Shown in pieces: positions 1 to 64,000 of a DNA stretch of 64,000 nt; within the stretch, counting starts at the first letter, position 1, and each line of letters opens with the position of its first letter. The position numbers were made by a program, and so were the translations under genes. Origin of the DNA: Botryllus schlosseri. Its lineage: Eukaryota. The notes beneath the pieces were generated by a model. The model had not been told where the DNA came from. It ran no database searches and worked only from the letters and a program-made list of their open reading frames with translations. Location of the stretch: assembly GCA_051294905.1 (NCBI GenBank), contig CM119371.1:34040001-34104000 (forward strand). The letters run 5' to 3'.

Positions 1-54
1 TCTCCTTACCAAACAGATTAGTTAGTGGTCGTTAAGTCATTATTTCATTGGCAG

Positions 55-189
55 GATTACATCGCGCGACCGAACCCGTTGTCTGTCATAACGGATGTCA
101 CCATGACTGTGCAGCATGCAGAGATACAGAAGGCATTGATCGAAGATAAGAAAAGAAGGCTTGCGTTGGGAGACGACGACCTCCTTCAG
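55..189 (+). CDS. Glycosyltransferase exon (stem region) DYIARPNP...DDDLLQ
   Basis: Acceptor ttggcag|GAT and donor CAG|gttggt. Phase 0 matches the next exon, but there is no conserved motif. Confidence 0.65.
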
Positions 190-3100
190 GTTGGTATGTG
201 CATATTTGTGAGTGTATTTAGGGTGGGTGATGAAGAAAAAGGTTATTGGCAGATGCAATCACTACGGGGATAGGCACGACATTATAGTAACACTTGGTTT
301 CCAGTATAATCAGTCGCCTGAGACACTGCTATACATCCGAATTAGATGCTGTGCAATAGTTGATGTGATATTCACCCCGGATGATTGTTAGAGATGGCAA
401 CTAATAAATGGAAAATAAACATATTTGGGATGTCTCTTTCTCAGTTTGTTACGAAATTCTTCCACGTCGTGGCGTATATTGACAATGACGATGTGAATTG
501 GAAGCGTGGCTCAATGTGTACACTGTACAGCAGTGGTCGGGAACCTTTTGTGTCCGAAGAGCCATATTGGCCCTATTTTTGCCATCTTAACTCCCAAAGA
601 GCCATACATGCCAATCAACTGTTTTGTCACAATTTAAAATTCCTGACGTCATATTAGCACTAATTCGAGCTCACTACATGCGATTCCCCGTGTGCGCCAT
701 TTTCTCTGTAAAAACTGGTATTTATTGTTCGAAAATAATGCTCAAAACGAGAGGTAAGGCACTGACGCGTCAAGCCTCACCATGGATAACGCAATTCATC
801 GTAAGTAGCTCAGAATTTATTACAACTGATGGCAATCGAATGTGACTGTCATACTGATTCCGAAAATCTATATATTCAAGATTTCCAGTCGGGTAAATAG
901 AATTCGCGAGTGATATCAGCTGCAGGCGTGACAATTACAGTAACTTAAATTTGATGATTTTGAAAAGAGGGGGTCATATCCCCTAAACCTAAAGATAACA
1001 TTCTCTTTACCTCTCAAAGACATCTTTATACTGCCACGAGAATAATTATTTTGGCCGTGGTGAAAATTTACCAACAAGTCGCTACAATATTGATCAATTC
1101 CGTACAAAAATAAATATTTGGTAAATAGTCATATCTTATACCAAAAGAGCCATATTTGGCTCGCGTGCCATAGGTTCCCCACCACTGCTGTACAGGATGA
1201 ACGAAATACTTCAAAAAAGTTTCGTTAAAAAGTATACATATCCGGTAACATGAATAATATGCTATCCGGTGGTTCTTAAACTTTTTTAGACACGTCCCCC
1301 TTTATGAAAGTGAACACCTCCTCTTTATCGTCATATTACAAAACGCAACTAGAATGCTAGCAATCCCAACGGATACTTATATGATATGGAAGGTTATAAC
1401 TGTTGATGAGTGAGTTCTCAAATATAAAATTAGAACAATACACAGAGCAAAAACAATGAAATTGAGGTAAATCGCACGGCACGCAAAAAAAAATTGTTAG
1501 TTGACGGCAGCTTCGAGCACCCTAGCAGACTTGGACAACTAGAAAATTGTCCACTTTTCCAAATTAGATTAGAATTAGAATTAGAGCTACACAGTTTTTT
1601 CCCGATTAGATCAGAATTAAAATTAGAATTACTGAATTCGCAAAAACTTGGAAATTGAATGAAATTGTGAATGAGAAATAAATACAGCAACAATGAAGTT
1701 CAGTTCATAACAAATTAACAGTGCATTCCCATAAACATGAGAACAGTTAATGTCTGTACACCAAGCTTGGCTAGTTTTGTACTACGTAAGGGATCAATAA
1801 CACGCGGGCCACATGCGGTCGGCGATCTGATTTGTGATTTTGGAACAAAAACGAGAAAGTAAAGAATTTCGAAATGCTGAAATTGATTTCAATTTCCAAT
1901 TATTGTAGTTGTTTTAAAATTAGCTGTTCATCTGGGCTCAGCAACACTATTCCTCACTAACTGAAACGGTTTCGGCGATGGCAGCAGCATTCCATCGATG
2001 GCTAGTCAGCTGATATGAGTAATGAGCAATTCTCATTGAGCATATTGCCTTGCCGTGTGATGGCTCAGGCACTGCCAGTACCGAGACGCTGCGAAAATGG
2101 CCTAGGGATTTCCCACATGATCAATCTTTAGGTTGAAATGGCATTTCAGCTAGTAGCATTAGTCGCTGATGAGCGTGGTCAGGTATCGTGCGCAGCTCAT
2201 ATAGTTAAAAATAAAATAAAGTTGATGATGATCATAATAACTCTTGTTGTGTTTGTACTTCTTTAATAATATTAGTTTTCTTTTGTGGTAACCATGCCCA
2301 TCGCCCATGTAAGTGAGCATGGCGTTGTACAAACTTGAAGTTTTGGAAACGTGATTGAAATAGATGTTTTTCGCAGACTGCAAAGCTACTATGCCAGCAT
2401 GGCTATTATTCGTCACAATATTTACTATGATTGCACGGTGTAAGTAATGCGATGGCGGCTTCGCACTGATTCCCCTGCTCAAGAGGGATATTCTTGTTAA
2501 CTCGCTGCAAAATACCACGGACAAAGAGGCGTTTTCAGGAAAACAATAAATTAGATTATAACTAACATTAGAGCACAAGAATATTTAACAAATTAGATTA
2601 GAATTAGAATTAGAGCATAGTAACATTTCTTAAATTAGATTAGAATTAGAATTAGAGCATAGAAACATTTCACAAATTAGATTAGAATTTGATTACTGGC
2701 ATTTCGCTCTAATTTAGTGAAATTAGACAACTAGAATTATCTAGTTGTCCAAGTCTGCACCCTAGTTTGAGAACCACTGTGCTCTAGTATTCACTCCTGT
2801 GATTACTATAGCAACTGTGTAGCTCGGAAGCTGGTTTATTGTCAATATATATTGACGAATGTGTGTGTGATATTTGCGTATTTTGCACACGAGATATTCG
2901 GTTTAGCAAATTGAAACTTGTTAAGAAATGCGCATTTACCTCAATTTTCAGATCCCGGAGGTCAAGCTGGAGATGAGTATGAACCCGAGTTCGATTACGA
3001 ACATCATCCATTTCATATGGTTCTCATGCCGGCAATATAAGGTTCACCATTTTATGAGGTAACACGCCAATGTCAGAGTACAAATAGTTGAGCAAAGTAA

Positions 3101-6100
3101 ATTATGTACCGACCGCTTGACAAAAAGCTAACAGTATGAGTATACAAGGTAATTCGTGTTAAGCGAATTTTCAAAAATATAGCGTGAGTGGTTGCCCGAC
3201 CTTTGATGATGAAGTTGTATAAGCGACACATTAGCACGTGATACGTACGCATGCCACTTCATAACTCGAATATCAACTAAAAAGCAACCCTAACTCTACC
3301 CTCGCCCTAGCCAACCTTAGCTCACTCAATCATAAACGTAGGGCCTACCCGACCCCGATCTTTAAATGCTGCTGACAAATCAGATGATCAACCCAAAACA
3401 TGGTTTCGGGCCGTTTTAAAGGAATTGTAGCACGTGATATGATGCCTGGAAAATGACACTTGTAATAATCTACCCGTTTCCCCTAATGTACTCAACTCAT
3501 CATTTTCCAAACGAGAGCCAGACACTCAACGTGGCTTTCAATTTCCTCGAATATTAACAAATGTAGCCTAAAACAGGTGGATCTATTTTTGATCATGTGA
3601 TACAATTGAAACATTACTCGTATATGTGATCAGATTTGACAGCTATTGATACTAGCTGTGTAATTACACATATTAGGGCGAAATGTCGGTAATCTAATTC
3701 TATTCTAATTCGTGAAATGTTTCCATAATCTAATTTTAATTCTAGTCTACTTTCTAGTTTTCCTGAAATGCTACGGGAGAACTGTATTCTAGTGTGAAAC
3801 TGGTCAAGTTCGGTACAGACTTTCCCATTCTCATGGGTATGAGTATGAACTCTGGTTTGATATGAACTGAACCTGAATTTGTTATATTTATTTATTGTTC
3901 GGAATTTAATTCAATTGCAAAGTGTTTGCGAATTCGCTAAATCAAATCATAACCTAATTGGGACAAAGCAGTGTAGCTGTAATTCAAACTCTAATCTAAG
4001 ATAAAAGAGATGAAATTTTTTTATAGTTTCCGACTCTGCTCCAAGTCTGCCAACAGCTCAAATTCAACTCATTCATTCGCGCATATGTTTTTATCCCAGC
4101 ATGAAAAGTGCGCTGCAGATACACTCCCCGCGAGTCATACTCTTGCACACCGATTGCGTCCCGGAAGGTCCCTTTTTCGAGGAATTCAAACAGACGGCTG
4201 GCTCGCGATTACGGGTTGTGAAACGAACGCCGCCCGTCTCTGTGTGGGGAAATAACGTAGAGGTGAGATGAGGTTACGTTATAGTGAGAATATAATGGAG
4301 AATAATGAGCAATAACATGAATGTGTTGCCTTTGACAATCGATACTATAATGCGCCCTATGATTCCATTTGTGGCTTACAGAAAGTTGAGCACCGATCTG
4401 ATGTGGCTCGATTGCAAGTATTACTGGAAGTGGGAGGAATATACATGGATGACGACGTGCTAATACTGAAACCGCTGTACCCCTTGATGAACAACTCGAT
4501 CGTACTTGGAGAAGAGACTTACGATGCTTTAGGTGGGCGTGGACGTATTTTTCATCTACATAGGCTTCAACCTGGGGCCAGTGGGAGAATTTCAGTCCGC
4601 AGAAATAATTTTGACGCCCACTATGAAGTGTTAAGTCAGAATGGAATCCCCGGTATAAGTATGCATGGTGTTTTGATAACATGGGTCATTTTACACCAAG
4701 CCGAAATCTTTTATGAATCATGAACTGGCTAATTTTAAGCACGGTCGTATTTCGTTCTATTCCTTTGTAAGACACCGCTTATGCGGTTCGGCTGGCGAGA
4801 GAGATCTTATCTCACATCTTTGCCGCGTCTATCGACGCGTATTCGACATAGAAGTATAGTGACGGTCAGTCCCCTATTTTTCCAAAGGCCGTCTATGCGT
4901 TTCCTTGCAATCTCTAGGACACGAACCACATTCTATATATAATGATGTTCACAAAATATTTTGACAGCAAACAGCATCGTATTGGCTAACCGAGACTCGT
5001 GGTTTCTAAATCGCTGGTATCAAGAATACAAGACCTTCAATGATTCCAAGTAAGTTTGCAAAGATCGTTATTCGTAGCTATTCATAGTCCAACTCAACCA
5101 ACTTCACATATTACTATGAAGTACAGTCGTAGATAAATCGGCGTTGCTACTCAAATGGACGGCGTTTATTTCTACTAAAATTGCAAGCAGAAGTAGCAGT
5201 TTCGAAGGCATGTCCAAATTTCACTTCAAGTGGAAGCGGAAAGTGAATGCTATGAATAGTACTCAAGTCAGTACTATCAAAAAGTAGCTTTGGTAGAGGG
5301 ATCGAATACAATTAGCAATTGCATTCGTTTTAGTTTTGATTTAGCAAACGTTCCTCAAGTAGAAGCAGGCCATAACATCAAAGGTATGAGGGACAATCAA
5401 GTACCTACTGCCACAAAGTAGGTTTTGTCGAGGGAACGTATACCTTCTCCAGCTAATTGCAAGATGTATCTTCGCGATTAGTGCAAGATGACTAATGGCA
5501 CAATGAAGTAGGTAGTATCTTTAATAATATATTCAAATTCAGTTTCCGTGATACAGCGGCTATTTCATACAGTTCTTCAATTTCACTCGTGGAGGTGATA
5601 TAAACTTATTCCATGACTACTTTCCAAGTCAAAATATTCGGGTTCATTTCAATATGAATATACAATTCAATGGTAAATTAAAGTTCTGTACCTCCAAGAA
5701 GCTATTCAACAACTTTCCACTCATCAAAATCCAAATTGTAAAAAGTAGAAGTAGGCTAATCTTAAAACATATCCACTACAGTGGGCTACGTAGGAAAAGT
5801 AGGCAACAGCTAAGTGAGTATAGTGCGATTACGGGTGCATGACAGCCACTGTATACAACCCGGAGAATGTGGTATAGTCGACTTCTAAATCGATTTAGGT
5901 GGTCAGTTCCAACCCCGGCTTGCTTGAAACAAAGACCCGATCGTAAAATGGTAACCACGGTTTCTCCGTCTGGCGCTTGACACTCTGTGATATCGTGGAG
6001 AAGATAGCCAGTGGTCCGTACTCGATAACAGGACGTTTTATAGTTTGAACCTCAATGTTTTGCGAAGTATATACGCCGACTCGTGATATACATACAAACG

Positions 6101-9100
6101 ATCTGTGCATATGCATAATGTGAGTACATGATTCGGATATGCTTCTGGACAAGAAACGTGCAAAAATTGCCTTGTAAGTAGGATTACCATATGTTCGCCT
6201 TTAGAAGGATTTGTCGCTCTTTTTCAGGAAATTGATAATGTCCTCCGATGACTTCTAAATGTCCCCCTTTTTAGCAATTCGTCCTCCTTTGTCGATTTTA
6301 TAGCTAGGCTAATGGACAGGGTCAACTGAAAATCTGCATAAATAACGTGAAATAGGCAATGCGGACGCGAGCGGGTCATTCGGAAGTCGAATCAGAGCGA
6401 TGATCAGCTTTTTATCCTAGTCAACACCACAAAAGTAACGTAAAGAGCGGATGATTCGGGAGCTGAATCAAAATGATGGTCTTTTTATTACTTAACACCA
6501 GAGAAGTTACGTAAAAAGTGGGTAATTCGAGGGCAATTCAAAGTGTTTACCTTTTTGTTGATCAACACAACATGATTTGCAATAAATATTTCAAAATCAG
6601 CTATTTCCCGTTTCCCAAAACTAACTTTTATGATTTGTAAAAAGTGCCCCCGTTTCCGGATTTCAAAATATCGTAACCCTACTTGAAAGGCTTTATAATC
6701 CTCCATGCTATCCCGGAATGCTGAGCGCCAAGCGAGAAGTCACGGATCCAATTTCGATTCAATCGCATATCCGTCGTTAGAGCACTTAAACATTAAACAT
6801 TCTCCCTTCCTACCTGATAGCTCGGAATTCGCCAGCGGCGAGAACTCTATCCGATTTTTGAGATTGCATCATTCGTACGCTAGGTGGAGCCACAGTTCGT
6901 GTTTCGTGCCTTGGTCGTTGTGGAAAATCTTCCCTGAAAGCATATACGTCGTGAAAGAGAGGATGTTGCGCCCGAACTGGGAAGAACTTTCGTACATCTA
7001 TCACGAGCTTTGGGATTGGACAAACAACTACGCGATGCACTTGTATTCAAGGTACGTGATTTCACGCAACGGTGACTCGTCCTATTAATAATTATCGTAA
7101 GATATCCTGTCATAATCAGAGCCATACATACAAACCTAGGAGTAGGCTATCTTGCTTCAGAAACGTAGATGTGTCTTATAATCTTGGGAGCAGTGAAAGG
7201 CTAAAATAGTGTCAGCCGCATCACAGATAACTACTTTTCTAGCTTTTCAATTTAGGACACTTCTGAACTCTGATACTTAGACTATAGAACAGGGGTGGGC
7301 AAACTTTTGAGCTCGCGGGCCGCATTCAACATCTGAATCCATTCACGGGCCGCACTGTATAAAATTGGGATTATAAACCAAAACGCAATATTGATATTTG
7401 ATTATATAGTGAGGATATGGAGATAATATATGTGCTTATTTAAAACAAGCCAAACATTGCTTTGACGCACACGCGTCAGAAACATATAGTGGCGATGAGA
7501 TTTCATAGGCTGGCGGACCTCAATAACCAATTTGTCACAACTATAGAGATGAAAGTCGGTTCGCCCCATTCTTAGAACAGGATTGAAATTGAAATCTGTG
7601 AGCAGCGATCTGTTCATAGATTTCCTAATTCCACTTTTGGTCCCGTTCCAGGACACACAATACGGACAGCATCATAACCATGTTAGCTTCAAACACGCTT
7701 CTACTGTGTGTAGAATGTAGATAAAAAATAAATACCCCCATTCTACGCATACATACAAGGAATCTACCTAAGACACGCCCGAATCGTATCTTATGAGAAC
7801 ATCACTGAAATAATTAAAAATGGAGTGGCCAATCTGAAATCCCACTGGTGATCCAAATTATGTCAATCTCGTTGCAGCTATCCCGCTGTGATATTAAGTA
7901 TTTACCTTAGATCAGCGGTTCTCAAACTTTAAGACACGCCCCCCCCCTTATGATGGTGAAATATTTCGCGCCCCTTTATCGTCATATCACAAAACGCAAC
8001 CGGGATGCTAGCCAACCTAACAGGTAGTTTGATGCCATGGAAGGTTACGTCTGTGGATAAGAGATTTAAAAATATGTAATTCAGACTAAATACAGAGCAA
8101 TAACAGTGAATTGGATGTAAATCGCGTCAAGCGCGAAAATTTTTTTCAGTTGAGCTCAGCTTCGCGCCCCCATTCAGATGCTTTCACGCCCCCACGGGGG
8201 GCGTGTCCACCAGTTTGAGAACCACTGTCTTAGAATTATCATACACTAAGGAAAACAATTTCACACATATTTTTGTGCGCATTTTATCAATATATTTAAA
8301 AAGTTTCTTGAGACTCTCGCGGGCCGCACAGGACGGTGTTGCGGGCCGCATGCGTTCCGCGGGCCGTAGTTTGCCCACCCTTGCTATAGAATGTAAACGT
8401 GGAATGGCAACGACCGATTTTGCAGCTTCGTTCCGCTTCGCTGAAACTTTACCAAGACTTATTTTACGGCAGCTACTGTAGGATTTCTGGCAATCCAGAA
8501 GTTGTCTTCCAGAGCTCATAATTTACTGAATCTGGTTTTGATCGAAAGCTACTGTCGCACTGATTCCGAAAATGTAAATGTAAATATGATCAGGCACTGA
8601 ACCGTTTGGAATTCGCCCTCCAAGTCTGAATTATCAGCATTGTCCGAACAATCGAAGAGCCGCAATGGGTCATTGTTATGGTCATTGTTTTGCGGTCAAC
8701 CGATTGTTCTGAACAATGCAGATTTTAGATGTTGGGGGTGATTTTTCATCTAAGTACGGAGCCTGACCATATTGTGATTGATATTTTCGAAATCAGTGCG
8801 ACAGTAGCTTTCGATCAAGACCGGATTCAGTAAATTCTGAGCTCTGGAAGACAGCTTTTGGATTGCCAGAAATTCTACAGTAGCTGCCGTAAAATAAGTC
8901 TGAGTAAAGCTTCAGCAAAGCGGAACGAAGCTGCAAAATCGGTCGTTGCCATTCCTCGTTTACATTCTATACTTAGACCTACTCCGTTGAAGGGCAAGCT
9001 TCATAAACAATGTCATTTACACAGGTTTATGTATGCGTTGGACGGTACCAGCGAACGTACATTGCGCGAACTCGCCATCCTCAACACAACGTACGGGGAG

Positions 9101-9160
9101 GTGTCGAGGTACATACTGTGGGGTGACCCAAAACCGCGTGACATCACCGATTGGATGTGA
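55..9160 (+). CDS. GT32-family (DXD, alpha-1,4-glycosyltransferase/OCH1-like) glycosyltransferase, 5'-partial. Exons 55-189, 2952-3058, 4100-4262, 4382-4532, 4968-5049, 6884-7051, 9025-9160
   Basis: Seven GT-AG exons join in frame (phases 0,2,0,1,2,2) to give 313 aa plus TGA. Motifs include TNIIHFIWF, HRSDVARLQVLLEVGGIYMDDDV, LANSIVLA..SWFLNRW and NYAMHLY. The N-terminal TM exon is presumably upstream of the window. Confidence 0.9.
531..1187 (+). mobile_element. hAT MITE family A (internally deleted copy)
   Basis: TIR CAGTGGTCGGGAACCT / AGGTTCCCCACCACTG; perfect 8-bp TSD CTGTACAG. Confidence 0.9.
1267..2779 (+). mobile_element. hAT MITE family B, interrupted by element C
   Basis: Ends CGGTGGTTCTTAAACT / AGTTTGAGAACCACTG; homologous to 7913-8227. 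Confidence 0.75.
1526..2757. mobile_element. Non-autonomous TIR element C with subterminal ATTAGA repeats
   Basis: TIR CAGACTTGGACAACTAG; perfect TSD CACCCTAG; a decayed relative lies at about 3680-4049. Confidence 0.88.
2952..3058 (+). CDS. Glycosyltransferase exon IPEVK...NIIHFIWF...HFM
   Basis: Acceptor ttttcag| and donor |gtaaca; GT32 N-terminal IIHxIW motif. Confidence 0.9.
4100..4262 (+). CDS. Glycosyltransferase exon SMKSALQIHSP...WGNNVE
   Basis: Acceptor tcccag| and donor |gtgaga; phases compatible. Confidence 0.9.
4382..4532 (+). CDS. Glycosyltransferase exon carrying the DXD motif (GGIYMDDDV)
   Basis: Acceptor ttacag| and donor |gtgggc; SDxxR...GGIYxDxD signature. Confidence 0.95.
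4968..5049 (+). CDS. Glycosyltransferase exon NSIVLANRDSWFLNRWYQEY
   Basis: Acceptor tgacag| and donor |gtaagt. Confidence 0.9.
6179..6681. mobile_element. hAT MITE (TAGGG-type ends)
   Basis: Ends TAGGATTAC / GTAACCCTA; TSD CTTGTAAG/CTTGAAAG. Confidence 0.7.
6884..7051 (+). CDS. Glycosyltransferase exon WSHSSCFVPW...YAMHLYS
   Basis: Acceptor cgctag| and donor |gtacgt. Confidence 0.9.
7290..8383 (+). mobile_element. hAT MITE family D carrying a nested family B copy (7913-8227)
   Basis: TIR CAGGGGTGGGCAAACT; perfect TSD CTATAGAA. Confidence 0.9.
8385..8971. mobile_element. Foldback-type MITE E with roughly 190-bp inverted arms
   Basis: Ends TATAGAATGTAAACG / CGTTTACATTCTATA; 7-bp direct repeat CTTAGAC at 7276-7282 and 8972-8978. 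Confidence 0.85.
9025..9160 (+). CDS. Glycosyltransferase terminal coding exon FMYALDG...DITDWM*
   Basis: Acceptor acacag|; TGA at 9158-9160. Confidence 0.85.
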
Positions 9161-9954
9161 ATAAGCGTCATCTAAAGGAACGGCAGAACACAAAGCGAAG
9201 ATTTCTGGTAACAGCGATGACGCCGATGACACTGTGACGTAATAGGCAATTAAACAACTTACGGTGCGAAGTCAAACGCTACACTCACGCTAATAATATT
9301 ATTTACTCAACACTTATCATTATCAGGCCTTGGGTTAAAGTTTCATAGAAAGTTTGCTAACCCAAACTGCCAGTACCATACGACCGCGAAAAACTCACTC
9401 GATATATCCAAAAGTGCTCTGAATCAACTTGTACTTATCCAAAATATTTCTGCGTTCACTTAAAGCATGGGAAACGGAACTTGAAGGGACCAATTTAAGG
9501 TAGTAAAATGTTTCGTCAAGGTTCAGGCAAACCCAGTCGTTATATTGACCATCTTGTCAGTTGTATATCATCCCCGGATTTTCGTCGCGCTTACAATGAT
9601 AGCTTGGAAACTGATTTGTTAAATTTGCTGGCTATAACAAAGATATGCCACCTAAATGAATCGGAAGGTGGTTGTCAGTCTTCAAATTCATATTAAGGTA
9701 TAAGAACTATTCAATGCGGTGAATGTATCCATTTATGCTACGGAATTGCTATACGTAATCTGCTAAGACGGCCAATCGGCCATACATGGTCCGCTTCGCC
9801 AAGCTATAATGGCAATTTCTCTCTTGAAACTGATGCCATACTACATGTATGCTACTTTCTACTTGACAAATGTTAAAAAGTAAAATTATTAGTAGATTGA
9901 ATTTGAAAACTGTTGAAGCAGAAGTGGAAGTTGTTTGAAACGTAACGGCTAGAT

Positions 9955-10343
9955 CAGTGGTTTCCAATGTGGGCGGTATCGCCCCCAGTGGGCGATTTTG
10001 AGAAAAAAGGGGGAATAGCAAAGGGGGCGATGGAGGGAGAGAATGTTAGGACGTCCACTGAGTTAAATTTAATTAACATGGCCAAAAATTCACGTGAAGG
10101 TGGCTTGATATGATTCTAATGCGACAAAAGGCCAACCAAACGGAAAGTAGACGCGATAACTGGTTTTCCGAGCACCTACCACCCCGGAAAAAGGCCTTTT
10201 TGTCGAAAATTCACCAGCGATCAGAATTAAGTGAATAACTTTCCCGTCTATATGTCCTCTTTTTCGGATCCGTTAATGTGGGGAGCGAAAATTTGTTTCA
10301 AGATTGATAGGGGGCGATGAGTCGAAAAAGGTTAGGAACATTA
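9955..10343 (+). mobile_element. hAT MITE family F, decayed
   Basis: Starts CAGTGGTTTCCAA with CGCCCC subterminal motifs; inverted homolog at 10800-11150. Confidence 0.7.
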
Positions 10344-10799
10344 AACAATTCTGTCAATCCTTTTCTAATGATGATTTTTCAATCCGCCGAAATTTTGTGA
10401 CATGTGTCTATATGAAATGTATATTCATGTGGTTTCTTTTTTACTCGTCTTCATTAATGGAAATTCGCAGTGTAAATTCAGATTGGAATTCATATAATGC
10501 ATACTTTATGACAAGACAACATATCTGAACACGTTTTATAACCCAAATTTTTGGAAGTTCTTGTCCAACATTCCCCGCTTGACTACGATCTGATTTTTAC
10601 CGTTCTGTCAATGTATTTTGGGCGTTGTTTTATGCGTGTGCTTTTGCAAAAAAAACACCAAAACAGAATGAAAAAATGTCATTGTCCGTCACTAATGAAG
10701 TCGTGGCACGCGTCTTGCACTACCTTAATAGTAATCATGGATATACGCTCACTTTTGATGATGTTTAAAATTTCGTATCTGCCATGCCACCCTCTAAAC

Positions 10800-11150
10800 C
10801 AGTGGTTCCCAACCTTTTTCGACCCATCGCCCCCTTTTCAAGCTCAACACCGATCATCGCCCCCAAAATTTTGTGTACCGAAAAATGGGCATACAAACTG
10901 TAATCACCGGCGGGTTGACTAAAAAAAAGGTCAACTTTTCGGCATGATGTCAAATTCTGTAAACAAATTTCCGTGGGTTTACTAAAAGAAAAAGAAAAAA
11001 GGTCAGCCGTTTTGACGCGTCATCGCCCCTTTCGCTATTTTCGCCCCCTGTCGCCTCCTTTGTCCATTTTCGCCCCCTATCGTCATTTTCGCCCCGCTAG
11101 ACCGCCAAATCGCCCCCTGGGGGCGATATCGCCCACGTTGGGAACCACTG
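10800..11150 (-). mobile_element. hAT MITE family F
   Basis: TIR CAGTGGTTCCCAAC / GTTGGGAACCACTG; imperfect TSD CTCTAAAC/ATCTGAAC. Confidence 0.85.
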
Positions 11151-11164
11151 ATCTGAACACAGAT

Positions 11165-11579
11165 TATTATTATTATTATTATTATTGGATACGACAGTGG
11201 TGCTTTTAGCCAGGTTAAGGCCTTGTGCTCCACGACATTGCAATTACACGGACAGTACACAATGAATTTCATTTTTTCGGGTCTCTGACGTTCTTCCACT
11301 CTCGCTTTATCGGCGTATCTTTGCTTCACTTTTTCATTCTTCTTGCACTCTCACAGTCTCTTTCACGCACACTTCATCAGTTTATAATCGTCTCTGTTGC
11401 TACCGAATTATAGCTCGGCTCACTGTAGCTGGGCTTTTAATGTCACTGACTAGCAGTGAGGTCGGCGATGAGGAGCCCATAGAACCTCCGACACATAGTA
11501 ATTAGTCCGAACCGGGATTCGAACCACCACCATTGGTGTCGTGACGCAGGCGCTTAACCCACTGCGCCACTCGTTTCCC
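11165..11579 (-). mobile_element. tRNA-derived SINE, full length
   Basis: On the minus strand: A box (GAGTGGCGCAGTGG), B box (GGTTCGAATCCC), (AAT)n tail. Perfect 14-bp TSD ATCTGAACACAGAT. Confidence 0.9.
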
Positions 11580-12673
11580 ATCTGAACACAGATCGTGTAG
11601 TGTGCCGATTTTCACCCATCCGTAGGGTTAACTGAAGTCATCAGCACTTTCCGATACAAAATGTAGCTTTCACACCCGTTGAAGTTGGTGTAAACGAGCC
11701 GAATGTACGGCTTTACAGTACACATATGAATATATATGTCATGGATGAAGTGGAGCATGTGATGGTTTTGCAATATGTGCACGAACATGTGGAAAATGTA
11801 AACTGCAACTACTAAACTCCTAGTATATATCTCGATACGGAATGGTGCATTCGGCTCATTTATACCACCCGTGATTCATTTATAATGGAATAAGCCGGTG
11901 CATACTATTCCACCATCGATTAACTCCCAACGTCAATCTATAACTACCCCAGTGTTACACTTCTTCTAGCGGAGTCGAGAATTTGAAATCTACAATTCCG
12001 TGGTAATTCAACGACGCTGTGATTCTAGGGCGCTATATAATCACTCCCCGTCACGCGAAGTGCGCGGCACATCTTATCATTACATTTCTCCTCAATGTAA
12101 GCCGTTTTGTGTTTTGATTGCTTAAAATATCGCTTCATTTTGTAATTGTTCTTCAAAATAAACCTTGTGATTTTCTACTACGATTACATCTTGATTTTGT
12201 GGCAATTCGGTGGGATTCGTGAGCGTCGAAAAAAGCTGCGAATGGGCTAGTGTCGCAGATAGGCAGCGAGAATGTCTATTTAGAATCAATTTTCAACTGC
12301 TAATTGCTTTCTACGGTCTCATCTATCTATTTTGCCGCGTTCCCGAGCATGATTGCAACGATTGCCTGTATAGTTCGATAACAATAGGGACATTGTGAAT
12401 ACTTCTTCCAGGGCAGTTCTGAAACGTTTGGGATCGCGGACCCTTCGGGTTTGGTGCAAGGTTGCGAATACCCCCAAAATTTTCGAACTGATGCCGAAAG
12501 TAAAAGAAACAGGTCATCACATAAAGCTCAACTCTATTTATATTAATCCGTGCCTAAAGGAAGCTAAAAATAGAGAGGAAATTCACAGTCTGCGCCATTG
12601 CCGCCTACGGGGTCCTTGAACCCCAGTTTAGGAACCTTGGCTCTATGGTGTATTCGCCACCAATTATAACAAG

Positions 12674-13085
12674 TAGGGCTGGGCACAATGATTCGGGTAC
12701 TCGAATCTGAATCGAGTATTAACTTCAATGATTCGAGGCGAGTAGTAAAATACGATTTGTTTAGAACTGAAATTATACGCTCCTCTCAACTGAAAGCTAG
12801 TTTACTAACGAGAAGTATAGTGTGGATAATATTTTCCACTAGGGAAGCCTAGAAATCATGATTGGTCGTGCCGCAGCATACGAGACATAGTACAAAGCTA
12901 CGAACGTTACTGGAAATAACACATTTCCGAAGGCGTTATGTTCTTTGTGGTGGCATATTTTAACTTTGACATAGTACATTCTGTTGTGGCGTCATAATGA
13001 GTGAACTCGAATACTCAACTCGACTCGAAGAGTAATACTTGATTCAGAATCGAATCACTCAGGTACTGGACGTTACCCAGCCCTA
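12674..13085. mobile_element. hAT MITE
   Basis: Ends TAGGGCTGGG / CCCAGCCCTA; TSD ATAACAAG; subterminal CTCGA motifs. Confidence 0.88.
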
Positions 13086-13858
13086 ATAACAAGTGAGTAA
13101 GGACCAAGGATATATGTACTTTAGCTGTCCTCAGATTAAACTCGATTACAGTACATAGTTTATGGCATCGGGTATACTGTCTTCACAGCCAAATTTGCAA
13201 TTTCGTGTCATAATATTGGGATATTTTGTCAGGATATATTTCACATATAGCCTACGCTAAATTGGTTGTGAGAGTTGTTGTGAGTTGATACCATATGCAT
13301 CCTGAAAATATAGCCAAGAACATATGCGGGTTGTTGTTGTTGTTGTTAGTGTTTTAATTTCATGTTTCTTCACTAGACCGTTATGTATCGTTTATTAAGC
13401 AATATCTATTATCTACCTACTTGTAAGCCAAACCCCATTCGTTCCATACGGGATATATAAACAAATTTAATATGTTAGTTAGGATCGCGATCTTTTTAGA
13501 AGAGTTATGAAACATGCATGTTTTACATAAACAGCACCATGCTGGAGTTAGTAACTAATAGCTGGGTCGTATATACAGATTATTATGAGCCATAATAAAT
13601 CTCGAGATGAGCAGTAATATTTCAACCACGGCGTGACTTCGCAGACATCTTATGACATCACCATTGATGGAAAATATATGTTTCTCCGTTTACGGGGTAC
13701 GAATATACACAATGCAAAGGCCAATAACTGTATAGTAACAAGAATGGGACTTGCAGTTCGATATTTATATTTTCAAGCCAGTATTTACACAGGCATTGTC
13801 ACCATTTACATTTGCAATGCATACGTAGCGCTAATGACGCGCGTATTTAACTAATGAC

Positions 13859-14425
13859 TAGAGGAAGATTTTGCAACTTTTGCAAATTTTTTGCACAGCT
13901 TCGTGCAGCTTCCCGAATACTCGGAAGTCATGTAGAATGCTGTTTTAAACTGTTTGAAGGAATCTTATTGTGCAACTTTTTGCAACCTTAGTATATTTTT
14001 TCCATGCAACTTTTGCAACTTTTTCGATTTTTCATGAAAGTTTTTTCGATGCAACCAACTTTCTACTTGAAATATTTGGCAGTATATGTAAATAGATCGC
14101 TTCATTATGCCACTGTGTTTTCGAGAATTTTGGTGAAATACACGGCCAAATTCGACTTCGACTGAAATACCGTAAATCAGCACTGAAGTAACGGGAATAT
14201 CGGGAGATGAGCAGGAAAATTGACCTTCTTTTTTTTAGTCAACCACTGGAGAATGTAAATGGAAAACTGTATTCCGGGTGTGGAAATGGGAAGTTGACCT
14301 TTTTTCAGTCAACTGACCAAAATGTAGTCTTTTAGTGCAAAAAATGAATGCAACTTTTTACTGCAACTTTTGTGAAAAATAAATGCAATTTTCCACGGAT
14401 TTAACTGTAATAAAAACTTGCCCTA
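13859..14425. mobile_element. hAT MITE with TGCAACTTT repeats
   Basis: Ends TAGAGGAAG / CTTGCCCTA; TSD CTAATGAC/CTAATAAC; a related end lies at about 23600-23643. Confidence 0.75.
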
Positions 14426-17337
14426 CTAATAACCAGCCAAGAAGAATGCGCGTAACCAATGAAACTATTTGTGAATTTCAAAAAGCGACTTGAGAATAAC
14501 AAATTCCTGGTGGTACTTGTGCCTTAAATAACAAAACATGACCCTTGAGTAAAATCTCTGTGGTGGGGAGTGGGCAAACTTCAAACGTTAATCTGATCCA
14601 TGGTATTAACTCGACTACAGACTGTGACCACCTAGATTTAATTAAACATCTGCAAGGGGAAATGGAGGCAGGTTTACAGTATGTAGCGGTTGCAAGATTA
14701 AACAAAGATGAATTAAACAAACAGCGTATGTTAATCAGACGGCGTTGTGTGTAATTTTTCGAGAGAATGTACAATAACGTTTTTAAGTATTTCGTGGTAA
14801 TTATTTACAAGCAACTCATCCACTGCAAGATTTTGGGCGTTCTTGATTGAAACATAAACAACTAAGAATTCTTTCACGTGAGGGGTGCATATAATGTAGT
14901 CAGATATTGAATTACAATCTAGCATTCGGCGTATATCCGAAGCAACGCAACCGCGCGAAAATTTTTATACCCTTGGAAAATGTTTGCAGATATGAGAATG
15001 GTATGTTTGTCCATCGCACAAGGTAGGGACATTCGCAGAAAACTAATCATCAGAAAATGGCGCAACTTAAATTCTGAATCCTAAAATATGTATCTCGCAT
15101 GTTTATGTTCTCGATGGTTTGGTGTCCCTGTATTTCCTGACAGGCATACCCCAATGGTGCACGCGATTAATTGAAAGGCGTGGATGTGATTTCGCGATGT
15201 GACATCATCTTTAAACTGCAATATCGCTTCTAACAGCAAATTTGCCGAAGATTTGGAGATGTGGTGACGCGAGCAAAGACTTTTAAGCTTCGCCAGATAG
15301 GGGTTGAATTGTATTAAATTGTCGTTATTTCAGGAGAGACGGATTCGGAATTTCACTAGGGCATAAAATGATATACCTTCTATGGTTCATCGTATGATCA
15401 TATTTCCTGGATCTGCGGATATTACTTTTGGGTATCAGAACTTTGAAATACAACTTATAAACTAGCAAAAGAAGTTTGATAGGAAAATAACAAAATCTTG
15501 CCAATATACTTACACAACACCAATGGCTATATCTAGATTTATCATATACACATGTACAGGGTACACTTACCTTGCGCATGTACACTATTTGAAATTCATG
15601 ATAGCGTAATATTGCCCTCTCTGTCAAACCTGAACCGCAGCGGAGTAGTTTTGCGTGTCAGTAGATACTATCAGTCACCCTCGTTTATTTGTTCAAAGTA
15701 TAGAAATCGTGTAATTGTGAAGAAATGACTCCACATTATCACATTCGAAAACAATTATGAAAAGAAAAATCTTGTCAGAACCAGTCGGAGACTTTGTTTC
15801 GTGACAAAGTATTTCAGATCAAACCGATCCGCTGTATCTTTGTATTCTAAATATGTATTTTGAAAAAATATCTCAAAATCATAGTTAAAATATACCTGTG
15901 CGGCTTTATATTCCGAATAATCCCTTGCGATGTGCAGTTGTGCAATGTAAACAAAGACAATGACCTACTAAAGTTATGATGCGAGCGCATTTAAGCAATT
16001 TACCGTGTGGTTGATCGCAGCATTTAATGTAGCTCGACCCTACAGTTACCCCATAACAAACCTCGAGGCGGGATGCTTTGTTGGCTAGTGTTAATAAAAT
16101 AAGCAGGCGCTAAATGCGGAGTAACTTCAAAGAAAGATTACGCGATTGGTAAGAGCTTGTTCCACAGTTTCTTCTTATTACTGTGACGCGTGTCACCTTT
16201 CTAGGCTTTGAGCGCCACAACATGAATTTCGTAAACTTTTTATTAGGTTTCCAGATGTCTTTAATTCTGGCTGTCAATCACTCTCTCTCACTCTTGTGCG
16301 TACCAATCAGGGCCTTTTGCTGCTTTGCTATACTAAGGGATATCTAAAACTATCTAAGGGATATTTAAAACTATCTAACTACTAGTTTTAGATATCTCTG
16401 TGCTAAACTAAAGTGGATGTAGAAATATCGTCTTCATTTCTACTCAATGACGAGTACGAGTATATAGCAATTACCAAGACATGTCAAAAGTTCTTCAAGT
16501 GCAACTCGAAAATCGAGGGTATGAAAAGTACACAAGTATGTAGTTTGACATAGTTGATTTCACAGGGGTTCGCATATACTTTGTGCAGTTGATCGAAGGT
16601 CACTATTCCCTATGTCAAAATTGCAAGACTATGTTCACAACAAATGCAAAACGACTAATGACACTACAAACACGTACAATCCTTTAATTCATATTCAGTT
16701 ATCGTAATGTAGTGACTATTTCACGAGGCTCTTATGCCAATTTTACTCATAAAAGTGTTGTAAACTTATCCTCGCCAGACTATGTTCGGTGCTTGAAAAG
16801 CGGAAAGCAGTTGAAGGAATCCACCGTGAGGAATGGTGTATTTGAATTGTTTTCATCTTAGTATAATTATTATATATATTCGATAATAAAGACAAATAAG
16901 ACTACGCATTAATGAAATAAGCTGTATCATAATGAATACCCAAATGTATCATATTAAAGTACTCTGACCAAACAAAAATTTTGTTGAGCCTATAGCGCAG
17001 TGGTCGGGAACCTATGGCTCGCGAGCCATACATGGCTCTTTTGAGTATAAGATATGTCTCTTTGGCAAATTTTCAATTTTGTACTTAATTTGATCGATAT
17101 TGCAGCAACTTGTTAGCAAATTTTCTTAACGGCCAGAATAATTATTCTCGTAGCAGCATAAACACGTATTTGAGAGGTCAAGACAGTGGCGTATCCATGG
17201 TTAAGGGCTCGGACCCGTTTACAAAATTCTAAAATTTAGGTTGCTGTAGCGCAAGCGACCAATATCCCTCACCAATTCGATGTACCCGGCATCGCCCGCT
17301 GCGTAATCTTGGAGTGCACCATACGTTGGTTGACTAA

Positions 17338-19260
17338 AGGCTGCTGCACACTGGCTTTGCGACACGACTAAAACAGGTATTTCCCCGATCATGTCGCGCT
17401 CACGATCGCGGTAGTTGCGTTCTGCTGCACACTGGGACACCGAGTCGTAACGTTGGCCTATCTGTTCTGTACCAACTTAATGATTTCGTAACAGTATAGG
17501 TTCTTGGTTATTACTATTGAAGAACACATCAATATACTTCCTACACATATGTGTTTTCCATGGGAACATGTACTGACAGCATTTTGCTGATGCTCCGAAT
17601 TTTGATACACCATAATGCCACTATGATATTCTCAAAGTCGAAAACTCAGTTTATTATTCCAATTCAAGACGCAGATGCACAGTATACAGTTCCCAAGATA
17701 CAAAGAATATAAACAAGGTGTCTAATCGTTGAAACACTCTGACATAGTCCATCAATCAGATTTCATCTGTATGATGTATAGCAGTGGTCGGGAACCTTTT
17801 GTGTCCGAAGAGCCATATTGGCCCTATATTTTCCCATCTCAACTCCCAAAGAGCCATACATGGCAATCAACTGTTACGTCACAATTGAAAATTCGTGACG
17901 TCATGGTAGCACTAATTCGAACTCACTACATGGGATTCGTCGTGTGCGCCATATTTTCTCTGTAAAAACTGATATTGAATAAATAAAGCTCGAAAAGAGA
18001 GGTAAGGTACAGATGGGCCAAGCCTCGCCATTGATGACGCAATTCATCGTAAGTAGCTTGGAATTTAGAATCACTGATATTAATTAAATGTGACTATCAC
18101 ACTGATTGCGAAAATTTAAATACTTATCGACTTCTCAGTCTTCAAACTTCAAAGTATTCGGGGGTAACATAACGTTGCGCTACACGCCTACATTTTATCG
18201 CCGGTACTACACAGCGCTATACTTACCAATCAAGAGCATGGACAGCTATGACGTTGTTTGTAATTCGAGTTTGTAATTGTGAATGTCACATCCACAACAG
18301 TTCATTTCACTCCGAAGATAAGCAAGAAAATATTTATTTGAAATCTGCGTTTTTAAATGGGCGTCGCCATGTCTGCTATGCTCTTTGATTATTCAACGTA
18401 TCGCACAATTCAAGATTTCGAGTCTTGTACATAGAATTATTGAGTGATATTGGCCGCCGGCGTGACAGGAACTTAAATTTGGTGATTTTGATAAGAGGGG
18501 GGTTCGAGTCCCTGAACCTGATGACGACATTGTCTTTACCTCTAAAAGACGTGTTTATGCTGCCACGAGAATAATTATTCTGGCCGTGATGAAAATTTAC
18601 CAACACGTCGCTGCAATATTGATCAATTCAGTACCTAAATAATTATTTCGTAAAGAGCCATATCTTATACCCAAAAGAGCCATATATGGCTCGCGAGCCA
18701 TAGGTTCCCGACCACTGATGTATAGGCTTACTCTTCTAGGCCTGCCGGTACTTTCGTAATGTCAAGCATGTCAGTGGCATTGGCGGGCTAGCGGTGATGT
18801 TCTCTGTTGTTCATCTTGTATTGTGAACATATAGTGATTTAATTATCAAATATATCTTCATTTCGTTCATCCATGTTCAAGTTATCAACTTGAGGTTGAA
18901 TCATTCTTTTTCTGAGCTTGTTGGATATCGTACAGCGCCATGAGTCACTCCCGCACAGCCTTCACCGTGTAACCCAAGATAAATTACGCATCTGGTACAC
19001 GAGAATGTTAAATTAGGAAGTTGAACGATTAGAAAAGATTGCAACAGCACCGCCGAAATAAGAGCGCGTGTTTATTTTCTACTGCTACTGAGCCCGCAAC
19101 TCGCGACAAAGTTGGAATTTTTCAACTTTGTCGGCGAGTTGCGCAGCCCGCTCGCCGACGCTTTGTTGCGTAGTCTGGCGACGCGGTGTGCATGGTTTAG
19201 TCACAGACAGGCGCGATTCTCTCGTTTTATCGTGTCGCGAGGGCCAGTGTGCAGCAGCCT
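17338..19260. mobile_element. PIF/Harbinger-type non-autonomous element
   Basis: Roughly 37-bp imperfect TIR starting AGGCTGCTGCACACTGGC; TAA on both sides. Confidence 0.8.
17782..18717 (+). mobile_element. hAT MITE family A, full length
   Basis: TIRs intact; perfect TSD ATGTATAG. Confidence 0.92.
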
Positions 19261-19556
19261 TAAGAGAATAGCAGACATGGGGACGCCTATATGACAATCT
19301 ACTTTTCAAATACACATTGTCTTCTTGATCTACACTGCGAAATGAACTGCCTTGGAAGTGGCATTCCAATTACAAATCCAAATTACGAAAAACGCTTCGC
19401 TATCCACGTCCAAATTGATAAGTAGCTTTCTAGAACTGCCGTTAAAATGTTAGTGTGTAGTGCAACGTGTATGACACCACCTAATTGAAAAGTCGATCAA
19501 GATTTATTCTCGGAAACAGTGCTATAGTTATACTAGATTCATATAAGATATTATAA

Positions 19557-20414
19557 CAGTGGTTCCCAAACGGTGGGGAATTCCCCACTGGTGGGGAATT
19601 TCGGGATTTCCGGTGGGGAATAGACTCACTTTTGAAAAAAATCTTTACGGTAATAATCTCCTTTATTAAATGTCGTGTTGAAATGCCGACCCAATATTTC
19701 ATAGCTCATTTGCAATTCAGCAATTCATATTATCAATGCCTCCAATTAGCGAGAATCGCCTGGATAGCAACACGCGATCTCCAGAAATGTTTTTATTCAT
19801 TTGTACACCGTCATCGGTCACGAAACGTAGTGATGGAAAAATTAAGATTCGTTGTAATAAGAGCTCATATTGCTGAACATGTATTCAAGAGAGATCGTGG
19901 ACTCGCTAATTGATTGCACATCCGGACTCGTTACAAATGAAATTACATATTTATGTATTTTCAAGTTCTCTCAGTACTGTGCGAAAGTGTAGTTTACGGC
20001 GGCTTATATATATCGCACGCATGAGTTCTTCAACATCAGGAAGTTTATCTGACCAATGTATTATTCGGCATTTACGTATTTAAATTTATGCTACTCCGCA
20101 ACATTTGGAAAATTTTCAAACCCCTCCTATTTTTCTGTTGGCTGCGCGCCGGGGTAGATACATATATTTACGGAGGTGCGTTGACGGTTACCAGTTCACC
20201 GCTGCGCTAATTTTACTGTGTGCTGATCAATTCCGAGGATCTTAACAATCCCCAATAGCACGTAATATTTACTAAGCAAAGTCTTGCAAAATTTTATTGG
20301 AGGTAGCACTTTAAAGGGGGGATATGGATTTGGATATAGAGATTTTAGGTGGGGAATGAAGGCTCGGAATAAATCGGAAGTGGGGAATTAGACTAAAAAG
20401 GTTGGGAACCACTG
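19557..20414. mobile_element. hAT MITE
   Basis: Ends CAGTGGTTCCCAA / TTGGGAACCACTG; TSD TATTATAA; GTGGGGAAT subterminal motifs. Confidence 0.88.
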
Positions 20415-22111
20415 TATTATAAATTTTGAGCAATTTACGATGAATTGCGCTATCACAGGATGATTAGTAGCCTACGTGTTTTTACAGAGAAAATATGGCG
20501 CACACGACGAATACTATGCAGTGAGTCTGAATTAGTACTACCATGACGTCACGAAATTTCAATTGTGACGTAACCACTGATTGACATGTATGGCTCTTTG
20601 GGAGTTGAAATGGAAAATATAGGGCTAACATGGCTCTTCAGACGAAAAAGGTTCCCGACCACTGCTATAGTGTACGTTTCCCCGGCAGCGGGCAGAGATA
20701 CACTTCTCCCACGATCAACATGTGACTTGAAACGAATTACATTCAGGCGGCGGGTAGTTTATTTCTTCGCGAAAAGTATCGGAATATTTTTAGTGTATAA
20801 CATCTGATCTGCTGCGGTAAAGTTGAAACGGGAAAAGCTCTGGTATCAGATCAGCCTATATCGTCGGACTTGTAATGAGAACGTGAAGAGTGTAATGTCA
20901 TCCAACAACGATTTGCTGATTTATTTATGTTGGTTTAAGAGTCACGCCGAGATTAAATCGAAATTAAAAGCGGTATATGTGTAGTTGCGCTGGTGTAATT
21001 ATCCCCTAAGTGGCTTTCGCAGAATCGCGTATCGCCCCAGGAGAGCCTTCAAGTCTTCTTCTTTGAAATGCGGCTCCGACATTCAAGAAGGTCGGGAACC
21101 ACTGCATACAAAGATGCGGTAGAGCATCACCTCTACTATTTCGAAGTACTCAAGCGCATTTACCTACTTCCGTCCCTTCTGGATTACTACAACTTTTACT
21201 TAAATAGTTTTTGAATTCAAACTACTTACTACTCCCATTATAGATTTTGTGAAGCATAAAATGGTGGTGAATTGAAAATGAATCGAATCAAAACTATAAC
21301 AGTCAAATTAACTTGTGACTTGGTTACAACCCTTCGCTACGCTATGTCCCCACGGCGCAATGGTCCGTAACGAGATGTTCTGTTCCTTCCAAGGCCTGTC
21401 GGAAAATTAATACCTGACCGTGCGCTAACTGCTTAACCTCAACCCTACTACGCGATACTCTGAGCAGAGTTATCCCGATATCAACAGCGCATCGATATTG
21501 GACACGAAATGTTTTTATCTGGAAATTACACAAAAATCGGAGATTACTTGATTTCGAGTTATTTATAGATTGTATTTCGTGATCAGTAACTGTCGAGACA
21601 TTCGCGATCAAAAAGAGCAACCACGCTATCGGATCAGGAATCAATGTTCGTCGAGGGCTAAGCAACATTAATTACTTCGGATTTCACGGCTTGCCGCGTC
21701 CTGTCTTGGAAACGTTGGTCTCGGCGTGTGTTTTACTGTGTTCGATAACGAATCTGCATTGCACGGTGAGATACATACAATATTCCGTTTCTGTGCGTTC
21801 TATTCTTTATTTTTACACGGATACGTTTTTATGATCGTGTCAATTCCAATTGCAGGCAATCTTAACGCATGCGAGCCTACCAAAATATGTTGGCAGAACA
21901 CTGGCTGACGTCACTATCGCTCATATCTATAGGATTGCGACACCGGTACCTTCACCACGCTGCTAAGCTACTTTTGAATTACAGTAAGGTAGGAAGGTAT
22001 TAGGATGAGGATATGGCCTAGCTACTTGGCTTTTTTCCCTAGCACAACAACTGGCAATGTTTTGCGTGTTAATGGTTTATTCTTCTTCATATTCCCCTAA
22101 CACTTTTATTG

Positions 22112-23388
22112 CACTAAGCAACAATTTTGAACGAAAAATTTGTTGACTTTGGTTTTGCACTTGATTTAGGCTAATTTTGGCGTGCTGATTCTAAAAATGC
22201 CGCAGGTTTTCTTCAATCACGTCAAGTTTTCGCTCTACGACACATGCCCAAAATATGCAAATTTTCACAAATTTGGCCATATTATTTTTCCACACCATAT
22301 AGAAATCCACCCTTTTATCATATAATACGTTATATAGCAAATGAGTCAATTGAATTATTTAGAAAAAAGGTACTGGTATCGATCTAGGCCGATTTTTCCA
22401 CCCATTTTTGGTTAAAGGATGCAATCATCCGAGGATATTTCAGACACATATTTGATGCAAACTGCAGGATATGGCAAGAAAAATTGACTTTACATTTACT
22501 ATCAGCTAGAGGTCCAATGCCCCATTCAGCTTATCCACTTTAACTTGAAACTCCTATACGGTCGGTAATTTGGATCAAGATGAAGATCTTAAGGATAGCA
22601 GGCAAAATGATGAAGATTTTGAAAACGAGGATGATTCAGAACATAGAGTAGTCCATCAACACGAGTTAAATGATCTGACATTGGCTTGGGGACTTGAAAG
22701 AGAAATATTCGAAACTTTTAGCATCCTTTGCGAATTGAGAAACGATTATTCGGCAAAAGAGAGAAGATATCTAACTTTCGATCATGAAAAACGGCTTGTA
22801 ATATCACAAGCACGATTTGATCGTATAACCCTGACACATATGTGCTACTAACACAGGTTTATGTCAGACAGCAGACATCCAAAAAAGCTAAAATATCTAA
22901 ATAATTTCACGGAACACCTTGACATAGTAAGCGATGGTCAAGGAGAAAGTATCCCCTAATATATGAAGGTGTTGGGGGTACGATACCACAGTAGATTGGA
23001 GCTTGCATATGTCAGCTGATTATTCCTCGAGTCTCAAAGAGACAACCAACAGATTATGAGTTTATTAGCGCAAATTTAGACCATGAAACTCGACCTTTAT
23101 TTGTCTTTCAGAAGCAATATCAGTTTAAATCAACCAAATAAAGCAGTGCTAATGTTTATTTGGAGTCTATTGATTTACTTTCGGCTGCTTGCGGTTTTTG
23201 AAAAGTTTTATACAGTAAACACAAAATATTAAAAATAATATTTTTATGTGGGTTATGAGAAAATGTGGTGGGTGCCTAGCCTTGACGTGATAGAAAAAAA
23301 AAACGGAATTCATTTTTTAATTCAGCGCCCAAAAGTTAGTCGAAATCAATTGTCTGATCAAGGTCAACAAAAGTTGTGTTGACCAGTG
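22112..23388 (+). mobile_element. Decayed Chapaev3-like (CMC) DNA transposon with transposase remnants
   Basis: CACT...AGTG ends with 3-bp TTG duplication. Relic peptides GPMPHS, HQHELNDL..GLERE and SDGQGE..MKVL..RY..HMSADY..SLK resemble the SDEQGERFHQDI..ERYQG..MMADYCWSL motif recalled for this family. Confidence 0.75.
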
Positions 23389-23647
23389 TTGTGGATTCGA
23401 TGACTGGCCAGTGGCCATATACTATACACAATACACATCCGTGGGTGCGTGGTGATTGAATTGCTGTAATAAAAATGAAATAAAAATAAAAAAGAACTAT
23501 TACTATGTAAACGTCATACTCACAAGTACGGTGTTCGGAGAGCCGCAAAACAGCTTGAATCCCCATACTACATAACATCTGAGCATTTAGGAAGCGGCCG
23601 CAAGCTGTAAAATAAGTGGCAAAAGTTGCAAAAACTTGCCCTAGTAG

Positions 23648-25919
23648 CAGCACCGTAACTGCCGCACCCCAAACCCCCCAATTGGGGGGGGCCCGAGCTC
23701 GAAGGGGGCCCAAAATTATTTCGTGAATTAGCATAAATCATAGAGTACTTTTTGAAAATGCATGCAATTTTATCAGAAATTTTTCGCGCTGCGCGCGAAT
23801 TCAAGTAGCCATGTGTCTGTATTATTGGGTATTGGGCCATTACCGCGCCACGACACACCAAGACATACAAGCAAGTTTTAGGCCATATAACATGCGACTC
23901 CAGGAAGTGTGCCAGAACGATCGGCAGCGAGAAAACCTTGGCCGAAAGGGTCTATGCCCTTATGCCAGGGTTGGGCAAACTACGGCCCGCGGGCCGCATG
24001 CGGCCCTCGACTCCTTTCTGTGCGGCCCGCGAGAGTTTAATAAAATCATCAAAAATATTGATAAAATGCGTACCAAAAATCGAATTAATGCAGGGACTTG
24101 ATTAACCTTTTTCTTAGTATATTTCACCATAATAATCTAAGGCAGTGGTTGTCAAACGGAGGGGAACACCCTCCTTGGGGGTCGTGAAAGCATCTGACGG
24201 GGGCGCGAAGCTGAGCTCAACTGATTTTTTTTTCGCGCTCCGCGCGATTTCCATACAATTCTAGGGTACGTACTTCCTATATTACTTTTATGTTCAATTT
24301 CTGGCGCGACAGCCCGATCTCAAGGCCCACGCAGTTTAAAAGGTTTCAACTGGTAAACATCACAGAAATCCTAAACGACATTGACATAATTCGGATGATG
24401 AGTGTGATTTCAGATTGGCCAGTTCAGTTTTAAATATTTCAGTGGTGTGCTTATAATAACGATTCGCGCGTGTCTTAGATAGATTCGTTCTCTGTATGCG
24501 TACAATTAGGGTATTTATATTTTGTCTACACATAGTAGAAGCGTGTTTGAAGCTAACATGGGTATGATGCTGTCAGCATTGTGTGCCCTGGAACTGTACC
24601 AAAAGTGGAATTGCTAAATCTATGAACAGATCACTGCTCAGAGATTCAAATTTCAATCCTGTTCTAAGAATCGGGACAACCGATAAATTGGTTATTAAGG
24701 TCGACCAGCCTATGCAATCTCGCCACTGTTTCTCACGCTTGTCCGATATCATCAAAGTAATGTTTGGTTTGCATTGAATAAGCATAGGCTATATATTATC
24801 TCCATGTCATCACTATATGATATAATCAAATACCAATACTGCGTTTTGGTGTATAGTCCCAATTTTATATAGTGCGGCCCGCGAATGGATTCAGATGTCG
24901 AATGCGGCCCGCGAGCTTAAAAGTTTGCCCACCCCTGCCTTATGCTGACCAAAGACTTCGTTATATATACAAAATAAATATAGGTTTAATCGTCCATAGG
25001 CGCCTAAGTGACTGGCGCCGAATGTTCCTGTCTTTGCAATCTGAACTTCACAAGACAAATACCATCCCGCTGGGAAAAATTTTATGCCGGTGAAGAAATA
25101 CCAATTTGAAATCGTGTTCGTCTCTTAGTTTAGAAGCCTACGTTTGGGCGATTCTATATTTTTTGATATAGCAGACTGGAAGTCACGAAATAACATCATG
25201 TAACGAAGTCATATCAACGGGTCCGCCCGCCCGAAGATGTTTGATTATTAGTTATGGGCCCTCCCGTTTTCAAGACACTTCACTCAGCTCTACCGGTAAA
25301 TCTAATTACGAGAGTAGAGAGGGCAATAAATTGATAGCATAATATATATGCAATCGCCGATCTGATTGACCGATTTTATCATAAATTATCGAAAATTTTC
25401 GCGCTTCGCGCTGACTCATAATACAGTACAGATGATTTCGTGACAAACGCGAACAACGTGATGGAGGGGTCGTTTCATCACCCTATGGGAGCCCAAGACC
25501 CACGTTTTTGGGGGCCTGACGAGGTGCTGTTTCGTCCCTACCAACGGGTATACGCCCGAAGATGTTTAATTATTATTGAGTGGTCCTACCTTTTCAAACA
25601 CACCTCACTCAGCTCTACCGGAAAATCTGATTACGTGAGCAGAGAGGAGATAAAAATTGATCACAATATATATGCAATTCCCGATCATACTGACCGATTT
25701 AGTCATGAATTCTAGAAATTTCCCGCGCTTCGCGCGCTTAGGCGACAAAAGCTTATTCATTAACCAAACTCCCAACGCATAACATAAATAGCGGTAAACA
25801 GGGTATCGGTGGAGGGGGTCTGGGGGGCGAAGCCCCCCAGACGTTCGGTCTATAACCCTATGGGGGGCCCACGACCAAAGTTTTGGGGGGGGGCCTGGCG
25901 AAGTGCTGTTACGGCCCTG
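23648..25919. mobile_element. hAT-like element G with a nested family D copy and a duplicated right end
   Basis: Ends CAGCACCGTAAC / GTTACGGCCCTG; perfect TSD CCTAGTAG. Confidence 0.8.
23966..24937 (-). mobile_element. hAT MITE family D, second copy
   Basis: TIRs present; perfect TSD CCTTATGC; inverted homolog of 7290-8383. Confidence 0.9.
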
Positions 25920-26327
25920 CCTAGTAGTTAATTTCTGAATTACATATCACGGAATTACCATGTCACGATCGCGCAATACAACCCTTTTTTTTATTAGATT
26001 CTATTTCCATTCAAGTCGTCGTTTTGGTTAATTCCATCAGCAGCCGTTTTGCAGACCAAATAGCTTTGGCATGTACTAATTGCACGGATAAATTTATTGA
26101 ATAAGGATGCAGTCGTTAGTTTGAAAGGCTCCGCAACTTGAATATCGGTCCATACTCTGTGTCTGTATCCATCTTAAGCTATACGTGGCATTGCAGATAG
26201 GATAACAATCACCAATAATAATGAGTATTAGTTTGGGAATACCGATATCCTTCACACGCTCGTTCGAAGTTTCACTTGATGTATTGTGACCAGGCTGCAC
26301 CGACAACCCAAGGAAAGAGTGATCATT

Positions 26328-26990
26328 ATGGCTCTTCAAAAATGACTTTTTTTTTCTCAAATCGCACTGGCTACTTGATAAAATTGTTAGGTTCCCTAAT
26401 TCAAGTCTACACACCAAATTTGGTTCATTTCCAACCATTAGCCGCATTGCTACAGGAGAAGAAAGTTTCTATTTATTATATAAAAATAAATAACAAAAAA
26501 TTTGGAAATTTTCTGTTCACCCCATGAAAGTAATAGGTTGTCTATAGAAACGATGTTCACCAAATTTGGTTGAATTCCAACCAGTACAAACGGAGTTATT
26601 GCCGTCGAAAAATTTGAATTCGAATAAAATAGTATTTACGGTGGCCACCGCTATAATAAATAATTAAAGAATTGGTCACCGTAAATACTATTTCATTCAT
26701 GATCCAAATTTTTCGACGGTGATAACTTCGCTTCCGCTGGTTGGAATTGAACCAAATTAGGTGAACATCGTTTCTATAGACAACCTAACACTTTCATGGG
26801 GGGAACAGAGGATTTCAAATTTTCTGTTATTTATTTTCACATAATAAATAGAAACTTTCTGCTCCTGTAGCAATGCGGCTACTGGTTGGAATTGAACCAA
26901 ATTTGGTGTATAGGCTTAAATAAGATAAACTAACAATTTAATCAAGTAGCCAGTGCGATTTGAGAAAAAAAGTCATTTTTGAAGAGCCAT
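26328..26990. mobile_element. Foldback (fully palindromic) element I, copy 1
   Basis: Roughly 320-bp inverted arms; 10-bp TSD AGTGATCATT/AATGATCATT. Confidence 0.9.
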
Positions 26991-27117
26991 AATGATCATT
27001 TGTCAGTGGAATTGATCCAAGATCAAAGTGCGGCAAGTAGTAGAAAATATTCCAGGGTACTTTCAGGGTATACGCAGTAATATATTGGTTAGTACGTCCA
27101 TTATTCGGATAGAACTT

Positions 27118-27170
27118 ACGTACCGTGACTTGCGGGGCGGTAACGTACCGTGACTTGCGGGGCGGTAACG
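27118..27170. repeat. Perfect 25-bp tandem duplication
   Basis: ACGTACCGTGACTTGCGGGGCGGTA occurs twice in tandem. Confidence 0.85.
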
Positions 27171-28410
27171 GCCCGCAAGTGTGAGCCTCCTAGCTTTTTC
27201 TCTGGAATAGCCGGCGGGGCAGAAAGCCACTCTTTACCCTTCATTGTTTTTCAAGCGTCTTAATATTTGCCCATCAAGTTTAGAATGTGTCCGTTACATC
27301 ATGCTTTCTGTAAATATTTCCCCTTGAAACCGCCACATTGAGTACACCCACACATTATTGTTGTGGTAATATCTAAGTTTACCTCGCCGCACTTGTGACA
27401 GTGACACCTCTTATAACATCTGTTTAACCCCAAACTATACGTTTTGAAGTCTTGTGGCAACGAAGTGATTATGACCCCAATCTTGAAAGCCCCTTCACGG
27501 TTCAGTTGAGATAATCGACGACTAATATATCATATTTAGCAAATCGATAGTTCCGAGTGTTTAGTTTAAGTGGGCAATTTTCGCGTCTCTCTCTCAAGAT
27601 GCAAACTTGTCAACGCTTATCTGGAAATACTTTGGCATCACATTGCCTGGTACTTCACTGACTAGATAGCCGTTCGAGATAACGAGACAATGCCGTCTGA
27701 AATTCTTGTCTTCGCTACAATATACCGTATGTTTACATGACTATACTTTTGAGATTGATCGATAAGAGGGCGGGCGCGAGACAGGCTACCATGTGTAGCA
27801 AATTAAGTGCTCGCGCCATGTAAAATGTGAAACGACATTGAGTCATAGAGCGAGTGAGAAATCGTAATATCGTGATCTGAGATGAGTTGTTTGTGGATCG
27901 GGCCTTTGTGATTATCCGACCGTCTTGACTTTTGGCTTTATAAATGCTCCTACATGCCATTATTATAATTTGTTTTCATATCATTTGAATAAGTTAAACA
28001 TAAGTGTAAGCTTGTTTGAGCCTGCGCCGACTTTAAAAGTACCAATACATCTCTGTGATTAGCGCAAGAGCTTGTCTACGTCTATATATGATCAGACTAC
28101 TCGTGCGATATAGAGTGACTATATTTGACTAAAGATTAAGTGAGACGGAGGATTTACCACTTTTTGGTAGAACTGATTTTACCTATAACACTGTGTAAAT
28201 TGTGGAAAAACATAATGTATTTGAAATCTTCCATTGCCTGCTGAGATTTGAAAAAATGGAGATGTTTTGTAGAAGCTTTGGAACTAAAATATCTGTCACT
28301 TGACTAGATCACTTCGCTACGTACTAAAGTTGTTCCCAGCGCTTCTATCCTTGAAAAAGGAACAATTCTAGTAAAATGACAATTACCGTATCCATGTAAT
28401 CATATTCATG

Positions 28411-29346
28411 TAGGGGAGATGTGGTACCGATGGATCACTGGGACCGAAAATACTTGAAAAATTCTCCATGATAATTCCATGATTACACTCCGTGAATTTG
28501 TCTACAGGTACATGCTGACAAGATCTTTCCTCACATGCCAAAAAAATCGACCTGCATGAGTTATGGGGTCTGTGACGAATGATTTACGTTTTAGGGGGTG
28601 TAAAGTAAATTTAGATCGACATCTGCATTTGTCTATATCACCTTTCAGAGTAACAAACCCGCCATAATTTTTGATGTGAAGTATAGGGCTTGTATCAGGG
28701 TATATAATGGCACATATTTTGTGAATCAATGCCATCCTCGAGTGGACTATTTTCAAGTCAATTACAATATTTATGGGGTGGGGGACCTATGGTACCATAG
28801 CCAAATCAAGCAAAATAGATGGACCAACTATAATCACTTAACAACAGAAACTCGCCTATATATATATAGGCTGTAAATCATAGTTACCGGTGGTGTTTTA
28901 TCGCTATAACGAGGTATTTGAGAGTCAAAATGTCGATTTGCGGGTAATGTGTATGTGGCATCAATTTTGTAAGTTAAGGCGTAAATCAAAACATGATTTT
29001 ATGCCACCATTTGAGTTGATATAATCTATTTTATTCTTGAAGGTCGCGACAAAACATTCTTCATTGGCTTGCAGTAGCTTAGCTTATAGTACACAACAAA
29101 ACAAGTTGATAAATTTGAGTTTTTGAGCGTATGTCCCATAGGTCCCATGCTCGTGTGCCTTTGGTCCCACCGGGTGGGGACCGATGACACGTTCGAGCAA
29201 CACATTTTAAACGTTTATAAATATTTTTTGAAAAGGCGGATATTCATGTAAATTGAGACAGCAAAATATCTGGTTTTCTAGGCTGAAGATTTGAGGGCCA
29301 GAGATCCTTTTGCAATTTTTGATCCATCGGTACCACATCTCCCCTA
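28411..29346. mobile_element. TIR element, probably TA-targeting (Tc1/pogo-like MITE)
   Basis: Perfect inverted ends TAGGGGAGATGTGGTACCGATGGATCA; internal GGGACC motifs. Confidence 0.75.
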
Positions 29347-30507
29347 CACTGTACAGCGTGCACTGTTCTATAATGACACAGAGTGCCCGAATAACATGTG
29401 TTTAGCCGATTTCTCCACGCAAAAATCGTGGTAGTTTGTTCGGAGCGGTACTTTCCGCGTGCCTGCATCCACTGACATCAATTCTATACTTAGGATGCTA
29501 AAATAATCAAATATACAGAATCTATCTTTTGATTCGGCGTTGATTGTATGGGATTGAAATACACGTCAATGTGAAGGGCGAAATATTGCAAACGGCAGTC
29601 GTGAATTCTAGATGAACTACAAAGACTCCGGTGAGTAATTTACCCATGCCCCGCATCTGCTAGCAAATCTTTGCCAATGACGTAACCATTTGATTAGCGC
29701 GTGACAATGGCAGCATTATCACACGCGACTGGTCATTACGCGCCTTGTGGACGTGCTTTTCCAGAAAACAGAAGCGGTTAGGGCCTAATTTACGACAAAA
29801 CAAATAATTAAGAGCATGGTATACAGTCGGTTCCCAACGTAATGAACGCTCAATGGAACTGGATTTGCTGAGAAAATTGAGATTCCTCTGCCATGTGAGT
29901 GAATTGCAAGAAAGGAAGCTGATGAGATACTTGTACCAAGTTGGAAAAATATGACTCAGAATTTGATAGTGATTTCTTAGAACAGTCTTCTTTGTTGGTG
30001 CGCTGTGTAGGAGAACGAGGTGTTCGGCAGCCTATACTTGTTTGTATTCAGATCTGAGACGCTAAGACTTGGCAGAGCGCGATCTACTTTCCCGATCTAG
30101 TTACTACCGAGTAGTATAGGCACCGGGTCTAGTCGAGTGTTCCGGTATCACTCATTATGACGCCGTAACAGTATTGAAGATGCAAGTTCAAATATGCCCC
30201 TTCTATGCCACCACAAACAAAACATTGCCAGTTTTACAGCCGTTCGACAGCCGTTACTGCGCTTTGTGCAAAATGTTGTGGGCTGATTAGGACTGCACTG
30301 AAGAAAAGTCATTTCCGATAACGCGTGTTGATTTGTACTATGTGTTTTTGACGTTGTTGTGGGAAGAACGTATCGAAACTATAATTCCTGTCGGAAATAT
30401 AACTTTTAGTGGAAATGGGAGTATAATTTGAGTGATAGAAACAATCTCTCTCACTATTCGACTGCGGTGAACCTTGATGATCCACGTGACAGGTCACACA
30501 AGAACGA

Positions 30508-30813
30508 CAGGGTTACCGACGAGGAACTCATGTTTTACACACTTTTTCCTTAAATTTAGTGGTGTTGAATAAATGAAGAGGTCGTCCCTTCCGATCGAAC
30601 CTCGAATTTCCCGTTTGAACGTCCGTCTTCGCTATTTATCGTCATTTATGCCCCCTTTCACTCAAATCTTTCCATTAATCCTAGCTGTAAGAGCTGTAAA
30701 GGATTGTAAACGAATTGCCAAAATGGAGGACATTTAGGCGTCCTCGTAGGACATTTTCAATAACCTAAAAATGGAGGACAAATCCTCCTAGAGGAGGACG
30801 TGTGGTAAACCTA
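30508..30813. mobile_element. Decayed hAT MITE (GAGGAC family)
   Basis: Ends CAGGGTTACC / GGTAAACCTA; similar to 32244-32565 and 58870-59184. Confidence 0.55.
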
Positions 30814-30924
30814 TTATATTACGAATATTGTTGTATTTATTATCCATGGTGTTTCAACTACTATGGTCATTTATACACCAGGCCTTATACGATAGCATTG
30901 TTGATATGTAGATTTATCGCGTGG

Positions 30925-31080
30925 CTTTCTAAGACGGCGGTTAGGCAGATCACACGGTTAGGAGCCTTGAGACACCTACAACACTTTAATAGGAATTCTG
31001 GAGTGTACCTCCGTTGGACTCGAATTCGGAGTCCGTTGGTGTTGCATTTATGGAACGGTACCGCTACGCTATGCCGCTTT
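30925..31080 (-). mobile_element. Degenerate tRNA-derived SINE head (family 2)
   Basis: Reverse-complement similarity to 35761-35940; A/B-box-like motifs. Confidence 0.5.
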
Positions 31081-32243
31081 AAGAAGAACGAAACTCTCCG
31101 CATGCTCGTAGAAGTGAAGCTCATCGTCGTGACTGTATCTTCCTTTCCACATGCGAGAAATGAGTAACGCCAGCATATATTAAGCATGGTGTCGTGAAGT
31201 ATAGTCTACGCACCGAGGTATTTCCGTCGTGTTATATAATTATATTGAATGTATTCGCCGCCACCTCCGACGTCGTGTTTTGGATACTGGTGCGCCTGTT
31301 TGTGCGCGTCTAGGTGCCGGAAAAGCCAAAATTGTAGGTAAGGAATGTTTTACAGGACCGAAGTGGTAATTTACAGTTGATACCGCTTCGGCCGCATGTA
31401 ATAAGCTTGGTAAAAGTGTTAATTACCATTGTTGACACGGTCGTTGTTTAAATGTTAAATTGATAGCTTGGCGAGGTTATTAGAGAGGTATTAGTCGCTT
31501 TTTCAGTGCCAGTGCTACACTGTCGGACATGTGCCGGGAACGAAAGGTAATATGGATCATTCTGCCGAAAAGTTTGGCTCGACGGAAACCGTTATAGACA
31601 ACTGGAACTATAGTTTGGCTCGCCACGAAATGTAATTGCGGTCGAAATTCCAGGTGGTTCGTGAAGCTGTGAGCTAAGCTATGCAACAGCAGATATTTAT
31701 ATATATAGGACGCAATGTTGATTGAAGGTTTTGGGGATATGGCATGACCTTGAATTCTATCCACGCGCGATTTTAAACTGCTCTCAAATTATAGTCGACA
31801 AGTTCGATTTTCCACGAGTATTCGAGAAGCCGAAGTCAGACTGTAAACGAGGATCTTGATTTTGTCGTAATGTTCGTGTTCGTGTATATGATTTCACGAT
31901 ACTTTCACTATTTACTCCGATAGATTTTTTTTTTTAGCCTACTTCCCTTTTTTTTCATTTTTCTTGAAGCAAAAATACCTAAATCTACTGGTAACGATTC
32001 TGAAATGCTGAGAATAGCATTTGGATAAGTGAGGGCCGGTGCTAATTTACTATGGAATTAAGTGATTCGCCACCATTTTTTAAATCTGCGTTGGTTACAT
32101 TTTGTACATGTCATTTCCTACTTCTGCTCGACCTATAATATCATTATGTCTTACAAATCACCGATTCTACTTCTGCTTGAGCGCAATTTTTCGACTAGAC
32201 TTTTATACCCCTACTTGGCTATGTAGCTTCAATTACTACTCAG

Positions 32244-32565
32244 TAGGGTTACCATATTTTGGTAATGTGAAAAGAGGACGCTTTTTCAAAATTTTCTGAC
32301 TTACAATTCAGGAGTAAAATCTCGAATAAATGGTAAATTTGTCCCGACTTTGTGGTTGGTTGACTATAAAAAAAGATCAACTTTCCGGCTCAGCTCCCGA
32401 AATAGCCGCCGAAGCGTTACTTCAGTGCTGATTTACTGTATCTCACTCGAATTTTTCCCTGTATTTCAACAATATTCTAAAAAAAAAGAGGACAAAATCT
32501 AGAAAAGAGGACATTTGGGCGTCCTCTGGGGGCACTTTCAAAAAAGAGGACCTATGGTAACCCTA
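32244..32565. mobile_element. hAT MITE (GAGGAC family)
   Basis: Ends TAGGGTTACCATA / TATGGTAACCCTA; TSD CTACTCAG. Confidence 0.88.
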
Positions 32566-35190
32566 CTACTCAGGCGACCTCAGTGTTTTGCCGTGGGGTA
32601 GAGATGCGCATCGTACCGTAACATCTATATCTGGAGACGCATGTGGAATATGACAGGCGGTCCGCACAGCAATGTCTGAAAATGAGTCACCTATGCCAAT
32701 TCTTATGGCTATATATCCCATGGGTGGTTCCATGTTCTGTTCTCGCGTACCATCTCAAGAACGCAGAATATGGGTAGATGTGGGATGTATCTCGATAAGA
32801 ATTGCTGCATTTGACTCGTTTTCAGCCACTAGAATTGGCGTGAAAGCACAATTCCGTACTAGAAAGCACCCAAAGCCTTAGGTCGTGGTTTAAGCATGGC
32901 AAATATACTTTAGAACATGGGCTTTCAACACGCGGCCCGCCGCCCGCAGCATCTTTCATCATAAAAACAAATACCACTGATCCGGTATTGTTACATATTA
33001 ATTCATCTACTTAGCTCTTTCATGGCACCAGCTCTGTTTTGTATATTCATGACTCCTTCTTTGATGTGTTTTGGTTTCTTGATATGCTCGAGTTGAAATT
33101 GTTATTGTTTTGATATGATCGGCATTCATCTGGACTCTGGTTTAAGGGAATCCCGCTTGATAGTACACTTTCAAAGAGTGCTACACTCACCACGACTGGC
33201 TTGAACTGATTGCGACAAGGTAAGGGGAATTAAACGACGAAAACAGGGTTTTCAACTCTGTCTCGAACATTGAATTTGCATTCGCAGAGATTTAAAGTTT
33301 AAAACGAAACCATGCACTGACAGTTCCATCTGAAGTTCAAAAATACATAGCCACCTTGTCCATCTGATCTTAGGAGAAAACGTTGCTAAAAATGAATAAA
33401 ACATTCGTATACGGCCGTCAAATACAGTGAATTCAATATATCCTACAAATACATGGTAATGTTCTGCGGCACGCAGGCTATTTTCTTTATAAAAATGCGG
33501 CCGGTTACACATCCGAAGTTGAGAACCCCCGCTTGTGAAGTCAGGTAAATACACTTATTTTCCACCCACGTATTAAAGTATGCGACCATTGTAAGAAATC
33601 GTTGCGAACTATGCACCAACCAGGCACATTCGTTTATGAAGTCGACACGCAAGCTCCAAATTGCATATGCAAGGCATTGGGCATCGTATATCTTTTGGCT
33701 TGAAAATGAGATTTCTATTTAAGTTCATTAACTAGCTGCGCGTACGAAGTTCATAACTGCGCCATTCTGCCTGTTCTCGCAATTTTATTCATATTTAAAT
33801 GGTGTCACATAAAAAAATGCGTTGAACCCAGGGGCGTAGTCGGAAATTATGTGAGGCCGGTTACGCAAACATTTCATATAGAATCCACAAAAGACATGCG
33901 TTGAAACTTCATTGTGATTTTACAATTTATTTGACATGTCCACAGTTGGCCTATTGGCAGACGTCCGAATAGACTTACGGCTTCTGTTGTTCTATCACCA
34001 TTGGGACTTCGCTGTTACCGAAAATTGAAGACTTGGACGTGAATTTACCTCCAAGTCTAGACGTGATAGCGACCCAATTATGGCCTTGAATTGACAGAGA
34101 CTATCGTCAGCGTTTTATACCTTGAAATTAACCGACATACATGGTGAATGTATAATGTACACTGTAAATCACGGCAGGCACGATCATAATAATTTGGATA
34201 CTAAATTCAATATATCGTCGGGGATTGCCAGGATTTCGTCACGTTGTCGCAATATCGCAATCAACTGCCTCATATTTCGATAACCCTGCTATACCAAAAG
34301 TTATCACAGAGATTAAATGACTTGAGTCATGATTCATGGTGGTAATTACTCAAGTGTAACCAGACTTGTACAATCTACTGGATTTTCACTATATGCAACT
34401 TGAACTAGAACTAGAACTACCCACTTGCAAAAATCGCCACTACTACAACTATACTCACAACATCCGTAGCAAGTTGACAGTCAACTAAGTAGATTGGTAG
34501 TTTATAGAAGTGACTTAGAATTGTTCCCTTTAGCCAGTAGACGGATGTAGCAGCATATTTTATGATTACTCCTTGAATTCATACTTTTCATCACAAATAA
34601 TCAATGATGACATATTAACAAAATATTTCAAGGTTTACATTTGGTCACGGGTATATCAACTTCCGGCCGCTGCCGTTATTCGATGATAATTTTTTACGAA
34701 AAGTTGTGAAGCGACACATTAACCAGTCAGGTTGGAATTTCACCCAAAATGTAATTTTATTACTGAGTGTTCTCCCTGGTAAAGTCAGGTAATGCGCCCT
34801 TTTACCTATATGATAAGACTGGTATCCGACAAGTTTATGACTTGAATATGTACTTCTTTCTTGACTTACGGGCAGTAACGCAATTCTTTGTGTTGACAAG
34901 GGCGCCTTTTTTCACACGCGAGCTTGGTCTCGACTCGGCTGAAATTCTCATAAGCATAGACTCGCTACCCAGTCGATCATTCGATGGTGGAGTGATTGAT
35001 AGCCAGACGCCAAAGCGACAACTTTGTAAATATTGTATCGACTCTATCTACAGGATTTAGAATATCGCTTTACGACGAAGGAGACTGTTTCCAAGCAGTG
35101 TGTACAAACTTCATCCGACGAAAGTATAATTGCGGAATACGGTGAACTTTACAGTATACCTCGAGACTATATCTGACTATACGCCGCAAA

Positions 35191-35520
35191 ATGTGTCTCA
35201 AACGCCGGCTAACTTCGTACCCATTGCCAATCACGAGACTTGGATACTGGGTGCTAGTAGCATTCGTATGCGTGGATTATATCGGTGTGGCGTCTGGCAC
35301 GAAGTGCGAGCCATTGATGGTAGAAAAATGCAGGGACATGCCTTGGACGCTGACGCATATGCCGAACTTGGTGCATCACTCTTCGCAGAAGAACGCGGCT
35401 TTAGTGCTGGACCAATTCACACCTCTGCTACAGCTTCCCGAAACTCATAATCTTCTATTTTACCTGTGTTCGATGTTTACGCCGATGTGCTTCCAACACG
35501 AGAACGAAGTGCCAAGAGTC
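35191..35520 (+). CDS. sFRP3/4: sFRP exon 1 (signal peptide + N-terminal half of CRD)
   Basis: aaaATG start; donor |gtaagt. Confidence 0.93.
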
Positions 35521-38500
35521 GTAAGTAGATGTAATGATTTTTTTCGAATTGGTCCAGGCACAATGATTGAAATTCTCCGAATCGAGTATTAGTTGTAATG
35601 ATCCGAGTTTAGTTATGACATATGCATTGACGAGTACTAAAATCAAACGCTTCTTTCCGATAAGAGTTTATTTATCAACGAGAATTATAGTTGTAATTCT
35701 ATTTTCCCACTGTAGCTAAATGCTCGGATGATCACACCGCAGCATACAAAACGTGTAATGGCGAGACAGCGTAGTGGTATAATCCACAACTACAACACCA
35801 GTGGGTTGTGGGTTCGAGTCCGACCGAGGTCGACTCCTGAATTCCTACTTGAGTGTTGGAGGTATATCTGGGCACCCGTGCAAGCGGTGTCTTACAAAAA
35901 GCCTAGACGTGGGCTGTGCTACAATTCGCCAGTTACGGAATCAAAAACAACGTATATCGGCCTGGTGTAATTGACCCTTGTGGTCGACAAACGCCATGAA
36001 TACCATAAACAACAAACAACGTGTAGTACAAATCTACGCTCGGTAGTGAAAATGACCTTTCTGTGCACTGCACAGTGTGCAGTGTGCACTGTGCAGTCAT
36101 GATCAATCCAGAGCAGTGCCACAGAGTGCGATGAAATAAGGGAGGTGGAAATAATACTAGATTGTCTTGAATGTGGTATAGAACTGCCACGTTTGTCCTT
36201 ATGGCCACGTACACGTAAAAGGTACATATTTGAACTTCCTGTGATTCATGCTCTTATGCCGTCATACTCAGTGATACTAGAACATTCGGCTCGTAGCTTA
36301 AAACTTGAATCAGAATAGAATCATTTTAAGGAACTCGATATTTACCAGCCCTTAACACGAATTATTCCTTCTTTCTCATTTGTCCTGACTAGCGTATAGT
36401 GGTTGTCACAGCTGATCAATGATATGCAGTATCGTTTGACTGAAGATTTATTCTAGATGTCATGATTGCCACACCATAGCCCTTTCGCTAGGCCTTGGAA
36501 TAGCCTACTGAATTTAGTTAAAGCTAAAATTTAGGTCGAAATAAATCCATTTGGACTCTATTTTGAGTAGCTACTGGCTATCAAAACAGATTCAAATTCT
36601 CGGTTGCAAAAGTGTATGCGCTATTTTGCGACTTCATAAAAAATCAATCCGTACCGGCAGGACAGTTCACGTATATACTCGTACGGTTTCACTCAAGCAA
36701 TCTGTTATTTAGTTACATTTAAACACGCAATTTCGTTTCAATACAACTTTACGTAAACTGGGTATTCACCAAAACACCTATAATGGGGAATTACCGAGTC
36801 GGCCTACCAGAAAATTTCCAGCCACCGCGAAACCCCATGTAGCCAAATTTCTAATTTATTACGCGTCTCTTTTCTCTCACGCCTATTTAAACGGAGTCAA
36901 ACTTCGACGCGGATATTATCCTGGGATAATCTCCGGGCGTTGGCAAAGGCGACAATCTCGCCCCTAGTTAGCGTAGTGATCGGTGACGTAATACCAATTA
37001 CAGCATTTCGCGGCGTATGTGCGCTTTCGAGAACCTGCGCCAGCTCCCAAAATCAACACGCTCGAATATACGGAGATAACGATGCAAATTATGAAGCTTG
37101 TGATCCGAAAATTACCGTGTACTGTTTATCCTCTACTTGTGGTTATTCCAGATCAAATATATTATCACTTATCAGATCTGGCCCTATCCGGTTTTCGTTA
37201 TGCGTTTTATATGTGTAGGACTACATTATGCGGTAAAGATGTGTTTGAATGCGCAGCATTATACTAATTCCAGTCTTATACCGCATGACGATGGTAGGCT
37301 ATATATCATGCTTAATATGCAGATGTTGAATGCTTGCAAATATACATGTACTGTACAAACAGCTATACGCTTGTAAACTATACACCCCGCCTATAGCGAA
37401 CTAGAGGGGTGCGGGTTGGCAGCACAGGATATGTCGATGCATCAAATGGTATTTCTGTTAGATGTGGTATTTGTCGGACTACACTTGACCGCAGGGCTTA
37501 TGCATAGAGGTTACATCAATATAGAGTTTGATTAGTAGATTGCGCATGTATTGTGAGAAAGGCGTTATTGCCGACTTGCATCGTACCGACTTCGGATACA
37601 TAGTGTAATGTGTATGTGCAATGTGCATAGATACAGCTGCGTTGGCCAAATGCTATATACTTTATCCGTTCCACTGTTTAATCATCATAGGTGCTGTCGG
37701 GGTTTTTAACAATACAGGACACAACAGCTTAATTGATGATGCGATTTCGCTGGCATTTGGGATATGATTTTTATCGTTTTCGGCCCCAAATATGGTCCTC
37801 AGCTAAGACTCTCTAGTTATTAGCATCAAACTTCGTGTGGTTATTAGAGTCCGAGTGGTCGACTGATCCTTCGGCAAATAATCTAATTACATGCGACGAA
37901 TAACATACACTTTCACATAAAAAGTAGGTGGGCTTTATGGGCATTTACGCCATTTGGGTTGAGTTTAAAAGCCTAATTTTGTGTCGGAAAGTACCGTGGT
38001 GTCGGAAAGTACCGTGGCCAAATACGAGCTTACACTAAGACCGATATGCGACAGAAACACACGTTTAACGTTGACAGTGATCTTTGTAACTGTGAAATGA
38101 CTCATGTTTTTTTTGCGAGGATCAAACTCATGTTAGTACGTTGTATCATTGCTAGCTCTGTCGGCTTATTGAAACAGAGAATGTTCCGTCACTTATAGTC
38201 GTCGCTCTCCTAATCCATGGTTCACACACGTCGCCAGGTGATTCCAACTGTCAATATGACAATTTCGAACGGTCTGTCTTCCCAACTTAGATTATAGTGT
38301 GGCATGTTTTAACAGGTTTCATGTTAGCCAAGAGAAAGGATGAAAGTATAAAAATTACGAATATATCTATATGATGACTTTGCAACTGAATGTTTTTGAC
38401 AAAATGTATTCATTAACGTGAAACATGCTTTTTACGCACATTGGATCCTGGTAACAAAAATTAGTAGCAGGCCTAAATAGTCCAATACTGAATTTTATTG

Positions 38501-41500
38501 ATTAGTCTAGCTATCGCTGTTATCAATTTAGATATCGCTTTGAACTGCCAGAAAATCAATTTACGCCCCCTGCCCGTTTCAACGCGGTGTAGTTATTTGG
38601 TGCGCCCCCTTCTGCATATAGAAAATTAGATTTATATATTTCCACTATGCCTGGGTAGCTAGTCAAGCCATAAGCAATTTTCCGTAAAAATATCAGCTGT
38701 CACCCATATGATAGTCGTGGTATGTATAAATTAGCCGAACACATACTTATCTATATATGATGCCGAATGAACGGAGTTAGTCGGGTTCAATTTGCTCTAA
38801 GCATCGTATCCATCCTCTCCGTTGCGCCGCAATTTAACATAATCTGAAAACAGTGAACCAATCATATTGCTATAACGGTTATCAAGACTTTTGTCAATGA
38901 ACATTGGTTTCCAGGTGCCTCCTTGCCGGTCCATCTGTCAGCAGGCCAGAAACCGCGTGGAGCCGATCATGCGCAAGTTCAACGTGTCGTGGCCGGAAGC
39001 ACTGGACTGTGACGACCTGCCCGAGTACCACAGGGGAATGTGCATCGAGCCGGACGCCTTCATCGCAAGACCTGGTGAGTCGGCGGCACAGATCGACTTT
39101 CTGTTGCTATATGGCTGCTTTATGTTGATTTTCGACTACAATTATCATTCTTACTCTGTCTATATTCTTAATATGGTAGCATGACTGGTAGTCTTACGCA
39201 GATCTCGTGGATTTGCTGCTATATGCTGGGTAGTGGGTATACTACATGTAGTGATGCATAGTACACAGAGAGTGGTATTCGAATTTTAGGTCCATGCTGA
39301 TTATCTCAACTTGGTAGTGCAGATACTTTTTAAGTCGGTTTTAGACAGGGTTGCCGCAAATGGCGCCGAACGAACTTAACATGGGAATGCGGAGTCTCCA
39401 ACTTTACCCCCAGTCTTAGAATTTGAAACTAGGTAGAAAGATTCTTGAAAAATCGGTGATGCGACTCTTAATTCGCGACAGCAAATCTGAAGCCGTCTGC
39501 ATATTGTCATCACGAAATACATTCATTAATTATAAAATTGAACCCGACAGATAACTGTTTTGTACCTCTATAAGGTTCATTGAAACCTTGTTGAATAACT
39601 TTGCGTTAACACATAGCTGGTAACGATTCGCTATGTTGTAATTAAATCAACGACTGGCTGAAAAAGTGACTTGCCCAGGTAATATATTACCCCAATGATA
39701 AACGCAGAAAATCACCCTAGCTCTCGTCGTAATGATCATAAACGGAAGCTAAGTCGTGGCAATCCATTCGCTACGCATAACGCGAGAGTTGAAATGCTCT
39801 CGCCAGTAGCATTCCTGGAATATTCTAGTAATTGATGCCATTAGGATTTAGGCCGCTTATTGGTTTGCCATTTTAAAGTTTGCACCGAAACGGTGTACAA
39901 GGAGGTATTCTGTCGTATGCGATTATCGCTTTAAATGGCGTTAAGGAGTATCCTCGATGTGGCTGTATTTCCATGTTCCTTCCATTTCATATATACATAA
40001 TCTAGCGTGTCGGATATCGTGTATAGAGCTTCAACTTGTAGCGATTTGTCATCAATATTAACTTATCTTGTTGATCGTACGGTATTTTGCAACGAAACGG
40101 ATGGGTTTTCCCTCAGCGTTTCGTTAATAGTTAGTACCGCTATATGCCTAACACGCTGTGAAGGTAAACCGTGAACACGCAACAACGGTCCGAGCACTTT
40201 ATGGCATAATAGCAGTCATAAAATCCATAAAAATATCACACGGTCAGAGGCGTGTGGCGTTTTGTTCGAGTCTTATAAGTATTTACCGAATGCCATAAAA
40301 TGCATTTTTGTCTTGTATGCGAGACCCTAAGACTCAGAAAAAGAGGTTCAATTCATCATCTTAACGACAGGGCTTAGGACGGATTAACGCGCGACGCTTT
40401 CCTTAGGAATACTGACACTTTTCAATCACCCCAAACCTGCTGTAATGGCGCGCGTGTCCATTCTCATTCACGCCGTGTGGATCGGTAAATATTATTGATG
40501 AAAACATATCCATTTCATGCGGCATCTCGCTAAAAGCTCAGTAGCGCCGAACCTATTAACAATACTACAATTTTGGCAGCACATACTTCAAAAGATAAAT
40601 TGGAACTATCCAATATCTTTCCCATTTGAGTTTTTCTTTCGTAAGATAATGGTGAAAGTAATACTATTACATTATACTCACGTAGCCTACAAGCATAAGG
40701 CGTGATGTCAAAGCTCGTCGAGATTACCTCCTGCGGATGTACTATGATTTCAAAGATATACTTCCGTTTATATACGGACCTAAAAAAGGTAGTGCGCGAT
40801 CTCCACCAACCATAGAGAAAATTGAGAATTGTAAGATGCGATTTCACGCAAGGGCTACATGGGTGCTACGTAGCTGTTGTCAACCAAAACAAATTTTGCG
40901 TATTCCGCGAATGGATGCTACTACAAAGTAAACATTGGCCTCTGTGCCAGTCAAAATATTTCAAGTAATGTGGTTTTTGGCAATGGCAAACTCTGCATTA
41001 GTAGTCACAAAACTATAATTGCCCGAGTCGAAGCTATAAATGAAGGTTCTTCCTTAGGTGCATAGTGCGATGCTGTTAAATGTTATATAGCCTACGTTAT
41101 GCATCTGGTCGGGGTGAGGTTAAATATAGTTGGCACTGTTACTGTAGTGCACGTATTGGCATAAACGCTCACACAACAATAGGTAACATTGTACATATTG
41201 ACAAGGTAGATCGAAGATGTCACGATTTCATAAAAAAAAAGTAGTCGGATATAAAAGTAGTCGCTAACAGAAGCTTTGGAAACTGGTTTCACGCAGTACA
41301 CCTCAGAATTTCTTCAACTCATATTTGTAAAATTCGGAAATGCTTCTCTTCTCCTTCTCAATACTCGACCTCCTTTGGATAGAGTTAGAATTATGAATTA
41401 CCAATTGGGATAAACCATAGGATACTCAGTTCGGGGTAAAGCATTTTCTTACTGCCTTACTGGACATAGGACACCTCTAAAACAAACATCCTGCAGAAAT

Positions 41501-44500
41501 TATAAATGAGATTGGAAATACATATATTTACCAGATTTCCGCCATATTGTAGACTGAATATCATGCAATTGTCACTTTTCGATACCAAATTATGCTTCAA
41601 CACCTTATTCCAATGGCTTCAAACGAGTCAAATACACCAGTCTTTAGGGATATATATCCTGGAGTCGGGTTCTTATTCTGTATATGTATGTAACATTTTC
41701 AATTGCCTTCTTGGGATGGTACACGAGAACAGGGCCCATATCCGACAGTCGTCGAGCATGTCCGCATTCAAGTCGAAATACAAGCAATTTCTTCTAAATC
41801 AATACTAGCCAGTCTTCAGGATTACCGGACCACGACCTAACATCGACCTCGCCCTCCGCCACATGCCACACCATTTTGTCGCTTGCGTCTTATATTCTCT
41901 GCATTACTTTTCATTCAGTGAGCATGCCTCTTATTTACTTCACCTAGGCTAAGGTGGGTGTCTGATCTTAATGGCTACTCCAAGTTGTTTCGACACCCTC
42001 CTATCTCAGTATCGCAGTCTTGTGATGTTTTGAAACGATGAAAATATTAATAAACCTGACTAATCCTACCCTTTGGATATATGACAAGAAGTGTTGGTGT
42101 ATTTCGCCCATTGGAATGGATGTGAAGGTAGAATTGTGTACCAGAAAGTGCCGTAGACCTTACGCTATGGTGGAAATCCGTGACGTACACAATCTCCGTG
42201 CACAGTGCATGGTGATTAATATTGTATGTAAAACAGCAGTCATTACAATAGAACCAGTCGTGCATATCGTTCGATGATGGATGCTTTTAAATATTCAATG
42301 GAATTACACCGCAAAAATGTTTATTATTTTTACTAGTATATATGGAGTGTGCATAACTGCCATCCATCTTAAAGGAGTGTACCCACCATTGGCGCTGTTT
42401 CGCATCTTTATGATGGCACAGCCCATTAAAAATCATGTCGCCCCAGTTGAACCATATCCGAGTCGCGCGCCAGTGTTCAAAACCGTTATTAGCGGGGAAA
42501 CCGCGGAGCGCTTTCGGTGTTTTCAGATTGAAGTGAGATTAACTTTGCGGACCGTGAAAAGGGCGGTATTTCAACGAGGGCAATAGACTCTGCGAGGCCA
42601 ATGTTTTGGGTCACGATAGGCGCATTAAAAATAAACCCACAATTCCATTCTCGACGCGGCGATTATTTTTAGTTGCGTATAGATAAAAGGCGACGGTTGT
42701 ATTGGTCGCGGGACCCTACGAATCGCCCAGGAACTAGTTGCTAAGCTAACATCGCACGGACTGCAGTATTAGATTGCATATAACTATAATATATTTCAAT
42801 ATTATATTCATATTGGAATATAATCGAATATTTTCGACTTACATTCGTCATCGGTAATCTTCAGAACCGAGTAGAGAATTGAACAAAACATAGTATATTT
42901 CAATTTGAATGTAGTATTCGATTGTATAATGAAGTTCGGCACCTCCAAGAGTATCGGAAGCTAAAATATACGCTGCTTGTACAGAGTATAGATGCCATTG
43001 TCAAATTAGTGCATTGGATGGCCAAGATTGCATAGACAGGATGTTTATTCTTGTTTTTGTTGTTTTGGTATTCATGGTGATTGGACTACATTCGTCATTT
43101 TACATCATACGGATATTCTTTATCACCATTCTTGATCTGTCGAATTATATCATGGCCCTCGTTCGCTCTTGGCGGGGTAAAAGCGGTATCCTTGGAAGCC
43201 TATAACGAAATTGGGGCTTGCTATAAGTCGGAAGATCAGGGATCACGATAAAGCATATCGCCCTGATATCAAATCACCAATATAGAGGTTTAGCCTCATA
43301 GTTTTTATGTCTAAATAGGCGAGTCTGCCTTTAAAGCGCGATAGATTTAGGAGAAAGCAGAAGCGTTAAAAGAGCAGTCTCAGGGCGAGATTTATTTATC
43401 TGAACTTCAACTACCATCCTCACTGTCACAATATATATAATATATATGCATATTATGGTTTTCCAGCTCAATTAGAGACACCATACAGTATAATTATAAC
43501 GAATACGAAAGCAAGTTGTGTTTGAGGACCAGATAACTTTCCACATTGGGTAATTGAATCCCCACTTCAGAGAGGAAAGATGAATTCTTTGCAACAGCAA
43601 AATCAAAAATTTGTAGTTTCATACGGGACCTGCCATTGCGTGGTAGAATATGGACGCGCACCGCGCACGTGATCAAATACCGCACGCTCCCACGCACCGA
43701 GATAGCGAACCTCTTACGGCATTGTAGAACGATAACAGGGTATAAAATCAGTTGCCCTTCACACAAGACTTTGTGTCCACGCTTGTTCGCTTATCCCCCA
43801 TGTCAATATTTGACCAAGGAAAAGTGCGTGACGCTCTTAGGACGAATTTCAACAGCCCCGCGCATAAGTACCTTTCACCATAACTGAAATACCGGCTAGA
43901 TACGATTACTATTCGAAAATCGGTGTGATGCTAGATAAAATAACATTCCACAGTCTTTGAAGAATATATATTAGAACGTTTCATGTTTAGAACACAGGTC
44001 AATAAAGACTGTGTCCCAAATGTGGTCTATAAACATAGTAGGTTCGGGTCCTCGAAAATGGCACTCCTCGTTACAGCGGCAGTGATTGACTATACCCCAT
44101 CGGCAACATGGATATAAAGAAGAAATTATAATGTTTGGCATTCTCCTTGACTATTTATGTTGTGGTGAATGGTTTTGGAGACGCTAGGACTTGTAAAAAC
44201 GCATAAGATAACCTTCATACCACGAGTATGATATGCACTTGAAGAATACGCGCCGCCAACGTGACTCCAACACTTACCAGCCGACCTATTACCACAACAA
44301 CCATAACCAAAAAAGAGTTCCGAATGGAGACAAAGTGTAAAAAATTCATGCCCGTGACCACAGAATATATGTAACGCCAATTTTGTTTCGTTAAATTCGA
44401 CTTGACTTTGAAGGAGATATACTTTTCGGAAACGCAAAATTGAAGGATCGACTTGGCGGCACGCCCAAACACGTTCCCAGTCGCATTTTTGTTAAAACAA

Positions 44501-47500
44501 CAATTTGATTAATGTTAGTAGCACCCACTCCCGCTTCGACAGGAAATATATGAAGTATCCTCTAAACAAGCGCAAGGATTCGGCTAAGTAAATGCGGGTC
44601 GTTTACTATCACAGGGGCTATTTGTGGCTCCAATGTATAGTCCAATCCACACAGAAGCAGCAATTTGAACCACAACCAGATACCTTCTTTTATCAGAAGC
44701 GAACAATGTATGGTGGCATTAAAATGCTCAAGTCGCCGGTTTGTTGACATTAAAAGGTTCTGAATATCTTGAAGTAGTCTAATAATTATAATTGGTTTTT
44801 GAAATTGTGTATCTTCTATATTGCATATTTCTTTTTTACTGCAACAGCATGTTGCAATGTTGCTGCATAATTAAGGATTTTCCTCCCTATAACCAGCTAT
44901 TAATGTGGAAGTTGTTCCCAACTTTCAAAATCTCCAGACGTGTACTGTATTGTGCCTTCTTTTGCATAGTGATGAAATGGTACATCGACATCATTCGATC
45001 CATATATGGGCGGAAAATAGTTACTTCACAAATTTCCACAAAGCCATCGGCATTTTGGGGTACGCAATGTTGGTTTCACGCCCATTCCAATGGGAGAAAC
45101 GAATCAGATACCAAAATTCGTATGGATATATGATATTCCAAAGGTGTAGCGGATTTTGTTTGCGTGTAACACCTTTTAGCGCTTTTCTGAAAAGGTATAT
45201 GAAAACAGAAGCTACTCTACCCCAAAGATATATCTTCATAACGATTGGTGGAATGACTTCTGTACCTTGTGACTACTAACAAGCGTGCACTCGGTAAATA
45301 TAGACAGCAGCCCTATATTCGTAACATAGTTCGTAAAAGCGACAATCTCCCTGACGTGACATGAATATCTGTCAATGTAGTCACACCTACATCTTGATTA
45401 TCGGTATTATTACAACTATACCATTGTATGGACGAGAGGAGAGGCTGTATCTAAAATGGAACATGTCAAAACATCTATCACTGCCTGCACCGTTTTGGCT
45501 AAAGAGAATCGCATTCGGTGACTTTGAATCTGAAGGGATAACAGTTCTTCATGGTGATCCAGATCCTCGTCGATCACCAGCAATACAACAGTCATATACA
45601 GTTAGAATCTTCAATGTACACTGTACAGTGTACAATCTGTACATGAACATGTAGGCCTACATGGTCAAGCTGTACGCAATAGATATCCGTGCAATGACGC
45701 AGCACAATCTTCTGGTTAGAACGAGCTGTTTGATTACATTGTCATCGCGGGTGTTCACTGTTCATTCAGCATAGTCACAACACCCTTGTTATATGAGCTG
45801 GGTAATATATACAAGCTATTTCGTGTATGAAAGCACTAACTCTGTGTTCAATATCCATATTTTATCTTAGTTAGTGCATTTAATATTTAATTTCTTACAC
45901 ATGTTTCGTTTTACTCCTTCACAAATGCAAGTCATGACAGCCTGCAACAAACATATAACATCCAATGTCAATTATAATCATGCAACGAGACAAAGTTACT
46001 TATACGAACCAGTACGTAAAATATCATGTCCCGCGTGTTTGCCGACATTATTGCTGAAGCAGCTTATCTTTTATTTAGTTTGGTGACGTGTCGGGGTCTA
46101 TCGTTTTCCGATATCTTGAGAATCCACAGCCCCGCGATATTTGCCTTGTCGCAAATTTCGATACATAGTCCAAGTGTCTGGAAGTCGTTAAATATGACAC
46201 GGTGATTTGTGATCAGACGCGTGTGGTCTGCAACCATAGTTCAGCGACTCGTAGAGTAACAGTTTTATTCAAGAAATATATCTCAAATAAGCCTTCGTTA
46301 AACTATAATACTATAGATACCAATCGAATATAAGTGATCTGGTTCTATACCAATACCGAGAAAACCATTACCGAGAACGGACATTACCGAGAACGCACAT
46401 TACCGAGAACGGACATTACCGAGAACGCACATTACCGAGAACGCTATTACCGAGAATGGACATTACCGAGAATGGACACCACAGAGAATGGACATTACCG
46501 AGAATTGACGCCACAGAGAATGGACATTACCGAGAATTGAAAACACCGAGAATGGACATTACCGAGAATTGACACCACCGAGAATGGACATTACCGAGAA
46601 TGACACCACCGAGAATGGACATTACCGAGAATTGACACCACCAAGAATGGTTTTCTCGGTATTGACCGACACCAAGTGATCTAGCCTATATTCAACAATA
46701 CATGTAATACTAGTGATAAGTGACTATAATATTCATCATGATTTTATTATTTTATCGATCCACGATACCAAAATATAGATGTCAGCTTAGGAACATCAAA
46801 ACATGAGGCATGCTCATTGCTCATTGAAGAAAAAACAGTCACTTGCGAATCCGTTATCTTATCAATCACCAATGTACGAATTCAGTCTGATGATCAATTC
46901 TCGCTAATGATGACCCGAGGCCTACGATACCACTACTACCTACGATCGTAGGCCCCGGATGACCCGCCATAACCGCTAACCATCGTTTGCGGAATAAGCT
47001 TATTCACGTCTCGATAGCACTGGGCGAGACAAGCCCCACATGATGACGGTTCATCCACCAACGTTGGTATAAGCTTGGTCACGACATTATGGTCGTCCGA
47101 TTCCATCCTAAAAGCTACGTATGCCACCCATTACGTGTTTATTTATCCTCCTGGTACGCTCCATTACGACTGACGAATGGCATCACCGAGAATTTGTATC
47201 CACGCTGCGGGACAGTAATGATTTTAACTTTTTCACGGGTCAGCTCCGCGCACGTTCTGAGTGCACCTCGGTCGAAACGGCACGCTTTGAATTGTGATTG
47301 GAAATTTGACTTTATAGTCACTTTCAGATAAAATCAGTGCCCCTATACAGCCTATATGTCTCTGTGGAATTGTTGACTGAACTTTGGTGATCGTGCCAAA
47401 TATGTTCAACAAGCGAGAAGACATTTAAACCTAACAATGGACGTACCGACGTAGTTTATAAGTCTGTCATGTGTTATTATTGATCGCTTCGACAGTGCAA

Positions 47501-50500
47501 ATATAAAACAATGGGTAGAACTACGGGGTTAATCGTGATTGTTTCGTTATTTCGGGTATATGGCGCATCGATCAGCGGTTTTACGCATAATAGCATTCCA
47601 CGAATGGTTATAGTTCGGTGCCCTTTTCAAAATCACGCATTGATTCTTATTCTCAGCAGTCAACACTCTTGCACGACACAGAGGCACCCGGCGCACCTTA
47701 AGTTTAAAATCACAAAGGCTCTCGTTAGATGTCACACGAATGCGTTGTTATTCTTGCCCGGTTTTCGTCAGCTCATTAGCGATACCTGTTTCGAACTGAA
47801 ACCGGCTGGCATTGACGAGATGTAATCGCGTCACACCGTTGTGTTTACGTTATCACATGTACAAGTTGTTTATGGAAGCGTCCAAATTGTTTGCACAGCG
47901 AAGGTAATAAGGACATGGTGGGAAACGGTAGGAGTTAATCGTGTTCCACTGCGCAATAAGTGTCGCAGTTTCAAAGGGACATTGTACGGTTGCGTGTTCT
48001 ATGGCATAAATCAACATCGAATCATTCGTCCCACCATACAAGGTCATGTTTTCGAACACGTGTCGGTTCCTACGCAGTTATAGGGATGCTGAATAATGAA
48101 GCTTTTTTCGATGTCTATAGTTCCGTTCCTACTCTGAATCTCAGCTACTTTAGACACATTACTCTCTTCACGAATTGGTTTTATTTAAATTACGGTGTCT
48201 CAGTAAATGAATTGTCTGTATGCAGCTCAAATCTGGCAACATTTCATCTGAAGCCAGAATCAGACTCTCCAAACCGGCCTATGCTTAACATGTATTGTTT
48301 TTGATAGGGCGTCCGTAAAATTACCCAAGAAATGCACCGAACACCGAAGGTCTGAGGTTCCGTAAGACATAATTGCACTTTATTCAGGGATAAGGTATAG
48401 CTTGATCAATCATTTGCATAATTTGTGTATTGAAGGATATTATTGAGCTCAAATTAAATTATAATCAAACCTATTTCTGCCCGAATATACTTTGTCATTT
48501 TATCAGCTCAGTACAGCAATGTAAGATGCGATGTAATGACCAAATAGGAGGATGTCGAAACGACCATACGCGGTATACTGATCTAATACCCAATTACTAA
48601 AGGCACTAGCTTCAAGAAGAAGAATTGTTTGGGGTTTCACATACGTTTAGCAGTGAATCAGAAATGGCAAGATGCATCTCGGCGATAATCGCAACAAGAT
48701 TATTGACACTCAACATAGTAGCAATCTTCGAATATATATACTCTTACATAGTTCTTTCACTCATAATAGTGATGCAGACTTATCTCAAACTACTTCATAC
48801 TTTTCAAAACATAAAGAGCAAAATGTGAGTGAATTGGCCTTCATTATGTTACGTAGAAATGGAAGTTTAGTCCAAAAAACATAGCCAGCTGAGATAGTAG
48901 TACAAGTATAGTCAAAACGTACTTCAGTACTCCCAAGATGTCGAAGTAGGCCAACTTCGTTAGTGTCAAAGTGACCACCTCTGATCGCCATTGTCCCAAT
49001 AAATCCGTAAAAAGCATAAACGTAGTCGTAACTACACCAGATGCCGTTCACTCGTAATAAACTTTAACTGGCATCCGCCCGTCCGGCGCCAGATAAATGG
49101 CCGTGACGGTTCACTCTTCCTCGGCCAGTTTTACGGCGGCCAAGACAGCAAACAATTCGCGGGCGACCAAATCCTTCGCGAATTTCGTGTCACAGTGAAG
49201 AGATATATATTCAATGTGACGCAATAATTCATTCGGACGACTTGACGACCGCGTCGTAAAATTGGTAGCCATGAAATATCTACCGTTCCCGGTATTCGAG
49301 CAATGCTACGTTGACATTACTAGTGGGAAAAACCATTTTCTCTTTAACGTTGTGTTTACCAACATCGATTTAAGACCAGTAAATGTATCATATGACTGTA
49401 AGGGAATATTGAAATTAGCATTGTGGTTGACTAACCCCGTGACAATTCAAATTTTATGAAGTCATACAATGAATTTAATCAAATCGTACAAACAGGTTAA
49501 TTAGGTATCTACCAAGGGTCTATGTTGAGACATCTTATTGACCCAAACCTTCGAATTCAATAGAGTACATGAAGCATTCGTAAATAACATGCCGATGATA
49601 TGCACTATGCAGTCAGTTGGATACACTCTCTATAAGTACACAACATGTTTTGAATCCAATACAGAGCATTTCAAATACATTCCGCGGGGATTGAACGCAG
49701 TATTGTTTTCTTAACATGTCTAGAGCAGTGGTTTTAACCGCGGTCCACACGAACAGTAAGGGTTCCCTGACCCAGTCGCGGGGGTTCTCGGTAGGTCGAG
49801 GCTCGCACAGCAGAAGTCACACTGGAGTGCAGTAAATATGCATTATAATCTTTATGTTCGTGTGAAAATCATGGTTTTGTTTTAATAACACTATTGCTCT
49901 CTGCACACTACTGTTCATCAGGGCTCTTCAAAAATGACTTTTTTTCTCAAATCGTACTGGCTACTTGATAAAATTGTTAGGTTACCTAATTTAAGCCTGC
50001 GCAAAAAATTTGGTTCAAATCGAGCCAGTACCCGCTTTGCTACAGGAGAAGAAAGTTTCTATTTATTAAGTAAAATTAAATAATAAAAAAATTGAAAATT
50101 TTCTGTTCACCCCATGAAAGTGTTAGGCTGTCTATAGAAACGATGCTCACCAAATTTGGTTCAATTCCAACCAGTGGAAGCGGAGTTATTGCCGTCGAAA
50201 AATTTTGATTTGAATAAAATAGTATTTACGGTGACCGATTCTTTGTTTATTTATTATAATTGTGCTCACCGTAAATACTATTTTACTCAAATCAAAATTT
50301 TTCGACGACAATAACTCCGCTTCCACGGGTTGGAATTGAACCAAATTTGGTGAGCATCGTTTCTATAGACAGCCTAACACTTTCACAGTGTGAACAGAAA
50401 ATTGAAATAAAAATTATTATTTAATTTTATATAATAAATTTAAACTTTCTTCTCCTGTAGCAAAGCGGTTACTAGCTGGAATTGAACCAAATTTTGTGTG

Positions 50501-53500
50501 TAGGCTTAAATTAGATAACCTAACAATTTTATCAAGTAGCCAGTACGATTTGAGAAAAAAAGTCATTTTTGAAGAACCCTACTGTTTATTTATCACTATG
50601 CAGTTCATTTTGTGAACAGGTGTTCTATAGTAATGTGTGATGTAGTAGATTTTTGTTTTTGTGAAGATTAGAGGTTCACAGAGAGCTTGCAGATTAGTTC
50701 AAGGTTCCGCCAGATTAGTAAAGATGAAGAACCACTGGTCTAGAATCCCGCAGATCTGAACCTTTGAAATAAAATATTGAACACAGAGATAACATACTTA
50801 TATCTTAATATAGCATGAATCGAATTCGTTACCAAACATTCTAAAGACATCTCACCTATAGTCTATTACTTAATTACACAAGAGCTATCCTTGTTATGGA
50901 CGTCCTGTTATGTCGATACCTGAACCAGCAGGCTATTGTGATTCCTCCAGGCCGGCGCCGCATTGCTTTGAGTTCCCAGCACAACATGAAAACCAATTCA
51001 ATTCCGCCATTGTACCCATGAACCCGCAAAGTCCATTAACGCACCCGATATTGGAACATCATGCCGCCGTTGTAACATCGAGCTATCAGCAACAGGACGC
51101 CATTTCCTATGAGAACCTCTATCAAAAGGCGTGTGACGTCACAAAAGAGTCCGGTTACGCCACCCGGATATTATTGCTGTAACACGAACTTTGAACTCCA
51201 AGATTCACCCGCCTGGCGGCCACCAGGCTTACAAAGGATGTCGGATTGTTTGGTCACAACCGAAATCATCAATGCCCGACACGGCCGACAGTGATTACCG
51301 AATGCGATGAGACCACAGCTGGTGCTTGACTCGTTATGAGGTCTTCTTTCAACGGCCTGTGTGCGTCTTGGTGTTTGTTAACAGATAACGTAAATGATTG
51401 GAGACGAGCCAAGTTTCAACTTCAAGTTTGTGCGAACGGTGCAATTCGACCGAGTTAACCTTGCGATGTAATTCGAAGCTTCCTAAATGCCATTCAACTT
51501 GTCAGCTGCGTTCGGATGGCGTAACATGATATTGTAATCGAAGTGTATACCTTGGTCGCATCATGCAGTAAGGTGGTCTCGACAGAGTAAAGTGTGTAAA
51601 AGTGTTCATGGTGTGCAATCAATGCTTTTCATGCCGTATTCTACCATGTTTGAAATAATGCTATTGTCATAGCCATGCCCGATTACTTTTTCTATCAGAG
51701 TTACTAAATAGCCAGCAGATATCCTCAGCAGTAGTTTGTCTCGGTATGCGGACTTGGCGCCCGAAATGCAATAAAATACATCAGTGTTAATACAAAATCC
51801 ACGCAATATTCAGATCGTACGTAACCGCTTCAAATCTGATTGTTATTGTGGAACACATTGTCAACGCTTTACACTTGCATTGTAATTTCTCTCCGCAACA
51901 AACTCATGCTCTGATATCTAGGCTAGCTTGTGGACCAAGGACGCAGATTGTAATGTTTTATGGAACGAATGTCTTTGGATCCTGTGTCATGATTTCGAAG
52001 TTGCAGCTTAACTTTGGCAATACCGGACGGCAGCAAGGATTAAACTCGCCTAAATTATAATTACAAGCTGTCCGTGTCCATCAATTAACAGCCCTCCGAA
52101 GTCGTGCAATGCAATGCAACCCAACCTTGGACAAATCCACTCATGTGGTCGGCTCGAGATATACGTTACATTATCAGCTTTTTTTCTATTTGCTTGTCAA
52201 ATGAAACTGGGGGTCTTGCAAATACTGTCGGAATGTGACCTGTCGGATGTTATCTTGCTACGTTGATTGAGACTCGTCTGGTTTCTTTATGAAGTCCGCG
52301 CGTTCAGTTTCGGAATCGCAAATACGTGACTTCTCAACGGTAACGTGGAGCTCTTCAACATCTGAGATGATAGACGACTGCGAACCCTTCAACATCTTCA
52401 AGAATTTGTAAACACTTCAACTCTCAGAGGAGATTGATTGTTCTCTGCTCCTGTCACGCTAAACGTGACGCTGTTGATGTTATGACGTCATACTAAACTT
52501 CTGACGTATGAATTCATGGCCGATATATAAAACGTGGTTACGTTGTGACATCAAGATATAAGATTCAAGTCATATGCATCAGCTTCACAAACATAATCTT
52601 TGGTTAGAAGCCATCACATACACATATTTGTGTCTGAGCACCCGGAAACGGTAATGGATCAGTTTATTTTCGTTTCGCGTTTTCTTCCTACTCAGTGCTC
52701 AATTTCAAGCCCCACCCGCCCTGTGTTCTATTGATTACTATGTTAAAGCAAGCTCCGCTCTTACCGCATAATGACACCGAGAAGCAAGCACATCTATTTT
52801 AGCCTTCAGGTTTGTTTCAAAATCAATCGCGAAACCGGAAATGATATGTAATTGAGAGATCCCGGGATTTTGTCAACTGATTTGTGTGGTTCGATTGCAA
52901 ATACGGAACTGATGGTGTTTGGGGATAACAATCAGCTGGTTTTTCCTGTCTGTTAACGAAATGTCACGAATTCCTTGCAATGTTGGCGCTGGTATTTGTA
53001 ATACTGAAAGATTAGTGAAATTGTCGTGGACTGGTATTTTGCTAACAATGGAATACACACTTCAAAAACCTATCTTGGAATAGGTTCTATCTGAATTCAC
53101 GAATACGTGTACTGAAATAAAACCCTACTGCCACGTGTGGATCTTGCGTTAGTACATGGCTACCGTATGTAATAGCGACACGGGAGACTGAAGATTGATC
53201 GGCACAAGCGACTGCCCTTACCGGTAATTTTATACAACGCGGGACACTTTCACGCAAATACAGGCGACCTTGATATTATTCATGGCTTAACCATCCATTT
53301 CAAGGTCACCAGTGGAGTGTTTCGTTGCGAAATTAGCTCGATTCCAAGCGATGATTACTTTCGATATGGCAGCGTCAAACTCTGTACAAAATTTGTTGAA
53401 CACGCATCTTATGCAGTCTGTATTTTCGCCACGGATTTACATGCAGTATAACGGATTTTAAATAGCGATTAACTCGCACAATATGTTGCATTTTTATACA

Positions 53501-56500
53501 TGGATTTACAAGCAATAGGTCGCATTTATGAATATCAGGAGTATACACATTGTATTGAATTTGTGAACATCATGAATTTACCGATGATATGTCGATTTTT
53601 GAACATGTTATTGAAAGCCTTTTTAGCATCTTGATCGAATATTGCTGATCCGAATTTGTGACCATTTGGACTTAGCCCGAATAGCGTAATAGTGCCTTCT
53701 GAATCTCCGATTCCATGCAATCGTTATTAATTTGCATGTAATATGGTAGGAGTTGAGATGCGATAAAAGGAGTGGAAAACCTGTGTTGTTGTTATGGAGG
53801 AGGTTATAGTCTTCACCACGACGTATCGCACTTCCCATTAAAACAGCATGTTCGATAATGATATAATTGACGTGAGCATGACCACGATGTTTGCGTCAGA
53901 TTATAGTTCATATTCACAGGAAACGGTTAGTCTTGCACATACGATCATTGGCAATTTGTCTGTATTCGGGAGTGCCCGCGAGAGTGTGTAGTGTATGGCA
54001 AACAAACTGTCTAACCCCTAACAGCTATTATTGAAGATTATTTCCAGAAGCCGAGGTCAGCAACCTTAGGTATTGCTAGAAGCTATTTTTTGTTTTCGGA
54101 GCTATTTCTGTGATATTAGGGTGTTTCTTAATTACGGACAACACGTTAGGTCATTCGAATGAACATGCCAAATGTCGGAGTGCTGCATGACATTATAGGG
54201 TAAGATATGATATTTTATTCGAAAGAAAAGAAAATCGTTTCCAATGCCTTAAAGAATATCAATAAGCGATTATTAACCTGCTACATTGGTTCGATTATAA
54301 ATAAAGAAAACATGCAACCTTTTACAGCAAAGATGTATGCCACGATTATTGCTCATTTGTGCTTATAGTATTATCATGAAACACGAAACCTTCAAATGGC
54401 AGGTTTATTTTCACACCACATGGGATACCCAGCGATTGTAATTAATGAAATACATGACCTGCAACACTATAGCAGTATAGCAAATCTATTTTAACCGCCC
54501 TGGCACAAGATAGATGTCAAGATCGAAAACGGTAACGGCATAGTAAGCTGTAGTGTAGCTGTGTGACCCTGATTACGTCATTTGTATTTGTGATCTAATC
54601 TACAATCTTATCTCTTTTTGCAGAAGTAAGAAGCTGCTCCGTTGCTAACCCAGGTAAGAAAACCGTTTGCATTATTCGAGAATCACTTCATATACCGAAT
54701 ATACGCTTGGTACCGCGGATTCGCATTTGCTTGCAAGTCACTTTTTACAGCTAACATGAAATGATTGTGGTTCATTCGGTGTATTAACTAGTATGGACGC
54801 GACTCGAACAGTCAGTCAGTCAGTGTTTTACATCGCATCATTTTATTGAAGGGATTGTCTCGCTTGAGTCGCATCGTTCAATGTAAGCACGGGCTTCGAA
54901 AATGGAATTGCCGACAAACTTTCACACTATAGGTTTTATGATGGCAATCTCACTGATGATCACGTGATGATAAATAAATCTAACACTATATACGTTCCAA
55001 TGTGCAAAACAGCAAGTAGATGTGCCCGAAGATCCCTAAGTCGACGTGAAAGTAGTCGACACACTTGAGCCACTTTAGTGCAAGTATAGGGTAAATCCAA
55101 ATGACTACTCCACAAACGTAGTACACCGTTACTGACCAGCGTCACATGTGACCAATACTAAAATCGATCCTAATCGGCGAAATTTTGAATTATCGTAACA
55201 GCAAAGCAACCCATTAGTGCGTTCGTGTACCGTCTTGTTCACCGGAAATGTGGGTTTCGCACGCTCGGCTTCAATTAGCGACAACTTATCATTATTTTAG
55301 GCATCCCTATTTCCGGTATTGAGCTGTTACGCGGTTGGGCGTTCCGTCGATAAGAAGGCTTACACTGGAATCCTATCAAAACTCGATTACACCAATTGGC
55401 GACCGCTTTGAAACGCGTGTTCCTTCAGAACTTGTAAACGGGTCTAATTGCCAAAAATAGACGGCTTGTTTCTTCTAAAGACAAGCCGCAGCGCACCTAC
55501 AGATGGCTTTAATCCCCTAAAATTGCCGAAAATCATGTTTTGCGTCGCGTCGCATTCACTCATGGCTAGCAAGCTGCGTTCGGCGATTTCTCCGACAAAT
55601 TCGGATGTTTTCAAGTCGTTTTAGGGCGGAGAAAATTAGATTATAGTTTGACCACAGAAACGTTTTAGCATTTTGAACGCCGCCACGATTGAATGAAAAC
55701 GAGTGTATTGAATACGTATCCAGTTCCGGATTTCCGCCGAAATACAAATCTAAATATGAATAGCTGTTTTGAGGTACAGAACTTCAAATTAATAATATAG
55801 TCATATCGAAAGAAATCCAAATATTTTCGGCAGACACGAGTCAAGGGTATTCGTCAACAACAAGTCGAGAATTGGAATAAACTTTGTAAGATTGTATATC
55901 ATTGAACATGGTAAATCTAAATCTCCAATCTACAAAAACTTATTTGAGTACTCTGAAACCTTTACTACGATCAAGACAAACCTACATGTTGACTCCGAAA
56001 AAGGAGAAGTATTTCGTTACGACCACCTCTGGGTAGGATTAGGACCTAATCATTAGGCGATACATTCATTCATATATTTACATTCCAAGTGCGTGCTATA
56101 GCTCGACGCACTGTGAGACATGAATTGAATGAAACACGCATGCCCTCCATTTAAAAGAGCTGTTCCGAACGCGTATTTCACAAGTTGATGTCGTCAATGA
56201 TAGGAAATATCAGCCTCACGTATTCATTGCACTAGACCAGGGGTTCTCAAAGGGTGGGCCACAGAGCATTTTGAGGTGGGCCACAGAGCCATTTAGAAAA
56301 TTTCAGAATTGATGTGAGTTCAGTTATATTTCTTTATGTTATTCGCTAAAATTATAGGCCTATTCGTATCAGCTAATTATACGTAGGCTACATATAGCTT
56401 TTCGTCCGACTCTGATTAGACATAGTGGCACGCATGAAGTCAGCATATACAAATCGAAAACGTTAAGGAGAAACGGTGGCTTTTTCTACTGGCTATGACA

Positions 56501-59500
56501 ACCTACGGCTAACAGCAACTAAAATAATTTCAAGCGTATAATAACTGGAAAAGAATGCTGAAGTAACCAAATACTCCGGCAGGGTCATATGTCGTATGCC
56601 GTTGAAAGGGGTATGCAATGAACTCGCAATGAAGTGCAATTGATGTACAGATTTGCCGTACTTTGGCAGGACGTATTATTGCAAGCTAAACATAGCCAAA
56701 ATTGCAAATTATTAGCAACTTCTATCGGATGTATACTGCACCACCGCAACAACGAATCCTAGTCAATTGCGGATTTATCGGAGCGCATTAATCTTTGAAG
56801 TCGGTTTAAAATGTCCGTAGTACATCACGCATATTGAAAAATCTTTCTCCACTTCTCTGTAGTACCCCATTCACCAATGAATTGTTCGATGCCGGTCCAG
56901 AATGATTATAATATTCCCCACAATAGTATCACTAAAGTCCCAATTACACAGTGCGGAGATCTGATCCTTGTGTTTCGCGACGCGACTGGAGCAGCAGACG
57001 AAAATAATCTACTTAGGTTTTAGATTTTTAGCTTATGATCTACCAGGGCCGTAACTGCCGCACCCGCATCCCCAATAGGGGGAGCTCGAAGTGGCCCAAG
57101 ATTATTTCGTTGGTCGTTTGTTGAAGGATATTTATTCAACTTGAATTTTTTTTGCTCGCTTCGCGCGATTTCATATCCCGGGAGATCGCGATTTAAATAT
57201 CATCAGTTAGAGAAAAATGCGCATATTTTAGAGAAATAGGCATATCGGCGCTGTCAGTGACCACGAATTAAACAGGATTATGACCCCAAGATATCAGGTG
57301 GGCCACAGCACATTTTTAAAACGGAAAATGGGCCAAGGCCAAGAAAGGGCTGAGAACCCCTGCACTAGACACCAGCTACGAACTTACAGTTAAGGTCGCG
57401 TTCCGGTCATACTCCGCTCTGTACTGTCGCTTACAGCGTTCTACATTAACCTAATACATGTAACCTGCGCGTCAGAGAAGACCAAAAGTATGTCACCTTT
57501 ATAGGCTCTTGCGTTTTATCGACCGCACACCCGCCTGAAATCTGGTTTCAAGTTACATTTTAAATATGATTTTGTGATAAGTACGACGAACTATAAACGA
57601 ATGCGCGGCGACTTGGTATGCAGAAATGGGGACCGCAAATATACCACACTTAAGATAAGATACATTTCTCACATTTTTTGAAGTTAAACCCCGCACCGTT
57701 GTTTATGGTATGTCCATGTCGGCCAGCTGGGTGCAGTCAGTCCTTGGAAATTGTGATATGCGAACATGTTGCTTGAAATATAGCAATGCTATCTGAACTA
57801 ACTTGGTGGAGTAAGGTTGCTAACAGAGAGTACACTTCGACTAAGCAGAATAATTCAATAGTATATTCACATTGAAGTAAACCCGAATATTTTCGGCTGC
57901 CATTCTTCAAGCGTAATTGTCATACTAGCTGTTGACGACTACCCCTGATGAGTGTCAGCCGAAAACGTTCGGGTTTATTTCAATATGAATAAATTATTCA
58001 ATTGTGTATTGATGTTCTGTACCTTCAAGAAGCTTGTGAACTAACTTACTGATGAAACTTGTTACATATTTTTCAGTGAAATGCGGGAAATGTAAACGCT
58101 TCAAAATCAAGCAGAAGACCTTCGTTCAGCAGGATTATGACTTCGGTAATGCTTTTTTCTTTTTCTGACTAATTTCCCCGCCCCCAAAATACTCTAAATT
58201 CCACACATATCGAGGTTTGAGTAGGCCTTTATCGCTGTAGATAGACAGCCACGCCATACGGTAGTTCGTTTAGAAACTTGCTCTCTGCTGTCATCGGGAA
58301 TATGTTCCGAATTCTGTTAAAAGTCATCCATATCAATGTTATCGTTATTCTGCAAGTACGTACTTTACTTAATTCACAGCCGGAAAAACGAAAAATGACT
58401 AACGACACTCTACACGGGCACGATTTCCAGTTTTTACGGCGATTCCGATCGTAAAAAGGCTTGAAAACTGTCCCAAAATTACTTCAGACTTTGATAAATC
58501 CTACGAGTACACAGTATGTAGTTTTACCCCAAAATCTGTTGCGTAATCAAAAAACATGACCATACGAGTATATTGCAAGTAGACAAGATCCACTCAACGC
58601 TCCGAAAGATACAAGCACAGCTTTACTCGAGAAACACAACACACTTACAATATTATGACGATTCCAAGCTCATGATGTAGCTTCCTTTTGACATCTAGCG
58701 GATAGATGTCTGACAAATTTTGAATCCTAATATTTGCTCCAATCTAAATGCAGTTTGATTGGGTTTATGAGAGCTTGTCTACCTAATAAATCCCAAAAAG
58801 TATTTGAAAGTTGCAGATGTAGGCCTACGATACGTTCGGTACTTCACCGGACCTGTCGTCTGGCAACACCAGGTTTACCACACGTCCTGCCTTTAGGAGG
58901 ATTTGTCCTCCAGTTTCAAGAAATGTCTTCCTTTCACCCTAATGACGTCCTTTTTGGCAAATTGTCCTCTTTTTAGTCTAAAATGGTCAAAAAGGCCACG
59001 AAAAAGAGTGAAATGTTGGCTTAAAAGACAAACGACGGGTAATTCGGGAGCAAAAAGGGAAAAATGAACTTTTTTTGGTCAAGACAACGAAATTAGATCT
59101 AAAAATACGAAATTGTCCCAGTTATTCGTCCGCAGTAGTAACTTTTGCAGCCTGTCAAAAGTGTTTCCGGATCTCAAAACCCTAGGCAACACCTTAGCAA
59201 CAGTGACAATGCCGGATCCGATATTTCATTGTGATTAACCTCTCTCAAGAGACTCTTGGAGATACCGGACTGCTATCTTTCTCACAGTTTGACCACAATT
59301 GTGTTCCGGTTACGAACCTATCCCTTTTTCTAGTTGTCCGTGCCCGCGTGGAAAAAACAATCCAGAAGCCGTGCGAGGCCGAGGCCAGAGTTAATATCAG
59401 CGACGTGTATCGGATGAAAAAGCTTTTTATCACGCCCGGAGTACAGACGCTCACCTTCAACACGTCTTGTCTGTGTCCGAAACTAAAGCGAAAGTAAGCG

Positions 59501-62500
59501 ATCAATTTGGATAGTTCAACGTCCGTGATCATTTCTAAAGGATGACAATTTCATTCAAATACTGAAAGTTTGTAGGAATTAGAATACCCTGGCATTCGGC
59601 CCACGTCTGCCTTCGAGTTCCATATTGTATATCATGTTTCAGTTGTATCTATACTAGGGTTACCATATTTCAGCAACCTAAATTCCGGACACTCTTTAGC
59701 GCCCACTGGTGGATTTCAAAATGAGTTATGACGTCACACTAGCAAAGCATTGCTCATAGACCAGAGGTGGCCATGGTCCGGTTCAGGAGTATGTGGCTGT
59801 GTGTTGTGTAACCGGGACCGAAAGCACATGTTTTCAGCCCCCTCCTGCCCAAATAAACAATGATTTTGAGCCCACACTATATGGTAATAGATGCAACTTC
59901 TGGTCGGGGGGCGCTTGCTATATAAATCTGGTTTCTATATGCATCTGGTCGTTAAATTATTTGAATAAATTCTGTCAATAATATTGGTCGTTCCATGTAT
60001 TACTATATAGATAAGCCTACTACTCTACGCCCTCACGATCAGAGTTAGCGGTAGTACTGGTGGAGGATGATGAGTTCGAAAATACAGGGAGCGTAATTGC
60101 ACATCGTTAAGTCATGTTCATGTTCTACCTATATAAGATTGTTTATCAGCCTTATGCCGGTGCTCACCACGGAGCTTCATAAACTCCCCACATCCAGTGG
60201 TTTCCAACCTTTTATGGTCGCGACTCCATCTCCAATTTGAAAATGTTCCGTAGCCCAGATCAAAATTTTACGAGCTGATTACTAAAAGAAGTCAGCACCT
60301 TTGCCCAGACTTACTCAAGGGCTATTTCGGAAGCTGATTACGTTCAACATATTCGCAAACCCCAGAATAAAGGCAAAAGACCTCCCTCCGTTTGGAACCA
60401 CTATCTTTGAATAAAGCATTTGAACGGCCTTAACGATCTCTAGGAATATACCGTTCTCCTATAATTGTGATTACAAGTAGGCTTATTCCAGTAAATGAAG
60501 GTCGTTTTTATTTATATTTTATGTCAGTTTTTGCGAGGGTGGTAGTCTCCATATTAAAATCAATAAATGAGATAGTAAATCGCGCGCAGCGCGAAGAAAA
60601 ATATCATGCATCAGCATAAATATTCCCAAAAATATTGTTTTTATGCTAATTTACGAAAAAAGTTATGAGCCTAAGTAAAAATTCCGGACATTTGGCATAT
60701 TTTAGAAATTCCTCCCGGACGCTAGTTTGAACAGTGAAATTCCTGACGTATGGCAACCCTAATCTATACCCGTCCCACGCGAAAATGTTAACTTGGATAA
60801 CATTACGATTGGGATTATGTATGGTTAAGTTGTTATGTAACATCCGTGAAATTGGCGACTATCGCACAATGTCGGACTGTAGTTATAATTAGTCATTATG
60901 TAGCCTATGCGGCCAATAAAAGTATCTACTTGTCGTTACAGTCGCGTGTACGTTTTGGCCGGCCATCAGGACCAAAAGACCGGTAAACTACTGCTCCATC
61001 CGCAAAGCATGGCTGCAAAAGCCGGACGAAAATGGGAAAAGAAGGTTGCGGTGAGTATATAGTTGAGCTACGTATAGACTTCGACGAATTGGAGAATATT
61101 TAAGGCTGCATGCCATACCGTCGTTTTTATCGGATTTGTCCTGATTTTGATGAGCAATGTCCTATAACCTTACAAGATCCTTATAGTTACAAGTTGTGAC
61201 CTAAATTTACCACAATATCTATATGCACGATGCGAATACTGGTAATACACCAGTGGCCAACGATAACTTGAACGATACACCCTAGCTGGCATTCTGGTAA
61301 TGTGATCGTGAATGGTCGAAAGTGATGAACTCCGTTATTTATGCCCGGTCGTTTTTATTTATAGATCCACGTGAATGCTTAGTGCCCTGAGTATTGTCCC
61401 CCACAATTTATTTCGAGCCGAAGTACAGAAAATAAATTGCTTCTTGGTTACACCAGGAAATTAAAAGGAACCGATAGTAGCCAAAACAGTGCGATTTCGC
61501 CAAACGGTGAAATTCAAACCGTAAAATTCTTTCCATTTGACAATCGGTCCAAATTTGTCGGCTTAACCTGTATTAACAATGGAACGAGCCTGGTTGAATA
61601 TATCGAGGTAGTTTAAAGTTTAAACCGACTTCAGTTCCCGATTCACGTAAAACTACTTATTTTCAAATAAGTTGCGTGATAGAAACAGACTACTAAATGA
61701 ATGGTCTAGGGTTGCATTTAAAACAAAAATCAATTTAAAACAAATATGTTTAAAACAAAACCATAATTCAACAGATGTTTTTTATTGTTTTTCATGTTTT
61801 TTTGAAGCTATGACGTCACGAACATTCAATTGTGACGTTATAGTGGATTGACATGGAGTAAATATAGCTCATTTGACGAAATATATGCACTATTATTGTC
61901 GAGCCGACTATTTTGAGGGTTCGAACCATTCCCATATCGATATACGTCGGCTATATCGGTTTATTAATTGTCCGTAGGCACATACAAAATGTTTTTTGGA
62001 AAGTATTTAAACAATTATGGCATAATTTTACAACTAAAAAAACACAATTTTGTTTTTATTTAAAAAGGCCTTTTTTTAAAACCACGGGTTAAAACATGTT
62101 TTAACTCCAGTGGTCGGGAACCTATGGCTCGCGAGCCATATATTTGGGTATAAGATATGGCTCTTTGCCAAATATTTATTTTTGTATTGAACTGATCAAT
62201 ATTGCAACGAGTTGTTGGTAAATTTTAATCGCGGCCAAAATAATTATTCTCGTGGCAGTAATACCAACATGTCTTTGAGAGGTAAAGACAATGTCGTCTT
62301 CAGGTTTAGGAGCTCGGACCCCCACTTTTCAAAATCATCAAATTTAAGTTACTGTCAAGCCGGCGGCCAATATTACTCGCGAATTCTATGACCCGACTCG
62401 AAATCTTGAATTGCGCGATACGTTGATTAATCAAAGAGCATAGCAGACACGGCGTTGCCCATTTCAAAACGCAGTTCTCAAATACGTATTGTCTTCCTGA

Positions 62501-63541
62501 TCTACGTCGCGAAATGAACTGTTGTGAATGTGACAATTACAAACTCGAATTACAAACGATGCCATAGCTATCCACGTTCTTGATCGGTAAGGATAGCTCT
62601 GTGTAGTACCGACGATAAAATGTATACGTGTAGCGCAACGTTATGTTGCCGCCTAATACTTTGACAAGTCGATAAGTATTTAGATTTTCGATATCAGTGT
62701 GACAGTCACATTCGATTAATATCAGTTGTAAAAAATTCTAAGCTATATATGAATTGCGTTATGAAGGGTGAGGCTGCACCCGTCTGTTCTATACCTCTCG
62801 TTTCGACCTTTATTTCCGAACAATAAATACCAGATTTTACTGAGAAAATATGGCGCACACGAGGAATCCCATGCAGTGAGCTCGAATTAGTGCTACCGTG
62901 ACGTCATGAATTTTCAATTGTGACATAACAGTTGATTGGCATGTATGGCTCTTGGGAGTTGAGATGGAAAAATAGGGTCAATATGGCTCTTCGGACAAAA
63001 AAGGTTCCCGAACACTGTTTTAAGCAAAGTGTTTTAAAACACCGTTTGTTTTAAATGGAACCCTAGTATGGTCACTCCAAAAAAATTGAGCAAATAGTTG
63101 AAATCAGTCCTTGTGATTGCAGAAATAGTCAAGATATCTTGTCCTGGTACCCTATTCCATCATATGGTTTTGACTTTGACCACTCTATTCGTATTGCATA
63201 TTTTTTTATTTCAGCGGCAGGGGTATTCTTTGTGCGGGTTTGAGTTACTTGCTACATTGTCTGTTGCAAAGCTTGCTTCTAAACCCTGACTACGCCAATT
63301 ACTCAACCTCCTCCTAGTTAGGCGGTTACACAGTTGTATTTTGCTAATTCCAGAACTGTGATGCATATGGGGGCCTATTCCTGAACTTGTATCGATTTGA
63401 TGTCTTCATTTAATACAGAGATGGATCAAGAAAAGACCCTCCAAGAAAGTTTTGAACCGGCGACGCAGGACACACGACGGTAATCCACCCGCCAGAAGAC
63501 GCAAAAAGGAACGACGCAGTGCCGAACGGGGCTCAGAATAA
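35191..63541 (+). CDS. sFRP3/4: Secreted frizzled-related protein, sFRP3/4 (FRZB-like), 326 aa. Exons 35191-35520, 38915-39074, 54624-54653, 58077-58145, 59334-59493, 60942-61050, 63419-63541
   Basis: Hydrophobic signal region, Frizzled CRD (CEPL..CRDMPW..THMPNLVHHSSQ..LFYLCSMFTPMC..PPCRSIC..SWPEALDC..GMCIEP), and NTR domain (CGKCK..QKTF..DFVVRARV..SCLCPKL..YVLAG). All junctions are GT-AG and in phase. Confidence 0.93.
35761..35940 (+). mobile_element. tRNA-derived SINE fragment (family 2)
   Basis: A-box-like AGCGTAGTGGTA and B box GGTTCGAGTCC. Confidence 0.55.
37981..38018. repeat. 18-bp tandem duplication
   Basis: GTGTCGGAAAGTACCGTG occurs twice in tandem. Confidence 0.8.
38915..39074 (+). 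CDS. sFRP3/4: sFRP exon 2 (C-terminal half of CRD)
   Basis: Acceptor ttccag| and donor |gtgagt. Confidence 0.95.
46341..46673. mobile_element. Mutator-like element filled with a 15-bp tandem array
   Basis: GG...CC termini; inverted CAATACCGAGAAAACC; 9-bp TSD AAGTGATCT; repeats of GGACATTACCGAGAA. Confidence 0.8.
49726..50737. mobile_element. hAT MITE hosting foldback copy 2
   Basis: Ends CAGTGGTT / AACCACTG; TSD GTCTAGAG/GTCTAGAA. Confidence 0.78.
49920..50580. mobile_element. Foldback element I, copy 2
   Basis: Palindrome homologous to 26328-26990; TSD-like ACTGTTCATC/ACTGTTTATT. Confidence 0.9.
54624..54653 (+). CDS. sFRP3/4: sFRP exon 3, 30-nt linker microexon (EVRSCSVANP)
   Basis: ctaat branch-like site, acceptor tctctttttgcag|, donor cag|gtaaga; phase 1/1. 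Confidence 0.7.
56238..57362. mobile_element. hAT non-autonomous element containing a family G end (about 57044-57170)
   Basis: Ends CAGGGGTTCTCA / TGAGAACCCCTG; TSD CACTAGAC; GTGGGCCA subterminal motifs. Confidence 0.88.
57941..57974 (+). ncRNA. Putative minimal type I hammerhead ribozyme motif (Penelope-like)
   Basis: accc-CTGATGA-gtgtcagcc-GAAA-acgt-TC-gggt: conserved core, 4-bp helix I, palindromic helix III (AACGTT), weak helix II. Confidence 0.6.
58077..58145 (+). CDS. sFRP3/4: sFRP exon 4 (start of NTR, KCGKCKRF)
   Basis: Acceptor tttttcag| and donor |gtaatg. Confidence 0.9.
58870..59184. mobile_element. hAT MITE (GAGGAC family)
   Basis: Ends CAGGTTT / AAACCCTA; TSD GGCAACAC. Confidence 0.7.
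59334..59493 (+). CDS. sFRP3/4: sFRP exon 5 (NTR, VVRARV..SCLCPKL)
   Basis: Acceptor tttttctag| and donor |gtaagc. Confidence 0.92.
59655..60761. mobile_element. hAT MITE with a nested small MITE (60195-60403)
   Basis: Ends TAGGGTTACCATA / TATGGCAACCCTA; TSD ATCTATAC. Confidence 0.87.
60942..61050 (+). CDS. sFRP3/4: sFRP exon 6 (RVYVLAGH..KWEKKVA)
   Basis: Acceptor ttacag| and donor |gtgagt. Confidence 0.9.
61707..63065. mobile_element. hAT MITE with TTTAAAAC motifs hosting a family A copy
   Basis: Ends TAGGGTTGCATTTAAAACAAA / TTTGTTTTAAATGGAACCCTA; TSD GAATGGTC/GTATGGTC. Confidence 0.8.
62108..63017 (-). mobile_element. hAT MITE family A, full length
   Basis: Reverse-complement match to 17782-18717; TSD eroded. 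Confidence 0.88.
63419..63541 (+). CDS. sFRP3/4: sFRP exon 7 (RW + basic tail + stop)
   Basis: Acceptor atacag|; the opening RW matches the conserved xRW of FRZB; TAA at 63539-63541. Confidence 0.8.
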   Translation, partial: RWIKKRPSKKVLNRRRRTHDGNPPARRRKKERRSAERGSE

Positions 63542-64000
63542 ACGGTCAGCTTAACGCGAAAGATCAACCAAGATACAGCTGCGCCCTTCTCGAGAGACTT
63601 GTCGCGTTTACCGAGTTTTAGGTACTCACAAGTACTAACGTAGCACTTAAACCGCACCGAGTGACAATTTGATTCACCCGCAGACTGCCGTGATAAAGTT
63701 GAGCCACGTTTGTGAGTGCGAGTGGGGATTGTAGTCGAGCAATCGCCAGTTTAGAAACGCCTGTAAATCGTCAATTGGCTGATATAGATGATATAGAAAC
63801 GTCAGTCAGCCGAGTGCTGTTATTTCCCGCCTGGCATAACCAATTTTGTAAATTACTTCGACGGAATTGTGTAGTACTAATCAAAACAGTGGGGAGTTCC
63901 ATCATTCTCCAGGCCTATCTGCTTTATTTACAAATCTGCTTATCCGGGAGATGGCGCTGATGAACCGAAGCAATATTCTCCGAGATAGCACAAGTTGATG

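Follow-up and report, generated by a model that had tools for sequence, protein, structure and literature searches.

A hammerhead-motif hairpin in an sFRP intron of Botryllus schlosseri: very probably a truncated insertion of an abundant Penelope-like element

Introduction

The hairpin carrying a hammerhead ribozyme motif close to the 3' end of intron 3 of an sFRP3/4-like gene in Botryllus schlosseri is, with high confidence, a single Penelope-like element (PLE) insertion, extremely truncated at its 5' end and belonging to an abundant family. It is made up of two copies, one inverted and one direct, plus a 31-nt tail, and it is a decaying structure in which the hammerhead is most likely sequestered. 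The stretch of DNA analysed, hereafter the window, is 64,000 nucleotides long. Inverted pairs of minimal hammerheads, as well as inverted pseudo-LTRs (pLTRs) with a tail, are already in print, and both are common in the B. schlosseri genome. The locus is ordinary, a decaying scrap of a very common PLE whose ribozyme motif is one of thousands of copies; taken singly it matters little, as one of thousands of scraps of a retroelement of known kind.

The host gene and the position of the hairpin

Two splice joints of the GT..AG type define the surroundings of the hairpin: 39074>54624, found in contigs of runs X1 and X8, and 54653>58077, found in an X8 contig and in two X21 reads that share one start. 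The joints rest on these contigs, which are guessed to be RNA, and on the two X21 reads; exon numbers are counted from the coding exon 35191-35520. The joints therefore place the hairpin in intron 3 (54654-58076), before exon 4, and the exon number given in the initial annotation of this DNA agrees with the spliced contigs. Intron 3 is still spliced across the insertion. Host exons 35191-35520 and 38915-39074 encode a Fz domain (E 9.7e-12 and 7.3e-9), and an exon near 59335-59494 has an NTR match below threshold (E 4e-4; 20.6 bits vs a cutoff of 21.9). Compared with PDB, the host protein had sFRP-3 as the best among 41 matches (1e-16). A micro-exon (54624-54653; 30 nt, phase 1 to 1), which the spliced contigs support, separates the Fz and NTR exons.

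The features of the locus are collected in Table 1. The plus strand at 57941-57974 reads directly as accc-CTGATGA-gtgtcagcc-GAAA-acgt-TC-gggt, with C17 at 57970, after which cleavage is predicted. This copy has all the elements of the PLE minimal type I core (CUGANGA / GAAA / UH, helix I, G10.1-C11.1). The minus strand of 57881-57914 reads acgc-TTGAAGA-atggcagcc-GAAA-atat-TC-gggt, and it departs from the minimal hammerhead at C3, at G10.1 and at one helix I pair (position numbering after PMC4209133). Both the sense core and its twin are thus present as first annotated. The hairpin in which they lie had been described as about 130 nt long and about 85 nt before the exon 4 acceptor; the hairpin is real, but it spans about 155 nt, with arms at 57852-57922 and 57933-58003 that are 80% complementary, and the element, tail included, ends at 58034, 42 nt from exon 4. 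Its MFE is -72.5 kcal/mol (z -13.7), a stability reached by 0 of 200 shuffles.

Table 1. Features of the sFRP intron 3 locus, in positions of the window
Feature	Positions	Strand	Description or basis
Exon 3 of host gene, 30 nt	54624-54653	+	spliced contigs
Intron 3 of sFRP3/4-like host gene, 3,423 nt	54654-58076	+	splice joints
Another, older copy from this PLE family within intron 3	55757-55865	-	antisense, core destroyed
Left copy of 11-nt direct repeat, candidate TSD	57794-57804	+	47 nt outside inverted arm
Spacer between candidate TSD and inverted arm, 47 nt	57805-57851	.	no second genomic copy found
Inverted 5'-truncated PLE copy, tail-less	57852-57922	-	ends 58 nt past core; 10/71 positions off family majority
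Decayed twin hammerhead	57881-57914	-	C3>U; G10.1>A, abolishing the closing pair of helix II; helix I with a G.G mismatch
Fold-back junction (hairpin loop)	57923-57932	.	at what is left of ACTAGT, self-complementary in the family
Direct PLE pLTR copy, paired hairpin arm	57933-58003	+	arm alignment, family comparison
Minimal type I hammerhead	57941-57974	+	helix I ACCC/GGGU, core intact, helix II of 1 bp, helix III a palindrome, AACGUU (AAUAUU in the family)
Remnant of first ~17 codons of PLE ORF	57985-58034	+	ATG at 57985; holds private AATAAA 57988-57993
One-sided PLE tail, 31 nt	58004-58034	+	missing in inverted arm; anatomy as in Craig et al. 2021 (PMC8557442), Fig. 2 legend
Right copy of 11-nt direct repeat, candidate TSD	58037-58047	+	direct-repeat match
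Exon 4 of host gene, start of NTR region	58077-58145	+	spliced contigs

The parent Penelope-like family

A first look at the genome with a 201-nt region gave 2,527 candidates, 40 of which were scored. Exact 29-nt hammerhead cores (with any helix III) number 4,153 genome-wide, the control giving 0. On contig C16 the family is found as full-length tandem units of 2,692 bp, with the hammerhead between the stop codon and the next ATG, so that the units form hammerhead-bearing pLTRs as expected of an EN+ PLE. From the ORF stop to the hammerhead there are 109 nt, and from C3 to the next ATG 40 nt; in the window this ATG is the one at 57985.

A single intact ORF of 848 aa (positions 165-2711 of locus L084) matches RVT_1 (E 7.8e-9, 36 bits vs a cutoff of 29.6). 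A profile search with the full-length ORF found RVT_1 and no GIY-YIG; matches to GIY-YIG PF01541 have E values of 0.0047-0.022, below the curated cutoff, and a VVY..YVG motif with C,C,H,H is visible in the sequence. These below-cutoff matches, together with the residues seen, point to the C-terminal GIY-YIG endonuclease that defines an EN+ PLE. The neighbours of the ORF in Atlas have a score of 0.96, HTH_animal and GIY-YIG being found among 15-19% of their members, and a PDB search with the ORF gave only a weak RT match. A motif resembling a Zn finger in the linker that joins RT to EN has been described for Neptune and Nematis, Penelope/Poseidon being listed as lacking it (PMC8557442). Inspection of the 848-aa translation revealed no CxxC between RT and GIY, and because of this linker, taken by itself, the family probably belongs to the Penelope/Poseidon clade. 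Tandem arrays with the intact 848-aa ORF, together with two subfamilies whose identity is about 86% at the DNA level and 92% at the protein level (L084, L051, L056-L059), make the family look recently active.

The initial annotation had seen in the locus a relic of Penelope/retrozyme type, located on the sense strand of the sFRP pre-mRNA. The first half of this reading holds, given the number of cores and the link with the ORF, but the second does not, as the relic is a fragment of an autonomous element. It had also been stated that a lack of related copies and of any PLE linkage would speak against the proposal; the genome holds the thousands of exact cores given above, and the motif lies just before an intact RT/GIY-YIG ORF. 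Besides, an AATAAA does follow the core, as noted at first, but it is not a signal of the family. Position 57988-57993 corresponds to ORF codons 2-3 with one private change, a chance mutation, the family reading ATG AAT ATA there; a poly(A) signal at family level was rejected, as T occupies position 57992 in 90% of the 48 family segments.

The window contains four insertions of this PLE family, the other three being at 5631-5715, 42791-42950 and 55757-55865. The last of these, on the minus strand, is 78% complementary over 81 nt to the right arm of the hairpin, 2 kb away. The copy at 42791-42950, in intron 2, is a decayed inverted-plus-tail hairpin with a dead core, and 5631-5715 is another decayed insertion.

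Anatomy of the insertion

In canonical EN+ PLE insertions an inverted, 5'-truncated copy is accompanied by a tail of 30-40 bp (Craig et al. 2021, PMC8557442; Goubert et al. 2022, PMC8969392). This is the anatomy found in the window, where the arm with the tail ends at +89 from C3 and the inverted arm at +58, leaving a one-sided tail of 31 nt. The ends were mapped at 22 loci (the window itself, 15 loci out of a set of 30, and 6 from another set, with duplicates and single-arm copies left aside), 2 of which gave no pair. The other 19 inverted pairs have tail arms that end at +91 to +101, inverted arms that end at +53 to +75, and tails of 18-45 nt, a span that is biased since the loci were chosen for their likeness to the window. 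The twin, which had been taken for the second ribozyme motif of a pair, is accordingly the inverted 5' copy of the same insertion and not an independent ribozyme.

Inverted arrangements are frequent in the family. Among the first 100 cores listed, 26 are in an inverted pair, and the 13 neighbouring pairs within 3.5 kb are all of the -/+ type seen in the window (0 of the +/- type), with spacings that form a continuum from 75 to 2,898 nt. Exact inverted pairs 45-75 nt apart occur at 52 loci, and the junctions vary among the 50 listed.

Target-site evidence at the window is less clear. Adjacent TSDs of 11-15 nt flank 8 of the 19 other inverted pairs. In the window, an 11-nt direct repeat (57794-57804 and 58037-58047) is an uncertain TSD, its left copy being displaced by 47 nt; direct repeats of at least 11 nt were found in 3 of 2983 random flank pairs. 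A search for a second genomic copy of 57760-57851, which spans the 47-nt spacer, returned only the segment itself. The right copy of the repeat contains a CTAAC that resembles the branch-point consensus; its A, at 58044, is 32 nt upstream of the 3' splice site, and the tail ends 10 nt before the CTAAC. The candidate TSD would then include the likely branch point, of which the insertion may have made a second copy, one of the two remaining beside the acceptor.

The following course of events would account for this anatomy. A PLE, probably of the Penelope/Poseidon clade, would have made its cut in AT-rich DNA at the 3' end of intron 3 of the sFRP gene, and would have reverse-transcribed no more than the final ~120 nt of its template, comprising the pLTR end, the hammerhead and the opening codons of the ORF. 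At the 5' side the same event would have placed an inverted copy that stops about 31 nt earlier than the direct one, the stretch it lacks being the PLE tail. As the two copies are reverse complements, the pre-mRNA would fold into a long hairpin as a by-product. In the living element the hammerhead probably works as a dimer through its palindromic helix III, whereas in the relic the upstream arm, transcribed first, would sequester the hammerhead, which would have no partner in cis, and both arms would decay neutrally.

A different origin, from a MITE-like or retrozyme-like non-autonomous hairpin that the PLE enzyme multiplies as one unit, is very unlikely. It would fit the existence of at least 52 short palindromic copies, many with their own TSDs, and the four pairs of loci that appeared to share a junction. 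However, junctions vary between loci, the spacing of inverted pairs is continuous, and the tandem unit of 150-300 nt seen in retrozymes (PMC7761336) is lacking. As for the four like-junction pairs, two share all their flanks, which indicates copying together with the surroundings, and one has mirror-image tails, which indicates independent events; in the remaining pair (L082/L083) junction and tail match and the TSDs differ, which fits either recurrence or copying as a unit. The two pairs with shared flanks (L076/L077 and L080/L081) are short hairpin insertions on different contigs whose fetched flanks are all alike (345 nt at 100%; 348 nt at 98.9%), so these hairpins were carried within larger duplicated or mobile DNA. 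A non-LTR retrozyme was also considered as a candidate and rejected, the locus being an inverted pair from a coding PLE with no direct tandem repeat.

Decay, folding and activity of the copy

Taking the majority sequence of 48 family segments as reference, the right arm diverges at 10 of 102 positions and the left arm at 10 of 71. Where the arms pair (71 positions), the right one has 5 changes of its own and the left one 8; a further change is shared, and 1 position differs in both arms. G.U pairs number 5 vs 4 A.C, and the plus and minus strands fold alike (-71.8 and -72.0). No signal of selection on a sense-strand hairpin (compensatory arm changes, G.U bias) was found at the locus; the two arms decay independently, in a neutral manner.

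The active hammerhead fold is not predicted in the native transcript. The probability of helix I is 1e-19 to 1e-24 at four of four transcript lengths and about 1e-23 in the hairpin, and a fold constrained to the hammerhead costs about 40 kcal/mol; the earlier suggestion that the ribozyme is probably masked by the hairpin agrees with these predictions. Even as an isolated 46-mer the sequence favours other hairpins (helix I p ~0.05). Minimal PLE hammerheads have been reported to stay uncleaved as monomers and to show low cleavage as dimers (PMC4209133). Here the twin is antisense, so the pre-mRNA would have no dimer partner in cis, and helix III AACGUU pairs poorly with the AAUAUU of the family (+2.0 kcal/mol). 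On these thermodynamic predictions the window copy looks catalytically inert.

The AACGUU form has 1 strict match genome-wide and 2 with a looser pattern, and it was rejected on these numbers as a subfamily marker. By hand calculation, about 0.6 such double changes are expected from the counts of the two single changes (59 x 40 / ~4,000) vs 1 seen, and this private helix III is therefore at chance level. The sense copy keeps all the bases of the core, helix I and helix II, together with a palindromic helix III, at a divergence of about 10-13%; the chance that all 23 constrained positions stay intact at that divergence is about 4-9%, for a copy that was picked as intact among thousands. Reads that cover the hairpin carry the family base at 57992 (35/35 in X21), so they come from other copies and say nothing on cleavage of the window copy. 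With the hairpin reads coming from other copies, no read-end pile is listed at 57970 in about 6% and 3% of two raw runs.

It might be argued that the host keeps the hairpin beside the branch point of intron 3, either to modulate splicing or as a ribozyme that acts conditionally, once duplex unwinding or editing frees it. The element is in the sense strand, its tail ending 10 nt upstream of the branch-point-like CTAAC and 42 nt upstream of exon 4; of the two hammerheads, the sense one has stayed intact and the twin is broken; and helix III has changed at two positions and is still palindromic, with just 2 such copies in the genome by the looser search. Nevertheless, the arms show neither compensatory changes nor a G.U bias on the transcribed strand, AACGUU stands at chance level, its weak pairing with the family helix III leaves no dimer partner, and the window alone holds four insertions of the family, which together make this explanation highly improbable, somewhat more so than amplification as a unit. 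A bolder form of it, in which the antisense twin locks a still-competent hammerhead that has AACGUU as a private dimer helix and acts as a co-opted switch at the sFRP intron 3 branch point, deserves still less credence. If it were true, a transposon-derived, self-locked ribozyme would regulate a Wnt antagonist, the sFRP pre-mRNA being cut or its splicing changed once the duplex is unwound or edited.

The hammerhead across related families

The core by itself is weak evidence, because the bare pattern CTGANGA-N4-30-GAAA occurs 10 times in the window vs 4.2 expected, only about 2.4-fold above chance, and the case is carried by family evidence. An Infernal-type search of the kind proposed in the initial annotation gave no support: the whole window has 0 Rfam matches at the gathering threshold, hence no hammerhead family was detected, and at E<=10 the region 55500-58300 has 2 chance matches, neither of them a hammerhead.

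Within the family, helix III is ATAT in 95 of the first 100 cores listed among the 4,153 (hand count). Copies changed at the second helix III base number 102 genome-wide; the 100 listed are divided into ACAT (59), AGAT (13), AGCT (12), AAAT (7), AATT (2), ACGT (1) and other double changes (6), also by hand count. All 12 AGCT copies belong to a separate homologous family, with a helix I that is mostly UCCC/GGGA and not ACCC/GGGU. This PLE-like family (L064-L075, e.g. G000:C2:9137604) joins a helix III of AAGCUU to UCCC/GGGA in helix I, a compensatory version of the hammerhead. A third hammerhead family (L043:3317-3358) has GCUA/UAGC in helix I and U at position 17, with AGCT in 49 of 61 copies (hand count). 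Two of its copies lie 2,786 bp apart on contig C10, a spacing like that of a PLE unit.

Across the three families the core is invariant and AAUAUU in helix III is swapped for AAGCUU. In an alignment of 7 rows both sides change in 3 of 4 helix I pairs and in 1 of 3 helix III pairs, slid controls being far lower, although the rows are related (three come from one family and two from the window) and represent only a few independent events. The family motif thus combines the palindromic helix III of PLE minimal hammerheads with covariation between families, and the compensatory changes in helices I and III argue for a genuine PLE minimal hammerhead, as judged from sequence comparison. Related to this, the two subfamilies are identical at 34 of 34 hammerhead positions vs 102 of 150 four-fold sites; the adjoining UTR is also alike (68/75 identical), and the identity is therefore only suggestive of constraint on the ribozyme. 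The weak helix II, from which doubtful activity had been deduced, is indeed 1 bp long, but this is the norm in the family and not a sign of decay.

That the hammerhead likeness is a chance motif within an ordinary repeat is extremely improbable, in spite of the missing Rfam match, the modest excess of the bare core and the preference of the 46-mer for other hairpins, given the invariant core, the two-sided changes in helix I and the helix III swap, the 34/34 identity of the subfamilies and a location just before the ORF start that resembles that of the Anolis Poseidon hammerhead (PMC11167929).

Comparison with known systems

The minimal hammerheads of metazoan PLEs (Cervera & De la Pena 2014, PMC4209133) are the closest counterpart. 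The B. schlosseri motif shares with them the short helix I, the G10.1-C11.1 pair, the palindromic helix III and the location in a pLTR, as well as the thousands of dispersed copies derived from truncated PLEs. However, its helix II has 1 bp vs the 7-8 bp given for the Schistosoma families there. Dual motifs on opposite strands, about 100-700 bp apart, are reported in the same paper, whereas those of the window are only about 60 nt apart. The insertions agree with canonical EN+ PLE insertions as described (PMC8557442; PMC8969392) in the adjacent inverted 5' copy, the one-sided tail (31 nt here), the 5' truncation and, for the family, the tandem full-length arrays. The window copy differs from them in lying at the short extreme (about 185 bp), with the RT and EN sequence gone.

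According to Frangieh et al. (2024, PMC11167929), the tail in Poseidon of Anolis carolinensis (PAc) is bounded by two internal sites at which RT starts. As in the account given of PAc, the hammerhead is found here at the junction of pLTR and ORF start, the 3' ends of insertions fall inside the start of the ORF, the tail is the stretch between two end points, and targets are AT-rich. Nevertheless, the PAc ORF begins inside the hammerhead, whereas the ATG lies 11 nt downstream of it in this family, and the ends, about 111-118 nt into the ORF in PAc, are at about 13-35 and 51-61 nt here.

Metazoan non-LTR retrozymes, as presented in PMC7761336 and bioRxiv 10.64898/2026.07.22.740005, also have a type I hammerhead, a relation to PLEs and many intronic copies (42-44% in Xenopus). 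In contrast to the inverted pair from a coding element described above, they are head-to-tail tandems of non-coding units of about 150-300 nt. The conserved intronic hammerheads of amniotes (reviewed in PMC6765202) likewise lie in the sense strand of introns. Those are called ultraconserved in that review, whereas the window copy belongs to a repeat family, is decaying and shows no trace of constraint.

Implications and other repeats of the window

The family has a modest value as a young and abundant PLE, with intact tandem ORFs and many very short inverted-plus-tail insertions with TSDs of 11-15 nt. Together with the sister families that swap the helix III palindrome, it offers material for testing the origin of PLE inversions and tails, and whether minimal hammerheads are selected as dimers.

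Further repeats were observed in the window. Two copies of a palindromic element of about 690 bp (49912-50595 and 26320-27005) are 85% alike and match in both orientations, being MITE- or foldback-like, and RNA reads of this element's family map to the window copies. The repeat at 41739-42059 has by far the highest RNA coverage of the region examined and ends in TTGA repeats, like the end of a SINE or LINE. Finally, a tandem repeat at 46351-46650 has an open frame of ITENGHYRE-like units, and the reads vary in the number of units.
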